Assembly: GCA_965238005.1 (NCBI GenBank)
Contig: OZ250165.1
Location: forward strand, 1,120,001-1,184,000
Length of the DNA stretch: 64,000 bases
Direction of reading: 5' to 3'
Origin: Longimicrobiales bacterium
Lineage (GTDB): Bacteria; Gemmatimonadota; Gemmatimonadetes; Longimicrobiales; Gaopeijiaceae
Position numbers and translations under genes: made by a program. The notes under the pieces are model-generated. The model saw only the letters and a list, made by a program, of their open reading frames with translations. It was not told the origin of the DNA and searched no databases. Shown here one piece after another: positions 1 to 64,000 of the stretch (its first letter is position 1; each line of letters starts with the position of its first letter).

Positions 1-976
1 GCGCCACCCCGTCCCGAGCCATGGCGAAGTAGATCCGCGGGCCCACGGCAGTCATGGCGCTCACCGAACCGAACATCGCCAGGGCGATAAGGCTCGTGAC
101 GGCCAGCGAGCCCCGGAAGCCGAATAGCCTCTCCGCGGCCAGCTGTCCCACGGCGATGGCCGGCTCCCATTCGGGTTGGGGCAGGGCGTAGAAGAAGAGC
201 GCGTTGATGAGGAGATAGACCGTCATGACGAAGAGCGTCCCCCCGAGCATCGCCCTCGGGAGGTTCCTCCCCGGGTGGTGTACCTCTCCGGCGATGTACG
301 CGGCGGCGTTCCATCCGGCGTACGCGTAAGTCACCTGCAGGAAGGCCACCCACGAGTTTCTACCAGGCTCGGCACGGGCCACCAGCCCCGACCACGAGCC
401 GTTCCCCGTCGAGAACCCGGCCAGCACCATGATCCCGATGGAGCCCACAACCATGGTGGCCAGCACCGTCTGGAAGCCACCGCTCCAGCGGATGCCCACC
501 GAGTGGACCAGTGTGAGCAGGAGGACCATCATCGAAGCCGCGGCTGCCCCCTGGCTGATCCCGAGCCCTTCGATGAGCGGCGCGTCGGCGTTCCATCCGC
601 CGAGCAGGGGGGCCAGGTAGGCGATCACCCCCAACGCCGACGCCGCCATGGCGGCCGAGAACCCCACCACGAACGAGGTCCAGCCGCTCAAGAAGCCCCA
701 GACCTGGCCGAGTCCCCGGGTCAGGTAGCGGTATTCGCCTCCTGACGTGGGCATGTGGGTGGCCAGCTCGGAGTAGCAGAGCGCGCCGCAGAGGGCCAGG
801 AAGCCGGCGGCGGCCCACACGCCCAATGAGCCCAGGGCGCTCCCCGTCGCCACGCGCACGAAGGCCGGGACCGTGAAGATTCCGGAGCCGATCATGTTGG
901 TGACGACGAACGCTCCGGCCGCCACGGCCCCCAACGTGCGGACCAGACCGTCCGCGCCGACCTCTCGTTCTGACAT
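1..976 (-). CDS. APC-family amino acid permease (3' end runs off the window)
   Basis: Translated by hand from the ATG at 976: MSEREVGADGLVRTLGAVAAGAFVVTNMIGSGIFTVP...CYSELATHMPTSGGEYRYL...GFLSGW. Has APC motifs (IGSGIF, ELA..P.SGG.Y). Not in the ORF track because it is open at the window edge. Confidence 0.88.
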   Translation of the reverse strand, partial: MSEREVGADGLVRTLGAVAAGAFVVTNMIGSGIFTVPAFVRVATGSALGSLGVWAAAGFLALCGALCYSELATHMPTSGGEYRYLTRGLGQVWGFLSGWTSFVVGFSAAMAASALGVIAYLAPLLGGWNADAPLIEGLGISQGAAAASMMVLLLTLVHSVGIRWSGGFQTVLATMVVGSIGIMVLAGFSTGNGSWSGLVARAEPGRNSWVAFLQVTYAYAGWNAAAYIAGEVHHPGRNLPRAMLGGTLFVMTVYLLINALFFYALPQPEWEPAIAVGQLAAERLFGFRGSLAVTSLIALAMFGSVSAMTAVGPRIYFAMARDGVA

Positions 977-1072
977 CAGACGGCGATCTCCCTTTCGGTC
1001 CTGGACGGTCTGGCCGCGTTGCGCACCTCGGGGGGGCGCAAGAGTCGGACCACTGCGGCCTCCTAGAGGCCT

Positions 1073-2740
1073 CTAAGCCAGTCCCACGATCTCGCCGTTG
1101 TCCTTGATCGACATGCCCACCGCCGCGGGCCGGGCCGACAGGCCGGGCATGGTCATGACGTTGACCGTCTTGGCGACGACGAAGCCCGCTCCCGCCGAGG
1201 GAGTCACATCGCGCACCGTGATCTTGAAGCCGGTGGGCCTCGCCAGGAGAGCGGGGTTGTCGGAGAAGGAGTACTGGGTCTTGGCGATGCACACGGGCGC
1301 GCTCCGCATACCGAAGGACTCGAGGCGGTCGAGGGCTCGTGCGGCCTCGTCCAGGAAGTCTACTCCGTCCGCCCCGTAGATCTCGGTGGCGATGACACCG
1401 ATCTTCTCGCGCAGGCCCATGTCGTCGGGATAGAGAGGCCGATAGTCGGCTTGTCCGGAATCGATCACCTCGCTCACGACGTCGGCGAGCTCCAGGCAGC
1501 CGGTTCCGGTCTGTCCGTGCGGGTCGGCCTCTACGGCCAACACCCCGAAGGCCTCGCACGCCTCGAGGACCGCCGACACCTCGGCGTCCGTGTCAGTGGC
1601 GAAGCGGTTGATGGCCACCACCGGCGGTACGCCGAACTTGCGAAGATTTTCCACGTGCGCCTGGAGGTTCACCAAGCCGGCTTTGAGGGCCTCCAGGTTC
1701 TCCGCCTTCAGGTCGTCCTTGGCCACGCCGCCGTGCATCTTCAGGGCCCGAATGGTGGCTACGACCACCACCGCCTGAGGCTCGAGGCCCCCCACGCGGC
1801 ACTTGATGTCGAAGAACTTCTCGGCTCCGAGATCGGCCCCGAACCCCGCTTCGGTCACCACGACGTTCCCCAGGGCCAGTCCGGCCCGGGTGGCGATGAG
1901 GGAGTTGCAGCCGTGGGCGATGTTGGCGAACGGCCCGCCGTGGACGAAGGCCGGAGTGCCGCCCAGCGTCTGCACCAGGTTGGGGTTGACGGCCTCCTGG
2001 AGGAGCAGCGTCATGGCGCCGGGGGCGTCGAGCTCGGCGGCCCGGATGGGCTCTCCTTGACGCGTGGAGGCCACGATGATGTTGCCGAGCCGGGCGGTCA
2101 AATCCTTCAACGAGTCGGCGAGGCAGAAGATCGCCATGATCTCCGAGGCAGCGGTGATGACGAAGCCGTCTTCCCGCGGAATCCCGCCGGTCCGGCCGCC
2201 CAGACCCAGAACCACGTGCCGCAGCGCCCGGTCGTTCATATCCACCGTCCGGGGCCAGGTGATCTGGCGATGGTCGATGTCCAGGCTGTTGGGCCGGAAC
2301 AAGTGGTTGTCCAGCATTGCCGAGAGAAGTCCGTGGGCCGAGGTGATGGCGTGGAAGTCACCCGTGAAGTGCAGGTTGATGTCCGCCATTGGGATCACCT
2401 GGGAGTATCCCCCGCCCGCCGCTCCGCCCTTGATCCCGAAGACCGGTCCCAAGCTGGGCTCTCGTAGACACAGGACGGGGTTCCGCTCCCGAAGGGTCAG
2501 GGCGTCGACGAGCCCCACGGCCATCGTGGATTTGCCTTCGCCGGCTGGGGTGGGGCTCATGCCCGTGACCAGAACGAGCTTCCCGTTCCGGTTCTCCCGG
2601 TCGTTGATCACGTCCAGGGGCACTTTGGCTTTGTAGTGCCCGTAGGGCTCGATGTCCGTGGCTCCGAGCCCGACTTTGGCCGCGATCTCGGTGATGGGCC
2701 TCAACTCGGCGGACTGTGCGATCTCGATATCGGTCAGCAT
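1073..2740 (-). CDS. fhs: Formate--tetrahydrofolate ligase
   Basis: MLTDIEIAQ start; motifs TPAGEGKST, GIKGGAAGGGYSQV, HGGPFANIAHGCNS, TEAGFGADLGAEKF. Confidence 0.97.
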   Translation of the reverse strand: MLTDIEIAQSAELRPITEIAAKVGLGATDIEPYGHYKAKVPLDVINDRENRNGKLVLVTGMSPTPAGEGKSTMAVGLVDALTLRERNPVLCLREPSLGPVFGIKGGAAGGGYSQVIPMADINLHFTGDFHAITSAHGLLSAMLDNHLFRPNSLDIDHRQITWPRTVDMNDRALRHVVLGLGGRTGGIPREDGFVITAASEIMAIFCLADSLKDLTARLGNIIVASTRQGEPIRAAELDAPGAMTLLLQEAVNPNLVQTLGGTPAFVHGGPFANIAHGCNSLIATRAGLALGNVVVTEAGFGADLGAEKFFDIKCRVGGLEPQAVVVVATIRALKMHGGVAKDDLKAENLEALKAGLVNLQAHVENLRKFGVPPVVAINRFATDTDAEVSAVLEACEAFGVLAVEADPHGQTGTGCLELADVVSEVIDSGQADYRPLYPDDMGLREKIGVIATEIYGADGVDFLDEAARALDRLESFGMRSAPVCIAKTQYSFSDNPALLARPTGFKITVRDVTPSAGAGFVVAKTVNVMTMPGLSARPAAVGMSIKDNGEIVGLA

Positions 2741-2959
2741 TCTGGTTCCGTGTCGGTCGATTCTGATTCTCGCCGTGTAGGGCCTCCCGAGGTTCCTGTC
2801 GGCCGACCGGCTGCGCTTCGGGCACCCAAGTCTGCGAAGCGGCCGTTCAGGCTGGGCTTTTCGCCAGAATTCTGCAAGAGGGGAGGCGGGAGGGAGGCGG
2901 GAGCGGAGGACTCTGGAGCGCGTTCCTATTCGCAGAGATATACGTATCTTTATATCGTG

Positions 2960-2987
2960 AGTATACGTACGGAGGTTGCAATGTCCA
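2960..2987 (-). promoter_or_regulatory. Candidate sigma70-type promoter for fhs
   Basis: Minus strand reads TGGACA-N16-TATACT within a locally AT-rich patch about 220 nt upstream of fhs. Confidence 0.3.
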
Positions 2988-3017
2988 AGAAGGCCCGGCA
3001 ACGCCGCGAGACCCCGC

Positions 3018-3053
3018 CTAGAGGCCGGCTGAAGAAGTGCAGCGAGCCGCTAG
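3018..3053. repeat. 36-bp CTAG-flanked inverted-repeat element on the ilvA stop codon
   Basis: CTAGAGGCCGGCTG...CAGCGAGCCGCTAG, ends match 11/14 as an inverted repeat. The left end matches 27634-27655 at 19/22. Confidence 0.55.
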
Positions 3054-4270
3054 ACGTACTCCCGCACCGAGGTCCCGAGAGCCTCCAGCGCCGCGACGAT
3101 CTCCTCTACGTGCTCTCTCCCACGCGTCTCCAAATGCATCACGATCTCCACATCGCCTACGGTGATGTCAGCGAACGCGCGACGGTGGCCAATCTCAAGA
3201 ACGTTGGCACGGAGACCCGCTGCGACCTTGGTCAGTGCCGCTAGCGATCCTGGGCGATCCCGGACGGTGACCATCAGCCTGGCCAGACGCCCATCTGCTA
3301 CCAACCCCCGTTCGATGATGCGGGCGATCAGGTTCACGTCGATATTGCCGCCGCAAAGTACCGCGGCCACTACGTCGTCGGCCCCGACCGGGATCCGCCC
3401 ACTCACCAACGCCGCCAAAGGTGTGGCTCCCGCCCCCTCGACTACGGTGCGCTCGCGCTCCAGAAGCAGTAGGATCGCGCTGGCAATCTCCTCCTCCTCA
3501 ACGACGACGATGTCATCCACGTACTCCTCGATCAGAGGAAACGTGAGGTCGCCGATCCGCTTCACCGCGATGCCGTCGGCGATGGTCTCAGCGCTCTCGA
3601 TGTCAGTCACCTCACCCATCTCTCGCGAGCGATACGCCGAAGGTGCGGCCGCAGCCTCTACGCCGATCACACGGAGCGAAGGGCTCAGGGCTTTCGCGGC
3701 AACCGCGATTCCCGAGATGATCCCGCCCCCTCCGATAGGCACCACCACGTGCGTCAAGCCAGGCACCTGCTCGACGAGCTCCAGGCCGATGGTGCCCTGG
3801 CCCGCCATGATGGCCCGATCATCGTAGGGATGCACCATGGTGAGGCCCTCCTGATCCACCATGCGGCGGGCCTCGGCGAGTGACTCGGAAAACGTGTCCC
3901 CATGCAAGAACACACGCGCTCCATAGCGACGCGTGTTCGAACTCTTCACCAGGGGTATACCGATCGGCATCACCACCGTCGCAGGAATCCCGAGGCGCGT
4001 GGCATGGTACGCGACCGCTTGCGCATGGTTACCGACACTAGGCGTCACGATTCCCCGTGAACGCTCCTCGCCTGATAACTGAAGCAGCTTGTTGAGCGCA
4101 CCACGGTCCTTGAACGAGCCTGTGCGCTGCCGGGTCTCGAACTTGAGCCAGAGGGAGCATGCCAGCAGATCGCCAAACGCCGTCGATCTTGTGCAGGGGG
4201 TGAGCACCACCTGATCTCCCAGGCGCTCCCTCGCCTCGAGGATGTCAGGTAGGGTCAGGGATCGCGACAC
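3050..4270 (-). CDS. ilvA: Threonine ammonia-lyase (PLP) with a single C-terminal ACT domain
   Basis: QRTGSFKDRGA PLP-lysine motif, GNHAQ, PIGGGG, CGGNID, ACT-like DRPGSLA. Confidence 0.9.
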   Translation of the reverse strand: MSRSLTLPDILEARERLGDQVVLTPCTRSTAFGDLLACSLWLKFETRQRTGSFKDRGALNKLLQLSGEERSRGIVTPSVGNHAQAVAYHATRLGIPATVVMPIGIPLVKSSNTRRYGARVFLHGDTFSESLAEARRMVDQEGLTMVHPYDDRAIMAGQGTIGLELVEQVPGLTHVVVPIGGGGIISGIAVAAKALSPSLRVIGVEAAAAPSAYRSREMGEVTDIESAETIADGIAVKRIGDLTFPLIEEYVDDIVVVEEEEIASAILLLLERERTVVEGAGATPLAALVSGRIPVGADDVVAAVLCGGNIDVNLIARIIERGLVADGRLARLMVTVRDRPGSLAALTKVAAGLRANVLEIGHRRAFADITVGDVEIVMHLETRGREHVEEIVAALEALGTSVREYV

Positions 4271-4587
4271 TGCCGGGACAGTCGAGCTGTTGTTGGGAAC
4301 GAGGTCCTCCTCGCGTGGTCGCTTGGTTGCAGACTCCAGTCCACGTTACAGCCAACTCATCGCACTGCGGTATGCCAGTAATCGAAGCGAGGGGTCAGGT
4401 CAACCGGCGAGGAGGCCGTTCCCAGCCCACGGTGCACGGTCGCCGTTCGCCCCTGCAAGGACGCGACGAGGGGACAGTGGTTGCGTCCGGTGTGTGCGGG
4501 CGGGCAGGTTGCTCCGCAGGCGACCCCTCGTCCTAGGACCAAGGGCCCGTGCAGCCGATCGAACACAAGCAACCGATGGAGGCCGTC

Positions 4588-5556
4588 ATGAAACTCGCAA
4601 CCGCCCTGTTCGCAGCCGCCCTGTTCGCGGCAACGTCGACGTCCGCGCAGGACACACTCCGGTTCACGCCGACGGTCGCGTATCCGACATTCGACGTGCG
4701 CGAGCCGGTTGCCACGATCCGGCCCGGCACGATCCTCATCTCCAACACGAATCATGGGGCGTATTACGATCCCGGCGGGGGGGATTTCCCGGGTGAGGTC
4801 GGCCCGTTCTGGATCGAGGGCGCAACAACGAACGACGTCTTGGTCGTGGAAATCCTCAAGGTCCGGCCGAACCATGACCTGGCCGGCGTCCAGCTCTACT
4901 CGGACTTCGGAGGCCTGGCGACCGACTCGCGTGTGCGCCTGCTGAACGATCCGATCCAGGCTCGTCGCTACGAGTGGAGCCTGGACATCGAAGCCATGAC
5001 GGGTACGGTCGAGCTTCCGGACTCCGAGATGGGCGAGATCACGATCGAGCTTCATCCGATGCTCGGCCGGGTCGCCGTGGCCCCCGGAGCCGGTGAGGCG
5101 TTCGCTGGGCTCTGGCCCGGCAACTTCGGTGGCAACATGGACGCACCCGAGGTGCGGGAAGGCACGACGGTATACCTGCCGATCTTCAACGACGGCGCGT
5201 ACCTCTACTTCGGCGACGGCCACGCCCGGCAGGGCGAAGGGGAGGTCAACGGTACGGGCCTCGAGACGTCGATGGACGTGATGCTCCGCATCGACCTCAT
5301 CAAGAACAAGACGATCGCGTGGCCGCGCTTCGAGGACGAGACGCACATCATGGTGGCCGGGAGCGCGCGGCCGCTCATCGACGCCTTCAGGCTCGCGCAC
5401 GTCGAGCTCATCGAGTGGCTCGTCGACGAGTACGGCTTTGGGAAGTGGGACGCCTACATGCTCGTCGGGCAGCTCGGCGAGAACACGATCGCCAACATCG
5501 TCGACCCGATCTACACGGTGGTCGCGAAGTTCCCGAAGGAGCACCTGCCGAGGTAG
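4588..5556 (+). CDS. Acetamidase/formamidase family protein with signal peptide
   Basis: GGAGG RBS before ATG 4588; GPFWIEGA, GGNMD, FGDGHARQGEGE motifs; N-terminal MKLATALFAAALFAATSTSA. Confidence 0.85.
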   Translation: MKLATALFAAALFAATSTSAQDTLRFTPTVAYPTFDVREPVATIRPGTILISNTNHGAYYDPGGGDFPGEVGPFWIEGATTNDVLVVEILKVRPNHDLAGVQLYSDFGGLATDSRVRLLNDPIQARRYEWSLDIEAMTGTVELPDSEMGEITIELHPMLGRVAVAPGAGEAFAGLWPGNFGGNMDAPEVREGTTVYLPIFNDGAYLYFGDGHARQGEGEVNGTGLETSMDVMLRIDLIKNKTIAWPRFEDETHIMVAGSARPLIDAFRLAHVELIEWLVDEYGFGKWDAYMLVGQLGENTIANIVDPIYTVVAKFPKEHLPR

Positions 5557-5836
5557 GTGCCTGGTGTTGACGCCACCCTGCCTCGGTGGAGACCCGCGCT
5601 CCTCGACACCGGCTGTCCGCCGGGCAAGGATGTTCCGACTCGACCGTGTGTCATCCCAGCGGGCGTCCCCGTTCGAACATCGCCGTGGGAAGTCTCGACC
5701 CGCTCATGAACCGGCCCTCGGGATGGTGCGGGAGGCACAGCGAGATCCTACATTCGGCGCCTAGGGCTGCCGTATCGGCGGCCCTTCGCCTTACGCCCGT
5801 CGCTTTGACGGTGCTCTCTGACGACAGTCGAGTTCC

Positions 5837-6245
5837 ATGACGCGATCCGACGAACACGAGATCATAGACCGGTGGAAGGATGAGCCCGCGCCGCTCCTTC
5901 CGGTCCTGCAGGCCCTCCACGATCGAGACGGATATCTGTCCGAGGACGCCCTGCGCGCCGTGGCCGCCGGCCTTCGCATTCCCATCGCCGACCTCTTCGG
6001 CCCGGTCACCTTCTACCATCACTTTGCCCGCGAGCCGGGTGGCCTCGACGCCCCGCGGGTGTGCACGGGACCGATCTGCAAGATGAAAGGGGCTGAGGAT
6101 CTGGTGGCCGCCCTGAACGGCGCCACGCCCATGCCCTGCTCGGGCCGCTGCGACGACCCCATTCCGGTGCTGCGAGGCCACCACACGCTGGTGGGCCTTT
6201 CGGCGGAGAGCCTGGAGTCTAAGCCGTCCCCTCTGCCGCCAGCCG
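5837..6245 (+). pseudogene. NuoE-like (2Fe-2S) N-terminal part of an NAD-linked formate dehydrogenase subunit, truncated
   Basis: LLPVLQALHDRDGYLSE...VTFYHHF...VCTGPIC...CSGRC. Homology stops near 6245, where NuoF-like sequence takes over in a different frame. Confidence 0.75.
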
Positions 6246-6822
6246 CTCAGGAGTCTCGAGGGCAAGCATCCATTCCCCCGGAACCGGCCTCCCTATCCGG
6301 TCACCCATGGCTTCGAGGACCTCCCCACGGTCGTCAACAATGTGGAGACGCTGGTGTCCGCGCCGCCCATCGCGCGACACGGTGCGGACTCGTATCGGGG
6401 GCTGGGGGGCGGCGAACAGGCCGGCACCAAGGTGATAAGCCTCTCGGGTGATGTGGCCCGGCCGGGCAACTACGAGGTTCCCCTGGGCTTTCCCCTCATG
6501 GAGCTCATCGACGGCTGGGCGGGAGGAACGGGAGAGGGGCGCACGATTCAGGCAGTCACCATGGCGGGACTGTCGGGCGGTTTTCTCGCCGGTGAAGACC
6601 TGGACGTGACGCTGGACGAGCCGAGCATCCGGGCGAAGGGCTCGTTCCTCGGAGCGGGTGGGATCATGGTCTTCGACGACACCCGTGACATGATCGAGGT
6701 CTCCCATCAGGCCATGGAGTTCTTCGCTCACGAGTCGTGCGGCAAATGTTTCCCTTGTCGCATCGGCACCCAAAGGCTTATGGAACGACTGGCGGGTAAG
6801 GCGGGTTCCAAGGAGTTGGCTC
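6246..6822 (+). pseudogene. Internal fragment of a NuoF-like (NADH/FMN-binding) subunit
   Basis: SLEGKHPFPRNRPPYP..PTVVNNVETL..SGDVARPGNYEVPLG..HESCGKCFPCRIG. The N-terminal GRGGAGF-type region and the C-terminus are absent. Confidence 0.8.
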
Positions 6823-8019
6823 TTGTACGGCAAGGCCGAGCGTGGGGCGATCTACTACACGCTCGGGATCACAGAGCACATCTGCGGCGTCGAGAACGTG
6901 CAGAGTCTATGCAACCTCGCCCTCCTGACCGGGAACATCGGCCGGGAGGGAACGGGCATAAACCCCATGCGCGGGCAGAACAACATTCAGGGAGCCGGGG
7001 ACATGGGCGCGCTGCCCAACAACTACCCGGGGTTTCAGCCGGTCACCGACCCGACCAATCAGGAGAAGTTCGAGAAGGCGTGGGGGACCAAGGTCGATCT
7101 CGAGAAGGGGATCACCAAGGTCACGGCCCTGGACATGTGTGGAGATCAGATCCGGGCCATGTACATCGACGGTGAGAACACGCTCATCTCGGACCCGGAC
7201 CGAACGCACTGCGAGCACGCCCTGAGGAGCCTCGACTTCCTGGTCGTCACCGACCTCTTCATGACCGAGACGGCCGAGCTGGCCAATGTGGTCTTCCCGG
7301 CCGCCGCCTGGGCCGAGGTGGACGGGACCCAGACGAACACCGAGAGGCGGATTCAGCGTCTGCGGGCGGCCGTACCGCCTCAGGGCGATGCCATGCCCGA
7401 CTGGTGGATCACTTCCCAGCTCGCGAGGCGCATGGGATTCCAGGGCTTCGATTACGATGGGCCGCACGAGGTCTTCAATGAGTGCTGTGAGCTGTCGGCC
7501 ATCTACCAGGGGGTGAACTGGGATAGCGTCGAGCACGGCGAATACCAATGGCCCGTCCCCTTCGACGGCCATCCCGGGACACCCCGACTGCACGAAGAGG
7601 AGTTCGTCAACGGCCGTGGCATCTTCACGGTCGCGGAGTACCGGGATCCGGCGGAGACCATCGACGACGACTACCCGGTGTGGCTCACCACGGGCCGCAG
7701 GCTGGCATCGTACCACACGCGCACCCAGACCGGGCGATCCGCCGGAATCGAGTACCTCCTGTCCGAGGAGGTCCTGGAGGTGCACCCGACGGACGTGGAG
7801 GAGTGGGGCCTCGAGGACGGAGGCTGCGCCATCGTCTCCAGCCGCCGGGGATCCGTACGGGTCAAGGTCCAGGCCAACAACCGCTCGCCGAAGGGAACGG
7901 TCTTCACCACGTTCAGCTTCAGTGACGTTCCCGTGAACGTGCTCACCGGATCCGGGTACGATCCCATCACGCAGACGGCGGAGTTGAAGGTCTGCCCGGT
8001 GCGTGTGGAGCCCGATTGA
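6823..8019 (+). pseudogene. C-terminal fragment of formate dehydrogenase alpha subunit (molybdopterin oxidoreductase)
   Basis: NLALLTGNIGREGTGINPMRGQNNIQGAGDMGALP, GTQTNTERRIQ, LTTGR, ELKVCPVRV. No RBS, and the Fe-S and Cys/Sec ligand region is missing. Confidence 0.82.
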
Positions 8020-8086
8020 CGGAGGTGGTGGTTGAAGGGGTTTCCGCTACTCGTCCTGCTGATCCTCCTACCTGCCAAGGCGCGGG

Positions 8087-8569
8087 CTACCCTGCGGGAG
8101 CTTCGTCTGCGGAGCCCCCTGTCTCCTGGGGAGGCTGATTGCGGTCCACAGGCAGGTCCGGTTCCACCAGCACCTCGGGGTCCGCCGCCGCGCGCCCTGC
8201 CGTGTCCCGGATCCCCTCCACGATCTCCTTGAGTCGGTCGTGGGCCTGGTTCATTTCCTCCCTGACGTCGTCCTCGCTGCGGATTCCACGCTCCAGATCC
8301 ACGGCCAGCCAGTTCAGCCGTCGCACCACGTCGAGAAGCAGCCTCACATGCGACCGAAGAGCACCGTACTGCCGATGGCGGAGCCGGGTCCTGGGCAGAT
8401 CACTGATCATGTCGGCGATCCCCAGAGCGTCTGCGGCCCAGATGATGGGAAGGAGAAAGAGCAGCCCCATGGTGACCCGCGCCAGCGGTTCGGTGAACAC
8501 GTAGATGACGACAGCGTCCAAGAGGGAAGCCGTGACCAGCACAACAGTGTAGAGAAGCTTGGATCGCAT
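8087..8569 (-). CDS. Hypothetical membrane protein (two N-terminal TM segments, helical C-terminus)
   Basis: ATG with GAGG upstream; hydrophobic N-terminal segments. Confidence 0.6.
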   Translation of the reverse strand: MRSKLLYTVVLVTASLLDAVVIYVFTEPLARVTMGLLFLLPIIWAADALGIADMISDLPRTRLRHRQYGALRSHVRLLLDVVRRLNWLAVDLERGIRSEDDVREEMNQAHDRLKEIVEGIRDTAGRAAADPEVLVEPDLPVDRNQPPQETGGSADEAPAG

Positions 8570-8740
8570 ACGACCTCGGGTCAGTCTAGTTTTGGGTGGC
8601 CGTCCGAGCAGTTGGGTTTCTGGTTGTATGAGGAAGGTTAGCGGGACTCCTCCACCTTATCCAACGATGGCTCACGATGCCAGGAAAATCGTGCTTGGGT
8701 GTGCCGGTCCGCCCCGCTGTCGACCTTGGGGCGCCCTGAG

Positions 8741-8806
8741 CTAGTGTCCCGCTGCCAAAGTGTCTCGGCCAGTCGAGGGCACGGTGCATCCGCAACGGAA
8801 CACTAG
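8741..8806. mobile_element. 66-bp CTAG-flanked MITE-like element on a TAG stop codon
   Basis: CTAGTGTCCCGCTGC...GCAACGGAACACTAG, 13/15 inverted repeat. Shares AAGTGTCTCGGCCA with the copies at 58665 and 22103. Confidence 0.6.
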
Positions 8807-9774
8807 TTCGGATCAGGGATCTTGCCATCCAGGATGCTTCGGAGCGCCGCCCGGGAGAGATTTCCCCCCGAAACCACGCACACGATCTTGCCGCCCCCCG
8901 CCTGCCCCGCCATGGCGGCCGCCACGGGGGCGGCACCGGCACCCTCTGCGATAAGCCGGTTCCGGAGCACCAGAAGGCGAATCGCCTCGACGACCGCCTC
9001 TACCCCCACCACCAGTGAGCCGTTCAGGAGCGTTCGGGCCAGGGGCCACATCTCCGCCAGGACGCTCTTGCCTCCGATCCCGTCGATGAAGGTTGGAATT
9101 CTGTCGATGGCCGTGGGCGCTCCTTTGTCCAGGGAGGCCCGGAGGGGTGCTGCTGTCTCCACTTCGCAGGCGAACACCTTGGTGCCCGGCTTGAGCGCCT
9201 TCACCGCTGAAGCGATCCCACAGCTCAGCCCGCCGCCGCCATACGGGACGAGGATGGTATCGACGTCCGGAAGATCTTCGACGATCTCGAGGCCCGCGGT
9301 GCCGTTGCCCGCGATGACCGCAGGATCGCTCACCGGGTGGATGAAGAGGCCGGGGACGCCCGGATGGTGGTGGTTCACGATGACCTGCCACCACTCCTCG
9401 AAGGGGAGGGGGATGGCTTCGGCGCCGAGGCGGCGGATGGCTTCCATCTTGGTGTCGGGCGCCGTGTCGGGGACCACGACCCGGCAGGGAATACCCAGGC
9501 GTCGGGCGTTCCAGGCCACGCCCTGAGCCATGTTGCCGGCGCTGGCCGTGTAGACGCCGTCCGCGAGAAGCTCCGGGCCGGCCAGCGCCATGGCGTTCCC
9601 CGACCCCCTCAGCTTGAAAGAGCCAATGGGCTGCAGGCTCTCCAGCTTGAGATAGATCTCCGCGGGGGCGTCGTCCGCCGTCAGCGGCAGAAGTGGTGTC
9701 CGCAACGCAACGCCTCGGATGCGCTCGCGTGCCTCCCGGATGGCCTCCAGGGGGACGGGCTCGACGGCTCTAAT
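8803..9774 (-). CDS. Threonine/serine dehydratase or serine racemase-like PLP enzyme (start uncertain, possibly ATT at 9774)
   Basis: LQPIGSFKLRG, TASAGNMAQ, PYGGGGL, SGGN motifs; homology begins near EPVPLEAIREARERI. Confidence 0.85.
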   Translation of the reverse strand: MRAVEPVPLEAIREARERIRGVALRTPLLPLTADDAPAEIYLKLESLQPIGSFKLRGSGNAMALAGPELLADGVYTASAGNMAQGVAWNARRLGIPCRVVVPDTAPDTKMEAIRRLGAEAIPLPFEEWWQVIVNHHHPGVPGLFIHPVSDPAVIAGNGTAGLEIVEDLPDVDTILVPYGGGGLSCGIASAVKALKPGTKVFACEVETAAPLRASLDKGAPTAIDRIPTFIDGIGGKSVLAEMWPLARTLLNGSLVVGVEAVVEAIRLLVLRNRLIAEGAGAAPVAAAMAGQAGGGKIVCVVSGGNLSRAALRSILDGKIPDPN

Positions 9775-10786
9775 GGCGCAGGCCTCCGAGGGGCACCGAC
9801 ACCCCGACCCCCTCGGCCCGGGCACGCTCCAAGACGTAGTGGGCCGACACCAGATCCTCCACGGCGAGGCCCAGCGACTTGAACAGCGTGATCTCTTCGG
9901 CACTCTCGCGGCCGGCCACCTCAGCCAGCAGAATCTCTCCGATCTCTCCTACGATATGCGCGTCGTCGATGGCGCCCTCATCCTTGGGGAGGAGGAAGTC
10001 ACCTGCCTCGTTCTCGGTGGACTCCCGCCGGTCCACGAAGAGCCGGGAGCGAACGACGGCCTCGGTGTCGAGCTCTCGGGTGAACTTCACGCTGGAGCCG
10101 ACCGCGTTCACGTGGGTGCCCGGAGCGATCCACGCACCCTTCAGCACCGGCTTCCGGGCGGTGGTCACCGTGCAGATCACATCGGCGTCGCGAGCGGCAT
10201 CCTCGGCCGACGCCACCGCCTCCACGACGATGCCGTGACGCTCGCTCTCTCGCTCCGCGAAGGCTCGGCGGTTGGCCTCGGTGGGGCTGTACACCCGGGC
10301 CCGGTGGAACGGCCGAGCCTCCAGCATGGCCTCCAGGTGTGTCCGGGCCTGGACGCCCGAGCCCAGGATGGCCAGCTCGGTGGCATCCTCTCTAGCAAGG
10401 AGCTCCGTGGCCACGCCGCTCACAGCGGCGGTGCGGATGGCGGTCACCTCGCTGGCGTCCAGGATCGCGGTGGGGAGCCCGTACTGCGTGTCGAAGAGCA
10501 CGACCAGGCCCTGATGGGCGTCGTACGGTGTGCCGTGATTCCCGGGAGACACCATCACCACCTTGAGGCCCAGCGCAGAGGGAGAGCCGGACACGCCGGG
10601 CATCAACCCCAGGATTCCACGGTCCTCGGGCAGTCTCATGACCGAGCGTACCGGGTTGATCCCTTCGCCCCGCCCCAGGGAGCGGAGAGCGTCGGCCATC
10701 AGGTCCATGCACGCTCGCATGGGCAGGAGGCGACGCACCTCGGGTTGGGTGAGGATCAGGGTGTCTTGGTCGACCTGCGCGCTCAC
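9770..10786 (-). CDS. Ornithine cyclodeaminase / mu-crystallin family protein
   Basis: TAIRTAAVSGVAT, GSGVQA, GTHVNAVG, ITLFKSLGLAVED motifs. Confidence 0.92.
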   Translation of the reverse strand: MSAQVDQDTLILTQPEVRRLLPMRACMDLMADALRSLGRGEGINPVRSVMRLPEDRGILGLMPGVSGSPSALGLKVVMVSPGNHGTPYDAHQGLVVLFDTQYGLPTAILDASEVTAIRTAAVSGVATELLAREDATELAILGSGVQARTHLEAMLEARPFHRARVYSPTEANRRAFAERESERHGIVVEAVASAEDAARDADVICTVTTARKPVLKGAWIAPGTHVNAVGSSVKFTRELDTEAVVRSRLFVDRRESTENEAGDFLLPKDEGAIDDAHIVGEIGEILLAEVAGRESAEEITLFKSLGLAVEDLVSAHYVLERARAEGVGVSVPLGGLRH

Positions 10787-11445
10787 CCTCGCACCGCTTC
10801 CACGATCCGCACCGGCTGCTCCAGGATCTCGCCTCTCGTGTACTCGCTGTCCGAGGGGGCGGTGGCCTCGATGCGGTCGACGGCACGCACCACGTCCATG
10901 CCCCCTACCACCTGCCCGAAGACCGCGAATCGCTGCGTGTCGGCGTTGCGGGACTCACCGTGGTCGAGTCCCGGCTGGTCGCCGATGCAGATGAAGAACT
11001 CGGAGGTTGCCGTTCCCACGCCTCCCCGGCCCATGGAGATCGCGCCGTCGACGTGCAGCAGTCCGGTGTCTTCGGTGCTCTCGTGGGCGATGGGCGAAAA
11101 CGCCCCCCGGCAATGGTCGTTCACGCCGCCCTGGATGATCTCGATCTTCGGGTTGCCGTCGTCGTTGTCGTAGCGCACCACCCGGTAAAAGCTGCCCCCG
11201 TTGCTGCCCCCGTTGTAGTGACCGGCGTCGAGGTAGGCGAGGAAGTTGGCCACGGTGACGGGCGCCCGATCGGCGTAGAGCTCGAGGTCGATGTCGCCCA
11301 TGGCCGTGCGGAGTGTAATGGCCACCGAGCCTTCGAAGTCCTGGGCGGCAGAACGCGCGAACGGCATGGCCGACGCCAGGGTCAGCACGAGAAGCGCGGC
11401 CCGCCCGAACCTCCACGCCTTCAATCCTGTCCCCCGCTTCATCAT
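10783..11445 (-). CDS. Cyclophilin-type peptidylprolyl isomerase, secreted
   Basis: APVTVANFLAY, FYRVV, IIQGG, GAISMGR, SEFFI, FAVFGQVVGGMDVV; signal-peptide-like N-terminus. Confidence 0.88.
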   Translation of the reverse strand: MMKRGTGLKAWRFGRAALLVLTLASAMPFARSAAQDFEGSVAITLRTAMGDIDLELYADRAPVTVANFLAYLDAGHYNGGSNGGSFYRVVRYDNDDGNPKIEIIQGGVNDHCRGAFSPIAHESTEDTGLLHVDGAISMGRGGVGTATSEFFICIGDQPGLDHGESRNADTQRFAVFGQVVGGMDVVRAVDRIEATAPSDSEYTRGEILEQPVRIVEAVRG

Positions 11446-11542
11446 GCCTCTGCCCTCCGTCGCTCTGGTCAAGATCACCCTCCTGTGATATCTCGGCTGT
11501 CTTCCCCTCGGTCTCCGGCCGCCGGCGAGGCCAGCGCGGGCA

Positions 11543-12769
11543 TCATCCATCGTACGCTTCCAGCAGTCCGAGAACGTGGTCGATGTCGGCTTCCGTATGA
11601 TCCGCGTTGATCTGGGTACGGATCTCCTCGTCACCCTGGGGCACCACCGGGTAGGCCAGCCCCGTGACGAGTACGCCGTTCTCGTACAGGTAGTCCACGA
11701 GGGCCCGCGTCCTCTGAGTATCGCGGATCATGAGCGGGACGACCGGATGCTCCCCGGGGATGGTTTCCACACCGATGCGGGCCAACCCCTCCTCGAAGCG
11801 CCTGGTCAGGGCCCGGAGCCTCTCCAGCAGGGCCAGGCCCTCGGGGCTGTCCACGATCTCCAGGGACTTGAGTGCCGCCCGAGCCTCTCCGACGGTGATC
11901 GGGTTGGAGTAGATGTACATCTGTGAGCTCTCGCGGAGGAAGCCGATGACCGACTCGGGAGCCGTGACGTATCCGCCGTTCACACCGAAGGCCTTCCCCA
12001 GGGTGCCCACCAGGATGTCCGCCGACGGGGAGCCGGTGTACTCCTCGACTCCACGCCCGGTTCTTCCGAACGAACCCACTCCGTGGGAGTCGTCCACCAG
12101 CACGATCGAGTTTTCCTCGTAGGCGTGATCGTGACGGGCGGCGACCTCCATGATCTCGTCCAGGGGAGCGTGATCTCCCCTCATGCTGAAGATGCCGTCC
12201 GTGACGATGAGGGCCCGCTTGGCCTTGCCCGCCCACTCCTCCAACGCCTTCTCCAGGCCCGCGACGTCATTGTGGCCGTAGACGACCTTCCCGGCGGGCC
12301 GGGTCAGCCGCATGGCAATGATGATGCAGTTGTGATTGAGGGCGTCGCTGATGAGGACCGTCTCGGAGGTGACCAGTGGCGAGATCGTCGAGACGATGCT
12401 CGCGTAGGCCGACGAGAAGATCATGGCCGACTCCCGGGCGTGGAACTCGGCCAGCTTCCGCTCGAGATCGACGTGCGCCGAGTAGGATCCGCTTATGAAG
12501 CGAACCGCTCCCGGGCCAGCCCCGAACTCGGCGGATCCGGCCTCCTCGGCCCGGATGACTTCGGGGTGGAGGCCCAGACCCAGGTAGGAGTTGGAGTTCA
12601 TGCGCATGAACTCCTTGTCCCCTTCGCCTTCCAGCAGGAATCGGGGGCCCCGGTCTCCCTCGGCCCTTCGTACTCCCGTGACCACGGTCTCTGCCCCCTT
12701 CGTGGTTCCGGCCTCCTCGAGGCCCGCCACGTGGGCATCCAGCACACCGGCTATACGATCGAGCGGCAT
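11543..12769 (-). CDS. kbl: 2-amino-3-ketobutyrate CoA ligase (alpha-oxoamine synthase family)
   Basis: SNSYLGL, AVRFISG, TDGIFSMRGD, VDDSHGVG, GTLGKAFG; immediately downstream of the threonine dehydrogenase. Confidence 0.8.
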   Translation of the reverse strand: MPLDRIAGVLDAHVAGLEEAGTTKGAETVVTGVRRAEGDRGPRFLLEGEGDKEFMRMNSNSYLGLGLHPEVIRAEEAGSAEFGAGPGAVRFISGSYSAHVDLERKLAEFHARESAMIFSSAYASIVSTISPLVTSETVLISDALNHNCIIIAMRLTRPAGKVVYGHNDVAGLEKALEEWAGKAKRALIVTDGIFSMRGDHAPLDEIMEVAARHDHAYEENSIVLVDDSHGVGSFGRTGRGVEEYTGSPSADILVGTLGKAFGVNGGYVTAPESVIGFLRESSQMYIYSNPITVGEARAALKSLEIVDSPEGLALLERLRALTRRFEEGLARIGVETIPGEHPVVPLMIRDTQRTRALVDYLYENGVLVTGLAYPVVPQGDEEIRTQINADHTEADIDHVLGLLEAYDG

Positions 12770-12788
12770 CTTCGCTTATCTCCTCGGT

Positions 12789-13736
12789 TCACGGCCGCCG
12801 GCTCGAGAGCTCCTTGATCATGTCGGCCGTCGTGCTCGCCATGTCGTGTTTCGGTGTCCAGTCCCACTCCTCCCGGGCGGCGCTGTCGTCGATCCGGCGG
12901 GGCCAGGAGCGGGCGATGGTCTCCCGGACCGGATCGATATCGTAGTCGATCTCGAAGTCGGGAATGTGCTTTGTGATCTCCGCCGCCAGCGTCTTGGGGG
13001 CCAGCTGCATGGCCGTGACGTTGAAGGCGTTCCTGTGGACCAGACGACTCGGGTCGGCCTCCATGATGTGGATGGCCGCGCGGATGGCGTCGGGCATGTA
13101 CATCATGTCGAGCTGCGTGTTCGGTCCCAGGAAGCACGTGTACCGGCCTTCCTCCATGGCGTGAAAGAAGATGTCCACCGCCCAGTCCGTGGTTCCTCCC
13201 CCCGGGGGCGCCCCGTGGGAGATGAGGCCCGGATAGCGCACCCCGCGCGTGTCCACCCCGTACTTGAGGTGGTAGTAGTCGCACAGGAGCTCGGAGGCCA
13301 CCTTGGTCACCCCGTACATGGTGGTGGGCCTCATGATGGTGTCCTGAGGCGCCGGGTCGGTGGGGGTCGTGGGTCCGAAGACGCCGATGGAGCTGGGCGT
13401 AAAGACGGCGCAGCCCTGGTCCCGAGCCACCTCTAGGACCGAGTGCAGGGTGCCCATGTTGACCCGGTAGGCCAGCCGCGGATCCTTCTCGCCCATCGCC
13501 GACAGGATCGCCGCCAGATGATAGACCGTATCGGCGTGGTGGCGGATGGCCGCGTGGCCGACGGCGTGTTGATCCGTGGCGTCTAGGATCTCGAAGGGTG
13601 CGCCCTGGGCCAGGCCACCCTTGGGCATCCGGATGTCGGTGGCCAGTACCGCGTCCTCGCCGTAGCGCTCGCGGAGGGCGGGGACGAGCTCGGAGCCGAT
13701 CTGCCCACCGGCTCCTGTCACCAGGATTCTCTTCAA
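12789..13736 (-). CDS. tdh: L-threonine 3-dehydrogenase (SDR type)
   Basis: GAGGQIGSEL, PSSIGVFG, YGVTK, PGGGTTD, MMYMPD motifs typical of SDR-type TDH; linked to kbl. Confidence 0.85.
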   Translation of the reverse strand: MKRILVTGAGGQIGSELVPALRERYGEDAVLATDIRMPKGGLAQGAPFEILDATDQHAVGHAAIRHHADTVYHLAAILSAMGEKDPRLAYRVNMGTLHSVLEVARDQGCAVFTPSSIGVFGPTTPTDPAPQDTIMRPTTMYGVTKVASELLCDYYHLKYGVDTRGVRYPGLISHGAPPGGGTTDWAVDIFFHAMEEGRYTCFLGPNTQLDMMYMPDAIRAAIHIMEADPSRLVHRNAFNVTAMQLAPKTLAAEITKHIPDFEIDYDIDPVRETIARSWPRRIDDSAAREEWDWTPKHDMASTTADMIKELSSRRP

Positions 13737-13951
13737 GTGTGTGCTGTACCTCGAAATGCGTGGGCGTGGATGGTCACCGGGACCCTCGTGGCGGGAGCGC
13801 TGGCAATCGGGAGCGCTGGCAATATAGACGTGCAGGATCGGAGCGTCGACCGAGGACTCCGAAAGGCGTTGTTCTGATCGCCGCGAACACTAGATTGGAG
13901 AGAGCGGTCGTCGTGCGAAACGGGGAAGAGTACCAAACCGGGATTCCATCT

Positions 13952-14638
13952 ATGAGAACCGACATATTTCACTGTGCAGGAACACTCGTGACGGCTGGGG
14001 TGATCTCCCTCGCGAGCGTCGGGTGCTCGGGCATGAGCACTACCCAGAGGGGAGCCGTGATCGGTGCGGGGGCGGGAGGCGTCGTCGGCGCCGTGATTGG
14101 AGATGCCGCGGGCTCCACCGCGAAGGGGGCCATCATCGGAGCGGTTGTGGGAGGTGCGGCAGGAGCCCTGATCGGAAGTCGGATGGACGACAGGGCCGAG
14201 ACCTTGGCCCGAGAGCTCGACAACGCCACGGTCGAGCGGGTCGGAGAAGGAATCCTGGTGACGTTCGGCTCCGGCATCCTCTTCGACTTCGACTCGTCAC
14301 AGCTTCAACCCGAAGCCCGCGAGAACCTCAGTGACCTCGCTCGTGTTCTCTCGGACGACCTGGACGACTACGAGCTGCTGGTCGCGGGACATACGGACTC
14401 GGTGGGCGCCGAGGCGTACAACCAGGCCTTGTCCGAGCGTCGTGCTCAAGCGGCTGCCGACTTCCTGACGACTCGGGGCATCCCGGCCGAGCTCACTCAC
14501 GTCCAGGGTCTGGGAGAGATGGAGCCGGTGACATCCAACGAGACCGAGGCGGGTCAACAGGAGAATCGCCGGGTCGAAGTCGCCATCTTCGCCAGCCAGG
14601 AGTACCAGGAGGAAGCCAGGCGCGTGACCGGGGACTGA
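13952..14638 (+). CDS. OmpA-family lipoprotein with glycine zipper
   Basis: Lipobox-like LASVGC, GAVIGAGAGG zipper, GHTDSVG..YNQALSERRA, NRRVEV. Confidence 0.92.
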   Translation: MRTDIFHCAGTLVTAGVISLASVGCSGMSTTQRGAVIGAGAGGVVGAVIGDAAGSTAKGAIIGAVVGGAAGALIGSRMDDRAETLARELDNATVERVGEGILVTFGSGILFDFDSSQLQPEARENLSDLARVLSDDLDDYELLVAGHTDSVGAEAYNQALSERRAQAAADFLTTRGIPAELTHVQGLGEMEPVTSNETEAGQQENRRVEVAIFASQEYQEEARRVTGD

Positions 14639-15023
14639 GCGGAGGCAGTCCGCTGCGAGGCCTCGGGTCGGCGCCTCGCGGCCGACGGAAGGTCCCGTCG
14701 AAGTCGCCGCACGTGCCATTGCTGTCCACATCAGCACGAGGCCGTCCGTTGGATGCCATCGGTGCCCCCGACTCCGGGCGACCGTCCACGGCGACGCTCA
14801 AGGTAACGAATACGGTCAAGATTCCGAGGAGGAGCAGAGCGCCCCGGAGCCCGGACGCCCCGTGAGCAGATGGCCGATCCCGACGAGCGAAGCGTACAGA
14901 AACACGATCCCGGCTGCCAAGCCCAGCCAGCGACGTCCGGCCGAGGGGCCCTCCGCGTAGATCCCCCGCTGCCGGACGAGGGACGCCGTCGCCAGGGGCG
15001 CGTCGGTGGCCCCCGTGGGGCCG

Positions 15024-15779
15024 TCATACCATGAGGTCTCCGCCGGTGATGTCGTAGGCGGATCCGGTGATGTAGCCCGCCGCCTCGGAGGCTAGGAAGC
15101 AGACCAGGTCGCCTACTTCCTCGGGCCGACCCAGGCGCCCGAGGGGGAAGCTGGTGCGGTAGGCTTCCAACCGCTCGGGCATCGTGTTCTCGTGGGCCAT
15201 CTCGGTGTCGATGAGACCCGGGCAGACGGCGTTCACGGTGATGCCGTGGGGCGCTAGCTCCAGGGCCGAGGCTCGGGTGAGGCCGAGGACGCCGTGCTTG
15301 GACGCGGTGTAGTGGGCCCCACCCAGAGTGCTCACCGTTTTGCCGGCCGTAGAAGAGAGGTTCACGATGCGGCCGTACCCCTCCCTTTTCATCGGATCGA
15401 TCACGGCCTGGGTGCAAAAGAACACGCCTGTGAGGTTCACATCGAGGGTCCGCCGCCACTCCTCCTCGGAGATCTCCTCCAGCGGCGTCGGGAAGAGGAT
15501 CCCCGCGTTGTTCACTAGGATGTCGAGGCGCCCGAAGCGGTCCAGAGTGGTGGCCACCATCTCCCGGACGGCGTCCGACGAGGTCACGTCTGCCGGGGTG
15601 GGCAGCACATCTTCCCCCAGCTCCTCGGCCACCCGGCTCGTGGCCTTGGGATCCAGGTCGTTCAGCGCCACGGACGCGCCCAGCTCGTGGAGGCGCCGGG
15701 CGATGGCCCTACCCACGCCCCTGGCAGCCCCGGTTACCAGCGCGACGCGAGCGTCCATTCGGCTGACGACGCTCTCCAT
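15024..15779 (-). CDS. SDR family oxidoreductase (FabG-like)
   Basis: TGAARGVG, NNAG, YTASK, VNAVCPG motifs; GGAGG RBS. Confidence 0.92.
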   Translation of the reverse strand: MESVVSRMDARVALVTGAARGVGRAIARRLHELGASVALNDLDPKATSRVAEELGEDVLPTPADVTSSDAVREMVATTLDRFGRLDILVNNAGILFPTPLEEISEEEWRRTLDVNLTGVFFCTQAVIDPMKREGYGRIVNLSSTAGKTVSTLGGAHYTASKHGVLGLTRASALELAPHGITVNAVCPGLIDTEMAHENTMPERLEAYRTSFPLGRLGRPEEVGDLVCFLASEAAGYITGSAYDITGGDLMV

Positions 15780-15790
15780 GGATCCTCCGT

Positions 15791-15902
15791 GTTCGAGATC
15801 GACCGGGTGCGAGATCGACGCTGTTCGAGATCAGCCCCATGCGAGACTAGCCCTGTGCGAGGTCAGCCCCGTGCGCGATCGGCCCCGAGCGAGATCGGCC
15901 CG
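15791..15902. repeat. Seven degenerate tandem 16-bp repeats (consensus ~GTGCGAGATCRGCCCC)
   Basis: Units start at 15791, 15807, 15823, 15839, 15855, 15871 and 15887. Confidence 0.85.
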
Positions 15903-16127
15903 CGTCGTCCACTCTGGCGAAGTGGCACTTATGATGCCCGTGGGCCGCCACCGGCGCCACCCCCGCCGCCACGGGGGGGCGAGCGGGGTTCGCTCAGCCG
16001 ACGAGCTCCTGAGGCAAACAGTTTCCGACGCTGGCCACGGGACCCGAACGGGGGCATTATTGACACCCTTTCCGGGTCAGCCCACCTCAGCGTGGCCCGA
16101 CCCTCGGCTCTTATTTCGGATGGAAGG

Positions 16128-16919
16128 ATGGCCATGGCAGAGTCGCCGCATGGACGCTTCGTCTGGTACGAGATGCTCACGGTGGACAAAGGCCCCACGA
16201 TCGACTTCTACAAGGAGGTCGTCGGGTGGGGCACGCAGGGTTGGGAGGCCGGCGAGCAACCCTACACCATGTTCACCATCGGCGAGGCCCCGGTGGGAGG
16301 AATCATGGATCTTCCCGAGGAGGCCAGGGCCGCAGGCGTCCCTCCGCACTGGCTGGCGTACGTCTCCACCTCCGACACGGACGCCACCGTCGAGCAGGCC
16401 AAGGAGCTGGGCGGCCAGGTCCTCATGGAGCCCATGAGCGTCCCCGAGGTGGGACGCATGGCCGTCCTGCGCGATCCCCAGGGAGCGGAATTCGCGGTCT
16501 TCACCGCCGAGGCCGACTCGCCGGGGCGCGATGGGCCGCCCCAGCTCGGCGAGTTCTCGTGGCACGAGCTCGCCACGTCCGACTATGAGGCCGGCTTCGA
16601 CTTCTACTCGGCCCTGTTCGGATGGGAGAAGACCACTGCGATGGATATGGGCGAGATGGGCGTCTACCAGATGTACGGGAGCGGGGAGTACGAGTTGGGG
16701 GGCATGTTCAACCTGCTTCCCGAGATCCCCACGCCCCCCCACTGGCTCCTGTATGCCAAGGTGCCCGACGTCGAGGCTGCCGCCGAGACCGTGAAGTCAC
16801 TGGGCGGCCAGGTGCTCAACGGACCCATCGACGTGCCCGGCGGGGATCGGGTCGTGCAGTGCATGGACCCCCAGGGGGCGGCGTTCGCGCTGCACTCGAG
16901 TGGAGGTGTACAAGCGTAG
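16128..16919 (+). CDS. Two-domain VOC/glyoxalase family protein
   Basis: GRFVWYEM, PPHWLAYV, GRMAVLRDPQGA repeated as WHELAT...DPQGAAFAL. Confidence 0.9.
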   Translation: MAMAESPHGRFVWYEMLTVDKGPTIDFYKEVVGWGTQGWEAGEQPYTMFTIGEAPVGGIMDLPEEARAAGVPPHWLAYVSTSDTDATVEQAKELGGQVLMEPMSVPEVGRMAVLRDPQGAEFAVFTAEADSPGRDGPPQLGEFSWHELATSDYEAGFDFYSALFGWEKTTAMDMGEMGVYQMYGSGEYELGGMFNLLPEIPTPPHWLLYAKVPDVEAAAETVKSLGGQVLNGPIDVPGGDRVVQCMDPQGAAFALHSSGGVQA

Positions 16920-17334
16920 GGGCCACGGTCCCTCTTGCATCGATCGAGGCGGCGCCTGCCGAGGGGGAACTGGTTTGGCCTCCCCAACAGGTGGCGGCAG
17001 TGCGCCTGCCAGCCGAAGCACGGGAGAGCGTCGGCGTAGACCATCTGGGCATCAATGGGAGGTCCACGGGCACCCTCCCGCCTTGTTCTTGACGCCTCAC
17101 TCGGGGCGGTGGTGAGGCTGGTCGACGCGCGCATCGTGGGTGGGAGATAGAGGGGAGTCCGAGCCGAAGGAGCCCGGTTTCCGGTTTACGAGGCGCACTC
17201 CCAACGCCCGACATCGATTACATTAGCGCGGACCTGAGTGATCTGACGGTGACGGACCCTCACTCTGTCCGGCTCGTGGACAGCCTGGTCTCGAAAGGCC
17301 GGTAACCGACGCCTCAACGGAGGTGCTCCCCTAA

Positions 17335-18750
17335 ATGCAGGTGCAGCCTACGCCAGTCGTGCTCCTCTAGGCGGACATCAGCGGGTACACGCGGTTCATG
17401 CTCTCCCACGAGAAGGCCCTGGCCCACAGCCAGATGATCATCGGAGAGCTGATGGAGACTCTGATCCGGGAGATCGAGTTTCCTCTGGAGCTGGTGGAGC
17501 TCGAGGGCGACGCGCTGTTCATGTACTCGCCCAAGACGACCACTGCCGAGGCGTGGGAAGGCCGGAGCCGACGGCTGGTCGAGCGCGTGCTGAGGCTATT
17601 CCAGGTCTTCGGCCGTCGTGTGGCCGAGATCGAGGCCTACAGTGTCTGTCGCTGTCCTGCGTGCTCCAACCTCAAGGAGCTGAAGCTCAAGGTCGTCGCT
17701 CACTCCGGAGAAGGGCTCCTCACGAAGGTGGGGAAGTTTCCGGTGCTCTCGGGCGTGGATACCATCAAGGCGCACCGGCTCCTCAAGAATTCGGTGGAGG
17801 CGGACCAGTATGTGCTGATGACCGAGTCCGCCCATCGTGATCTCCGTTTTCCCGAGGGCGCGGAAATCGAAGAGAGCGTCGAGGACTACGACATCGGGAC
17901 CATGAAGACGTACCTGTACTTCCCGGAGGAGTCCTACCATCTCGATGAGGAGGTGATCCGAGGGTCCTTCTCCGACTCCAACGTGGCCGTGCAGATTCTC
18001 CGTTATGAGGTTCAGCGGGAATACACGGAGGTGGCGAGCGACCCCTCTCGGGGCTTCCACTTCAACACGGGACTGGCAGCCACCGAGATGACGGAGTACG
18101 ACCCGGAACTGGTGGGCCGGATCCCGGAGAGCGTCGTGGCATCGTTCGCCGGGATGGGAAACCCGTTCAGCCTTGGAGAGCTCAGCGCAGGGGAGTACGT
18201 CGTGGACGTCGGTGCGGGAGCGGGGCTGGACACGCTGATCGCCGGGGAGATGGTGGGCCCTGACGGAATGGTGATCGGTGTGGACATGACGGCGGCCATG
18301 ATCGAGAAGGGCAGGGCGGCTGCGACCGACATGGGGATTGACCAGGTGGAGTTCCGAGAGGGTTTCGCCGAGTCGCTACCCGTGCCCGACGAGTGGGCAG
18401 ACGTCATCATCTCCAACGGTGTGGTGAATCTGGCTCCTGACAAGTCACTGGTCCTCAAGGAGATGTTCAGGGTGCTACGGCCAGGAGGCCGACTGCAGAT
18501 CGCGGACATCACGGTCTCCAAGGCCGTTCCGGAAGGAGCGAAACGAGACATCGACCTCTGGACCAACTGAATCGCGGGAGCTCTGCTCGAGACAGAGCTC
18601 CAAGCCACGGTCGTGGCCGCGGGGTTCGAGGACTTCGAGGTGACCTGGAGGAAGAACGTCTTCGAGGGTGCCCTCCGCCCCAGCAAAGAGGCGAAGGCTT
18701 TCGGTATCATGGGAGTGAATTTCCGGGCGTACAAACCGGCGGCATTGTGA
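17335..18750 (+). CDS. DUF2652 (cyclase-like)-SAM methyltransferase fusion; candidate selenoprotein (UGA 18568-18570); also has an in-frame TAG at 17368-17370
   Basis: GGAGG RBS and ATG 17335 give MQVQPTPVVLL*ADISGYTRF; EGDA and CRCPAC; MTase DVGAGAG, ISNGVVNL. DLWTN-UGA-IAGALL continues 59 codons to a TGA at 18748-18750 that overlaps the next start codon. Confidence 0.8.
18577..18601 (+). promoter_or_regulatory. Candidate bacterial SECIS hairpin
   Basis: Perfect 9-bp stem GGAGCTCTG/CAGAGCTCC with loop CTCGAGA, starting 6 nt after the UGA. Confidence 0.65.
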
Positions 18751-19196
18751 TGGATGGATTGGAACCACTTTGGACTTGCCCCAAGTGCGGGGGGCAGTTC
18801 GTGACCGAAAATCAGTGGCACTCCTGCGGGGAGGTCACTCTCGGACAATGGCTCGACGACCTGGGCCCCCGCGGCCTGGCCCTCTATAACCGCTTCGAGC
18901 AGATGATCGCCGCATGCGGCGAGTACCACGTGGCTCCTGCCAAGACCCGCATCGCCTTTCTAGGCCGGGTGCGTTTCGCCACCATCACCAAGATCTCGGA
19001 AAGAGGGATGACGTGGTCTTTTGCTCTGCCCCACGCCCTCGAGTCCGACCGCATCGATCGGATCGAGGAGGTGGTGTCGGGGTGGTACGTCCACTGGGTG
19101 AATGTCGTCGACTCCACTCAGCTCGATGCCCAGACCGAGGAATGGATCGAGGAGAGCTATCGGCTCATCGGGATGCAAGAACGCTTGAAGAGGTAG
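18750..19196 (+). CDS. DUF5655-like protein with N-terminal CxxC...HxC motif
   Basis: WTCPKCG..QWHSC..KTRIAF..RVRFA..WIEESY; TGATG overlap with the upstream read-through ORF. Confidence 0.7.
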   Translation: MDGLEPLWTCPKCGGQFVTENQWHSCGEVTLGQWLDDLGPRGLALYNRFEQMIAACGEYHVAPAKTRIAFLGRVRFATITKISERGMTWSFALPHALESDRIDRIEEVVSGWYVHWVNVVDSTQLDAQTEEWIEESYRLIGMQERLKR

Positions 19197-19418
19197 GGTG
19201 GCCGGGAGACTGGCCCGAGCCTCTCGAGGCTTTCGCGGACGAGATCGATCGCTTCCACACCATGCTCCAGGACCTGTCGAATCATCTGACCGCCGTCGAT
19301 CCGTCGAATCTGACTAACGATCAGCCGGGGCCGAGGAGTCCCGACAGGGAGTGGCCCGACGCTCCCGATGTCGTAAGATGATGCACGAATGGAGAAATCG
19401 ATCGCTTAGGAGCGTCCA

Positions 19419-22082
19419 ATGAATTCGAAGCGCCTTTCCCTCCGACTCACGCTCGTCCTGCTCGCGGTTGTCATCGCCGGCTCCGGATCGGCGTTGGTGC
19501 CCGCACGGGCGATGGGCCAGGAGATCCCGACCCCCGAGAGCTTCTTCGGTTTCCAGATGGGTGCCGACCGCAAGCTCGCCGGCTGGGACAAGCTCGTTGA
19601 GTACTACAACCTCCTGGGAGAGCAGAGCCCCCGGCTCGAGGTCGTCGACATGGGGCCCACGACCATGGGCCATCCTTTCCTGGCCCTCTACCTGTCCTCT
19701 CCCGAGAACCTGGCCAGGCTCGACGAGCTCAAGCGGATCAACGCCACGCTCAGCGACCCCAGGGGCGTGCCGCAGTCGGAGATCGACCGTGCCATCTCCC
19801 AGGGGAAGGCGGTGGTGGTCCAGTCCATGTGCCTCCACTCCACCGAGGTGGCATCGGGGCAGATGGCGGCGGAACTCATGTACGACCTGGTGACGCGCAC
19901 CGACCAGGAGGTCATGCGCATCCTGGACAACACCATCGGCATCATGATTCCGTGCTTCAATCCCGACGGTGAGGTCATGGTGGTCGACTGGTACAACCAG
20001 ACCGTGGGCACCGAGTACGAGGGCGGGGACATGCCGTGGCTGTATCACAAGTACATCGGCCACGACAACAATCGGGACGCCTTCATGGCAAACACGGTCG
20101 AGTCTCAGTACGGGGCCGAGATCCTGTTCCGCGAATGGGTTCCCCAGGCCTACGTCGACCACCACCAGATGGGCGCCTATGGCGCCCGGATGTACGTGCC
20201 GCCCTACGCCGAGCCCATCCGTCCCTCAGCCGATCCACTGGTGTGGAGGGAGATGAGCTGGTACGGCGCCCACATTGCCTATAAGGAGGAGGAGGCCGGC
20301 AAGTCCGGCGTGGTGAACGCCGCCATCTATTCAGGGTGGGGCCACTTCGGATTCCACTGGATCACGCCCTTCCACAACATCGCAGGGATGCTCACCGAGT
20401 CGGCCAGCGCCCGCCTGTCGACGCCGCTCTTCCTACATGCCGATCAGCTTCAGGGCTCGGTCCGAGGCCTGCCCGAGTACGAGGAGCAGACGTCCTTCCC
20501 CAACCCCTGGCCGGGCGGCTGGTGGCGGGTGAGCGACATCGTTGCGCAGCAAAAGATCGCGGCCATCGCTACGCTGGACATCGCGGCGCGGAATCGTGAG
20601 ACGGTCCTGAAGAACGCGTACCTGAAGGCCAAGCGGCAGACGGAGCGTGGTGCGACCGGAAGGCCGGCCGCGTTCGTGATCCCCGCCGAGCAGCACGACC
20701 CCCTCACCGCCAAGAAGATGGTGAACAAGCTTCTGGGGCAGGGTATCGAGGTGCAGCAGGTGTCCCGCGGATTCATCCACGAAGGGCAGGTATACGGAGC
20801 CGGCACCTTTGTGGTGTCCATGGCGCAGCCCAAGATGGGCGTCATCCGCTGGCTTCTGGGGCGCACGCTCTATCCCGACAACTCGTACACGCGTAGTCGC
20901 GACGGAAACCCTATCCGGCCCTACGACTTGTCCACGGACAACATGGCGGAGTTCATGGGCGTTCGGGTGGATCCGGTGGACCAGGCCGTAGAGACAAGGC
21001 TCACAAAGGTGACCACCCTGATCGAGCCTGCCGGCCAGGTCACCGAGGGGCGTTTCGGCTACGTCCTCGATGGCCGGCTGAACGACAGCTTCGAGGCGGT
21101 CAACCTGTTGCTCGCGGCCAATGTGGGCGTGCGGCGCGTGGATCGACCGGCAGACGAGAGCCTCCGTCCCGGTGACTTCCTGGTGGACGCCGGCGCGCCG
21201 GACGCGATCGTGGCCGACGTTGCCCGCGAGACGGGAGTCGACTTCGCCGCCCTCGAGACCGACGCGTCGGGCGGCAGCCGCCCGCTCACCCAGCTCCGCA
21301 TCGGGATGTACCAGCGCTACTTCGGCGGCAACATGGACGAGGGCTGGACGCGCTGGCTGCTCGAGGACTTCAGCTTCCCGTACACGACCCTCATGGACGC
21401 CGAGATCAAGGACGGAGACCTTCACGACGACTACGACGTGATCATCCTTCCAGCCGACGGCGTGGCGCGGATGACGGGTGAGGAGAGCGAAGAGGGTGGG
21501 GGAGGCCGTGGGGGTGGGCCCGAGGCCTATCCGGAGGAGTACCGCAGCGGCTTCGGCCAGGAGGGGGTGGACGCCCTGGAGGCCTTCGTCGAGAACGGAG
21601 GCACATTGGTAACCTTTGCCGAGGCAGGAGCGCTGCCCATCGAGAAGTTCGGGCTTCCCGTTCGGAACGTGAGGGAGGGCCTGTCCTCCACCGAGTTCTG
21701 GTCACCGGGCTCTACGCTTAAGGTGAACATCGACAACACGCACCCCCTGGCGTACGGCATGCCCGACGAGGGCCTAGCCACATTCCTGGGCAACAACCAC
21801 GCCTACGAGATCGTCGCGACGCCGCGAAACGAACGGGCCGATCGGATCGTAACGTTCGTGGAGCGCGACATCCTTCAGAGCGGTTGGCTCCTCGGAGAGG
21901 CTGTCATCGCCGAGAAGGCGGCCATGGTCTCAGTAGAGCACGGCCAAGGGAAGGTCATTCTCATCGGCTTCAGGACGCAGCACCGGGCGCAGACGCACGG
22001 GACGTTCAAGCTGCTGTTCAACGCGCTCGTGGGCGGGCCGGACGGCTCGGCCGATCTGGCCATGGACGGAGGAGGGCTGTGA
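19419..22082 (+). CDS. M14-family zinc carboxypeptidase-like secreted protein
   Basis: Signal peptide; LHSTE, NPDG, GHDNNRD, DHHQMG motifs; C-terminal glutamine amidotransferase-like region (MDEGWTRWLLE). Confidence 0.88.
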   Translation: MNSKRLSLRLTLVLLAVVIAGSGSALVPARAMGQEIPTPESFFGFQMGADRKLAGWDKLVEYYNLLGEQSPRLEVVDMGPTTMGHPFLALYLSSPENLARLDELKRINATLSDPRGVPQSEIDRAISQGKAVVVQSMCLHSTEVASGQMAAELMYDLVTRTDQEVMRILDNTIGIMIPCFNPDGEVMVVDWYNQTVGTEYEGGDMPWLYHKYIGHDNNRDAFMANTVESQYGAEILFREWVPQAYVDHHQMGAYGARMYVPPYAEPIRPSADPLVWREMSWYGAHIAYKEEEAGKSGVVNAAIYSGWGHFGFHWITPFHNIAGMLTESASARLSTPLFLHADQLQGSVRGLPEYEEQTSFPNPWPGGWWRVSDIVAQQKIAAIATLDIAARNRETVLKNAYLKAKRQTERGATGRPAAFVIPAEQHDPLTAKKMVNKLLGQGIEVQQVSRGFIHEGQVYGAGTFVVSMAQPKMGVIRWLLGRTLYPDNSYTRSRDGNPIRPYDLSTDNMAEFMGVRVDPVDQAVETRLTKVTTLIEPAGQVTEGRFGYVLDGRLNDSFEAVNLLLAANVGVRRVDRPADESLRPGDFLVDAGAPDAIVADVARETGVDFAALETDASGGSRPLTQLRIGMYQRYFGGNMDEGWTRWLLEDFSFPYTTLMDAEIKDGDLHDDYDVIILPADGVARMTGEESEEGGGGRGGGPEAYPEEYRSGFGQEGVDALEAFVENGGTLVTFAEAGALPIEKFGLPVRNVREGLSSTEFWSPGSTLKVNIDNTHPLAYGMPDEGLATFLGNNHAYEIVATPRNERADRIVTFVERDILQSGWLLGEAVIAEKAAMVSVEHGQGKVILIGFRTQHRAQTHGTFKLLFNALVGGPDGSADLAMDGGGL

Positions 22083-22093
22083 GCGCTGGTGTG

Positions 22094-22186
22094 GTGTCCC
22101 AGAAGTGTCTCGGCCATTGATCTCGCTGCGCTCGATCGTCTCGCGGTCAACTCGGCGCTCACGACGAGCATGAAGGTCGCTCGGCT
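22094..22186. repeat. Partial copy of the dispersed MITE-like family
   Basis: 22115-22186 matches 43873-43944 at 70/72; preceded by GTGTCCC..AAGTGTCTCGGCCA as at 8741 and 58665. Confidence 0.8.
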
Positions 22187-22489
22187 TTTGCTTCCCGCCG
22201 GGGCCACATCTTGTCGATGTACGGTACGGCCGCCGGCGTCGTGCAGTTGGTCTGGCCGTGATCAACCTGGATGGCATGATCACCCCCAACGACATCGGCG
22301 CCTCCTGAGTGGCCTCGTTTGGGCAAATGATACCGAGGAGGCCGCGCGAGGTTTCTGGCGGATTCGCCGGGCGTGACTCCGGTGGCGTCGTCGCAGCAGG
22401 TGCGCGGCGGCGTCGCGGAAGGTGCGCCCACTGGCCCGCAGATGCCGGCCGCGGTATCCTGTGTGACTCCCCAACCCGGAGGCATCCGC

Positions 22490-24058
22490 ATGATGCAGCC
22501 CCATCTCATCGGCTTCGCTCTCCTGACACTGCTCCTACCGGCGACTCCTCTCAGCGCCCAGAGCCTCGGCACGATCGACTTCCCGACTTCAGGCTCGCCC
22601 GACGCGCACGCCGCGTTCATCCGTGGCGTTCTCTTCATGCACAGCTTCGAGTACGAGGATGCCGCCAAGGCCTTCCAGGCTGCCGAGGCCGCTCAGCCGG
22701 ACTTCGCCATGGCCTATTGGGGAGAGGCCATGTCCTACAACCATCCGGTTTGGCAACAGCAGGACTCCGTGGCTGCCCGCATCACTCTGGCCCGCCTCGG
22801 CGCCACTCCCGAGGAGCGTGCCGCGAAGGCGGGGACAGACCGGGAGCGTGCGTACCTCGCGGCAGTGGAGATCCTGTACGCCGAAGGAGAGGACAAGTGG
22901 ACCCGGGACCTGGCGTACCGTGATGCCATGCGGCGCCTCCATGAAGCCTATCCCGACGACGACGAAGCAGCCGCCTTGTACGCCCTGGCTCTGCTTGGCT
23001 CCGCTCATGAGGGCCGGGACTCAGCCACGTACATGAGAGCCGCGGCCGTAGCGCAGCCGATCCTGGAGCGGAACCCCGACCACCCGGGTGCCGTCCACTA
23101 CACGATCCACTCCTTCGACGATCCCATCCATGCACCCCTGGGTTTGTCCGCGGCGCGAGCCTACTCCGAGGTCGCGCCCGCCGCCGGCCATGCCCAGCAC
23201 ATGACGTCGCACATCTTCGTGGCAATGGGCCTCTGGGACGACGTGGTGGCCGCGAACGAGCGGGCCGTGGGCGTTCAGACGGCGCGGCTCCAGGGATTGG
23301 GCATGCGGGCCAACGTGTGCGGTCACTACACATACTGGCTCGAGTACGGCTACCTCCAGCAGGGCCGCCACGAGAAGGCGGCCGAGGTGCTCCAGCGCTG
23401 TTACGAGCGTCAAGGCGACCAGCCGACCGCCGGCGAGGTGGGCTCCTTCGTGCTGATGAGGGCCCGATACGTCCTCGACACGGAAGACTGGGCGTCAGCG
23501 GATCGATGGGCGGTCAAAGGGCTCACGACTGCCGAGTACGTCTTCACGGACGGGATCGCCGAGCTCATGGCCGGCGACGGAAGTGGTGCCGGCGCCGTGG
23601 CTGCCGAGCTGGGGCGCATCGCGGACAACGAGACCGGCGCAGCTCAGGCCGAGCGCGCGCGCATCCTCTCCCTCCAGCTCACCGCTCTTGCGGAGGTGGC
23701 CGACGGGCGGATCGACTCCGCCGTAGGGCTACTTGAAGAGGCGGTCCGCCGTGAGGCCGCTATGCCGTTCGAGTTCGGCCCTCCCCATGTCGTCAAGCCG
23801 TCCCACGAGTTACTGGGAGAAGTACTTCTGGAGGCGGGCGAGGCGTCTGAAGCTCGGGTCGCCTTCGCCAAGTCGCTCGACCGGACGCCCGAGCGGACGT
23901 CGTCGCTCCTGGGGATGGCCCGGGCGGCCCGGGCCTCCGCCGACGGCGCTCTAGTGAGCGAGCTCGTGAGGCGGCTCGAGGGCATCTGGCACGATGCCGA
24001 TGCCGCGCTCTTGGAGGCCAAGGGCATCCACAAGCTGACGTCTTGGGAGAAACGGTAG
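22490..24058 (+). CDS. Secreted TPR-like protein
   Basis: Signal peptide; LGTIDFPTSG, FAMAYWGEAM, HPGAVHYTIH, HAQHMTSHIF motifs; helical repeats. Confidence 0.8.
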   Translation: MMQPHLIGFALLTLLLPATPLSAQSLGTIDFPTSGSPDAHAAFIRGVLFMHSFEYEDAAKAFQAAEAAQPDFAMAYWGEAMSYNHPVWQQQDSVAARITLARLGATPEERAAKAGTDRERAYLAAVEILYAEGEDKWTRDLAYRDAMRRLHEAYPDDDEAAALYALALLGSAHEGRDSATYMRAAAVAQPILERNPDHPGAVHYTIHSFDDPIHAPLGLSAARAYSEVAPAAGHAQHMTSHIFVAMGLWDDVVAANERAVGVQTARLQGLGMRANVCGHYTYWLEYGYLQQGRHEKAAEVLQRCYERQGDQPTAGEVGSFVLMRARYVLDTEDWASADRWAVKGLTTAEYVFTDGIAELMAGDGSGAGAVAAELGRIADNETGAAQAERARILSLQLTALAEVADGRIDSAVGLLEEAVRREAAMPFEFGPPHVVKPSHELLGEVLLEAGEASEARVAFAKSLDRTPERTSSLLGMARAARASADGALVSELVRRLEGIWHDADAALLEAKGIHKLTSWEKR

Positions 24059-24155
24059 GGTCGGGGGAGCGCGGCGGCACCGACGGGAAGGACGGTCAGG
24101 GAAGGGGGCACCGAGCCGATTGACACCACCTCGGCGACGCGCGTACGCTCTCGCT

Positions 24156-24491
24156 ATGACGGACCATCGCACGGAGATCGTCAAGCGGGTCATGCGCTCC
24201 CTCGAGGAGACCGCCGACCCCGAGGCGCTGGTCACGGCGTATTTCGACGCCGAGCACGACATCGTTGTGGAGGCGACCCAGCAAACGCTGGAAGCCACCG
24301 GTGAGTCGGTCTCCGAGGCGATGATCGCCGAGTGCGTCGAGACCGAGCTCGTCGAGGCTCTGCGCTTTCCCAAGGGAGGGACGGGCGGGGGCCTACTGCC
24401 CACGCTCTATGTGCACCGAGGAGCGACGGCTGTGGCCACTACGGTGGCGGCCATGGCCACCGCGCTATTCTTACTCTTCCTCCTCTTCTGA
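24156..24491 (+). CDS. Hypothetical protein with C-terminal TM helix
   Basis: Plausible codon usage; hydrophobic tail. Confidence 0.55.
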   Translation: MTDHRTEIVKRVMRSLEETADPEALVTAYFDAEHDIVVEATQQTLEATGESVSEAMIAECVETELVEALRFPKGGTGGGLLPTLYVHRGATAVATTVAAMATALFLLFLLF

Positions 24492-24493
24492 GC

Positions 24494-25864
24494 GTGATAA
24501 CCGGTCGGCAGGCGCTGAGAAGCATCCGCAGCCGGTTCGAGAGGGCCAAGAAGGACTACGACCGGATCAGCCGCTACGTACGTGAGCTCGAGGAACTGCA
24601 CGGCAGCGCCCTGGAAGATGAGCGGGGGCTCCTCACCGAGTTGGCTGAAGCCTATCTACCCGAGCTCACCTACGACGCCATGGTGAGCGGCCTCGCACAG
24701 CTCAAGCTGCGGGTGGCGGAGATCCTTCGGCGCCAGGACGAGCACAAGGAGACCCTCCAGAACGAGATCCTGGCTCAGCGATCGCGACTCTCGGAGGCGG
24801 AGAGTGGGCTGGAGGCGCACAAGGCGCGGGAGAATGGAATCGAGCAGCGCGTCGCGGAGAGCCGGACGGCCGTCGCAGGTGCCCTCGCGGCCGATGAAGA
24901 GTACCGCGAGTGGGCCGAAGAGCACGCAGCGCTCATGGATCGCCGCGACAGGCTCAAGGCACGACGAGCACGACTCCTGGCCGTCGCCACCGTCGAGCGC
25001 CCCGCCTACGAGGGCTTCGCGCCGTTCCGCCACCTGAAGGAGCGCGCGTTCGGCGAGCCGGAGTACCGGGCAGGGTGGATCACGAGGCTCTTCGACCGAT
25101 GGCTCGCCCGTCGGCATCGACTTCCCGAAGCTGGACTGCAATCACCGAATCCTGAAGGTCGGTCCCCATCAGATTCAGGCCGAGATCGTGAGGAGCACCC
25201 GGCGAGCCGGTGAGCTCGAGGTGGGCATGGACGAGACGGAGCAGCGCGCCGCCGTGGCGGAAGCCCTTCCGGAGACGCTGGAAGAGCTGGTTGCGGCACA
25301 CGAGGACGTTGCCAAAGCCCGCGAGACCCGTGACGCGGTGCGCTCGGAGTACGAGGCCCGGGAGGGCGAGCTAAGGGAGCTCGCGGCCAACCGCGGTCGT
25401 TATCACGAAGAGGCCATCGAGCTCCATCGCCAGCACTGGGCGCGAAGTCCGTCCGGGAGCTCGAGGGCCTGGCACGGGAGACGCTGGGCGGGGAAGACGA
25501 CCGACTCGTGCGCCGGCTGGACGACGTTCGGCTACGCGTCGATCACCTCGAGAACCGCGGACGGGAGCGGCTCGGGGAGCTTGAAGAGGCAAGGGAGAAG
25601 GTGGACGGGCTACTCCGGATCGAAGAAGCCGGGTGGAGGGACTTCGGATCCTTCAGGTCCCACTTCCGTGACGCTTTCGCCCTGGATCCCCTCATCGACC
25701 AGTTCATGACGGGAGAGGCGTCATGGGGGGCGGTGGTCGACCAGATGAACGACTTTCACGCGCCCGACCTTCGGTCCCATGGCCGAGTCGATGCTTGGAG
25801 GGATCCTCTCGGAGCTGGCGGCTTCGTTCGTAGGACCGCCTGCGAAGCCTGTGGACCCCGATGA
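24494..25864 (+). pseudogene. Long coiled-coil protein broken by two frameshifts (~25110 and ~25440)
   Basis: Helical Glu/Arg/Leu-rich coding sequence continues across three successive frames (ORF track 24332, 25188, 25508). Confidence 0.6.
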
Positions 25865-25963
25865 GCACACAGTCATATCGTTGGTCTTTCGTGACGCGGA
25901 CGGGAGGGTGCCCCGACGGGTGACCCGGCGCCGGACCGGTAAGGAAAGTGGCCGAGGCACGCC

Positions 25964-26950
25964 ATGAGCTTGGACGCAAGGGAAGCAAGCACGCCGCGTA
26001 TCCCGGGAATCCACCATGTCACGGCCATCTCGGGCCCGGCTCAGGCCAACCTGGACTTCTACACGGGTGTGCTGGGCCTCCGCCTGGTCAAACGCACGGT
26101 GAACTTCGACGATCCCGGCACCTATCATCTCTACTATGGTGATCGGGTCGGCACGCCTGGGACCATCATGACGTTCTTCCCCTGGGAGCGGGCGGAGCCG
26201 GGCCGGCGGGGGTCACGCTTCACGGACGCGACATCCTTTGCCGTTCCCGCGGAGTCAGGCGATTTCTGGGCTGGCTACCTCGAGCGGACTGGCGGTGCAG
26301 GTGTGGAGAGAGAGGCGCGCTTCGGTGCGGACATCGTGCGACTGAGGGACCCGGACGGATTGGTCCTCGAGCTGGTCGCCGGGGCCGATACCCGGGAGAC
26401 GCCGGGCGGCCTGCCCGTACATCCCGACATCCCCCCCGAGCATGCCATCCGGTCCTTCCACGGAGTGCTACTCGATGTGGCCGATCCAGACGCCTCGGCC
26501 CGCCTTCTCACGGACCTTTTGGGATACGAGCACATCGCCGAGGAAGGGGGACGCCTCCGCTTCCGTGCGGGTGAAGAAGAGGTGGGAGCGGTGATCGATC
26601 TCCTGACGGCGGGCTCCAGCGAAGACGGGCGCATGGGGAAGGGAAGCGTGCATCATGTCGCCTTTCGGGCCCGGGACGACGAAGAGCAACGGACCTGGCG
26701 GGAAGCGTTGGCGACGGCCGGCATCCCGGTGACGACCGTGCAGGACCGAAACTACTTTCGATCGATCTACTTCCACGAGCCGGGAGGAGTGCTCTTCGAG
26801 ATCGCGACCGACGGTCCCGGCTTCACGGCCGATGAGACCGAGGAGAATCTGGGCCGTGACGTGAAGCTTCCGGCATGGCTCGAGGGCCGCCGGGCCGAGC
26901 TGGAGTCCCGGTTGCCACCCATGACCATGCCCCACCAGAACGCCGGATGA
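25964..26950 (+). CDS. Ring-cleaving dioxygenase (MhqO-like VOC family)
   Basis: GIHHVTAI, KRTVNFDDPGTYHLYYGD, VHHVAFR, DRNYFRSIYF, LFEIATDGPGF. Confidence 0.92.
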   Translation: MSLDAREASTPRIPGIHHVTAISGPAQANLDFYTGVLGLRLVKRTVNFDDPGTYHLYYGDRVGTPGTIMTFFPWERAEPGRRGSRFTDATSFAVPAESGDFWAGYLERTGGAGVEREARFGADIVRLRDPDGLVLELVAGADTRETPGGLPVHPDIPPEHAIRSFHGVLLDVADPDASARLLTDLLGYEHIAEEGGRLRFRAGEEEVGAVIDLLTAGSSEDGRMGKGSVHHVAFRARDDEEQRTWREALATAGIPVTTVQDRNYFRSIYFHEPGGVLFEIATDGPGFTADETEENLGRDVKLPAWLEGRRAELESRLPPMTMPHQNAG

Positions 26951-27648
26951 GCGGCTCCGGCCCAGGCGCTGAATCGGCATTCGGATCCGCCCATGGGCAG
27001 AGCTCGGACGACCCGCACCGGGACAGCCCTTCGGTTCGCCTAGGCCCGGATCTCCAAGAGGCGGAGGCGGCCGTCATCCTGGTCCACGGCCGGGGGGACA
27101 GCGCCAGGGGGATTCTCACCCTCGCTCCTGACCTCGAGGCACCGAGAGTGACGTTCATCGCTCCCCAGGCCACGGCGTTCTCGTGGTATCCCCAGAGCTT
27201 CCTGGCTCCCATTCCCATGAACGAGCCATGGCTCTCGTCGGCCCTCGACCGTGTGGGCGCCGCTGCGAGGGAGGCGATGTCGACGGGACTCCCTCGGGAG
27301 AAAACGGTCCTGATGGGGTTCTCGCAGGGTGCCTGTCTGGCGCTGGAGTTCGCCGCCAGGAACCCGGCCCGTTACGGAGGGGTCGTGGCCTTCTCCGGGG
27401 GGCTCATCGGGCCCGAGGGGACGCCGCTCAGGTATGAAGGCTCCTTGGAGGGCACGCCGGTATTTCTGGGCTGCAGTGATGTGGATCCCCACATCCCCCT
27501 GGCTCGGGTCAACGAGTCGGCGGGGATCATGGAGGCCCTGGGCGGGCAGGTGGAGGAGCGCATCTATCCCGATATGGGGCATACGGTGAACACCGATGAG
27601 CTGGAGTGGGCTCGGACGGGTACAGAACGATCTCTAGAGGCCTGTTGA
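26947..27648 (+). CDS. Phospholipase/carboxylesterase (alpha/beta hydrolase)
   Basis: HGRG, WYPQSFLAP, GFSQG nucleophile motif, DPHIP, MGH; ATGA overlap with the dioxygenase. Confidence 0.9.
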   Translation: MSGSGPGAESAFGSAHGQSSDDPHRDSPSVRLGPDLQEAEAAVILVHGRGDSARGILTLAPDLEAPRVTFIAPQATAFSWYPQSFLAPIPMNEPWLSSALDRVGAAAREAMSTGLPREKTVLMGFSQGACLALEFAARNPARYGGVVAFSGGLIGPEGTPLRYEGSLEGTPVFLGCSDVDPHIPLARVNESAGIMEALGGQVEERIYPDMGHTVNTDELEWARTGTERSLEAC

Positions 27649-27750
27649 GGAAGTGGGGTGCGGCCGCGCGACCCACGCCTTCGGCGCGGGTACCCCCGTC
27701 TTGCGGTGACCAGAGAACGTCGCGGACCTGGTGTTCGGCGTCGTGCAGTG
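27634..27750. repeat. Left end and internal modules of a MITE-like element
   Basis: CTAGAGGCCTGTTGAGGAAGTG matches 3018 (19/22); 27670-27696 matches 44041-44067 (25/27); 27736-27749 equals 22234-22247. No right end found. Confidence 0.55.
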
Positions 27751-28001
27751 GTGTTCCGCGACACCTGAGCCGAAGGCGAAGAACGAACGATGACGAGGCG
27801 TAGCAGGGCGGCGTTCGCCGACGTACGGGTCGGGTTACGTGTAGATGCCTCCCGGCTCCACGCGCAGCGAGACCAGAGTGGGTCCGTCCCCGGCCCGAGC
27901 CGGATAGAGTCGAAAGAAGATCTTGTCCAACGCGTTAAGTCTAGAGTACTGTTAGAGATGCGGCTGATCCCCCAGGATCACACGCTTCCGAGGAGGCTCC
28001 C

Positions 28002-28448
28002 ATGGACCGGACGACCGTTCTCGTCGTCGAAGACAACCGAGACCACGCTGCCCTCATCGAGGCGGTGTTCGCTCGCGGGTTCTCGGAGGTGCGCGTGCAC
28101 GTAGCCGTCAGGGGCGAGGGGGCGAAGCGATATCTTCGGGGCGAGTGGCCCTCGTACGAGGACGACGAGGAGTACTATTCCCTCCCGACGATCATTGTGC
28201 TGGATCTCTGGCTTCCCGACACGACGGGCTTCGAGATCCTCGAGTGGATGAACGAGAGAGAGCGACTGGCCGACATCCCCGTCATCGTGTTCACCTCCTC
28301 GACCAATCCGGAGCACATAAAGAGAGCGTACGCTCTCGGGGTGCGCCGCTGCATGCAGAAGCCGCCGAACTTTGGCGACCTGGTGGAGGCGGTGAAGGAA
28401 GAGATCGCTGCGATGAGCGAGCCCACGTCCGGCTCGGCCGCCGGCTGA
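28002..28448 (+). CDS. Single-domain response regulator (Rcp1-like)
   Basis: VLVVEDN, IVLDLWLP, PVIVFTSS, QKP. Confidence 0.9.
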   Translation: MDRTTVLVVEDNRDHAALIEAVFARGFSEVRVHVAVRGEGAKRYLRGEWPSYEDDEEYYSLPTIIVLDLWLPDTTGFEILEWMNERERLADIPVIVFTSSTNPEHIKRAYALGVRRCMQKPPNFGDLVEAVKEEIAAMSEPTSGSAAG

Positions 28449-28767
28449 GCGCGAGTCGCTAACGTCCCGACCGGTCACCCGTTCAGCCGTACCCACTTCC
28501 GCCGCTCCCCCCCGGCCAATGCCGATCACCGATCCTCAGTCACCCCCGGGTTTCGCCAGGAGGAGCGAGAAGTCCTAAGAGCCAGGGTGGACACTCGCTC
28601 CATGGACGTCCGGTAGGCCTCCAGGTCCGTGCCCCGGGAGAAAAGGTAGATCGGCCCCTCATAGAACGAGTCGCCCGTGAAGAGCAATCCAGTGCCGGCG
28701 CGAAGGCTTGTAAACTCAGTCGGAGCACCTTACTTGGCACCGTAAAGTACTTTAATGAAGGAGGAAT

Positions 28768-29202
28768 GTGGACCGAGAGAGGACGATGGCACGGCTGAAG
28801 CGCTACGGGACGATGTACGCAGGTGCGGTGGTGGCCGTGGTGATTCTCGCCAACCTGGGGTGGGTCCCCGGCAGCGGGGAGCCAGGGCAGGGTCTCTTCC
28901 AGCACCCGTATCGACTTTCCATGGGCGTCGTCACGGTGATCCTGGCATCTTCGCTGGGAGCCTGGTCTGCGGCTTTCGGCATCCTTCGGGGGGGCTGGAT
29001 GTACGGCCTGGCAGCGTTGTTCGTCGGCGGGATCCTCACCGGCGTCGCCCTGGAGTTCACGCCCTACATACTCTACCCGGACGATCAGTACTCGGTGGCG
29101 TTTCTGTGGCTGATATCGGGTGCGCCAATGGGTATGATCGCCTGGGGAGCCTTCACTTGCGGCGCCAGGATGACCGGCGACACTGGAGCCGTGGCCGCTT
29201 GA
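28768..29202 (+). CDS. Hypothetical 4-TM membrane protein
   Basis: AAGGAGG RBS; four hydrophobic segments. Confidence 0.6.
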   Translation: MDRERTMARLKRYGTMYAGAVVAVVILANLGWVPGSGEPGQGLFQHPYRLSMGVVTVILASSLGAWSAAFGILRGGWMYGLAALFVGGILTGVALEFTPYILYPDDQYSVAFLWLISGAPMGMIAWGAFTCGARMTGDTGAVAA

Positions 29203-29248
29203 TGTCGCGCGGGTGGCTCGCCCACCTCCAACTCCTCTCCCATCCGAA

Positions 29249-29271
29249 GGGCCCCTTCCGGGGCCCCTTTT
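29249..29271 (+). terminator. Intrinsic terminator candidate
   Basis: GGGCCCC-TTCC-GGGGCCC followed by CTTTT. Confidence 0.55.
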
Positions 29272-29319
29272 CCGTTGCGCCATCTTCCAGGTGCGCATAG
29301 CCCGTAGGAGCCCTCGGGG

Positions 29320-29485
29320 CCACTCCCTCGTGGCGGGTCTGGCCTTCGTCTACGCGGCCTGGGCGATCATGGGAGCAGGAAGGGACGCGGTTTACTGGGG
29401 TAGCCTATTGCTCCTGGCGGGCATTCCCGTTTTCGTTTGGTTGAAGAGACGCTCTTCCCCGGAATTCGACGACACCCACTCATGA
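29320..29485 (+). pseudogene. C-terminal remnant of an APC-type amino acid antiporter (ArcD/AdiC/PotE-like)
   Basis: LVAGLAFVYAAWAIMGAGRDAVYWGSLLLLAGIPVFVW resembles the last two TM helices of APC antiporters; lies directly upstream of arcA. Confidence 0.6.
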
Positions 29486-29501
29486 TATCGGAGCCCCCGC
29501 C

Positions 29502-30845
29502 TTGGCTGTTGGCAGTCCAGACGAGCTGACGTCGCCTGCCCAGGAGCAGTTGGGGTTGGACGTCTCTCCCCCGGAGGGCCAGGAGGTGCAGCCGCCCGTA
29601 TTCGGCGTGGACTCAGAGGTGGGCCGACTCCGCAAGGTGCTGGTCCATCGTCCTGACTTGAGCCTTCAGAGACTCACCCCGTCGAACGCCCAGGAGCTCC
29701 TCTTCGACGACGTTCTGTGGGTCCGCAAAGCCAGGGAGCAGCACGATGTCTTCGTGGATCATCTGCGAGAACGGGGCGTCGAGGTGTACCTGCTGCGGGA
29801 TCTGCTCTCCGAGACGCTGACCCTGAACGAGCAAGCGCGCCAGGCCGCGGTCGAGCGGGTCGTGACGGAGATGACGGTAGGTGTCTCCCTCGTGGACGAG
29901 ATACGGGCGTACCTCCTCGAGATGGATCCGGATCAACTAGCTACCCATCTCATCGGTGGCCTTGCCCAGAGGGAGGTGGAGGGGCTGGACCTGGGCCGCT
30001 CTCTCACGGCCCGAGCCGAGGAGCATGCGGCGTTCATCCTGCCTCCACTCCCAAACTCACTCTTCACGCGAGACTCCTCGTGCTGGATTTCCGACGGGGT
30101 GACCCTGAACCCCATGTACTACCGGGTGCGCCGCCTGGAGACCGTGAACGTGGGCCTCATCTACACCGGCCATCCGCTGTTCGTGGGAGCCGACTTCGAG
30201 TTCTGGTACCCGCGGGAAGACGGGGACGGCGACCGGAGCGCCGAGGACTTCGGCCGGGCCTCCCTCGAAGGGGGTGACGTCATGCCCATCGGGAACAAGA
30301 CGGTTCTCATGGGCCTGAGCCAGCGGACCACGGCCCGCATGGTCGAGCTTCTCGCCAAGACCCTGTTCGACGCGGGCGTGGCCGAGCGTGTGATCGCCTG
30401 CGAGATGGATCGTGACCGGGCGCACATGCACCTGGACACGGTGTTCACCATGGTGGACGTAGATGCCGTCACGGTCTACCCGAATGTCGTGGATGCCATC
30501 AAGGCGTATAGCCTGCGGCCCTCGGATCGGGATGACGGGCAGCTGTGCATTTGGGAGGAGAAGAGCTTCCTCGACGCGGTGCAGGATGCGCTGGGCGTGG
30601 CCGAGCTACGTGTCATCGGCACGGGGGGCGACGAGTTCCAAGCCGAGCGGGAGCAGTGGGACGACGGAAACAACATTCTCGCCATCGAGCCGGGCGTGGT
30701 CGTGGCGTATTCGAAGAACGAGTACACGAACACGAGACTCCGGAAAGCCGGCATCGAGGTCATCACGATTGATGGGTCGGAGCTGGGGCGGGGCAGGGGT
30801 GGTGGGCATTGTATGACCTGCCCGCTCTTGCGGGATCCTGTATGA
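29502..30845 (+). CDS. arcA: Arginine deiminase
   Basis: [48 protein letters not shown]. Start position uncertain. Confidence 0.95.
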
Positions 30846-31843
30846 CGTTAGACCTGAGGGGGCGGAACTTCCTGAAGCTCGAGGATTTTGCTCCGGAGGA
30901 GATCCGATACCTCCTCGACCTCGCCGCCGAGCTGAAGACGGCGAAGGCGGGCGGCACCGAGGAGCCGCGCCTGACGGGCAAGAACATCGCCCTCATCTTC
31001 GAGAAGCCGTCCACCCGAACCCGATGCGCGTTCGAGGTGGCGGCGCACGACCAGGGTGCCTTCGTCACGTACCTCGGGCCCAGCGGCTCACAGATCGGCC
31101 ACAAGGAGTCCATAAAGGACACCGCCAGGGTGCTGGGCCGCATGTACGACGGCATCGAGTATCGGGGTTTCGGTCAGGCCATCGTGGAGGAGCTCGGTGC
31201 CTTCGCGGGCGTTCCGGTCTGGAACGGCCTCACGGACGAGTTTCATCCGACGCAGATCCTAGCCGACTTCCTCACCATGGAGGAGCACGCCGGGAAGCCC
31301 CTCTCGGACATCTCATACTGCTACCTGGGAGATGCCCGGAACAACGTGGGGAACTCGCTCATGGTGGGCGGGGCGAAGATGGGTATGGACGTCCGGCTGG
31401 CCGCACCAGAGGTGTGCTGGCCCAAGAGCGGACTGGTGGCCAAGAGCGAGGGGTTCGCCGCCGCGGCCGGAGGAACCGTCACGCTGACTGTGGACGTGGA
31501 GAAGGCAGTCAGGAACGTCGACTTCCTCTACACGGACGTGTGGGTGTCCATGGGCGAGCCCGAGTCCATGTGGGCGGAGCGGATCGAGTTGCTCCGGCCC
31601 TACCAAGCGAACTCCGAAGTGCTGGCCCAGACGGGAGATCCTCCGGCCAGGTTCCTGCACTGCCTTCCGGCGTTCCACGACCGCCAGACCGCCGTGGGCG
31701 AGGACATCTTCCAGAAGTTCGGCCTCGACGGGATGGAGGTGACGGACGAGGTGTTCGAGGGCGAGCACTCCATCGTGTTCGACCAGGCGGAAAACCGCGT
31801 GCACACCATCAAGGCCGTGATGGTGGCCACACTGGCCGGATAA
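30842..31843 (+). CDS. arcB: Ornithine carbamoyltransferase (catabolic by context)
   Basis: STRTR, HPTQ, HCLP motifs; ATGA overlap with arcA. Confidence 0.95.
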
Positions 31844-31855
31844 CCCCGGACGGTC

Positions 31856-32761
31856 ATGCGCATCGTCGTGGCCCTGGGGGGGAACGCTCTTCTGCGGCGA
31901 GGTGAGCCGCCGACCGCCAAGGTGCAGCGCAGGAACGTACGGATCGCGGCGAATTCCCTGGCACCCGTTGCCCGGGAGCACCAGCTCGTCATCACACACG
32001 GGAACGGTCCCCAGGTGGGGCTCCTGGCACTTCAGGCGGCGGCGTACGACGACGTACACCCTCCTCCCCTCGACGTCCTCGGCGCCGAGAGCGAGGGCAT
32101 GATCGGCTACATGATCGAGCAGGAGCTCGGCAACCTGCTGCCCTTCGAGCGGCCCTTCGCGACCATCCTCACCATGGTGGAGGTGGATCCCGCCGACCCG
32201 GCCTTCGACAACCCCACGAAGCCCATCGGTCCGGTCTACGGCGAGGAGGAGGCCGGTGCCCTGGCTGCGGAGCGGGGCTGGACCGTGGCGCCCGACGGGG
32301 ACGGGTGGCGACGGGTCGTGCCGTCCCCGCTACCCCAGCGGGTGTTCGAGATCCGCCCGGTGCGCTGGCTCCTGGAGCACAACGTGATCGTCATCTGCTC
32401 GGGCGGCGGCGGCATCCCCACCATGTACGACGATGAGGGCAAGCTCCACGGGGCGGAGGCGGTCATCGACAAGGACCGGGCCAGCGCACTCCTGGCCGAG
32501 GAGGTGGAGGCGGACTGCCTGATTCTGGCCACTGAAGCGGACGCGGTTTACCTGGGCTGGGGCACGCCCGAGCAGAGGCCGATCCGGACCATCACTCCCG
32601 ATGAGCTGAGGCGGCACCAGTTTCCAGTCGGCTCCATGGGTCCCAAGGTCGAGGCGGCCTGCACCTTCGTCGAGCGAACCGGTGGCCGGGCGGCCATCGG
32701 GGCGTTGGGCGAGATCGAGGAGATCCTCAGCGGGCGGGCGGGGACCGTCGTGGAGCGTTGA
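31856..32761 (+). CDS. arcC: Carbamate kinase
   Basis: [39 protein letters not shown]. Confidence 0.96.
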
Positions 32762-33122
32762 GTACGCCCGGAAACCGCCCCGAAGTCTGAGGACGGACCT
32801 CCGGATCCGACTTTGCCCTGGACCTCGAAACCGGAGCTGGCGAATCTAAGTCGGGTCGGGAAGACGTCTGCGTCGGCCCGCCTCGAGGGGCCGAAGCGCC
32901 GGACCGACGCACAACATGAGGCGACGCTGGTAGCGAGCCGGAGATCATCGTTGCGCTCCTCGCCATCTTCGTGAGCGGCGGGGCGATGGGGGCGGCAGGG
33001 ACGCTCCTGGGGCGGTGGGTGCTGAAGAAGAACTCAGGTCTTGGCCGCGGTCATCAGGGGCGCTCCAGGTTTGGTCGGTACGTGGACGGGCCGACCGCGA
33101 TGTCAGGCGATACTATACGGCC

Positions 33123-34088
33123 ATGTCCACGCCAACGCTCCGCATCGGAATCGACCTCGGCGGCACCAAGATAGAAGCCCTGGCCCTGAGCCGGGACGGT
33201 GTCGAGCTGGCTCGGCGTCGCATCGAGGCGCCCAGGAGCTACGACGAGACCGTGGGGGCTCTCCAGGGCCTCGTGTCCGCCTTGGAACAATACGCGGCGG
33301 CGACAGCGGGCGCTGCGGCGGCGAAGACGGGCGCGGTGGAGCGGGCGAGCGTCGGTGTGGGGATCCCAGGGACCGTCTCTCCCACCACGGGCCTCGTGAA
33401 GAACGCGAACTCCACCTGGCTCATCGGCCATCCCTTCGACAGGGATCTGGAAGAGGCTCTCGGGCGTCCCGTGCGCCTCATGAACGACGCCAACTGCTTC
33501 GCGCTCTCCGAGGCCACCGACGGGGCCGGCGCCGGCGCGGACGTGGTCTTCGGCGTCATCATCGGCACGGGCGTGGGCGGAGGCGTGGTGGTCCACAAGC
33601 GCGTCCTCGAGGGACCGCAGCGGATCGGGGGTGAGTGGGGCCACAACCCGTTGCCGTGGCCCAAGGACAGAGAGCGGCCCGGCCGGGAGTGCTTCTGCGG
33701 CAAGCGAGGCTGTCTGGAGACCTTCGTGTCGGGACCGGGACTCGCCCGTGACCACGAGGCCGCCACGGGGGAGGCGCTCTCCACCCACGAGATCGCCGAG
33801 AGGGCCGCCGATGGTCACGTGGGCGCCCGCGCCTCCTACGACCGATACGTGGATCGTCTGGCCCGAGGCCTCGCCACGGTCATCAACGTGGTGGATCCGA
33901 ACGTGGTGGTGCTGGGTGGAGGAATGTCCAACCTTCCCACCCTTCCTGAGGACCTGGAGAGGGCACTCCCGTCCTACGTGTTCACCGACGCATTCTCCAC
34001 CCGGGTGGTACGGAACACCCACGGGGACTCGAGCGGCGTTCGGGGGGCGGCCTGGCTTTGGCCGGCGGAGCCCGACCCTTCGGGATAG
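33123..34088 (+). CDS. mak: ROK-family sugar kinase (fructokinase/mannofructokinase)
   Basis: GIDLGGTKIE, NANST, NDANCFALSEA, GEWGHNPLPW, CFCGKRGCLE, HGDSSGVRGAAWLW. Confidence 0.88.
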   Translation: MSTPTLRIGIDLGGTKIEALALSRDGVELARRRIEAPRSYDETVGALQGLVSALEQYAAATAGAAAAKTGAVERASVGVGIPGTVSPTTGLVKNANSTWLIGHPFDRDLEEALGRPVRLMNDANCFALSEATDGAGAGADVVFGVIIGTGVGGGVVVHKRVLEGPQRIGGEWGHNPLPWPKDRERPGRECFCGKRGCLETFVSGPGLARDHEAATGEALSTHEIAERAADGHVGARASYDRYVDRLARGLATVINVVDPNVVVLGGGMSNLPTLPEDLERALPSYVFTDAFSTRVVRNTHGDSSGVRGAAWLWPAEPDPSG

Positions 34089-34098
34089 GGTAGCCCCA

Positions 34099-35427
34099 AT
34101 GTGGCTCCTCCCCGTTCTGTCCGCCGTGTGTTGGCTGACCAGCCGCACCTTCTACCGGCTCTCGGTGGATGGTCCTGCGGTGCCGCCCCATGGTCCGCTG
34201 CTCATCGTCGCGAACCACCCCAACTCCCTGGTAGACCCTGTCATCGTGGCGGGCGTGACGGGTCGCCGGGTCCGGTTCCTGGCCAAGGCACGCCTCTTCA
34301 CCGATCGCCAAGTCGGTTAGGTGGTGAAGGCGGCCGGTGCGATCCCCGTGTATCGCCGACAGGACGACCCCAAGGCCATGGGTCAGAACCGCGACGTGTT
34401 CGAGGCGGTTATCGATGAGCTGGCGCACGGTGCCGCCATCGGGATCTTCCCCGAGGGGACCAGCCACTCGGAGCCGTCCCTGGCCGAGATCAAGACGGGC
34501 ACGGCCCGCATGGCCATGGGCACCTACGAGAAGACGGCCCGGACGTTCCCCATCATCCCGGTGGGTATCGTACCGGAGCGGAAGGAGCGCTTTCGCTCAG
34601 AGATGCGGGTGGTGCTGGGTGAGCCCGTCTCGTGGGACGACCTGGCCGACAGGGGCAGGAAGGACCGGGAGGCGGTGCGCGAGCTCACGGCACGGATCGA
34701 CCAGGGACTCCGAGGAGTCACCCTGAACCTGGAGAGATGGGAGGATCGGCCCCTGGTAGAGGCGGCCGAGGCCATCTGGGGCCTTCAGGTGGAGGAAGCT
34801 CAAGGCCCGGCCCACCAGGTGCACCGCTACGAGATCACCGCCCGGATCCTTGCAGCTGTTCGGCACGGCTCCGACGAACGCTGGAAGGCTCTGCTGCGGG
34901 ATCTGGCCAGGCACTATCGTCGCCTGGCCCTCTTCGGCTTTCGACCGGGCGACCTGCACGCCGACGTCGGTCTCGCCTCCAGCGTTCGCTGGTCGGCTCG
35001 CCGCCTCTACCTGGAGGGCATCCCCATCGTTGCCCTCGCCCTGGTGGGCCACGTCGCGTTCTGGGTCCCCTTCCGCGTCACCAGCCTTCTTACGAACAAG
35101 GCGCGGCCTGCACTCGACCGTGTGTCCACCTACAAGCTCCTCTTCGGGATCGTAACCTACGCCGCGTGGGTGCTCGCGGTGGCCGTCGTGGGCCTGTGGG
35201 CCTGGGGCCCGTGGGTGGGGTTGGCCGTTCTCGTCCTCCTACCACCCCTGGGGATGACGGGCTTGTGGGTCCGGGAGCGCTGGCGCTGGGCCTTCAACGA
35301 CATTCGCCGCTTCCTGATTCTCCGCACGCGCAGCCGCGTGGTGCAGGAGCTGCTAGCCGAGCAGCGGCGTTTGGGCGCCGAGCTCGAGGGTCTCTTCGAG
35401 GCCTGGGACTCTGGGCTCGTTCACTGA
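34099..35427 (+). pseudogene. Lysophospholipid/glycerol acyltransferase interrupted by an in-frame TAG (34318-34320)
   Basis: NHPNSLVD and FLAK before the stop; IPVYR and IFPEG after it in the same frame. Confidence 0.8.
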
Positions 35428-36770
35428 AGCCCGATGGCGATCGCCAGGAGGACCACGGCGGCGCCCAACCCCATCAAGACGAGGTACCACTTCAGCGTGA
35501 ACTTCAGCCACTCCTGGTACTCCACACCCCCTGCGGCCAGGATCGCCATGAGAGCGCCGTTGGTGGGCGTGATCAGATCGCAGAGCCCCGCCCCGAACTG
35601 ATAGGCCAGGACTGTGACTTGACGAGACAGACCCAGGAGGTCGGAGAGTGGAACCAGCACCGGCATCGTCAGCACGGCCTGCCCGCTCACGCTGGGGACG
35701 GGCACGTGCACGAAGGCATGGGCCACCATCATGCCTATGGCGGAGAGCCCCACCGGCAGGTCGGCAACCGGCGTGAACATGCCGTGGACGATGGTGTCCA
35801 CGATACGGCCCTCATCGAGCACCACGTAGATGGCTCTGGCGAAGCCGATGAGCAGCGCTGCGTACGCCATGGAGCGGAAGCCCTTCACGTACGCCTCCGC
35901 GGTGCCCATCACCTTGAGTCCGCCCACGATTCCCGCCACCACCCCCATGATGAAGAATAGGGCGGACATCTCATCGAAGCCCCACCCCAGCCTCAGGATA
36001 CCCCACACGAGGATGGCGAAGGTGACGATCACCATGCCCAGGATGGAGAGATCGTGGGTGCCCATGGTCCCGTCCCCGTCCTCCAGCTCCTCGGGGACCT
36101 CGGGCGCGGTCCGCGTTCGTAGGGCGTAGCGCATGGTGGCGAAGATCCAGACGCCGAGGGCCACGGCCAGGAACACGATCCTGAAAAGCCCTCCCGACAG
36201 CAGCGGTAGCTCGGCCAGCTTCTGGGCGATGCCCACCTGGAAGGGGTTGATGGGGCTGAAGGCCGATCCCACGAAGGCAGCTCCCGCGCTCATGGACACG
36301 GCGGTGAGCGGAGCGAACCCGAGCCGCTTCGTGAGGATGAGGAGAACGGGCACCAGGGCGATGATCTCTTCCTGCATGTTTTCGAGGACGCCACCCGTGG
36401 CGAAGGCGAGGCTCACCACGGGGATCACCAGCACCTCGCGGTTCTGAAGCCGCTTGACCAGCCAGCCCACCGCGCGCCGGAGCGCGCCGGTCTCGTCCAC
36501 GACGGTGAACGCCCCGCCGATGAGGAACACCAGGAAGACCACGTCCGCCGCGTCGGCCATCCCCTTCGGAATCGCCACGATGGCGTCGAAGAACCCCACC
36601 GGATCGGGCTCCACCTCGTGGAACGTCCCGGCCACGACCACGCTCCGGCCCGTGACGGGATCGTCCCGGCGCTCGTACTGACCGGCGGGAAGCACGTAGC
36701 TCAGGGCCGCAGCGACGAGGATGCAGCCCGTGAGAAGCGTGAGGGGATGGGGAAAGCGCGGCTTCTTCAT
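35421..36770 (-). CDS. YfcC / DcuC-like transporter (basic amino acid antiporter family)
   Basis: MKKPRFPHP, LPAGQYER, NPFQVGIAQKLAELP, VPSVSGQA, AYQFGAG, PTNGALMA. Confidence 0.88.
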   Translation of the reverse strand: MKKPRFPHPLTLLTGCILVAAALSYVLPAGQYERRDDPVTGRSVVVAGTFHEVEPDPVGFFDAIVAIPKGMADAADVVFLVFLIGGAFTVVDETGALRRAVGWLVKRLQNREVLVIPVVSLAFATGGVLENMQEEIIALVPVLLILTKRLGFAPLTAVSMSAGAAFVGSAFSPINPFQVGIAQKLAELPLLSGGLFRIVFLAVALGVWIFATMRYALRTRTAPEVPEELEDGDGTMGTHDLSILGMVIVTFAILVWGILRLGWGFDEMSALFFIMGVVAGIVGGLKVMGTAEAYVKGFRSMAYAALLIGFARAIYVVLDEGRIVDTIVHGMFTPVADLPVGLSAIGMMVAHAFVHVPVPSVSGQAVLTMPVLVPLSDLLGLSRQVTVLAYQFGAGLCDLITPTNGALMAILAAGGVEYQEWLKFTLKWYLVLMGLGAAVVLLAIAIGLQ

Positions 36771-36858
36771 CCAGAATCCCGTCGTTGGCAGTGGTCGCCG
36801 AGGGGCGGCGGACCGCCGAAGATGGGGGCAGGGCGCTTCATCCCGCCAGCCTCCGCGG

Positions 36859-37075
36859 TCAGATCGTGCCCGACTCGTGCATGAGGGCCCGGACGTTCCC
36901 CTCGGAGTCGTGGAAGAAGGCCATGAAGAGCTCGTAGTCGTCGGTGCGATGAATGACGTGGGGCTCGCCAACGAACTCGACACCGGCATCCCGGAGGCTC
37001 CCGTACGACTCGTGGATGTCGGCGACGCGGAAGTAGAGGATGGAGGATGAGCGCTCCACGCCCTCGGGCGCGAAA
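36859..37075 (-). pseudogene. C-terminal half of a VOC/glyoxalase protein
   Basis: ILYFRVADIHESY..GVEF..PHVI..MAFFHDSEGN; N-terminal half absent. Confidence 0.65.
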
Positions 37076-37093
37076 ATGAATGGTCCACAGGAT

Positions 37094-37321
37094 ATGTCAA
37101 GAGCCCGGGACGATTCCGACCAGAGCCAGGAGGCGCAGACGGCAGACCGCCTCCACTCGGCGGCCATCCATCTTCTCCGGGGTCTCCGAACGCAGGACGA
37201 TGCCCTGGGCCTGAGCGCTCCTCGCCTCTCGGCGCTTTCCGTCGTCGTCGGAGGGTTCTCGAGCGGCTCACGCTCCCCAAGGACCACCCGGGACAGCAGG
37301 GCTGAGGCTCGCGGCTCCTGA
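37094..37321 (+). pseudogene. N-terminal fragment of a MarR-family regulator
   Basis: ADRLHSAAIHLLR..GLSAPRLSALSVVV; homology ends before the HTH. Confidence 0.65.
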
Positions 37322-37350
37322 CGGGCATCGACAGCGGGTCCGAGGCGTGG

Positions 37351-38400
37351 TCAATCGAGGTCGTCCTCGTCGGCGCCTGACCCGGTCGCGCTGAAGAGCT
37401 CGGGACCGTAGGCGAAGAGCGCAGGGGTCCCCCCCGTGTGCAGAAAGACGACGGGCTGGGGGCCCACCGTGCCTCGTCGCACGAGATCCAGGAATCCGGC
37501 GAAGGCCTTGCCCGTATATACGGGATCCAGGAGCAGCGCTTCCGTCCGGGCCGCCAGGAGCATGGCCTCGGTCCCGGACTCGGTCAGGCGGCCGTATGCC
37601 GGCCCCAGGAAGTCGTCGGTGACCAGGACTTCGTCTTCCTCGACGACACCGACACAGTCCAGGAGCTCCTCCGTCTTCCGCACGACTCGGACGACGCGTC
37701 CCCTCTGTGCCTCGCGCCTCCGGCGGACGCAGATCCCGTGGACCTGGATGTCGCGACGACCCTGGGCTCTGAGTCCAACGAGCATGCCGGCGTGGGTAGC
37801 CGCGCTACCGCTGGCGAGCACGATGGTCGTCAAGGGCACCTGCATCTGCTCGGCCTGCTGGACGATCTCGGCCGCGGCATCCACGTATCCCAGGGCCCCC
37901 AGCGGCTCGTGTTCTTCGGACAGGTAGATCAGGTACGGGCGCTCGCCTCGTTCCTTCAACTCCGCCGCGATCTCGGCGAGAGCGCTGTCCGCCCCTGCTT
38001 CGTCCTCCCCCTCGGGGTAGGTATACAGGTGGGCCTCCAGGAGTCGATCCAGCAGGACGTTCCCCGATCCGTGGTAGGCCTCCCCCATCCCGGGAACCCG
38101 GTCCTCGAGTTGGATGTGGCAGCCCAGTCCCAGCTTCGCGGCGGCGGCGGCCACGGTGCGGGCGTAGTTGGACTGCACGGCTCCAGTGATGAGAACGGTG
38201 GTGGCGCCATTCTCGACCGCATCGCCGAAGTAGAACTCGAGCTGACGTGCCTTGTTGCCACCCATGGCGAGGCCCGTGCAGTCGTCCCGCTTCACGAACA
38301 GGCTGGGCCCGCCCAGGAGCTGAGAGAGGTTGGACATGGGCTCCAGGGGAGTGGGTCGATGGGCCAGCTCGACCCGAGGGAAGTCCGAGAGTGGACGCAT
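37351..38400 (-). CDS. D-cysteine desulfhydrase / ACC deaminase family PLP enzyme
   Basis: KRDDCTGLAMGGNKAR, QSNY, ASGSAATHAG, LDPVYTGK, FLHTGG. Confidence 0.92.
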   Translation of the reverse strand: MRPLSDFPRVELAHRPTPLEPMSNLSQLLGGPSLFVKRDDCTGLAMGGNKARQLEFYFGDAVENGATTVLITGAVQSNYARTVAAAAAKLGLGCHIQLEDRVPGMGEAYHGSGNVLLDRLLEAHLYTYPEGEDEAGADSALAEIAAELKERGERPYLIYLSEEHEPLGALGYVDAAAEIVQQAEQMQVPLTTIVLASGSAATHAGMLVGLRAQGRRDIQVHGICVRRRREAQRGRVVRVVRKTEELLDCVGVVEEDEVLVTDDFLGPAYGRLTESGTEAMLLAARTEALLLDPVYTGKAFAGFLDLVRRGTVGPQPVVFLHTGGTPALFAYGPELFSATGSGADEDDLD

Positions 38401-38405
38401 GGCCT

Positions 38406-39194
38406 CTAGCCGGTGAGTGTGGTGATGAGCATGTATGAGCCCGTGGCCGCAAGTAGAAGGAGAACGAAGCGTCGGAAGAGGATCTCGTCGATGTGCCGGG
38501 CTACGGCGTGACCGAGGGCGCCGCCGGCCCACGCGAGAGGCACGAGAGCGGCGGCCGTGACCCAAACACGCCCGTGGATCCCCACCGTGGCCGACTGGAG
38601 TAGTATCGCCGCCACGTAGAGCGCGGTGAACAGGGTGAGCGACACGGCCCGGAAGGTCGCTTTGTCCACACCGATACCGGTGAGATAGAGGACCAGAACC
38701 GGTCCCGGCATGCCGAGGGCCGCCGTCATGGCCCCGGCAACGGTTCCAACCGCGAACACGGACCGGGATCGATACGGGGCTGAACCGCCGGCGGTTGGGG
38801 AATCGGCGGCGTCTGAGGAACCCTCTTCCGAAGCTGTGGCGACCGTCGGGGTCTTCTGCCACGCCAGGGCCACTGTGAAGACCAGGATCACCACCCCCAC
38901 GGCAAGATACATGGCTGTCAGGTTCGCGTACCTGAAGGCCGCGACGCCCACCGGCACCCCGACCACCGCTCCCGCCAGGAGGAGACGCCAGAGCGCGAGG
39001 GGAACGTGCTTCCAGAGGTGCCGGCACAGAGAACCGCAGATCACCAGGTTGAGCACCAGGAGGACCTGCACCGCTTCTGCCGACTGGAGGATCAGGAGGA
39101 AGAAGGAGACGGCCAGCAGCGTGAACGCGAAGCCGACGGCACCCTGAACCGCGGCTGCGAGCAAGGTGACCAAGCCCAGCTGAGCCCAGTCCAT
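38406..39194 (-). CDS. TauE/SafE family exporter
   Basis: AAVQGAVGFAF, GMPGP; multiple TM segments. Confidence 0.8.
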   Translation of the reverse strand: MDWAQLGLVTLLAAAVQGAVGFAFTLLAVSFFLLILQSAEAVQVLLVLNLVICGSLCRHLWKHVPLALWRLLLAGAVVGVPVGVAAFRYANLTAMYLAVGVVILVFTVALAWQKTPTVATASEEGSSDAADSPTAGGSAPYRSRSVFAVGTVAGAMTAALGMPGPVLVLYLTGIGVDKATFRAVSLTLFTALYVAAILLQSATVGIHGRVWVTAAALVPLAWAGGALGHAVARHIDEILFRRFVLLLLAATGSYMLITTLTG

Positions 39195-39208
39195 CAGCCC
39201 GAGGGCTC

Positions 39209-40012
39209 CTATGGCCCGCTCCCTTCCCGTCGCTTCGCCCATCCTTCGATGAGCTCGTGAATCCGGGCCACGCCGTCGGTCAAGGCCGCCGGACCGGGCT
39301 GCAGGATGAGGGCGGACTTGATCTCGTAGACGTCGTCGGTCCGCACCGCAGGAATATCCGCCCATCCCGACCGCGCCACCAGCTTCTCCTTGCGGAACTT
39401 CTGCCCGCACCAGGAGCCGATGATGATGTCCGGGGAGCGGCGGACGACCTCCTCGGGATCGGCGATGATCCGGTCCTTCGCCAGAGGTGATGCGGCCAGC
39501 TCAGGGAAGCAGTCCTCTCCTCCAGCCTGCTCGATCAACTCCGAGACCCAGCGGATTCCCGAGATGAGGGGATCGTACCACTCCTCGAAGTAGACCCGGG
39601 GACGGGTGGGGAGGGCCTTCGCGCGCTCACGGATCTTCGCCAGCCCCTCGTCGAGCTCCTCCGCGAGGCTCCCGCCTTTCTCGTCGCAGCCGATCATGGC
39701 TCCGAGAGTACGGATCATGCGCAGGATCTCCTGGACGCTCCGGTGATTGAAGACGTGGACCTCAACCCCGCGGCGGATCAGCTCGGCGGCGATGTCGGCC
39801 TGGATGTCGGAGAAGCCCAGGACGAGGTCGGGGTCAAGATCCAGAATCTGGTCGATCTTGGCGCTGGTGAAGGCAGAGACCTTCGGCTTTTCCTTTCTGG
39901 CCCGGGGAGGGCGCACGGTGAAGCCCGAGATTCCGACGATGCGCCAATCCTCCTCCATTATATAGAGGGCTTCCGTGGTCTCCTCGGTGAGGCAGACAAT
40001 GCGTTCGTACAT
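39209..40012 (-). CDS. BtuF-like helical-backbone metal/cobalamin-binding protein (no signal peptide)
   Basis: RIVCLTEETTE, PDLVLGFSD, VYFEEW.DP, ILQPGP. Confidence 0.85.
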   Translation of the reverse strand: MYERIVCLTEETTEALYIMEEDWRIVGISGFTVRPPRARKEKPKVSAFTSAKIDQILDLDPDLVLGFSDIQADIAAELIRRGVEVHVFNHRSVQEILRMIRTLGAMIGCDEKGGSLAEELDEGLAKIRERAKALPTRPRVYFEEWYDPLISGIRWVSELIEQAGGEDCFPELAASPLAKDRIIADPEEVVRRSPDIIIGSWCGQKFRKEKLVARSGWADIPAVRTDDVYEIKSALILQPGPAALTDGVARIHELIEGWAKRREGSGP

Positions 40013-40183
40013 CGAGCGGGTCAGGACTCCGGGGCGTCGATCGGTTGTCTTTTTCGCAGGTCGGATCGTAACATGGCCCCTGGCACCCGCCCTCCGCCAT
40101 GTGGACGACCGGGAGGTGGCTCGCTGACCGATGAAGAAGTAAATACATCCGGTCGAGAGAAATCCGATTCAACGAGGTGACCG

Positions 40184-41518
40184 ATGAAGACGAACAGAAT
40201 ATTGATGCTTGAGGCCACCCTGGCGGGCCTGGTCCTCTTCGCTACGAGCTCCGCGCTCGCCGCACAGGAGAACGCCGAAGTGCGCGGGAGCGACAACATC
40301 GAAGTGGTGGCGCACGTTCCCATGGGGGCGGAGGGGAGCGTGTCCGACATCGAGATCTCCCAGGACATGGACCGTCCCTACGTGTACCTCGGCCGCGAGG
40401 TGTTCGGGGATATCTCAGGGATGGAGCGCGGAATCGACGTCATCGACATCCGTGATCCCGAGAACCCCGAGGTTCTCGTACGGTGGAGGATCGAGGACTC
40501 GGAGCTCCACGTAGGGGCCGGCGGCAAGGACCTCAAGGAGTTCAAGTGGAACGACCGCTACTACGTGGTCCTCTCCACCCAGTTCCGGCAGGGAGGGCCC
40601 GACTACGACCTGGGTGCCATCATCTTCGACGTGACCGGACTCCCGGATGCCTCGACGTTCCGGGAAGTGGCTCGCATCAAGGGTCCCCAGGAGCTGGGGG
40701 GCTTCCACAACATCTTCGTCTACAAGCACAGCAACGGCCGGGTGCTCCTCTTCACGACGACCACGACGCCCTTCTCCCACGTGTACGATCTGGGATACGT
40801 GGTCGAGGGACGGGGCGAAGAGGCCCTGGTGGCCCGGGTGCCCGTCCCGGCTCCCGACGCCCGTAGCTACCACGACTTCTACACCGGGTATCACGCCGAC
40901 AGCGAGCAGGATCGCTTCTACGGTGGCGGCACCGGTGGCTATTACGTCTACAACGTGACCGATCTGGAGAACCCCGAGCTCCTGGTGAGCCTCACCGGCA
41001 TCCAGGGTGTCGAGTACGGTCACACCTTCACGCCTTCGGCGGACGGCCGCTACGCCGTGGCCGAGACCGAGTACCAGTACGCGCCGCTACGTATTTTCGA
41101 CTTGCAGCCGGGGCTGGACGGTGAGGTGGCGAACATCAACCGGCCCATCTCGGCCTGGACGGCCAACTGGGAGCACCTGGTGCACAACCACGAGGTGCGC
41201 TGGCCCTTCGTCTTCGTGTCCGGATACTGGGACGGACTGCAGGTCTTCAGCCTCCAAGACCCCAAGAACCCCAAGACGATCGCGCACTACGACACTTTCC
41301 TCGAGCATGACGAAAGCTCGATCATGAACGGCGCCTGGGGCGTGGACGTGCGCAACGCAGACGGCCTGATCGTGATCTCCGACATGGCGACGGGCTTTTG
41401 GGCATTCCGGATGGAGGGCTTCAGCGGCTGGAACGGCCTGGACTGGGGGCAACCGAACCTCTCCAGCGTCCAGGATTGGGAGAACGGGCCGGCCGTGCAA
41501 GCCCGCACGCGCAACTAG
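40184..41518 (+). CDS. Secreted LVIVD-repeat beta-propeller protein
   Basis: Signal peptide; repeated GIDVIDIRDPENP / GLQVFSLQDPKNP blades; His-bearing FHN, YHD, GHT, VHN. Confidence 0.8.
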   Translation: MKTNRILMLEATLAGLVLFATSSALAAQENAEVRGSDNIEVVAHVPMGAEGSVSDIEISQDMDRPYVYLGREVFGDISGMERGIDVIDIRDPENPEVLVRWRIEDSELHVGAGGKDLKEFKWNDRYYVVLSTQFRQGGPDYDLGAIIFDVTGLPDASTFREVARIKGPQELGGFHNIFVYKHSNGRVLLFTTTTTPFSHVYDLGYVVEGRGEEALVARVPVPAPDARSYHDFYTGYHADSEQDRFYGGGTGGYYVYNVTDLENPELLVSLTGIQGVEYGHTFTPSADGRYAVAETEYQYAPLRIFDLQPGLDGEVANINRPISAWTANWEHLVHNHEVRWPFVFVSGYWDGLQVFSLQDPKNPKTIAHYDTFLEHDESSIMNGAWGVDVRNADGLIVISDMATGFWAFRMEGFSGWNGLDWGQPNLSSVQDWENGPAVQARTRN

Positions 41519-41591
41519 TGGAGGCTGGACAGTCATTTGCTCGCGAAGACGTTGAAGTCTTTCCCTGACGGACCCAATGCTGCGTCCACTA
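41516..41591. repeat. 76-bp TA-flanked inverted-repeat element starting on a TAG stop codon
   Basis: TAGTGGAGGCTG...CTGCGTCCACTA, 10/12 inverted repeat. Confidence 0.45.
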
Positions 41592-41616
41592 TACAGTTAC
41601 GATTGTTTCCACCGAT

Positions 41617-41925
41617 GTGGTCGGGGAGTTGTCCCTGCACGTTCAGGGGGGCATTTCGACTGACCCGGCCGACTTCGATGTATTCCGCGAAACGACCTTT
41701 GGGTCCGGAGGGGCGTTCGGTGCAGGTTTCACGTACGTGATCTACCCGAACGTCGCCATTCGGGGGGACTTCCATTACGCCCCGAAGACCGGACATGAAG
41801 AGTGTTGTTCGGCGCTGCGTCCCGGCGATGGACAGGGGGTTGAGCTACCGGCCAACCCCGCTGCCATCTCCGAGGACGTGGACCTCTACCGCTACTACTA
41901 CGGGGCGAGCGGTCCAGCCAGGTAG
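41617..41925 (+). pseudogene. Possible fragment of an outer-membrane beta-barrel protein
   Basis: Alternating beta-strand pattern (GAFGAGFTYVIYPNVAIRGDFHY, YRYYYGA); no signal peptide or C-terminus. Confidence 0.35.
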
Positions 41926-41960
41926 GCTCTTGGCGCACACACGGTCCCATGGAGGGCCCT

Positions 41961-42320
41961 ATGCAGCACAAGCACGCAGACGACGTCCCGGCGGAGCCCG
42001 TGGGGGCAGGCTCCGGCACCGTTCGGCAGGTTCTCATCAGCCCCGACGAGGGACCCAACTTCGCCATGCGCCGCTTCATCATGGAGGCGGGTGGCGGCAT
42101 GCCGAAGCACACGAACACCGTGGAGCACGAGCAGTATGTGCTTCGGGGCCGTGCCCGCATCGGGATCGGGGACGAGGTCATCGAGGTGAAGCGGGACGAC
42201 GTCCTCTTCATCCCGGCGGGCGTGCCGCACTGGTACGAGTCCCTCGGGCCCGAAGGGTTCGAGTTCCTGTGCGTCGTTCCCAACGGTCCCGATGAGATTC
42301 GGCTCGTCGAGGACGAATAG
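41961..42320 (+). CDS. Cupin domain protein
   Basis: PNFAMRRF, PKHTNTVEHEQYVL, IPAGVPHWY. Confidence 0.88.
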   Translation: MQHKHADDVPAEPVGAGSGTVRQVLISPDEGPNFAMRRFIMEAGGGMPKHTNTVEHEQYVLRGRARIGIGDEVIEVKRDDVLFIPAGVPHWYESLGPEGFEFLCVVPNGPDEIRLVEDE

Positions 42321-42432
42321 GTCGCTGGAGACCCCTCTGCGATTAAGCTCGACCGCGGGCCTTGTGCCCCCCGGTGCCTCCCGCGCAGGTTGGTCCTCTC
42401 GCATGATCCAGTAGCCGCGAACCCGAGGCGAT

Positions 42433-43848
42433 ATGGAGACCATCGGATGGCTCTCGATCCTCCCACCCGTCGTGGCCATCGCGTTGGCCATCAAGACCCG
42501 AGAGGTCTACATCTCCCTCGCCCTGTTCATATGGCTGGGCTGGACCATCCTGAACTCCTGGAATCCGATCCTGGGGCTCGTGGAGGGCGTGAACACCTTC
42601 CTGGCCGCCATCACGAGCCCGGCCAACGCGCGCACCCTGTTCTTCTCGGCCCTGATCGGTGCAATCATCACCCTGACGCAGGCGTCGGGGGGCATGGAAG
42701 GGTTCATCAATTGGGTCGAAGAGCGGCAGCTGGGGAAGAGCCGCCGCACGGTGCGCCTCTTCGGGATCGGGACGAGCATGGTCCTCTTCCTCGAGTCGAA
42801 CTTCGGGCTCCTGGTGGCGGGGGCCGTCTCCCGGCCGCTCTTCGACCGGGTCAAGGTCTCCCGTGAGAAGCTGAGCTACATTCTCGACGCCACCTGCGCC
42901 CCCAAGCAGCTCCTCATCCCCATCAATGCGTGGGGCGCCTACATCGTCACGCTGCTGGCGGCGCAGAACGTGCCCGAGCCCAACCGGGCTCTGATTTCGG
43001 CATTGACGCTCAACTTCTACGCGATCCTGGCCATCATCCTGGTCTTCTTCGTGGGGGTCACCGACTGGAACATAGGGCCCATGCGTGAGGCCGAGCGCCG
43101 CATCCGGGAGGAGGGCAAGCTCCTGAGGGACGGCGCCGAGCCCATGATGTCGTCCGACGTCAGCATGCTTGCGGCGAAGGAGGGTGTGCCGAAGCGGGCG
43201 ATAAACATGCTTCTCCCCATCATCGCCATGGTTGCGACGGTCCCATACGTGCTCTGGCTCACAGGTGACGGCGTGATCCTGAACGGCAGCGGGTCCGACG
43301 CCGTGCTCTGGGGCGTCATCGTGGGCATCCTTCTGGGTGCCGTCATGTACCGGCTTCAAGGGATCATGACGTTCCGCGAGGTGACGAGCTACACCATCAA
43401 GGGCATCCAGGGGCTGACCCCGGTGGTCATCGTCCTGGCCCTGGCTTTCTCCATCGCGGGAACCCAGCAGGCACTGGGGACGGGCATCTGGCTGGCTCAG
43501 GTTGCCCAGGCCAGCGTGAACCCGGGCTTCGTGCCGGCCATCCTCTTCGTCATCGCGTGCATCATGGCCTTCTCCACCGGAACGTCCTGGGGGACCTTCG
43601 CCATCATGATCCCGATCGTAGTGCCCATGGCCGAGCTCCTGGATCTACACCTGGGCCTCACGTTGGCGGCGGCCCTTGGCGGGGGGATCTTCGGGGATCA
43701 CTGCTCGCCCATCTCGGACAGCACCATCGTGGCCTCAATGGCGTCGGCCACGGACCACATCGACCACGTTCGGACGCAGCTCCCCTACGCGGTCCTGGCG
43801 GCGGCGGGTGCGCTTGTGCTCTTCCTGGGAGCCGGCTTCGTCCTGTAG
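42433..43848 (+). CDS. NhaC-family antiporter / amino acid transporter
   Basis: SILPPVVAI, SREKLSYILD, FSTGTSWGT, GDHCSPISD, DHVRTQLPY. Confidence 0.9.
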   Translation: METIGWLSILPPVVAIALAIKTREVYISLALFIWLGWTILNSWNPILGLVEGVNTFLAAITSPANARTLFFSALIGAIITLTQASGGMEGFINWVEERQLGKSRRTVRLFGIGTSMVLFLESNFGLLVAGAVSRPLFDRVKVSREKLSYILDATCAPKQLLIPINAWGAYIVTLLAAQNVPEPNRALISALTLNFYAILAIILVFFVGVTDWNIGPMREAERRIREEGKLLRDGAEPMMSSDVSMLAAKEGVPKRAINMLLPIIAMVATVPYVLWLTGDGVILNGSGSDAVLWGVIVGILLGAVMYRLQGIMTFREVTSYTIKGIQGLTPVVIVLALAFSIAGTQQALGTGIWLAQVAQASVNPGFVPAILFVIACIMAFSTGTSWGTFAIMIPIVVPMAELLDLHLGLTLAAALGGGIFGDHCSPISDSTIVASMASATDHIDHVRTQLPYAVLAAAGALVLFLGAGFVL

Positions 43849-44121
43849 CGCACCCGCACATAAGTACGCTTGCATTGATCTCGCTGCGCTCGATCGTCTC
43901 GCGGTCGACTCGCCGCTCACGACGAGCATGAAGGTCGCTCGGCTCGAGGACCGCTGCATCCCGACCGACGGCGTTGCTCGTCGTCGCGGTTAACAATCGC
44001 GAAGCGCATTGTCGCGCTGCTAATCCTCCTCCTCGCGCCTGACCCACGCCTCCGGCGCGGGTGCCCCGGATCGGGCGCTTCGGCCCTCTCGGTGCGTAAC
44101 CGTACTTATGTACGGGCGCAC
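43848..44121. mobile_element. 274-bp MITE with terminal inverted repeats, flanked by TA
   Basis: GCGCACCCGCACATAAGTACG...CGTACTTATGTACGGGCGCAC, 18/21 inverted repeat. TA at 43846-47 and 44122-23; non-coding; internal segments recur at 22115 and 27670. Confidence 0.8.
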
Positions 44122-44130
44122 TAGGCGGCC

Positions 44131-45405
44131 CTACCGGCGGTACATGATCCTCCAGATCCGTCCTCCGGCGTCGGCTGACACGTAGACCGAGCCGTCGGGG
44201 GCCTGGGCGAGACCCACCGGCCGGCTGTTCACGCTCCTGAAGCCGTCGGCGAAGACCTCGTAGCCTCCTGCGGCCAGGTCGCCGTTCAGGGGAAGGAACG
44301 TGATGTTGTAGCCGGCCTGTGGCTCGGGATCCCGGTTCCACGATCCGTGGAAGGAGACGAAGACGCCGCTCCGGTATCGGTCCGGAAACTGCTCTCCCGT
44401 ATAGAAGAGAAGTCCGTCGGGAGCCCAGTGACCCGGGAAGCCGAAGATGGGATCCTTGGCCGACTGGCAACGACCCCGCACCGTCCCGTCACCACCATAT
44501 TCGGGGGCCAGCACCTTCCGACGCTCCAGGGGGTCGTGGAAGCAGTACGGCCAGCCGAAATCGTCGCCCCGCTCGATGCGGATGAATTCCTCCCCCGGTT
44601 TCTCCGCTCCGGCTATCCGGTCGAAGTACTGTGGCCAGCTCTGGAAGAGCCGGTCCCGGCCGTGCACCACGGCATAGAGGCCCCCGCTCGTCGGGTGCAA
44701 CCCGAGGGCCACGGCGTTCCGGATCCCCGTGCCATACCGTTCCCCATCGGCCTGGGTCTGGCCGAGGCGGTCCGCGTCGAACCTCCACACTCCGGCCCTT
44801 CGCTCCAGCTCGGGGCAGGGGTCCAGACCCTCGTTGTTGGAGCGGAGGGAGCAAACGTTCGACGGCGAGCCGATGTTGACGAACAGGTTGCCCCGATCGT
44901 CGATGGCGATCGTCTTGGCGCGATGGCTGCCGGTGGCCGGGAGCCCCGAGACGACGGTCTCCGGCGAACCTGCCGGCTCGAGTCTGCCCGCGGGCAGCCG
45001 ATAGCGGACCACCCGGTCGTCGGGCGCGAAGTACAGGTAGCCGTCGTGGAGGAGGATTCCTGTCCCGCCGGCATCTCCGAACGTGGCCCTTTGGTCGGCC
45101 CGGCCGTCACCGTCCGTGTCCCGGAGGGCTACGACACCCCCGCCTCCACTCCTCCTCACTCCTAGCGTCGCCACGAAGAGATCGCCGTTGGGCGCCACGG
45201 CCATGTGGCGCGGTCCCGCGAGGTCTTCCGCCACCACGACGGCGCAGAAGCCGTCCGGGAGGGTCAGCCCTCCGTTGTTCCGCGAGCACTCCTGTGCCGC
45301 CGCCGACGCTCCGGCCGTGGCCAGTGCCATTACGGCGGCCGAGGCGGCGCTCGCCACACGAATCCCATGGCCTAGCGATCGCCGCTCTGACTCGCTCATG
45401 CCCAT
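44131..45405 (-). CDS. PQQ-dependent sugar / sorbosone dehydrogenase family protein, secreted
   Basis: LPDGF, PRHMAV, GIRNAV, DFGWPYC, HWAP.G, FHGSWNR, RPVG...DGSVYVS. Confidence 0.88.
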   Translation of the reverse strand: MGMSESERRSLGHGIRVASAASAAVMALATAGASAAAQECSRNNGGLTLPDGFCAVVVAEDLAGPRHMAVAPNGDLFVATLGVRRSGGGGVVALRDTDGDGRADQRATFGDAGGTGILLHDGYLYFAPDDRVVRYRLPAGRLEPAGSPETVVSGLPATGSHRAKTIAIDDRGNLFVNIGSPSNVCSLRSNNEGLDPCPELERRAGVWRFDADRLGQTQADGERYGTGIRNAVALGLHPTSGGLYAVVHGRDRLFQSWPQYFDRIAGAEKPGEEFIRIERGDDFGWPYCFHDPLERRKVLAPEYGGDGTVRGRCQSAKDPIFGFPGHWAPDGLLFYTGEQFPDRYRSGVFVSFHGSWNRDPEPQAGYNITFLPLNGDLAAGGYEVFADGFRSVNSRPVGLAQAPDGSVYVSADAGGRIWRIMYRR

Positions 45406-45556
45406 CGTCCTACCCTCGTCCTCGATGGTTCCGGACTCCCGATGATTCCGGTACCGGACAAGGTGCGTGGGGCGGTCGGCGATGAGCAAGACGGCGACGG
45501 CGCAAAGCCGCCGGGGGTCGGAACGGCCGCCCCCGAAGCGCCAGCGGGTTTCCGAG

Positions 45557-47428
45557 CTACCGGCTCCGGTTCTCAAGGAAGATCACGCCGCCGGCGAGCC
45601 CCCCCGAGAAGACGTCGAGATCGCCGTCCCCGTCGATGTCCACGACCGAAGGCGTAGAGTAGTTGGGAAGCGAAAGCGTGAATGTCGAGTCCTGGACAAA
45701 CACCGGATCGCTAGTGCGGCCCTCCCGGAGAAACAGGAGCACCCCACCGGACTCCCGGCCGAGGAGGAGATCTTCGTCGCCGTCCCCGTCCATGTCGGCG
45801 AAGGCAGGGAAGCTCCTACGCCCGGCGTCGATCTCCAAGAAATTGTCGCTCACCAGCTCGAAGGAGGGTGCTTGAGGCGTCCCCACGTTGCGGTAGAAGT
45901 TGAGCTCGCCCGAAGATTCTCCGATGAAGAGATCCAGGTCGCCGTCCCCGTCCACGTCGGTGAGGGCCGGCGCGCTGTTGCTCCCCCGGGTGAGCTTCAC
46001 GAGGGTCGTGTCCGCCAGGACGAAATTGGGCTGATGGCGGGAGCCCTCGTTCATATAGAGGGCCACCCCCTTGTTCCAGGTGCCCAGCAGCATGTCCAGA
46101 TCGCCGTCGTCGTCCAGGTCGCCCATTGCCGGGGCGTAGTGGTACATGGTGAAGAGCTCGATCCGCTCCCGCTCCCGGAAGGATGGGGCCTGGGCCGACC
46201 CCACGTTCTCAAAGCGGTACATCCGCGCGGTGCGGTTGTCGTTCGGGTCGAGCTTGTTGGACACGAGAAGGTCCAGATCCCCGTCCCCGTCCAGATCCGC
46301 GAATGTCGGGATGCTCTCACTCCCCACGTCCAACGCGTAGATGAAGCGCTCGCTGCGTCGGACGAAGCGGCGGTCCACCTGCTCGTAGAAGAGGAAGTTC
46401 CGGATCGTGGTCAGGTTGGGGTTGAAGGCACCGCCCAATACACCGACGAAGAGGTCCAGGTCGCCGTCGTCGTCGATGTCCGCCAGTGTGGCGACGTTGT
46501 ATCCGCTCGTCGAAAGAGAGTCTTCGACCTCGAAGGGGAAGGGCTCGCCGAGGAGGATGGGGTTGCTGCAGGATCCGGTGTTCTCGAGGTACAGGAGGCT
46601 GGGCTCGAAGAAGTCACCCCAAAAGAAGTCGAGGTCTCCGTCGTCGTCCAGGTCTGCGAAGGCCATGGAGTTAGCGCCGTGGAGGCTGCCGAACTGAGCC
46701 ACGATCTCGATGCCCTGGAATCGGTCCTCCACGAACCGGAAGAGGGGGGCACCGTCGGCCGACGTGGTCGACGTCTCGTATCGGCTGATGGTCCCGTCCA
46801 CGCGCCCCAGGAAGAGATCCCAGCTCCCGTCACAGTCGATGTCGTTGAGGCTCGGGATGTTCTGGCGGTCGGCGAACACGGGCTTGTTGTCGACGTCGCG
46901 GACCGAGTCACCCACGGGAAGGAGTGCGACACGCTGAGAAGTGCCCTCGTTCCGGAAGTACTGCACGTAGCTGAACGGCCGCTCGGCGAGCAGGTCCAGG
47001 TCGCCGTCCCGGTCGAAGTCGAGGAATCGACTCCACTCCCCGATCTCCAGATCCTGATACCGGTCCGTGCGCCATACGAAGCGGGCCTCCTCTGCCGTTC
47101 CCACGTTCTCGAAGTGCATGAGCTCGCCTGTGCGCTCCTGGAGGAACAGATCCAGGTCTCCGTCCCCATCCAGGTCGGCGAACTGGGGACGCGGCACGTT
47201 GAAGCCGCCCAGGAGGGGGAATTCGTACGCCCGACCATTCTCGTCCAGGATCTGGAAGGCGTCCACCACACGCACAAAGCCGCCCGACTCCTGCTCTTCC
47301 CCCCCCGTGAGCCCGGTCGGTGCCACGGGGGCCGGGGGGCCATAGCTCACACAGCTCGTGATCGCCAGGGCGCCGAAGGCCCAAAGGGCCACTCGGCGAC
47401 CGGCCGATGTTACCGAAACATCCGTCAT
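45557..47428 (-). CDS. FG-GAP/VCBS-repeat lipoprotein
   Basis: About ten D-x-D-x-D-G-D-L-D Ca-binding repeats; lipobox-like LAITSC. Confidence 0.88.
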   Translation of the reverse strand: MTDVSVTSAGRRVALWAFGALAITSCVSYGPPAPVAPTGLTGGEEQESGGFVRVVDAFQILDENGRAYEFPLLGGFNVPRPQFADLDGDGDLDLFLQERTGELMHFENVGTAEEARFVWRTDRYQDLEIGEWSRFLDFDRDGDLDLLAERPFSYVQYFRNEGTSQRVALLPVGDSVRDVDNKPVFADRQNIPSLNDIDCDGSWDLFLGRVDGTISRYETSTTSADGAPLFRFVEDRFQGIEIVAQFGSLHGANSMAFADLDDDGDLDFFWGDFFEPSLLYLENTGSCSNPILLGEPFPFEVEDSLSTSGYNVATLADIDDDGDLDLFVGVLGGAFNPNLTTIRNFLFYEQVDRRFVRRSERFIYALDVGSESIPTFADLDGDGDLDLLVSNKLDPNDNRTARMYRFENVGSAQAPSFRERERIELFTMYHYAPAMGDLDDDGDLDMLLGTWNKGVALYMNEGSRHQPNFVLADTTLVKLTRGSNSAPALTDVDGDGDLDLFIGESSGELNFYRNVGTPQAPSFELVSDNFLEIDAGRRSFPAFADMDGDGDEDLLLGRESGGVLLFLREGRTSDPVFVQDSTFTLSLPNYSTPSVVDIDGDGDLDVFSGGLAGGVIFLENRSR

Positions 47429-47450
47429 CGTGCTCTGTCCCACCGTCGGC

Positions 47451-49826
47451 TCAGGTGATGGGCTGCCTCTTCTTCAGGAGGAACAGGCCCTCGTTGCCAC
47501 TGGTGACGATCACCACACCACTCTGGAAGTAGGGATAGTTGCTCCAGGAGCCTCGCATACCCGCCGAGTTGTCTCCGTACGGCACGGTGTCGAAATACCC
47601 GATCTCCACGGGATTCTCGGGATCACTGACGTCGAGCACGCGCAGTCCGCTGCGGTAGTTGGACTGGTACATGATGTTGCCGCGAATGTACAGGTTGTGG
47701 TCGGTGGCCTCTTGAGTGCCGAAGTGCTCCTTCACCAGCTGCGGGTCGTCCAGATCTGAAACGTCCCACACCAGGGTCCGGGTCCTGGGCTGTCCGTTGA
47801 TCTCGTCCCCCTCGTCGTTCATGTAGTAGTAGCGGTGATCCTCGGTGAGCCAGCCCTGGTGGGTGTAGGCCACGCTGGGATAGCTGGCCCGGGAGAGGGC
47901 CACCGTGTTGGACGGATCCGTCACGTCGGCGATGCTCAGGGCCGTCTCGTTGGCGCCCATGCAGATCTGCTTGCCGGCGTGCTCCTCATCCGGTCCTGCG
48001 TAGGTGACGCACTGTGCGTCGTGGGTGTAGCCCGTGCTGGCCCGGCCGGTCTCGACGTCGGCGAAACAGCCAGCGAACGTGGGACTCTGGGGCTCCTGGA
48101 TGTTGATGATGTGGAGGCCACCGCCGCACGTCTCGCCCCCGCTCCGGTTGCCCACGCTGTAGGCGAAGCCGGACTCCTCGTTGATGACGATGTTGTGGGC
48201 GCTGGCGATGCCGTCGTAGTGGGCAGTCTCCTCGAAGGTGACAGGCTCCGTGACGTCTCGGAGCTGGGTCAGGTCGAACACCTGAACTCCGTGCTGGCCC
48301 GCGCCGTCGGCCACGATGAAGGCGTGGTCCTTGTAGACCTTGATGTCGGTCCACGTGCTCGGATTCGAGCCCTCGGGCCGGAGGAGCTGGCCGAGGTAAC
48401 GGGGATTGAGGGGGTCGCTGATGTCCACGAACGCAGATCCGTCGCGGCGACCCACCAGGGCGTACTCGCGTCCGGTCTGCGGATCCGTCCAACCCCAGAC
48501 GTCGTTCACAGTGACCCCCCGGGGTGCCATGTCCTTGATGGGCATGAAGGACACCAGATCGTAGTCGTCGCAGTCGAAGGCGGAGGCCACGCCGGACGTG
48601 CAGTCGACCTGCCCGCCGCTCACGGCATCGAAGCCCTCAAGCTCGCCCATGACCGACTCCGCCATCTCCCACCCGTCAGCGCCTCGCTCGTAGATGGTGG
48701 CGGTGCCGGTTCCGAAGTGGGCACCGGTGACGCCGATCACGGCGATGTCGCCATCGATTGCAATGGTGCTGGCGAAGGCGTCATCCGCCTTCTCACCAGT
48801 TGCGAGCTTGGCGGCCGCGTCCCAGCCGTCGGCGACGCTTCCCGACATGACGTACGCGGCCCCCCGGCCGCCGCTGGCTCTCGGCGCCCCGATCCAGGCT
48901 TCCTCGTCCGTGATGGCCACCGCCGAGCCGAAGCCGTCCTGCTGGAAACCGTCGAAGGGGACGAGATGACCACTGGGGCTCCACTCTCCTTGCGAGGCAT
49001 CGTACTGGAATGCGAACACGGCTGCCTGGCCCCGATCGCGGCCCGGTGCGGAGATCAGCGCCTGGTCGGCCACCACGGTCACCGACGATCCGAAGAGGTC
49101 GTTGGGGCCGGTTCCCTGGGCGGCCAGCATGCCCGACTGCTCCCAGCCGGCACCGGTGCTGTGGAACGCGTAGACGGCTCCCGTACTATCGACGGCGGGA
49201 GCGCCCACGAGGATCTCGTCCCCGTGCACCGCCACGCTCGTGCCGAATCCCGTGCCTTCCTCGCCGCTCGTGATCGTGGCCTGGGATGTCCAGGCGCCAC
49301 CGGCGTTGGTGAAGACGTGAGCCGCCCCCTGACCCGTGTACTGAACCTGGCGGCTACGAGCCCTTTGGCCCGGAGCACCCACCACTGCCACTCCGCCGCC
49401 CAAGGCGAGCGCCGTTCCGAAGTTGGTGCTGGGGGCCACATCTTCTGCCGTCAGGCGGCCCACCTCCCGCCAGTCTCCGGAGCCCGTTCGCTCGAACACG
49501 TAGAGGGCTCCTGCACCGTCGTTTTGATTGATGGCACTGACCATCATGGTAGAGCCGTCCGCGGCGATGGCGGCACCAAAGCCGTCTCCCGAGAAGGCGT
49601 CGGAGGCCTGAAGGCGTCCGGCCTCCATCCAGCCGTCCGCCCCTCGGCGGTACAGATACACGGTCCCGGGCGTGATGACGTTACTCCCCACACCGACCAG
49701 GACGTCACCCCCGCTCACCGCTACCGCACGGCCGTACCCCTGGCCCCGACCCTGGGCCATGGCCGAAGGCGCACCCATGGCTAGCGTGGCCAGAATCACC
49801 AAAAAGCTGTAACCAAACCGTCTCAT
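47451..49826 (-). CDS. Choice-of-anchor B family protein with N-terminal FG-GAP repeats
   Basis: Signal peptide; FG.AVA repeats; NDVWGWTD, AHN, THDAQC, YTHQGW, DHNLY, WSNYPYF. Confidence 0.88.
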   Translation of the reverse strand: MRRFGYSFLVILATLAMGAPSAMAQGRGQGYGRAVAVSGGDVLVGVGSNVITPGTVYLYRRGADGWMEAGRLQASDAFSGDGFGAAIAADGSTMMVSAINQNDGAGALYVFERTGSGDWREVGRLTAEDVAPSTNFGTALALGGGVAVVGAPGQRARSRQVQYTGQGAAHVFTNAGGAWTSQATITSGEEGTGFGTSVAVHGDEILVGAPAVDSTGAVYAFHSTGAGWEQSGMLAAQGTGPNDLFGSSVTVVADQALISAPGRDRGQAAVFAFQYDASQGEWSPSGHLVPFDGFQQDGFGSAVAITDEEAWIGAPRASGGRGAAYVMSGSVADGWDAAAKLATGEKADDAFASTIAIDGDIAVIGVTGAHFGTGTATIYERGADGWEMAESVMGELEGFDAVSGGQVDCTSGVASAFDCDDYDLVSFMPIKDMAPRGVTVNDVWGWTDPQTGREYALVGRRDGSAFVDISDPLNPRYLGQLLRPEGSNPSTWTDIKVYKDHAFIVADGAGQHGVQVFDLTQLRDVTEPVTFEETAHYDGIASAHNIVINEESGFAYSVGNRSGGETCGGGLHIINIQEPQSPTFAGCFADVETGRASTGYTHDAQCVTYAGPDEEHAGKQICMGANETALSIADVTDPSNTVALSRASYPSVAYTHQGWLTEDHRYYYMNDEGDEINGQPRTRTLVWDVSDLDDPQLVKEHFGTQEATDHNLYIRGNIMYQSNYRSGLRVLDVSDPENPVEIGYFDTVPYGDNSAGMRGSWSNYPYFQSGVVIVTSGNEGLFLLKKRQPIT

Positions 49827-50045
49827 GACATACCTCACAACGAGTTGAAGGAAATCGTGGTCCAACAATACTAGCAGAAGTAACATCCTGGGAAGTCAAC
49901 GTCCTAGAGAAGTGTGGGGAGTTGGGCAAGGGGTGGGAAGTTAGGCAAGGGATGGAACTTTCCTCCTCTTGTCCACCCGTATGGTATATAGGTGTGTGCC
50001 CACGAAGGAGCATGTTTGACCGATGACGAGAGACCGGAGCATCCA

Positions 50046-51107
50046 GTGACGAGGTGGGGACGTCGGTCGAAGGTCACATTCCTGGTGGCGCTGCTGGCCG
50101 AGCTCTTCCTGCCCAGCCCCGCCGTCCACGACGACCTCTGGATCTTCGGGCCCTCCCGGGACCCGAGCTCCGCCGACCTCTCCGCGGCTATGGCGGTCCA
50201 GGATCTCCACACGCCTGACCTCTTGGGGATCGACGGTGTCGTGGGTACGGCCGTCGGGATCGGTATCGGAGGGATGCCCGTCGTTATGGTGTACACCGCG
50301 CGCGTGGGCGTGCTGGGCGTGCCGGCCAGCCTCGAGGGCATTCCGGTGCTCCCCGAGGTGACCGGTGAGTTCTGGGCTCTGGGAGACGGACCGCGGGCGC
50401 GAGAGTCCGACAGTGCCGTGGACCCAAAGGGCCGCTTCCCTCGCCCCGTGCCCATCGGCGTGTCCGCTGGCCAGCCCGACGTGACCGCGGGGACCATCGG
50501 AGCCCGGGTGAGTGACGGCGGAGACATCTTCGCGTTGAGCAACAACCATGTGTTCGCCAACCGGAACGACGCGAAGAAGGGGGACGACATCCTTCAGCCC
50601 GGCCGCGTTGACGGAGGCACGGACCCCACGAACTCGATCGGCACACTGCACGACTTCGAGCCACTCCGCTTCTGCAGCGCTCTGACGTGTCCCGACAACC
50701 GGATCGACGCCGCCATCGCACTGACGTCGGCGGAGAACCTCGGGACGAGCACGCCGGACGACGGATACGGTGAGCCGCGGTCCAAGACCGCCACGGCCGC
50801 TCTCAGCTTGCGGCTGCAGAAGTATGGCCGTACCACGGGGCTGACGACGGGCACGGTGACGGGGATCAACGCCACCATCAACGTGAACTACAACACTGGG
50901 ACCGTTCGCTTCGTGGATCAGATCCTCATCAGCGACGGCAAATTCAGCCAGGGCGGAGACTCGGGATCTCTCGTGGTCACCAAGTCCAGCGGCGGTGACG
51001 ACCGGAAGCCCGTGGGACTGCTCTTCGCTGGTAGCAACACGCATACCATCGCGAACCCCATCGATCTCGTCCTAAAGCGCTTCGGGGTCAGTGTCGATGG
51101 GAGCTAG
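50046..51107 (+). CDS. Trypsin-like (Nal1-type) serine protease with N-terminal prodomain
   Basis: Triad motifs LSNNHV, DAAIA, GDSGS; KYGRTTGLT, VGLLFAG. Start position uncertain. Confidence 0.85.
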   Translation: MTRWGRRSKVTFLVALLAELFLPSPAVHDDLWIFGPSRDPSSADLSAAMAVQDLHTPDLLGIDGVVGTAVGIGIGGMPVVMVYTARVGVLGVPASLEGIPVLPEVTGEFWALGDGPRARESDSAVDPKGRFPRPVPIGVSAGQPDVTAGTIGARVSDGGDIFALSNNHVFANRNDAKKGDDILQPGRVDGGTDPTNSIGTLHDFEPLRFCSALTCPDNRIDAAIALTSAENLGTSTPDDGYGEPRSKTATAALSLRLQKYGRTTGLTTGTVTGINATINVNYNTGTVRFVDQILISDGKFSQGGDSGSLVVTKSSGGDDRKPVGLLFAGSNTHTIANPIDLVLKRFGVSVDGS

Positions 51108-51131
51108 CGGAATCGCCAGCAGGTTCCTGGC

Positions 51132-51359
51132 TTGGCGGACGAGATCTCGGCGCACGAGATGAAGAGCGCCCTCGACAAGCTCACGAAGAAGGTGATCGAC
51201 CTGCCCGGGGTGACCGGGACCGCCATCGGCCTTTCAAGCGGCAAGCCTTGCCTGAAGGTCTTCGTGTCCGGGAAAGGCGGATCCTCGGGGAAGATCCCGT
51301 CTTCCATGGACGGACACCGGGTCGTCGTGGAGGAGACCGGGACGTTCAAGCGGTACTGA
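51132..51359 (+). CDS. Small protein resembling the prodomain of the upstream protease
   Basis: LPGVTGTAIG..CLKVFV..IPSSMDGHRVVVEETGTF aligns with IDGVVGTAVG..VVMVYT..VPASLEGIPVLPEVTGEF. Confidence 0.7.
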   Translation: MADEISAHEMKSALDKLTKKVIDLPGVTGTAIGLSSGKPCLKVFVSGKGGSSGKIPSSMDGHRVVVEETGTFKRY

Positions 51360-51556
51360 GACGATAGGGCGGAACGGCGGAATCTTCGGGATCGGGACGG
51401 ATCGCGGGGGAGTCGAGCGATCCGGCGCACGCGGAGTAGACAGGGCGCAGGGCAACCATCGTGCTGGTCGAAGCGTCATATCCATAGATGGGACGCCTCG
51501 GACGGCGCAGGGCCGTTTCGGGGGTTGGGGTTGGACTTCAACGAATGGAGCCTCCG

Positions 51557-52234
51557 ATGGGTGTGCGATCGTCAGACATCATGGCCCTCATGGCCATCAT
51601 TGTCGGCGCGGGTGCCGGCTACGGACTCACGAGTCTCTACGCGCACAGCCAGCAGGAGGAGGCGCCGGCCGTGGCTGAGCTCACCCCCGTCGTGGAATCG
51701 GCGGCGCCTCGGGTGGATGTCGAGGTGGAGCCCATCCGGATCCGAGTCGGGCACGTCCCCACGGTGGTGGTCCAGACCGTTCCGCACGTGGTGACCCGGA
51801 TGCACATGCATCGGCTCGATCGCTGGAAGATGATGGAGATCCGGCAAGAGGCTCGTGCCCGGGCCCAGGAGGCGCGGGAGAGGGCGCGTGATGTCCGCGA
51901 GGATGTCTTGTTCGGCGAGGCCTTTGAGCTCCAAGAGGCACTCTCGAGCCTTGAGGCCTTGGAGGGTCTCGAGGCGCTGGAGAGTCTCGTAGTACTGAAG
52001 AGTCTCGAAGCGCTGGAAAGTCTGGACGCCATCGAGGGTCTGGGCAACCTGGAGAATATGGTGGACCTCGAGGCCCTCGAGCAGGCCCTGAAGGAGCTCG
52101 GACAAGAGCTTGATGGCGTCCTGACCATCGACCTCGAAGAGCTGGACGGCGCCGACGACCAGCACAAGCGTAAGAAGCGTAAGAAGCGCCGCATCATCGT
52201 GAAGCGGCCAGGCGACGACGGTTCAGGCGGCTGA
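51557..52234 (+). CDS. Hypothetical membrane-anchored protein with LEx tripeptide repeats and basic tail
   Basis: N-terminal TM; LEALEGLEALESL; KRKKRKKRR; followed by a terminator. Confidence 0.6.
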   Translation: MGVRSSDIMALMAIIVGAGAGYGLTSLYAHSQQEEAPAVAELTPVVESAAPRVDVEVEPIRIRVGHVPTVVVQTVPHVVTRMHMHRLDRWKMMEIRQEARARAQEARERARDVREDVLFGEAFELQEALSSLEALEGLEALESLVVLKSLEALESLDAIEGLGNLENMVDLEALEQALKELGQELDGVLTIDLEELDGADDQHKRKKRKKRRIIVKRPGDDGSGG

Positions 52235-52260
52235 GACCCAGCGCAGCTTGATTCGGATTG

Positions 52261-52291
52261 AAGAGCCTCGCCCTTCGGGGCGGGGCTCTTT
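52261..52291 (+). terminator. Intrinsic terminator
   Basis: AAGAGCCTCGCCC-TTCG-GGGCGGGGCTCTT-T. Confidence 0.8.
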
Positions 52292-52466
52292 GTCGTGCGG
52301 GTCACCTGTGGGCGCACGTCGGGCTCAGCCGTCGGCCGGGCCCTCCAGCCCTCGGGGCGCCTCCCGGAAATCCGAGTCAGCGGAAGAGGAAGGCCGGGGG
52401 CGTGCAATCTCCGCTTCAATCCCCTATAAAACAGAGGTCATCTCCACCCCGCTCTGCGAGGCAATC

Positions 52467-54809
52467 ATGCGTACAGCTCCCACGTTACCGCACGCTGCGG
52501 TACTTTCGTCTTTTGTGTCGGCTTTCGCGGCCGCCTTCATGACCGTCACGGCGGCGTTCGAGCCTGCCACTGCTCAGACGTCCGCCGACCTACGACCCAT
52601 GACCTTCCTCGACGCCCAGACGATGGCGCGCGGGGGCTCCTGGACTCCAAGTCCGGACGGCCGGTGGATGCTCTACACCGTCACGACAACTGATTGGCAG
52701 GAGGCCGAGCAACAATCCGACATACACCTGGTCTCCATGCAAGAGGGTCTCGCTTCAAGCCGGCAGATGACCTACACCGACGACAAGAACGAGAGCTCGC
52801 CGACGTGGTCGAGGGACGGCAGCTTCTTCGTGTTCGCGTCGGATAGGGACAGGGACCGAGACCGGGACCGGGACAGGGACCGGGACGGGGACGGGGACCA
52901 ACTCTACATGATGCGCCCCGACGGTGGCGAGGCCCAACGCATCACCGACGAGGACGAAGGGGTCTCCGACTTCATGTTCAGTGACGACGGCCGTTGGCTC
53001 GTTTACAGGAGCGGCAAGTCGGGACAGGAACACCTCTATCGCCTGCCGGTGGACGGGATCCTGGACGCCGAGGCCGAGCAGCTCACGGACGGGGAGGCGG
53101 GGGTCGAGGAGTGGGAGTGGTCCCCGGACAGCCGTCGCATCTATTTCGCCAGGCCCGACTCCCGGGAGGAGGACGACGAGCTCCGCCGCGAGGAGGGGTT
53201 CACCGTGGACATCAAGAACATGGTGACGCCGCTGTCCAACCTGTGGGCGCTCGACCTGGAGCCCCGGGACGCCCGGCAGCTCACGAATGATCCAAGGGTC
53301 AGCGTGGGCAGCTTCGACGTCTCCGACGACGGACAGTGGGTCACCTTCAGCGGTGGATCCGCGGAGCGGTACGAGCGCAACATCACTGGGGCGCGGCTGT
53401 ACGCCGACCAGTTCCTCCTCGAGACCGCCACGGGCCACATCGAGCGCCTCACGAACAACTACGAGGTGGGTGAGAGCGCGGCGAGCATCTCACAGGACGG
53501 CCGCTGGATCGCCTTCTCCGCGCCCGATGACATGACGCGCTACACCATGACCGAGGACCGTGTGTATGTCCGTGAGGTGGCCGATCGAGGCGGCCCATTC
53601 CGGAAGCTCGGCGAGGTCTTCGACGGAGGCCTTAGGGTGGGGTTCTGGTCCGACGACGGGAACACGATCTACTTCAACGCGGGCGTCCGTGTCACCACGC
53701 AGCTTCACGCGCTCGACGTGAGGAGTGGTGATGTGAGGCAGATCACCGAGGAGCGGGCGGCCCTGAGCATCAGCCGGGACGACGACTCGGGTGCCATCCT
53801 CATCAGCTATTCGGATCCGAAGACTCCTCCCACCGTCTTCACGGTGCAGAGCGTCGATGATGTGACGGATCGCTCGGAGTGGACACAGCTCGTCGACGTG
53901 GCTCCACAGGTGCGCGAGATGGCACTGGGCGAAGAGGTCGAGGTCAACTGGCGGTCCACCGACGGCAAGAGGGTCGGCGGCATTCTGGTGAAGCCGGTGG
54001 GATATCGAGAAGGGCAGCGCTACCCTCTCATCGTGGCGATTCACGGTGGCCCCGCGTCGGCGGACGTTCTTCGGTTCAACGGTGGGTACAGCGCCCAGGT
54101 GTACGCCGGCGCCGGATATGCCGTGCTCAAGCCGAACTATCGGGGATCCCGCAACTACGGCAACGCTCACCGGACCGACATCGTCGGCGACTACTTCACC
54201 CTGGGGTTCGACGACATCATGACCGGGGTGGACTACCTCATCGACGAGGGGATTGTCGACGGCGACCGCATGGGGGCGTTGGGATGGAGCGCCGGGGGTC
54301 ACTGGTCCAATTGGATCCTCACCCACACGGACCGATTCAAGGCCATCAGCTCCGGGGCCGGGACCATGAACTGGATCTCCATGTACGCCCAGAGCGATGT
54401 CCAGAGGAACCGGCAGTTCTACATCGGCGACGACTTCCTGTACGAGAACTTCGATCCATATTGGAATCAATCGCCCCTCAAGTACATCGCCAACGCCAAG
54501 ACCCCGACGATGGTCCACGTGGTAGAGGGCGACCCGCGCGTCCCGAGCCCACAGTCGGTGGAGCTACACATGGCCCTGAAGAAGCTCGGCGTGCCCACGG
54601 AGCTCTTCATGTATCCGGGTCGTACCCACGGCATCCGCGAGCCACGCAACCGTTTAGTAAAGGCCGTGAGCGAGATGGCTTGGATGGACCACTACGTGCG
54701 GGGAATCGGAGACAAGTTCGAGTGGCAGGACGTTTTGAAGACGTTGAAGGAGAAGAAAGAGAAGCCGAAGGCGACCACGGACGGAGAGCCTGAGATGGAC
54801 CGTCGGTGA
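52467..54809 (+). CDS. S9-family prolyl oligopeptidase / acylaminoacyl peptidase
   Basis: PD40-type propeller repeats; IHGGP, PNYRGS, GWSAGG, DPRVP, HGI. Confidence 0.93.
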   Translation: MRTAPTLPHAAVLSSFVSAFAAAFMTVTAAFEPATAQTSADLRPMTFLDAQTMARGGSWTPSPDGRWMLYTVTTTDWQEAEQQSDIHLVSMQEGLASSRQMTYTDDKNESSPTWSRDGSFFVFASDRDRDRDRDRDRDRDGDGDQLYMMRPDGGEAQRITDEDEGVSDFMFSDDGRWLVYRSGKSGQEHLYRLPVDGILDAEAEQLTDGEAGVEEWEWSPDSRRIYFARPDSREEDDELRREEGFTVDIKNMVTPLSNLWALDLEPRDARQLTNDPRVSVGSFDVSDDGQWVTFSGGSAERYERNITGARLYADQFLLETATGHIERLTNNYEVGESAASISQDGRWIAFSAPDDMTRYTMTEDRVYVREVADRGGPFRKLGEVFDGGLRVGFWSDDGNTIYFNAGVRVTTQLHALDVRSGDVRQITEERAALSISRDDDSGAILISYSDPKTPPTVFTVQSVDDVTDRSEWTQLVDVAPQVREMALGEEVEVNWRSTDGKRVGGILVKPVGYREGQRYPLIVAIHGGPASADVLRFNGGYSAQVYAGAGYAVLKPNYRGSRNYGNAHRTDIVGDYFTLGFDDIMTGVDYLIDEGIVDGDRMGALGWSAGGHWSNWILTHTDRFKAISSGAGTMNWISMYAQSDVQRNRQFYIGDDFLYENFDPYWNQSPLKYIANAKTPTMVHVVEGDPRVPSPQSVELHMALKKLGVPTELFMYPGRTHGIREPRNRLVKAVSEMAWMDHYVRGIGDKFEWQDVLKTLKEKKEKPKATTDGEPEMDRR
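52842..52898 (+). repeat. In-frame hexanucleotide repeat encoding (DR)7-DG-DG-D
   Basis: GATAGG GACAGG GACCGA GACCGG GACCGG GACAGG GACCGG GACGGG GACGGG GAC. Confidence 0.85.
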
Positions 54810-54862
54810 GTCGTAGTCAGTCGGTGAGGCGAAGTCCCTCGGTGAGCCCACGAGGGGCACAC

Positions 54863-55012
54863 ATGGCTCGACGGTGTGGCGTGCTCCTAGGCGTTGCCCG
54901 TGTGAGGGTTGCCTTTCTGGGCGTTGCCTTCGTGGGCATGGCCTTCCTGACAGGGTGTGGTGGGGAGGCCGCAGAGGAGCTGGCCGATCCACGGCTCCAG
55001 AATCCGCTATGA
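54863..55012 (+). pseudogene. Short lipoprotein-like ORF, probably a truncated N-terminus
   Basis: GAGG RBS; lipobox LTGC; four 15-bp repeats at 54887-54946; stops 17 aa after the Cys. Confidence 0.4.
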
Positions 55013-55163
55013 CTTACGATGAAATATAAGGGGGTGTTCGAGGGCCTCTTAGGAGGCTCTGGAAGGCCCGAAACAGGGCCTGCAGGTGAAAGAAGTCCAG
55101 TCGATCGGGCGAGAGACGGCAGAGGGGGCTCTCGCGGCTTGCGTGGCTCATGATCACTCCTCG

Positions 55164-55430
55164 CTACCAGCTCACATACTTGTACATCAGCCGAATCAAC
55201 TTGTACGCCTCGGTCATATCACGCGCATCGTATTCCACCGAGGTCCCGTCCACACGGCGCATCCCGGGGATGGCCTGGAGAATGTCTGCCCGGGTCGTCG
55301 AGGCGAAGCGCATGCGAATGTTGATCGGCTCGTTGACATGGAGCGGGGTGGCGCTGTCGAGGTGGGCGAGGGCCTCGAGGGTCGCATCCCGTAGGCGGCT
55401 CCGCACCACCTCCGGGTGGGCGAGGCGGAC
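55164..55430 (-). pseudogene. C-terminal fragment, probably an M55 (DppA-like) aminopeptidase
   Basis: HPEVVRSRLRDATLEAL..IPGMRRVDGTSVEY..EAYK; no N-terminal catalytic region. Confidence 0.5.
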
Positions 55431-55752
55431 GGGGAGCAGCACCGTATCCCGGAGCCACCACTCGGACGAAGACGGAGACCGCAGCTACGAGATGTCCGGT
55501 ACGTCGGTCATCACCGACATCGTTCACGCCGTTCCCCGCGAAGAGAATCCATACCCGCTGTCCGGGACCATCACCCGGGACGTGACCGTGGTCATCGTCA
55601 ACGGGCCCAACGGCGACGAGACGCGCACCAGGCACGTGGTCATCACCTTCAACGGTACGCAATTCGCTACCATGACCGTAGATGGCGAGTCATTCGAAGT
55701 CGACCTGTCGAACCGGAGCGGCCGTCATCCCTTCCGAAGGCGCGGAAGGTAG
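55431..55752 (+). pseudogene. C-terminal fragment of a beta-rich secreted hypothetical protein
   Basis: YPLSGTITRDVTV..VVITFNGTQFATMTVDGESFEVDL; no start or RBS; followed by a terminator. Confidence 0.5.
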
Positions 55753-55780
55753 CACTGGTTGTTCTTGCGTACCGCACCGG

Positions 55781-55807
55781 CGGGGGAGGGGAAACCCTCC
55801 CCCGTTT
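55781..55807 (+). terminator. Intrinsic terminator
   Basis: CGGGGGAGGG-GAAA-CCCTCCCCCG-TTT. Confidence 0.75.
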
Positions 55808-55960
55808 CAGGTTGAGGCGTTCTTCTTCCATCCGGGGTGGCACGCTTCTCTGACCCCATGTGGAAGCGCCTTTCAAAAGTAGGAGAGGCTCTGTAGCATC
55901 CAACATGGGCCTCCGCGTCACTACCACTCTCCTGATCGTCCTCCTGGACCCTGACGAGTC

Positions 55961-57130
55961 GTGCTCAATCGGCTTCTGAAGATCACCCTTGTGACAGGGT
56001 TGCTGGCGTTCATCGCGGTTGTCGTGGTGTCCGTGACGACCCGTCTCCCATTGGAAGCGCCATCGGCACGAGGGGCTCGGGAGTGGGTGGGTGCCATCCA
56101 TGTCCACACGGTGGCGTCGGACGGTGGTGGCACCTTGCGGGAGGTCGCTGCCGCCGCCCGGGTGACCGGACTCGACTTTCTCACCATCACGGACCACAAC
56201 GTCTGGGCCATGCCGGCACCCGCGTACATGGACGGGCGACTCATGGTGCTCGGGGAGGAGGCGAGAGTGCCCTCTGGGCACATCCTCGTAATCGGCGGCG
56301 ACGACCCCGAGGCGAGGAGGGCCCGCCGCGCTGAGGCGGAGGCGCGGGGCTCGCCGTTGGGGTCCTCGGTCCCGGCGGGTGCGGGCCTCCGCATCGTGGC
56401 GCACCCTGAAGGGCCGGGCGAGCCTTGGCGGGATTGGGACCCCTCCGGCTTCGACGCCCTCGAGATCTGGAACTGGGATACGGAGCTCCGTGACGACGGC
56501 CTGGACGATTGGCCCAGGGCCCTCCTCCTTCTGCCGGCGGAGCCGGTCTCCGCCATGCTCGAGCTCGTGGACCGGCCGACGGCCACCCTCGAGCGCTGGG
56601 ACCGCCTGCTGTCGGAGGGACACCGGGTGCCGGGTGTCTGCTCGGTGGATGCCCATTCCAAGGTCCCCGTGACCGAGGAGCTGGCCCTGCCGTTTCCCGC
56701 CTACCGGGACCTCTTCAGCCTTGCTCGCCAACATGTGCTTCTAGGGGCCGAGCCCACGGGGGATGCGGTCCACGATGCAGCACTCGTGACGGAGGCGCTG
56801 CGCTTCGGTCGCGGCTTCTGCGCCCTGGACGGCATTGCCGACGCTTCGGGCTTCTCGGCCGAAGCCGTGAGCCTGGATGAGTCGGTAACGTTCGGCGGAG
56901 AGCTCCTCTGGGAGGCCGGGGCCGTTCGGATCACCGCCTCGCTTCCCGACATCTCCGTACACACCATCGTGAGGCTCTATCGGGATGGATCGTTGGTGTC
57001 GGAGGGGCGGGGTCCCACCTACGACTCCGAGGCCTTGGCCGCGCCCGGGGTGTACCGCCTAGAGATCTACGTCGAGCTGAGACGGGGGCAGGTTCCCTGG
57101 ATCTTCACGAACCCGATCTGGGTGCGATGA
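55961..57130 (+). CDS. PHP-domain metallohydrolase, membrane-anchored or secreted
   Basis: HVHTVASDG, ITDHN, GEE, AHP, LEIWN, DAH, WIFTNPIWV. Confidence 0.85.
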   Translation: MLNRLLKITLVTGLLAFIAVVVVSVTTRLPLEAPSARGAREWVGAIHVHTVASDGGGTLREVAAAARVTGLDFLTITDHNVWAMPAPAYMDGRLMVLGEEARVPSGHILVIGGDDPEARRARRAEAEARGSPLGSSVPAGAGLRIVAHPEGPGEPWRDWDPSGFDALEIWNWDTELRDDGLDDWPRALLLLPAEPVSAMLELVDRPTATLERWDRLLSEGHRVPGVCSVDAHSKVPVTEELALPFPAYRDLFSLARQHVLLGAEPTGDAVHDAALVTEALRFGRGFCALDGIADASGFSAEAVSLDESVTFGGELLWEAGAVRITASLPDISVHTIVRLYRDGSLVSEGRGPTYDSEALAAPGVYRLEIYVELRRGQVPWIFTNPIWVR

Positions 57131-57145
57131 CCGCCCCCCCTAACC

Positions 57146-57955
57146 CTACCCCTCGAACCTCAACGTCCCCGGGGCCGGCGAACGCTCCGGATTCCAGAAG
57201 TCCTCGGGCAGCTCCCTGATCGGGGAGTCGCCCAGGGCGCTCTCGTTGTAGAGCCAAACGGCCTGCACGAGCGTCCGGAGGAATCTGCCTCGCACGGCAG
57301 ACGTGCGTGAGATGGAGTAGTCCTCGGCCTCGATCTCGTCGGGAAAGAGCTCCCGGCCGACTCTGAGCTGCTCGCCCAGGGTCTCGACGTGGGAGAGGAA
57401 TGGATCGTCCCGGATCTCGTCCAGGACCTCGATGAAGTGGGCGTTCAGGTGGACGCCGTAGAGGTCGAGGATCCCGCTGATCTGGTCCCTGGCGCGGGCG
57501 ATGACTCGGGCGGCCGACTCGGCCCAGGTCTCGTCGCTCCAGGCGTAGCGCACGTGGGTGAGGTCAAAGTGGTCGATGGCGGCGGACCACTCGGACGAGA
57601 ACAGCTCCTCGTAGGTGTGCGGGGGGTGGCTAGGGAGCCGCTCCAGACACCCACGGACGATCTCGGTCCAGAGGTCCGACAGATCACGCAGCGGGTCCTC
57701 GGCCCTCCGCACCCCTCCCCGTGACGCTCTGGCGCGCTCCTCCATGGCCCGCCGGTCCAGGATGCGGTGGACGAATACGAGAGTGAGAAGGATGCCCAAG
57801 ACCTCGGTGGCGAGTCCGGGCGCGAAATCCCGAATGAAGCCGGTCTCCCGGCCCCAGAGAAGATGGGCGATCACCACCAGGGCCACGATCACCGCCAGCG
57901 TCGTGTAGATCGCTCTCACCCGTTCTCCTTCCCGTATCGTTCCTGTATCCTTCAA
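57146..57955 (-). CDS. Hypothetical protein, two N-terminal TM helices
   Basis: Long ORF with plausible codon usage; GLATEVLGILLTLVFV. Confidence 0.6.
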   Translation of the reverse strand: MKDTGTIREGERVRAIYTTLAVIVALVVIAHLLWGRETGFIRDFAPGLATEVLGILLTLVFVHRILDRRAMEERARASRGGVRRAEDPLRDLSDLWTEIVRGCLERLPSHPPHTYEELFSSEWSAAIDHFDLTHVRYAWSDETWAESAARVIARARDQISGILDLYGVHLNAHFIEVLDEIRDDPFLSHVETLGEQLRVGRELFPDEIEAEDYSISRTSAVRGRFLRTLVQAVWLYNESALGDSPIRELPEDFWNPERSPAPGTLRFEG

Positions 57956-58074
57956 CGCTCCGGCCGCCGCCCTCGAAAGGCCACGGCCACCTGCGGACTG
58001 GAGGATTCTTGGCGGGGAAGCTGCACACGCCCACGACGTCAGACAACCCCGAACTCGTGACTTTCCCGAATGGC

Positions 58075-58109
58075 TTGCTTACATTGTCGGCGCCGATTGC
58101 TTACAATGT
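58075..58109. promoter_or_regulatory. Candidate operator: 13-bp direct repeat with 22-bp period
   Basis: TTGCTTACATTGT (58075) and TTGCTTACAATGT (58097) around the palindrome TCGGCGCCGA. Confidence 0.4.
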
Positions 58110-58210
58110 TGTATTCATGCAGTATGGTTGCGGATCGCGAGGAGCTTCTCCGAGCGATGTGACGGGAATCGGGAGGGGGACAACGCGGAGCGGGGTAGGG
58201 GCGGTATGAG

Positions 58211-58660
58211 CTACCTATCCGGCCGCACGCAGTCGGGATCCACGAAGTCTAGGAGCACCGCCTCGACGGCTCGAACCTCTGCCGGGCCTGTGGACGAGGG
58301 CCGCCGCCGGTCGTAGAGGAAGCGCCGGACCAGGGCGGCGTCGGCGCCCATCCTGGCCGCCTCTCCTCCGAGCTTCGCCCGGATCCCGGCGAGCAGCTCG
58401 CCGTAGGAGGCGTCGTCCTCGTCAGTCGAGAGGACGAACGGCCCTCGGACCGTCACCATACCCAAGGCCTCGAAGGGGCACGGCACCCGCTCGTCAGGCA
58501 TAATCACCTGAACCCTTGCGGGCCGGCTGCCCTCGTCCCCCGCCTCCCCCGCGAGACCTGTTTCCCTGACTGGCACGGCACCGCTGCCTACCCCTCCAAC
58601 AGCACAGGCGGGAAGGAGGAGGAGGCACGCAAGCGCCAGGGAGCACAGGAGCCTCGACAC
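58211..58660 (-). CDS. Hypothetical lipoprotein
   Basis: Lipobox-like LLPAC; AARMGADA motif. Confidence 0.55.
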   Translation of the reverse strand: MSRLLCSLALACLLLLPACAVGGVGSGAVPVRETGLAGEAGDEGSRPARVQVIMPDERVPCPFEALGMVTVRGPFVLSTDEDDASYGELLAGIRAKLGGEAARMGADAALVRRFLYDRRRPSSTGPAEVRAVEAVLLDFVDPDCVRPDR

Positions 58661-58664
58661 GTCG

Positions 58665-58701
58665 CTAGTGTCCCGTTACCAAAGTGTCTCGGCCACACTA
58701 G
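58665..58701. repeat. 37-bp CTAG-flanked element on a TAG stop codon
   Basis: CTAGTGTCCCGTTACCAAAGTGTCTCGGCCACACTAG; the first 31 bp are nearly identical to 8741-8771. Confidence 0.7.
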
Positions 58702-59144
58702 TTCTTCGCAAAGACCGCCACCACGTAGCGGACGTTGTTGTTCCAGATCAGGCCGGAGACGTGGCCGGCCGACTCGAACTCCACGAGTCCTTGGGCATCC
58801 ACGCGCATGCGATCGGCCTTGAATCGCCGGACCTCGCCGTCATGGGTCTTCACCTCGAACTCGGTTTCAGCCCGGTCCAGGTCCTGAACCATGTAGAGCA
58901 GCTGGTATCCGTTGAAGACGGCCACGGTCTGGGCGTTTGACTCGAGGGTCACCATCCCGTTCGTGTGCCTGGACACCCGCTCGGCTCGAACCTCGAACGG
59001 CGCGTCCTCACCCTGAACCCGGATGAGGTACGTGTGGAGCCCCATGTCTGAGATCTGGGCGTGGACGAACGGGGCGCTCATCATGAGCGACAACGTGGCG
59101 GCCAGGCCGATGAGCAGCTGTGGGAGGATTGAGGAACGACGCAT
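58698..59144 (-). CDS. Hypothetical secreted protein with an internal duplication
   Basis: GGAGG RBS; signal peptide; two similar halves (FEVRAERV..GMVTLES and FKADRM..GLVEFES). Confidence 0.6.
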   Translation of the reverse strand: MRRSSILPQLLIGLAATLSLMMSAPFVHAQISDMGLHTYLIRVQGEDAPFEVRAERVSRHTNGMVTLESNAQTVAVFNGYQLLYMVQDLDRAETEFEVKTHDGEVRRFKADRMRVDAQGLVEFESAGHVSGLIWNNNVRYVVAVFAKN

Positions 59145-59229
59145 GATGCCCTCCGCGTTCAGTGGCGAGCAGTAGAGACCTCACTTCTCTCTGACGCATG
59201 AGGCGTGCCAACATGCACAGGTCGGAGGG

Positions 59230-59679
59230 TCAGCCGGCCTTGGATCCCTCCGCCTCGGCCTCCTTTTCGGGAGGCGGGCGTAGGACCCCTTCGATGGCCC
59301 CGGCCAGATCCTCGTAGCCGTCGGGCTTCACGAGGTAGTCTCGGACGCCGAGCTCGCGGGCGCGCCTCTCCACGTTCTTGTCCATGCACGCCGTGAAGAC
59401 CACGACGGGAATCGACGAGAGCTCTTCGTGCTCCTGGAGCCACTCGAGGATCTCCAGACCGGTGCCGTCGAGGAGCCAGTGATCGAGGACGATGAGACCC
59501 GGTAGGGGGTGCCGTCGCTTATCGTCGAAGGGCCATTCGCCGTTCAGGTAGGCACACGCCTCAGCCACGCTGGCCGTGACGAACACGGGACTGTCGAGGC
59601 CGCGAAAATCCAGAAGGGCCTGAATCAGCGTGGCGTGCTCATGGTTGTCCTCGATGAGGAGAACCAGTTCCGTGGCCAA
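59230..59679 (-). CDS. Single-domain response regulator (Rcp1-like)
   Basis: LLIEDN, IVLDHWL, PVVVFT, VKP. Confidence 0.88.
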   Translation of the reverse strand: MATELVLLIEDNHEHATLIQALLDFRGLDSPVFVTASVAEACAYLNGEWPFDDKRRHPLPGLIVLDHWLLDGTGLEILEWLQEHEELSSIPVVVFTACMDKNVERRARELGVRDYLVKPDGYEDLAGAIEGVLRPPPEKEAEAEGSKAG

Positions 59680-59765
59680 GGCTCACACTCCTGGTGAGGA
59701 ATGGGCACAAAGACAAATCGATTTTCGGTGGGGGAGCTACTCTTCAACGTTACCACCGGTGCTTC

Positions 59766-60120
59766 TTAGTTGCCACCTTTCTTTACACCCGGCTCTTTTC
59801 GGCCGAGACCGCCCGCTCGGTCGGCCCGGATTCCGCCCTTGGGGAGGCAGAGGTGGAGCTTCATTCCTTCATGGGTCGCCTTGAAGCGCAACTTCTCGTA
59901 GAAGCGCTTGGCCGCGGCCCTCGTCTTGTCCGTCGTGAGCTGTACCAGGTGGCAACCGCGCTCCCGAGCCCGGTTCATGGCCCACTCCATCAAGGCCTGT
60001 CCGACCCCGTGTCCCCGGCTGCCCGCAGCCACGCGCACCCCTTCGATAAGCGCCCGGCGTCCCCATTCATAGGAGAGATACGGGATGATGGTGAGCTGCA
60101 GGACGCCGACGACCGCACCG
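59766..60120 (-). pseudogene. C-terminal part of a GNAT acetyltransferase
   Basis: VVGVLQLTIIP..IEGVRV..RGHGVG..GCHLVQLTTDK..RFYEKL; the expected N-terminal third is absent. Confidence 0.65.
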
Positions 60121-60202
60121 TGGTGCCCCCCGGGCGTCGTGTGCTCGAGGGCGCGCCGAGTAGTGTCGGAGCACATGGGCGAGTCTCCTGTTGAGCGGCC
60201 AG

Positions 60203-60238
60203 AAAGAAGGGGCCGCCCCATGAATCGGAGCGGCCCCT
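60203..60238 (-). terminator. Intrinsic terminator after csp
   Basis: Minus strand AGGGGCCGCTCC..GGGGCGGCCCCT-TCTTT. Confidence 0.65.
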
Positions 60239-60260
60239 GAAGCCGATAGCTCAGATACGG

Positions 60261-60473
60261 TTAGGTGACTCGTACGACGTTCTCCGCGGCTGGTCCCTTC
60301 TGCCCCTCAACGACCTCGAATTCGACGATGTCGCCCTCGTTGAGGGTTTTGAAGCCCTCGGCCTGAATGGCGGAATGGTGGACAAAGCAGTCTTTGCTGT
60401 TGTCCTCGGGCGTGATGAAGCCGAAGCCCTTCTGATCGTTGAACCACTTCACTGTCCCTCTGGTACGCATCAT
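60261..60473 (-). CDS. Cold-shock protein
   Basis: GTVKWFN, KGFGFI (RNP1), FVHHSAI (RNP2). Confidence 0.96.
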
Positions 60474-60565
60474 CCTGCTCCTTTGGTGGTCACTGTCGGA
60501 GTCCGGATGAACCGCACCTTCCGACTACATGACTCGCGCGGTAACTCCCCCACGCTGGGCCGTGA
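60474..60565 (-). promoter_or_regulatory. Conserved structured csp 5' leader, copy 1
   Basis: 60495-60526 matches 62850-62881 at 31/32; stem GUCGGA/UCCGAC. Confidence 0.7.
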
Positions 60566-60659
60566 CGGGTAGCGACACGGAGAAAGTCCTCAACGCTCGG
60601 TCGAGGGTGATCGAACGGTGCGTGCCTCCGGGCCCCCGGTCAAGGTTTTTATGCGGAGC

Positions 60660-60962
60660 CCCCCAACGCCTCTTGTGGCGGTGGCGGCCCAGGTGATCCG
60701 GGAGGTCGCTGAACAGCGCGACCGCGCTCACCAGGCCGGAAAACGTCTACCGACCTTGACCCTCCAGGCGGACGTCCGCTTCGCCTCATCCGAGAAGCAG
60801 CACGCCTTCGCCACCGAGCTCTCGCAGGAGGTGGCGCGGCTGATTGCCAAGTACCACGACGAAGATGAACCCGACGGTCGGCGTTTGCGTGTCATGGCCG
60901 GTGCCTACCCTGCCCCGCTGGAAGATGCGACCGGGTGCGATCCCCGGGAGGAGGATTCATGA
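60660..60962 (+). pseudogene. C-terminal remnant of an ArsR-like HTH regulator
   Basis: GKRLPTLTLQADVRFAS..AFATEL..LIAKYHDE..GAYP; HTH missing; ATGA-coupled to an SRPBCC fragment. Confidence 0.55.
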
Positions 60963-61090
60963 GCACGCAGGAAGCGTTCGAAGGTCGGCAGGACCAGGAG
61001 ACCCGTGCGGTCGAGCGAGAGATCGACGCACCGCTGGCTGCCGTATGGAAGGCCCTCACCGACGCCGAGGAGCTCACAAGGTGGTTGTAG
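60959..61090 (+). pseudogene. N-terminal fragment of an SRPBCC/AHSA1 protein
   Basis: EREIDAPLAAVWKALTDAEELTRWL then TAG. Confidence 0.65.
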
Positions 61091-61160
61091 ATCGGAGCCG
61101 ACCTCGGGCCAACCCCGATCGTCGAGGCGGACCCCGGCCCTGCACGCCTCGGTGAACCTC

Positions 61161-61488
61161 CTACTTCCCCCGGCGAATGGCTTGAATCATCCGGTCGAGG
61201 GCCTGAAGGAACTGGGAGCGGTCTCGCTTCTGGAAGGGAGGAGGCCCTCCCGTCATCTCCCCCATGCCCCGGAGGTGGGACATGAGCTCCCGGGTAGCCA
61301 GGGCGGCACCGATGGAATCCTCCGTGAAGGGGCGTCCCCGGGGACCGAGCACCCCAACCCCTTCTTCAGGCACTCCGAGGCAAGGGGGATGTCCGTTTGA
61401 TCCTGTACCGCTGGGCCACCCGGTAGACCTCCTCCTTCACCGGGCAGGCGTCGGCATCCACGAAGATCCCGGGTAGGTACTCGTTCAC
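61161..61488 (-). pseudogene. YaiI/YqxD family gene with an internal deletion and frameshift
   Basis: N-terminal [12 protein letters not shown] and C-terminal [26 protein letters not shown] are in different frames; the middle is missing. Confidence 0.75.
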
Positions 61489-62465
61489 AGCGATCCCGGC
61501 CCGTCGCCCGTCCCCAACGGGAAGAGCCTGCGCCTCATCTCGGCGATGTGGCCGGGCTGGACGCGGCAGCACCCGCCGATGCCCGAAGCCCCCAGCTCTG
61601 CCCACTCGTCGATGAGGGTCGTCCAGTCGGGGTCGCGCCGAGCCGGCGTCCACTTCTTGTCCACGGCGTCGTATCCTTCTCCCGAGTTGGGATAGACGAT
61701 GATCGGCTTCGGCTTGGCCTTCCGCATCTCCCCGATCAGCGTGGAGACGTGCTCGGGAGCGGTGCAATTAATGCCCACCGCGGCGACCTGCGGCTCGGCC
61801 GCGCACAGCTCGGCCATGTGCTCGAGGCGGCTGCCATCGCTGACATGGGCTCCGTCACGGCAGCTGAAGCTCATCCACGCCCACCGGTGCGGGGTGTCGC
61901 GTAGAAGGCGGAGGAGCACCTCGGCCTCGAGTCGCGACGGGATGGTCTCGCACGCCAAAAGATCCGCCCGGCTCTCGGCCAGGACATGCCAGCGTCTCTC
62001 GTGGAAGGCGTGCAGCTCGCCGGCGTCGATCCCGTAGTCGCCCGTGTACTCCGATCCGTCGGCGAGGAACGCCCCGTAGGGCCCGATGCTCGCCGCCACG
62101 AGGGGCCGTAGGCGACGCTCCCGGTTTTCGGGATCGGCCCAGAAGGAGTCGCGAGTCTCGACCGCCAGATCGATGAATCGCACCAAGAGCCGGACGGCGT
62201 CCTCGTCGCTCTGGCCCCTCGCCGAAAATCCTGGGAAAGTGGCCTGATAGGTTGCCGTCGTGATGCAGTCGGCGCCCGCTCTCAGAAAGTCCAGGTGCAC
62301 GTCTCGGATGGCGTCGGGGTCTTCCAGCAACACCTTAGCGGACCAGAGATCGTCGTTCAGGTCATGGCCACGCGCCTCCAAGGCCGTGGCCAAGCCACCG
62401 TCCAGCACGATCCTGCCCTGGAGTCGCACCAAGGGGAGGAGGGGGTTCTCAGTGGGGGTCGTCAC
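61485..62465 (-). CDS. mmuM: Homocysteine S-methyltransferase
   Basis: LDGGLATALE, LWSA, GPYGAFLADGSEY, ETIP, GINC, VYPNSGE, GGCC. Confidence 0.93.
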   Translation of the reverse strand: MTTPTENPLLPLVRLQGRIVLDGGLATALEARGHDLNDDLWSAKVLLEDPDAIRDVHLDFLRAGADCITTATYQATFPGFSARGQSDEDAVRLLVRFIDLAVETRDSFWADPENRERRLRPLVAASIGPYGAFLADGSEYTGDYGIDAGELHAFHERRWHVLAESRADLLACETIPSRLEAEVLLRLLRDTPHRWAWMSFSCRDGAHVSDGSRLEHMAELCAAEPQVAAVGINCTAPEHVSTLIGEMRKAKPKPIIVYPNSGEGYDAVDKKWTPARRDPDWTTLIDEWAELGASGIGGCCRVQPGHIAEMRRRLFPLGTGDGPGSL

Positions 62466-62544
62466 TTCGATTCCGGGTCAGCCAAGGGTCGCTCAGGGGC
62501 TCGACAACAACGTGTTCGGGAAGGGATCGGGCGGCAAGCGTCTG

Positions 62545-62585
62545 AAAAGACAAGCGGGCCACCCCGAATGCTCGGGGCGGCCCGC
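62545..62585 (-). terminator. Intrinsic terminator after second csp
   Basis: Minus strand GCGGGCCGCCCCGA..TCGGGGTGGCCCGC-TTGTCTTTT. Confidence 0.7.
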
Positions 62586-62617
62586 CAGCTGCTATGGGCC
62601 ACTCGGCCCAAATGGCT

Positions 62618-62827
62618 CTAGACCTTCTGGACGTTCTCGGCGGCGGGGCCCTTCTGGCCCTCCACCACGTCGAACTCAACGCTCTCGCCTTCGGCCAGAG
62701 ACTTGAAGCCCTCGGCCTGAATCGCGGAATGATGGACGAACAGGTCTCTGCTGCCATCCTCCGGGGTGATAAAGCCGAAGCCCTTTTGGTCGTTGAACCA
62801 CTTCACAGTGCCTTTGGTACGCATCAT
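62618..62827 (-). CDS. Cold-shock protein
   Basis: [21 protein letters not shown]; close paralog of 60261-60473. Confidence 0.96.
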
Positions 62828-62920
62828 CTACTCCATCTGGTTGGTCATGGTCGGAGTCCGGATGATCCGCACCTTCCGACTTCTTGACTCTCGCGGTCGT
62901 ATCCCCCGCGCTGGGTCGCG
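62828..62920 (-). promoter_or_regulatory. Conserved structured csp 5' leader, copy 2
   Basis: Alignable with 60474-60565 over about 90 nt. Confidence 0.7.
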
Positions 62921-63073
62921 GCACCTGCCACGAAAAAAGCGGGCAGCCTCTGGAGGCCCCCGCATCGATACTGCTGCTTCTAGCCTGCCTTCAATATTTC
63001 TTTGTTCGCTGTAAAGCTCACGGAAAGGACGCTTCTCGTCAACCGCCGCGGGAACGGTGAGTGAAGCCGTGCA

Positions 63074-64000
63074 TCAGAGTATCGAGAAGCGCAGCCGGGC
63101 TCCCAATCCTCCACCCTCCGCGTCGAGGAGATCCCTGGGGCCTCCGCTCATCTCCGCGACATCGCCACCGTGGAGCAGTGCGGTGCTCACCAGAGGCTCG
63201 ACGTCGGATCGCTGCTCATCGGCGAGTCTCCTAGATACCAGCAGCATATCCACCGCCCCCTGATCCAGGGCCAATCGGGTGTTCTTGAACCCGAGTGTGC
63301 CCTTGCCGCCCGGATGGGCGGAGTCGACGATGGCCTGGAGGACCTTGCCGTGCCCGTGATCGCGGATGTCGTCGAGGAATGGAGCGATCTCCTGGGACAC
63401 CTCCGATGCCGGCATCTCGAGTTCGAGACCGGGCGCAATGGTGGTGCGAGCCATGAGGGCGTCGGGAAGGCCGGAGCGGAGTGCCGACGCAACATCGGGT
63501 GGGCCCCCGATGATCACCGAGCCTTCGTGACCGATCAAATCGACTACGGCCTGTATCGTATCCCGGACGAGCTGCTGGCTTTCCGCCACGAGGGATCTCT
63601 GGGCCGCATCGCGAGCCGTGGCACCCCTCACCCCCGTGGCGACGCGTGCGGACTTCATCATGCCCACGTCCGAAAAATCCTCGAGGGAGCGGTCGACCTC
63701 CAGCTCGTTTGCCTCGGTCAACCGACCACCCTGCTGTCTCAACAGTCGTGATCGCCAGTGGTCGCACAGGACAACGGCCACGGGGTGAGCCAGGTTCAGC
63801 ACCCGCAGATAGGGCGTAAGCAGGGCGCCCCTCTGCCAGACCACTACGGTGGGAACCCGAACCGGCAGTGACTCGGAGTGGTGGATCGCACCTTCGGTAA
63901 AGAAGCCCGCCCATCCGGGCGAGGGAAGGAAACCGTGGTGACGTCCGAGATGGCTCTCGAGAACCTCGAGAGCACGGCCGAAGGCCGCTAGATCGGTTGG
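63074..64000 (-). CDS. Bacterial archaeo-eukaryotic release factor (baeRF / eRF1-like) family protein, 5' end outside the window
   Basis: Frame open to 64000; eRF1 domain-3-like G..NT..AL.QGAVDMLLV and C-terminal GGLGARLRF. Confidence 0.75.
   Translation of the reverse strand, partial: PTDLAAFGRALEVLESHLGRHHGFLPSPGWAGFFTEGAIHHSESLPVRVPTVVVWQRGALLTPYLRVLNLAHPVAVVLCDHWRSRLLRQQGGRLTEANELEVDRSLEDFSDVGMMKSARVATGVRGATARDAAQRSLVAESQQLVRDTIQAVVDLIGHEGSVIIGGPPDVASALRSGLPDALMARTTIAPGLELEMPASEVSQEIAPFLDDIRDHGHGKVLQAIVDSAHPGGKGTLGFKNTRLALDQGAVDMLLVSRRLADEQRSDVEPLVSTALLHGGDVAEMSGGPRDLLDAEGGGLGARLRFSIL

Follow-up and report, generated by a model that had tools for sequence, protein, structure and literature searches.

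The window analysed here, a stretch of 64,000 nucleotides, carries on its forward strand one member of a widespread, conserved gene family that joins a DUF2652 domain to an ArsM-like methyltransferase containing selenocysteine (Sec), and this member is itself best explained as a recent pseudogene. We put the probability of this explanation as a whole at about 70%. The first-pass annotation had presented the gene as a hidden selenoprotein, and this holds at the family level, where the TGA codons, the more distant homologues with Cys, the hairpin, the Sec machinery and the selected C-terminal extension described below all agree with it, but not for the window copy, which has a TAG at codon 12 (Table 1). 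The gene had been taken to be open from the ATG at 17335; the TAG went unreported and severs the start and the first strand from the remainder. For the family there is strong support for a conserved two-domain selenoprotein that is truncated at the UGA in databases and whose intact members yield, by readthrough of this codon, a product of ~470 amino acids.

Table 1. Features of the DUF2652-methyltransferase gene, in window coordinates
Feature	Position	Strand	Remarks
GGAGG Shine-Dalgarno-like motif	17319..17323	+	11 nt upstream of the ancestral ATG 17335; read from the sequence
Whole gene, ancestral ATG to final TGA, as in intact relatives	17335..18750	+	471 codons + stop
In-frame TAG, codon 12, disabling nonsense codon	17368..17370	+	Leu in relatives (TTG in G001)
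DUF2652, class III nucleotidyl-cyclase-fold domain (ADISGYT ... EGDA ... HRLLKNS)	17371..17970	+	Pfam PF10851
First in-frame ATG past the TAG (Met22), only possible restart	17398..17400	+	Start of the gene-caller ORF, 390 aa
CxCxxC cluster (CRCPAC; C93, C95, C98 in 459-aa numbering)	17647..17664	+	An insert when compared with true cyclases
ArsM-like SAM methyltransferase domain, including 59 codons past the UGA	18085..18747	+	PDB ArsM alignment; Pfam Methyltransf_31
Met of GMGNP, CmArsM Cys72 position	18154..18156	+	Alignment to solved ArsM chains
Gly of SNGV, CmArsM Cys174 position	18418..18420	+	Alignment to solved ArsM chains
UGA, Sec in the family, CmArsM Cys224 position	18568..18570	+	Family loci and ArsM alignment
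SECIS-like hairpin, 9 bp, loop CUCGAGA	18577..18601	+	Arms 18577-18585 / 18593-18601, 7-nt loop
Second small hairpin GCCAC GGUC GUGGC	18604..18617	+	Limited to the closer members of the family
True stop TGA, sharing bases with the start codon of the following gene (TGATG)	18748..18752	+	Next gene encodes a DUF5655 protein, 18750-19196

Probable Sec insertion at the UGA

The whole gene contains two internal stops, at codon 12 (TAG) and at codon 412 (Sec-UGA), and the uninterrupted ORF under translation table 11 is 17398-18570. As the first-pass annotation had described, the frame reaches the TGA at 18568-18570 with the residues DIDLWTN and then reads IAGALLETELQATVVAAGFEDFEV...GVNFRAYKPAAL, a continuation of 59 codons to the TGA at 18748-18750 that forms the TGATG overlap; all of this was confirmed in the sequence. 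Reading of the UGA as Sec is strongly supported at the family level. Of the 83 family loci examined, 24 stop short of the site and one reads N; the codon is TGA in all of the 58 that are readable there, the window's own included. Homologues that pair Cys with UGA, which the annotation had proposed to look for, are present, the aligned codon being TGA in 19, TGC/TGT in 27 and not covered in 3 of 49 genome loci. Within the subfamily marked by SFAG and SNG motifs, 19 loci have TGA and three have Cys (L028, L030, and L046); L030 comes from an unpublished genome (G025), and the Sec/Cys pairing holds without it. The frame after the UGA is open for 55–73 codons in 54/54 loci with a complete extension, and dN/dS values of the extension relative to the window (0.10–0.25 in 7/7 comparisons, with dS >1) indicate purifying selection on the post-UGA codons. 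Solved ArsM structures likewise align past the UGA, as far as residue 424. The fusion junction, for which support from relatives had been sought, lies within one continuous frame in dozens of them.

A perfect 9-bp hairpin begins 6 nt past the UGA in the window, as had been noted before. The 81-nt stretch alone is not exceptional in fold energy (z = -1.3), and the support for the hairpin comes instead from conservation and covariation. In the family, 84% of the hairpin cells are paired, compared with 32–59% when the partners are slid, and hairpin pair 15-29 is U-A in 32/44 sequences, G-C in 12/44 and unpaired in 0/44. The family consensus has an 8-bp core stem 9 nt past the UGA and a G-containing triloop at 17 nt. 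According to the bSECIS rules given in PMC13188914, the stem has 4–16 bp, the apical loop has 3–9 nt with a G among its first two nucleotides and is located 16–37 nt past the UGA, and the minimum free energy is ≤ -7.5 kcal/mol; the family consensus hairpin agrees with the structural rules among these, with a stem of 8–11 bp, a GGA or CGA loop and a spacing of 17 nt. The window is one of the 3/44 sequences without pairing at hairpin pair 19-25, having a C·A mismatch in place of the family's C-G pair beneath the GGA/CGA triloop. Its minimum-energy fold has a 9-bp stem and a 7-nt loop, CUCGAGA, with no G among its first two nucleotides and located 15 nt past the UGA; drawn as a CGA triloop, the hairpin has a U·G pair and the C·A mismatch beneath. 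As judged from this predicted pairing, the SECIS apex is weakened in the window copy. Rfam returned no family at gathering score within the window and no better than chance-level matches around the hairpin. A search of the genome for the Sec machinery, another check proposed beforehand, recovered tRNA-Sec (71.5 bits, anticodon TCA by ARAGORN), SelA (556 bits), SelB (328 bits), and SelD (371 bits), so that selC, selA, selB, and selD each score above the family cut-off; the selD gene itself holds one in-frame TGA, as in a Sec-containing SelD.

All listed database entries of the family are annotated as if the TGA at 18568 were an ordinary stop, with a protein of ~411 amino acids and 59 untranslated codons downstream; one of them, P0079, bears the NCBI name "DUF2652 domain-containing protein". 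We regard this reading as extremely improbable for the family. It is opposed by the open and selected frame beyond the UGA in every complete locus, by homologues with Cys at the aligned site, by the extension of the ArsM fold beyond this site, by a hairpin with compensatory changes 3' of the UGA and by the Sec machinery encoded in the genome. The family is instead read as a selenoprotein whose records end early: all 120 database homologues among the matches listed have a query coverage of only 85–87%, and DLWT[N/H/G] is the C-terminal end in 8/8 fetched homologues and in 17/17 database rows of alignment A1. When the C-terminal 68 residues were used as a query for Cys forms, in a search that reaches only relatives sharing short exact words, no protein of 252–804 amino acids was found at E ≤ 0.001. 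This empty result fits the truncation of every close relative at the UGA.

The DUF2652 domain

The first-pass annotation had placed the N-terminal part in DUF2652, with likeness to class III cyclases, from the motifs ADISGYT and EGDA, and had noted a CxCxxC cluster besides. Profile and structure prediction agree on this assignment: the domain matches Pfam PF10851 over profile positions 1–118 of 118 (91.2 bits versus a cut-off of 22.1, E 6e-26), and its AlphaFold model (pLDDT 87.6) predicts a class III nucleotidyl-cyclase fold. Foldseek with this model gave 23 PDB matches at E ≤ 1e-3, of which those displayed are all adenylate or guanylate cyclases (TM 0.54–0.68), the best matches being guanylate/adenylate cyclases with TM values of 0.6–0.68. 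The Pfam family Guanylate_cyc is absent from the Pfam matches of the window protein. The Asp residues of both metal-Asp motifs (DISGYT and EGDA) are conserved without exception in 68/68 N-domains, as is the CxCxxC cluster in the 68/68 aligned N-domains, stand-alone DUF2652 relatives counted. An hhalign comparison with a neighbouring true cyclase domain, at a probability of only 30%, places DISGYT on DIEGST and EGDA on TGDGA, with CxCxxC falling within a 13-residue gap relative to the cyclase domain. In the same alignment the N of the cyclase motif ALNRAARLL stands opposite the invariant Ile132 and its R opposite R136, and the transition-state Asn thus seems to have been lost and the Arg kept in the DUF2652 domain.

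DUF2652 proteins are described in PMC4886424 as predicted class III nucleotide cyclase-like proteins, and the family studied here resembles them in its Pfam match above the cut-off, its predicted class III fold and the presence of both metal-Asp motifs. In contrast to those proteins, which according to PMC4886424 are single-domain, ~250 amino acids long and found in Actinobacteria, Bacteroidetes, and Proteobacteria, with one polyketide cyclase fusion in addition, the domain here is fused to a Sec methyltransferase. The word "methyltransferase" does not occur in PMC4886424.

The methyltransferase domain

The C-terminal part is homologous in sequence to the solved ArsM/AS3MT proteins, namely Cyanidioschyzon CmArsM (PDB IDs 4fr0 and 4kw7), the Chlamydomonas protein (5evj) and 8xt7, whose deposited name is arsenite methyltransferase. 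The alignments span ~185 residues with E values of 1.7e-25 to 3.7e-21; the chains 5evj (E 1.7e-25) and 4fr0/4kw7 (E 7e-24) align to residues 239–424 and thereby run across the UGA. Pfam Methyltransf_31 is matched at residues 273–403 with 98 bits. The TGA site corresponds, as had been claimed, to a conserved ArsM cysteine, the Cys of E-C-L-x-G-A in solved ArsM and Cys224 of CmArsM, and GMGNP and SNGV stand in place of GCG and SNC. In the solved proteins, positions 72, 174, and 224 (alignment count) are occupied by Cys, and these we take to be the As(III)-binding cysteines of CmArsM; their counterparts in the window protein are Met, Gly, and Sec. The earlier observation that Sec alone is left of the three therefore stands, the equivalents of Cys72 and Cys174 having been lost. 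Across the subfamily the residue at the Cys72 position is T, M or V and that at the Cys174 position is Gly, in contrast to 24 canonical ArsM-type loci, in which all three cysteines are retained. The methyltransferase accordingly belongs to a distinct ArsM-like subfamily with the signature SFAGxGNP / SNG / U-I-A-G-A, in which the UGA-encoded Sec is the only remaining active-site chalcogen of the methyltransferase.

The window methyltransferase scores below every NCBIfam ArsM cut-off. For NF008823 the score is 218.7 bits versus a cut-off of 263, and the best NCBIfam matches, which concern the methyltransferase part only, are NF041537 (226.6 bits, cut-off 510), NF041536 (216.2, cut-off 575), and NF047649 (216.9, cut-off 460). 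Table 1 of PMC13188914 includes Sec-containing ArsM (PRK11873/NF008823) among the prokaryotic selenoprotein families, with the motif UxxG, and Sec-ArsM likewise appears in a table of PMC9312934 and in PMC2398784. With Sec-ArsM as given there, the window protein shares the methyltransferase fold, a Sec in U-I-A-G at the CmArsM Cys224 position and a hairpin 3' of the UGA. It differs in its NF008823 score, in having no equivalents of Cys72 and Cys174 and in its N-terminal DUF2652 domain; this comparison was made by profile and with canonical ArsM. The families NF041537 (ArsM/AhpD), NF041536 (ArsM/DUF2284), and NF047649 (methyltransferase/UXPK-star) are attributed to Haft & Tolstoy 2025, mSystems (PMC13188914). 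They too combine an ArsM-like methyltransferase that has Sec at UxxG with a second domain, but according to PMC13188914 they contain 2–3 Sec residues, the extra ones lying in the partner part, whereas the partner in the window is an N-terminal DUF2652 domain without a second Sec. Sec-ArsM proteins are already known. The annotation had known of no description of the fusion to DUF2652, and no published account of a DUF2652-Sec methyltransferase fusion was found in the literature searched, Haft & Tolstoy 2025 lying outside that scope.

The copy in the window

The window copy begins MQVQPTPVVLL*ADISGYT, where the asterisk denotes the TAG at 17368-17370, and relatives of at least 90% identity have the N-terminus MQVQPTPVVLFL[AV]DISGYT. 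The leader and start of the 17335 ATG are also found in the same-genus relative G001, which reads CTCCTCTTGGCGGAC in the region of codon 12 compared with CTCCTCTAGGCGGAC in the window. Codon 12 is TTG in G001 and encodes Leu in other relatives, and the TAG lies one codon before DISGYT, just ahead of its invariant Asp. Apart from the TAG, the window gene has 459 codons and no frameshift. The gene is broken elsewhere in the genus as well. In G001, amino acids 1–133 are joined directly to 445–471 and the rest is deleted, and in a second genome of the genus, G002, amino acids 361–471 are all that remains; the compared genomes are apparently metagenome-assembled, and the deletions are taken as assembled. 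Related alleles have a 59-aa deletion (P0121/P0002) or a methyltransferase-only ORF (P0122), and two other family loci are broken, one by four extra stops (L083) and one by a single TAG (L076). The dN/dS of the window copy is 0.22 versus the G001 remnant (12 substitutions) and 0.17 versus the G002 remnant (17 substitutions), counts too small to decide pseudogene status; values this low imply that any inactivation must be very recent. Insertion of pyrrolysine at the TAG was considered and rejected, as no PylS above the cut-off was found in the genome (23 bits versus 178).

The TAG together with the same-genus deletions makes it most likely that the window copy is a very recent pseudogene, or at best N-terminally truncated, and it is probably not made as a ~470-aa selenoenzyme. 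If the TAG at 17368 were a base error of the assembly, the gene would be intact and the full selenoprotein would be made from the ATG at 17335. The intact remainder of the gene, the low dN/dS, the single-base nature of the lesion (TTG versus TAG) and the intact 411-aa N-termini in members of the same 90% cluster (~90% identical) are in keeping with such an error. Yet the divergence from same-genus genomes amounts to several percent per site (dS 0.08–0.15). Errors in polished single-contig assemblies are usually far rarer than this, and any given difference is therefore much likelier to be real. Selection on the gene is also visibly relaxed in the genus, where G001 and G002 differ in their deletions and more truncated or deleted alleles are known, and the exact 390-aa ORF from 17398, on record as P0124, has been recorded on two contigs, which are possibly copies of one assembly. 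We consider a base error unlikely. With a real TAG, translation might alternatively restart at Met22 (17398) and yield a ~450-aa selenoprotein with a working methyltransferase and a crippled cyclase-like domain. The ATG is in frame and opens the gene-caller ORF, the methyltransferase domain, UGA, hairpin and extension are intact, and the same subfamily also includes stand-alone Sec methyltransferases, of which this genome encodes one. However, no Shine-Dalgarno-like motif is seen upstream of 17398, and the product, missing the DISGYT strand with its Asp, which is the first of the two metal aspartates and invariant in 68/68 N-domains, would likely misfold. The weakened hairpin apex and the loss of the gene altogether in relatives also count against a restart, which we judge similarly improbable. 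Under the preferred reading, a recent pseudogene, the gene would be a selenoprotein gene caught in the course of being lost, by a nonsense codon in one genome and by different deletions in two others of the genus.

Proposed function of the family

ArsM binds free arsenite via at least two cysteines, which makes free arsenite an unlikely substrate for a subfamily that retains a single ligand at these positions; the earlier suggestion that arsenite may not be the substrate is reasonable as an inference. In the proposed chemistry, the Sec would hold a soft atom or group beside the methyl group of SAM for methyl transfer, and the species held could be a metalloid or chalcogen for which a single protein ligand is enough. 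Binding of a nucleotide and metal would fall to the cyclase-like domain, which would regulate the methyl transfer or couple to it. We tentatively propose, as a possibility that we rate well below even odds, that the proteins with the SFAGxGNP / SNG / U signature, whether they stand alone or are joined to DUF2652, form a selenoenzyme class of their own in which the single Sec would hold a one-ligand substrate (for example a Se, S or Te species or an already methylated metalloid) for methylation by SAM, and in which the fused cyclase-like domain, binding nucleotide and metal and bearing the CxCxxC cluster, would sense or gate this methylation. If true, this would tie second-messenger-type signalling to chalcogen or metalloid methylation. 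Of the three examined ArsM active-site cysteines a single one is left in the subfamily, for the most part as Sec. If the reading holds, naming these genes "arsenite methyltransferase" or the like may be a mistake, and assays may reveal another methylation chemistry. Database entries of ~411–416 amino acids ending in DLWTN would then be missing the active-site residue as well as the fold's last strands, and would be corrected by recognition of the Sec codon.

Distribution and gene neighborhood

In a sample of 251 genomes from the phylum the full-length fusion occurs only in G000, and the stand-alone Sec methyltransferase occurs in seven others; 523 metagenome stretches encode relatives, with stand-alone DUF2652 proteins counted in. 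The gene neighborhood gives no informative hint of function. The 148 flanking ORFs scanned around 19 family loci include no arsenic or selenium genes, and neither do the neighbours of the window gene, which encode an SDR, glyoxalases, a DUF5655 protein, an M14 peptidase and a TPR protein. A truncated globin (Bac_globin) is encoded directly upstream in 8/19 loci, which all belong to a single clade of ~50% identity; a PQQ_2 propeller is encoded downstream in 4/19, and Cyclase+AAA_16 genes are nearby in 2/19.

Layout of the fusion gene

The genome carrying the window is a single contig of 4.84 Mb whose nearest relatives in public records are Longimicrobiales bacterium MAGs, and the G+C content across the window (2-kb windows) is 62–69%. 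The gene under study (17335–18750, plus strand) encodes a DUF2652 domain followed by an ArsM-like methyltransferase domain. The TGA at 18568, the 59-codon continuation, the TGATG overlap and the 9-bp hairpin described in the first-pass annotation are all present in the sequence. The unbroken frame that it described from 17335 is not, being interrupted by an in-frame TAG at codon 12 that had been overlooked, and the uninterrupted ORF is therefore 17398–18570.

Both same-genus genomes (G001 and G002) conserve the last ~100 nt of the upstream intergenic region, one frame of which reads ...DIDYISADLSDLTVTDPHSVRLVDSLVSKGR*, the frame being changed in G002. The stretch resembles a conserved leader or a relic of some older gene. 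The TGATG overlap with the downstream gene is kept in both of these genomes, despite the large deletions in the gene preceding it.

Coordinates of features in the window and of related loci
Feature	Position	Strand	Detail
Glyoxalase-domain gene	15687–16919
Intergenic region	16920–17334		~415 bp, no credible ORF
GGAGG motif	17319–17323	+	precedes ATG 17335
ATG start of full frame	17335	+	then MQVQPTPVVLL
In-frame TAG, codon 12	17368–17370	+	after MQVQPTPVVLL, before ADISGYTRFMLSHEK
In-frame TGA	18568–18570	+	between DIDLWTN and IAGALLETELQ
9-bp hairpin	18577–18585 with 18593–18601		starts 6 nt past UGA
Second small hairpin, GCCAC-GGUC-GUGGC	18604–18617		directly after SECIS-like stem
Final stop TGA	18748–18750	+	after extension IAGALLETELQ...FRAYKPAAL; overlaps next gene's ATG
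DUF5655/YjbR-like gene	18750–19196		ATG overlaps preceding stop (TGATG)
selD, same genome	C1:578521–579441		outside window; one in-frame TGA
Stand-alone methyltransferase, same genome	C1:3644285–3644932	-	outside window; in-frame TGA, …DPKLWAA-U-IGGALLEGE…
Fusion-family metagenome locus L076	1501–2862		single TAG, residue 65
Fusion-family metagenome locus L083	1501–2865		four extra stops (TAA, TGA, TAG, TGA), degraded motifs
Metagenome loci with upstream Bac_globin gene			L131, L135, L137, L139, L142, L145, L147, L151

Predicted selenocysteine at the in-frame UGA

The genome contains the full set of Sec machinery, comprising tRNA-Sec (71.5 bits; ARAGORN anticodon TCA), selA (556 bits), selB (328 bits) and selD (371 bits), and the in-frame TGA of the latter indicates that the selenophosphate synthetase is itself a selenoprotein. 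Both domains are present in all 120 database homologues listed, with a query coverage of only 85–87%, and the 8 records sampled as well as the 17 database rows of the homologue alignment all stop at DLWT[N/H/G], i.e. at the same codon. Comparison of the DNA of 83 loci (80 metagenome, 2 genome and the window's own), 24 of which fall short of the site and one of which reads N, showed TGA in 58/58 readable loci, the window included. The frame past the TGA is open for 55–73 codons in all 54 loci with their end on the contig, and the dN/dS of the extension relative to the window is 0.10–0.25 in 7/7 comparisons (dS > 1). Cys/UGA homologue pairs, which the first-pass annotation had suggested looking for, were found among 49 genome loci, where the aligned codon is TGC/TGT in 27, TGA in 19 and not covered in 3.

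The family hairpin has an 8-bp core stem from 9 nt past the UGA and a GGA or CGA triloop at 17 nt, which fits the bSECIS rules set out in section 5 of a 2026 review (loop of 3–9 nt, G within the first two positions, spacing of 16–37 nt; PMC13188914). Of 44 distinct sequences, 32 have U-A at pair 15–29 and the other 12 have G-C, so that none is unpaired there, and pair 19–25 shows one G-C swap. Paired cells amount to 84%, compared with 32–59% when the partners are slid, and the observed covariation score was reached by 0/500 shuffles. In the stand-alone Sec methyltransferase gene of the same genome, a hairpin with a GGA loop occurs at that spacing too. Machinery, conserved TGA, open extension, Cys homologues and hairpin together make the Sec reading very well supported at the family level. 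In the window copy the hairpin apex departs from that of G002 (CTT GAA GCG in G002, CTC GAG ACA in the window), resulting in a C·A mismatch at pair 19–25, which is unpaired in 3/44 sequences, the window being one of them. Closer family members conserve the second small hairpin as GGCCACGGUCGUGGCC (encoding A-T-V-V-A), whereas the more distant clades do not.

Domain structure and subfamily

The read-through protein matches DUF2652 with 91.2 bits (Pfam), and DISG.T, GDA, C93/C95/C98 (CxCxxC) and H111 are invariant in 68/68 N-domains, in agreement with the DUF2652 assignment, DISGYT/EGDA motifs and CxCxxC cluster noted previously. The first 200 residues were modelled from a 68-sequence alignment (pLDDT 87.6, pTM 0.84); the model has 23 PDB matches at E ≤ 1e-3 and resembles class III guanylate/adenylate cyclases (3et6_A, E 8.5e-5, TM 0.64; 2bw7_B, TM 0.68), consistent with a published prediction of DUF2652 as class III cyclase-like (PMC4886424). 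In a weak hhalign alignment (probability 30%) with the true cyclase domain of a neighbouring gene, DISGYT aligns with DIEGST and EGDA with TGDGA. In the same alignment the CxCxxC stretch is inserted relative to the cyclase, and the transition-state Asn position is Ile, with the Arg retained.

The C-terminal half (Methyltransf_31, 98.1 bits, Pfam) is homologous to solved ArsM structures (5evj, E 1.7e-25; 4fr0/4kw7, E 7e-24), with the alignment extending beyond the UGA to residue 424. These alignments pair CmArsM Cys72, Cys174 and Cys224 with Met (GMGNP), Gly (SNGV) and the UGA, respectively, thereby confirming the mapping proposed in the first-pass annotation. The window protein lacks two of the residues with which ArsM binds As(III). 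At these three positions 47 loci split cleanly, with one partial locus: 24 are of the canonical type with Cys throughout (G-C-GNP, SN-C-V, C-xx-GA), and 22 are of a second type (SFAG-[T/M/V]-GNP, SN-G-V), carrying at the third position either TGA (19 loci) or Cys (3 loci: L028, L030 and L046; the Cys point is independent of L030, which is from an unpublished genome, G025). The protein encoded in the window falls into the second type, and its scores stay below the cut-offs of the NCBIfam ArsM model NF008823 (218.7 bits, cut-off 263) and of three NCBIfam ArsM-type fusion selenoproteins (226.6/510, 216.2/575 and 216.9/460 bits). Motif type and scores thus identify it, at the sequence level, as a predicted ArsM-fold methyltransferase outside the canonical arsenite methyltransferase family. 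The stand-alone methyltransferase belongs to the same SFAGxGNP/SNG subfamily, is seemingly intact and shares 44% identity with the window's methyltransferase domain.

The fusion places a single Sec, at the Cys224 position of a SAM-methyltransferase fold, beside a cyclase-fold domain with two metal Asp residues and the CxCxxC insertion. The Sec may bind a soft atom or group for which a single protein ligand suffices, presenting it to the SAM methyl, and the N-domain could bind nucleotide and metal and regulate or couple this chemistry. Free arsenite is an unlikely substrate.

Sec-containing ArsM was published in 2008 or earlier (PMC2398784), and the 2026 review lists Sec-ArsM with the motif UxxG in its Table 1, along with ArsM/DUF2284, ArsM/AhpD and methyltransferase/UXPK-star fusions (PMC13188914). 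A full-text search for 'DUF2652' returned nothing on selenoproteins, and literature searches, Haft & Tolstoy 2025 lying outside their coverage, found no description of the fusion; the first-pass annotation, too, knew of none. The selenoprotein kind is therefore known; what is probably new is the fusion architecture and the subfamily assignment, represented here by a copy that is probably dead.

State of the window copy

Codon 12 is TAG in the window and TTG in G001, in an otherwise identical context, and Leu in other relatives; it lies one codon ahead of the invariant DISGYT. We consider a real disabling mutation the most probable reading (about 0.7). PylS was not found in the genome. Translation could restart only at Met22 (17398), too late for the product to include the first strand or the first metal-binding Asp, and a functional product from there is improbable. 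Slightly less probable still is a base error of the assembly, against which stand the dS between the same-genus genomes (0.08–0.15, far beyond normal consensus error rates) and the visibly relaxed selection on the gene. The gene is intact apart from the TAG, which counts against decay, and its dN/dS is 0.22 against the G001 remnant and 0.17 against the G002 remnant, from only 12 and 17 substitutions. Inactivation, if it took place, must therefore date from very recent times.

The genus is in the process of losing this gene. In G001 residues 1–133 are fused in frame to residues 445–471, and in G002 only residues 361–471 remain, directly behind the upstream region. A further allele lacks 59 residues (database proteins P0121, 6 contigs, and P0002, 2 contigs), and P0122 consists solely of an ORF of 195 aa from the methyltransferase part. 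In the 90% cluster to which the window ORF belongs, the remaining full-length members (P0001, P0126–P0130) have an intact start and 411 aa up to the UGA. Broken frames also occur in metagenome loci L076 and L083.

Distribution and neighbourhood

Among 251 genomes sampled from the phylum, the full-length fusion is found only in the window's own, and the stand-alone Sec methyltransferase in 7 others. Named records with the fusion, among the matches listed, are Longimicrobiales, Gemmatimonadota and Acidimicrobiia MAGs, and a metagenome scan gave 523 stretches encoding relatives, stand-alone DUF2652 proteins included. Arsenic or selenium genes were not found in the neighbourhoods of 19 family loci or of the window gene. 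The neighbourhood is conserved in one clade only (~50% identity to the window; ...DLWAG-U-IAGA). Of the 19 loci scanned, 8, all from this clade, have a gene for a truncated haemoglobin (Pfam Bac_globin) immediately before the fusion gene and in the same orientation, and 4 have a PQQ_2 beta-propeller gene on the downstream side.
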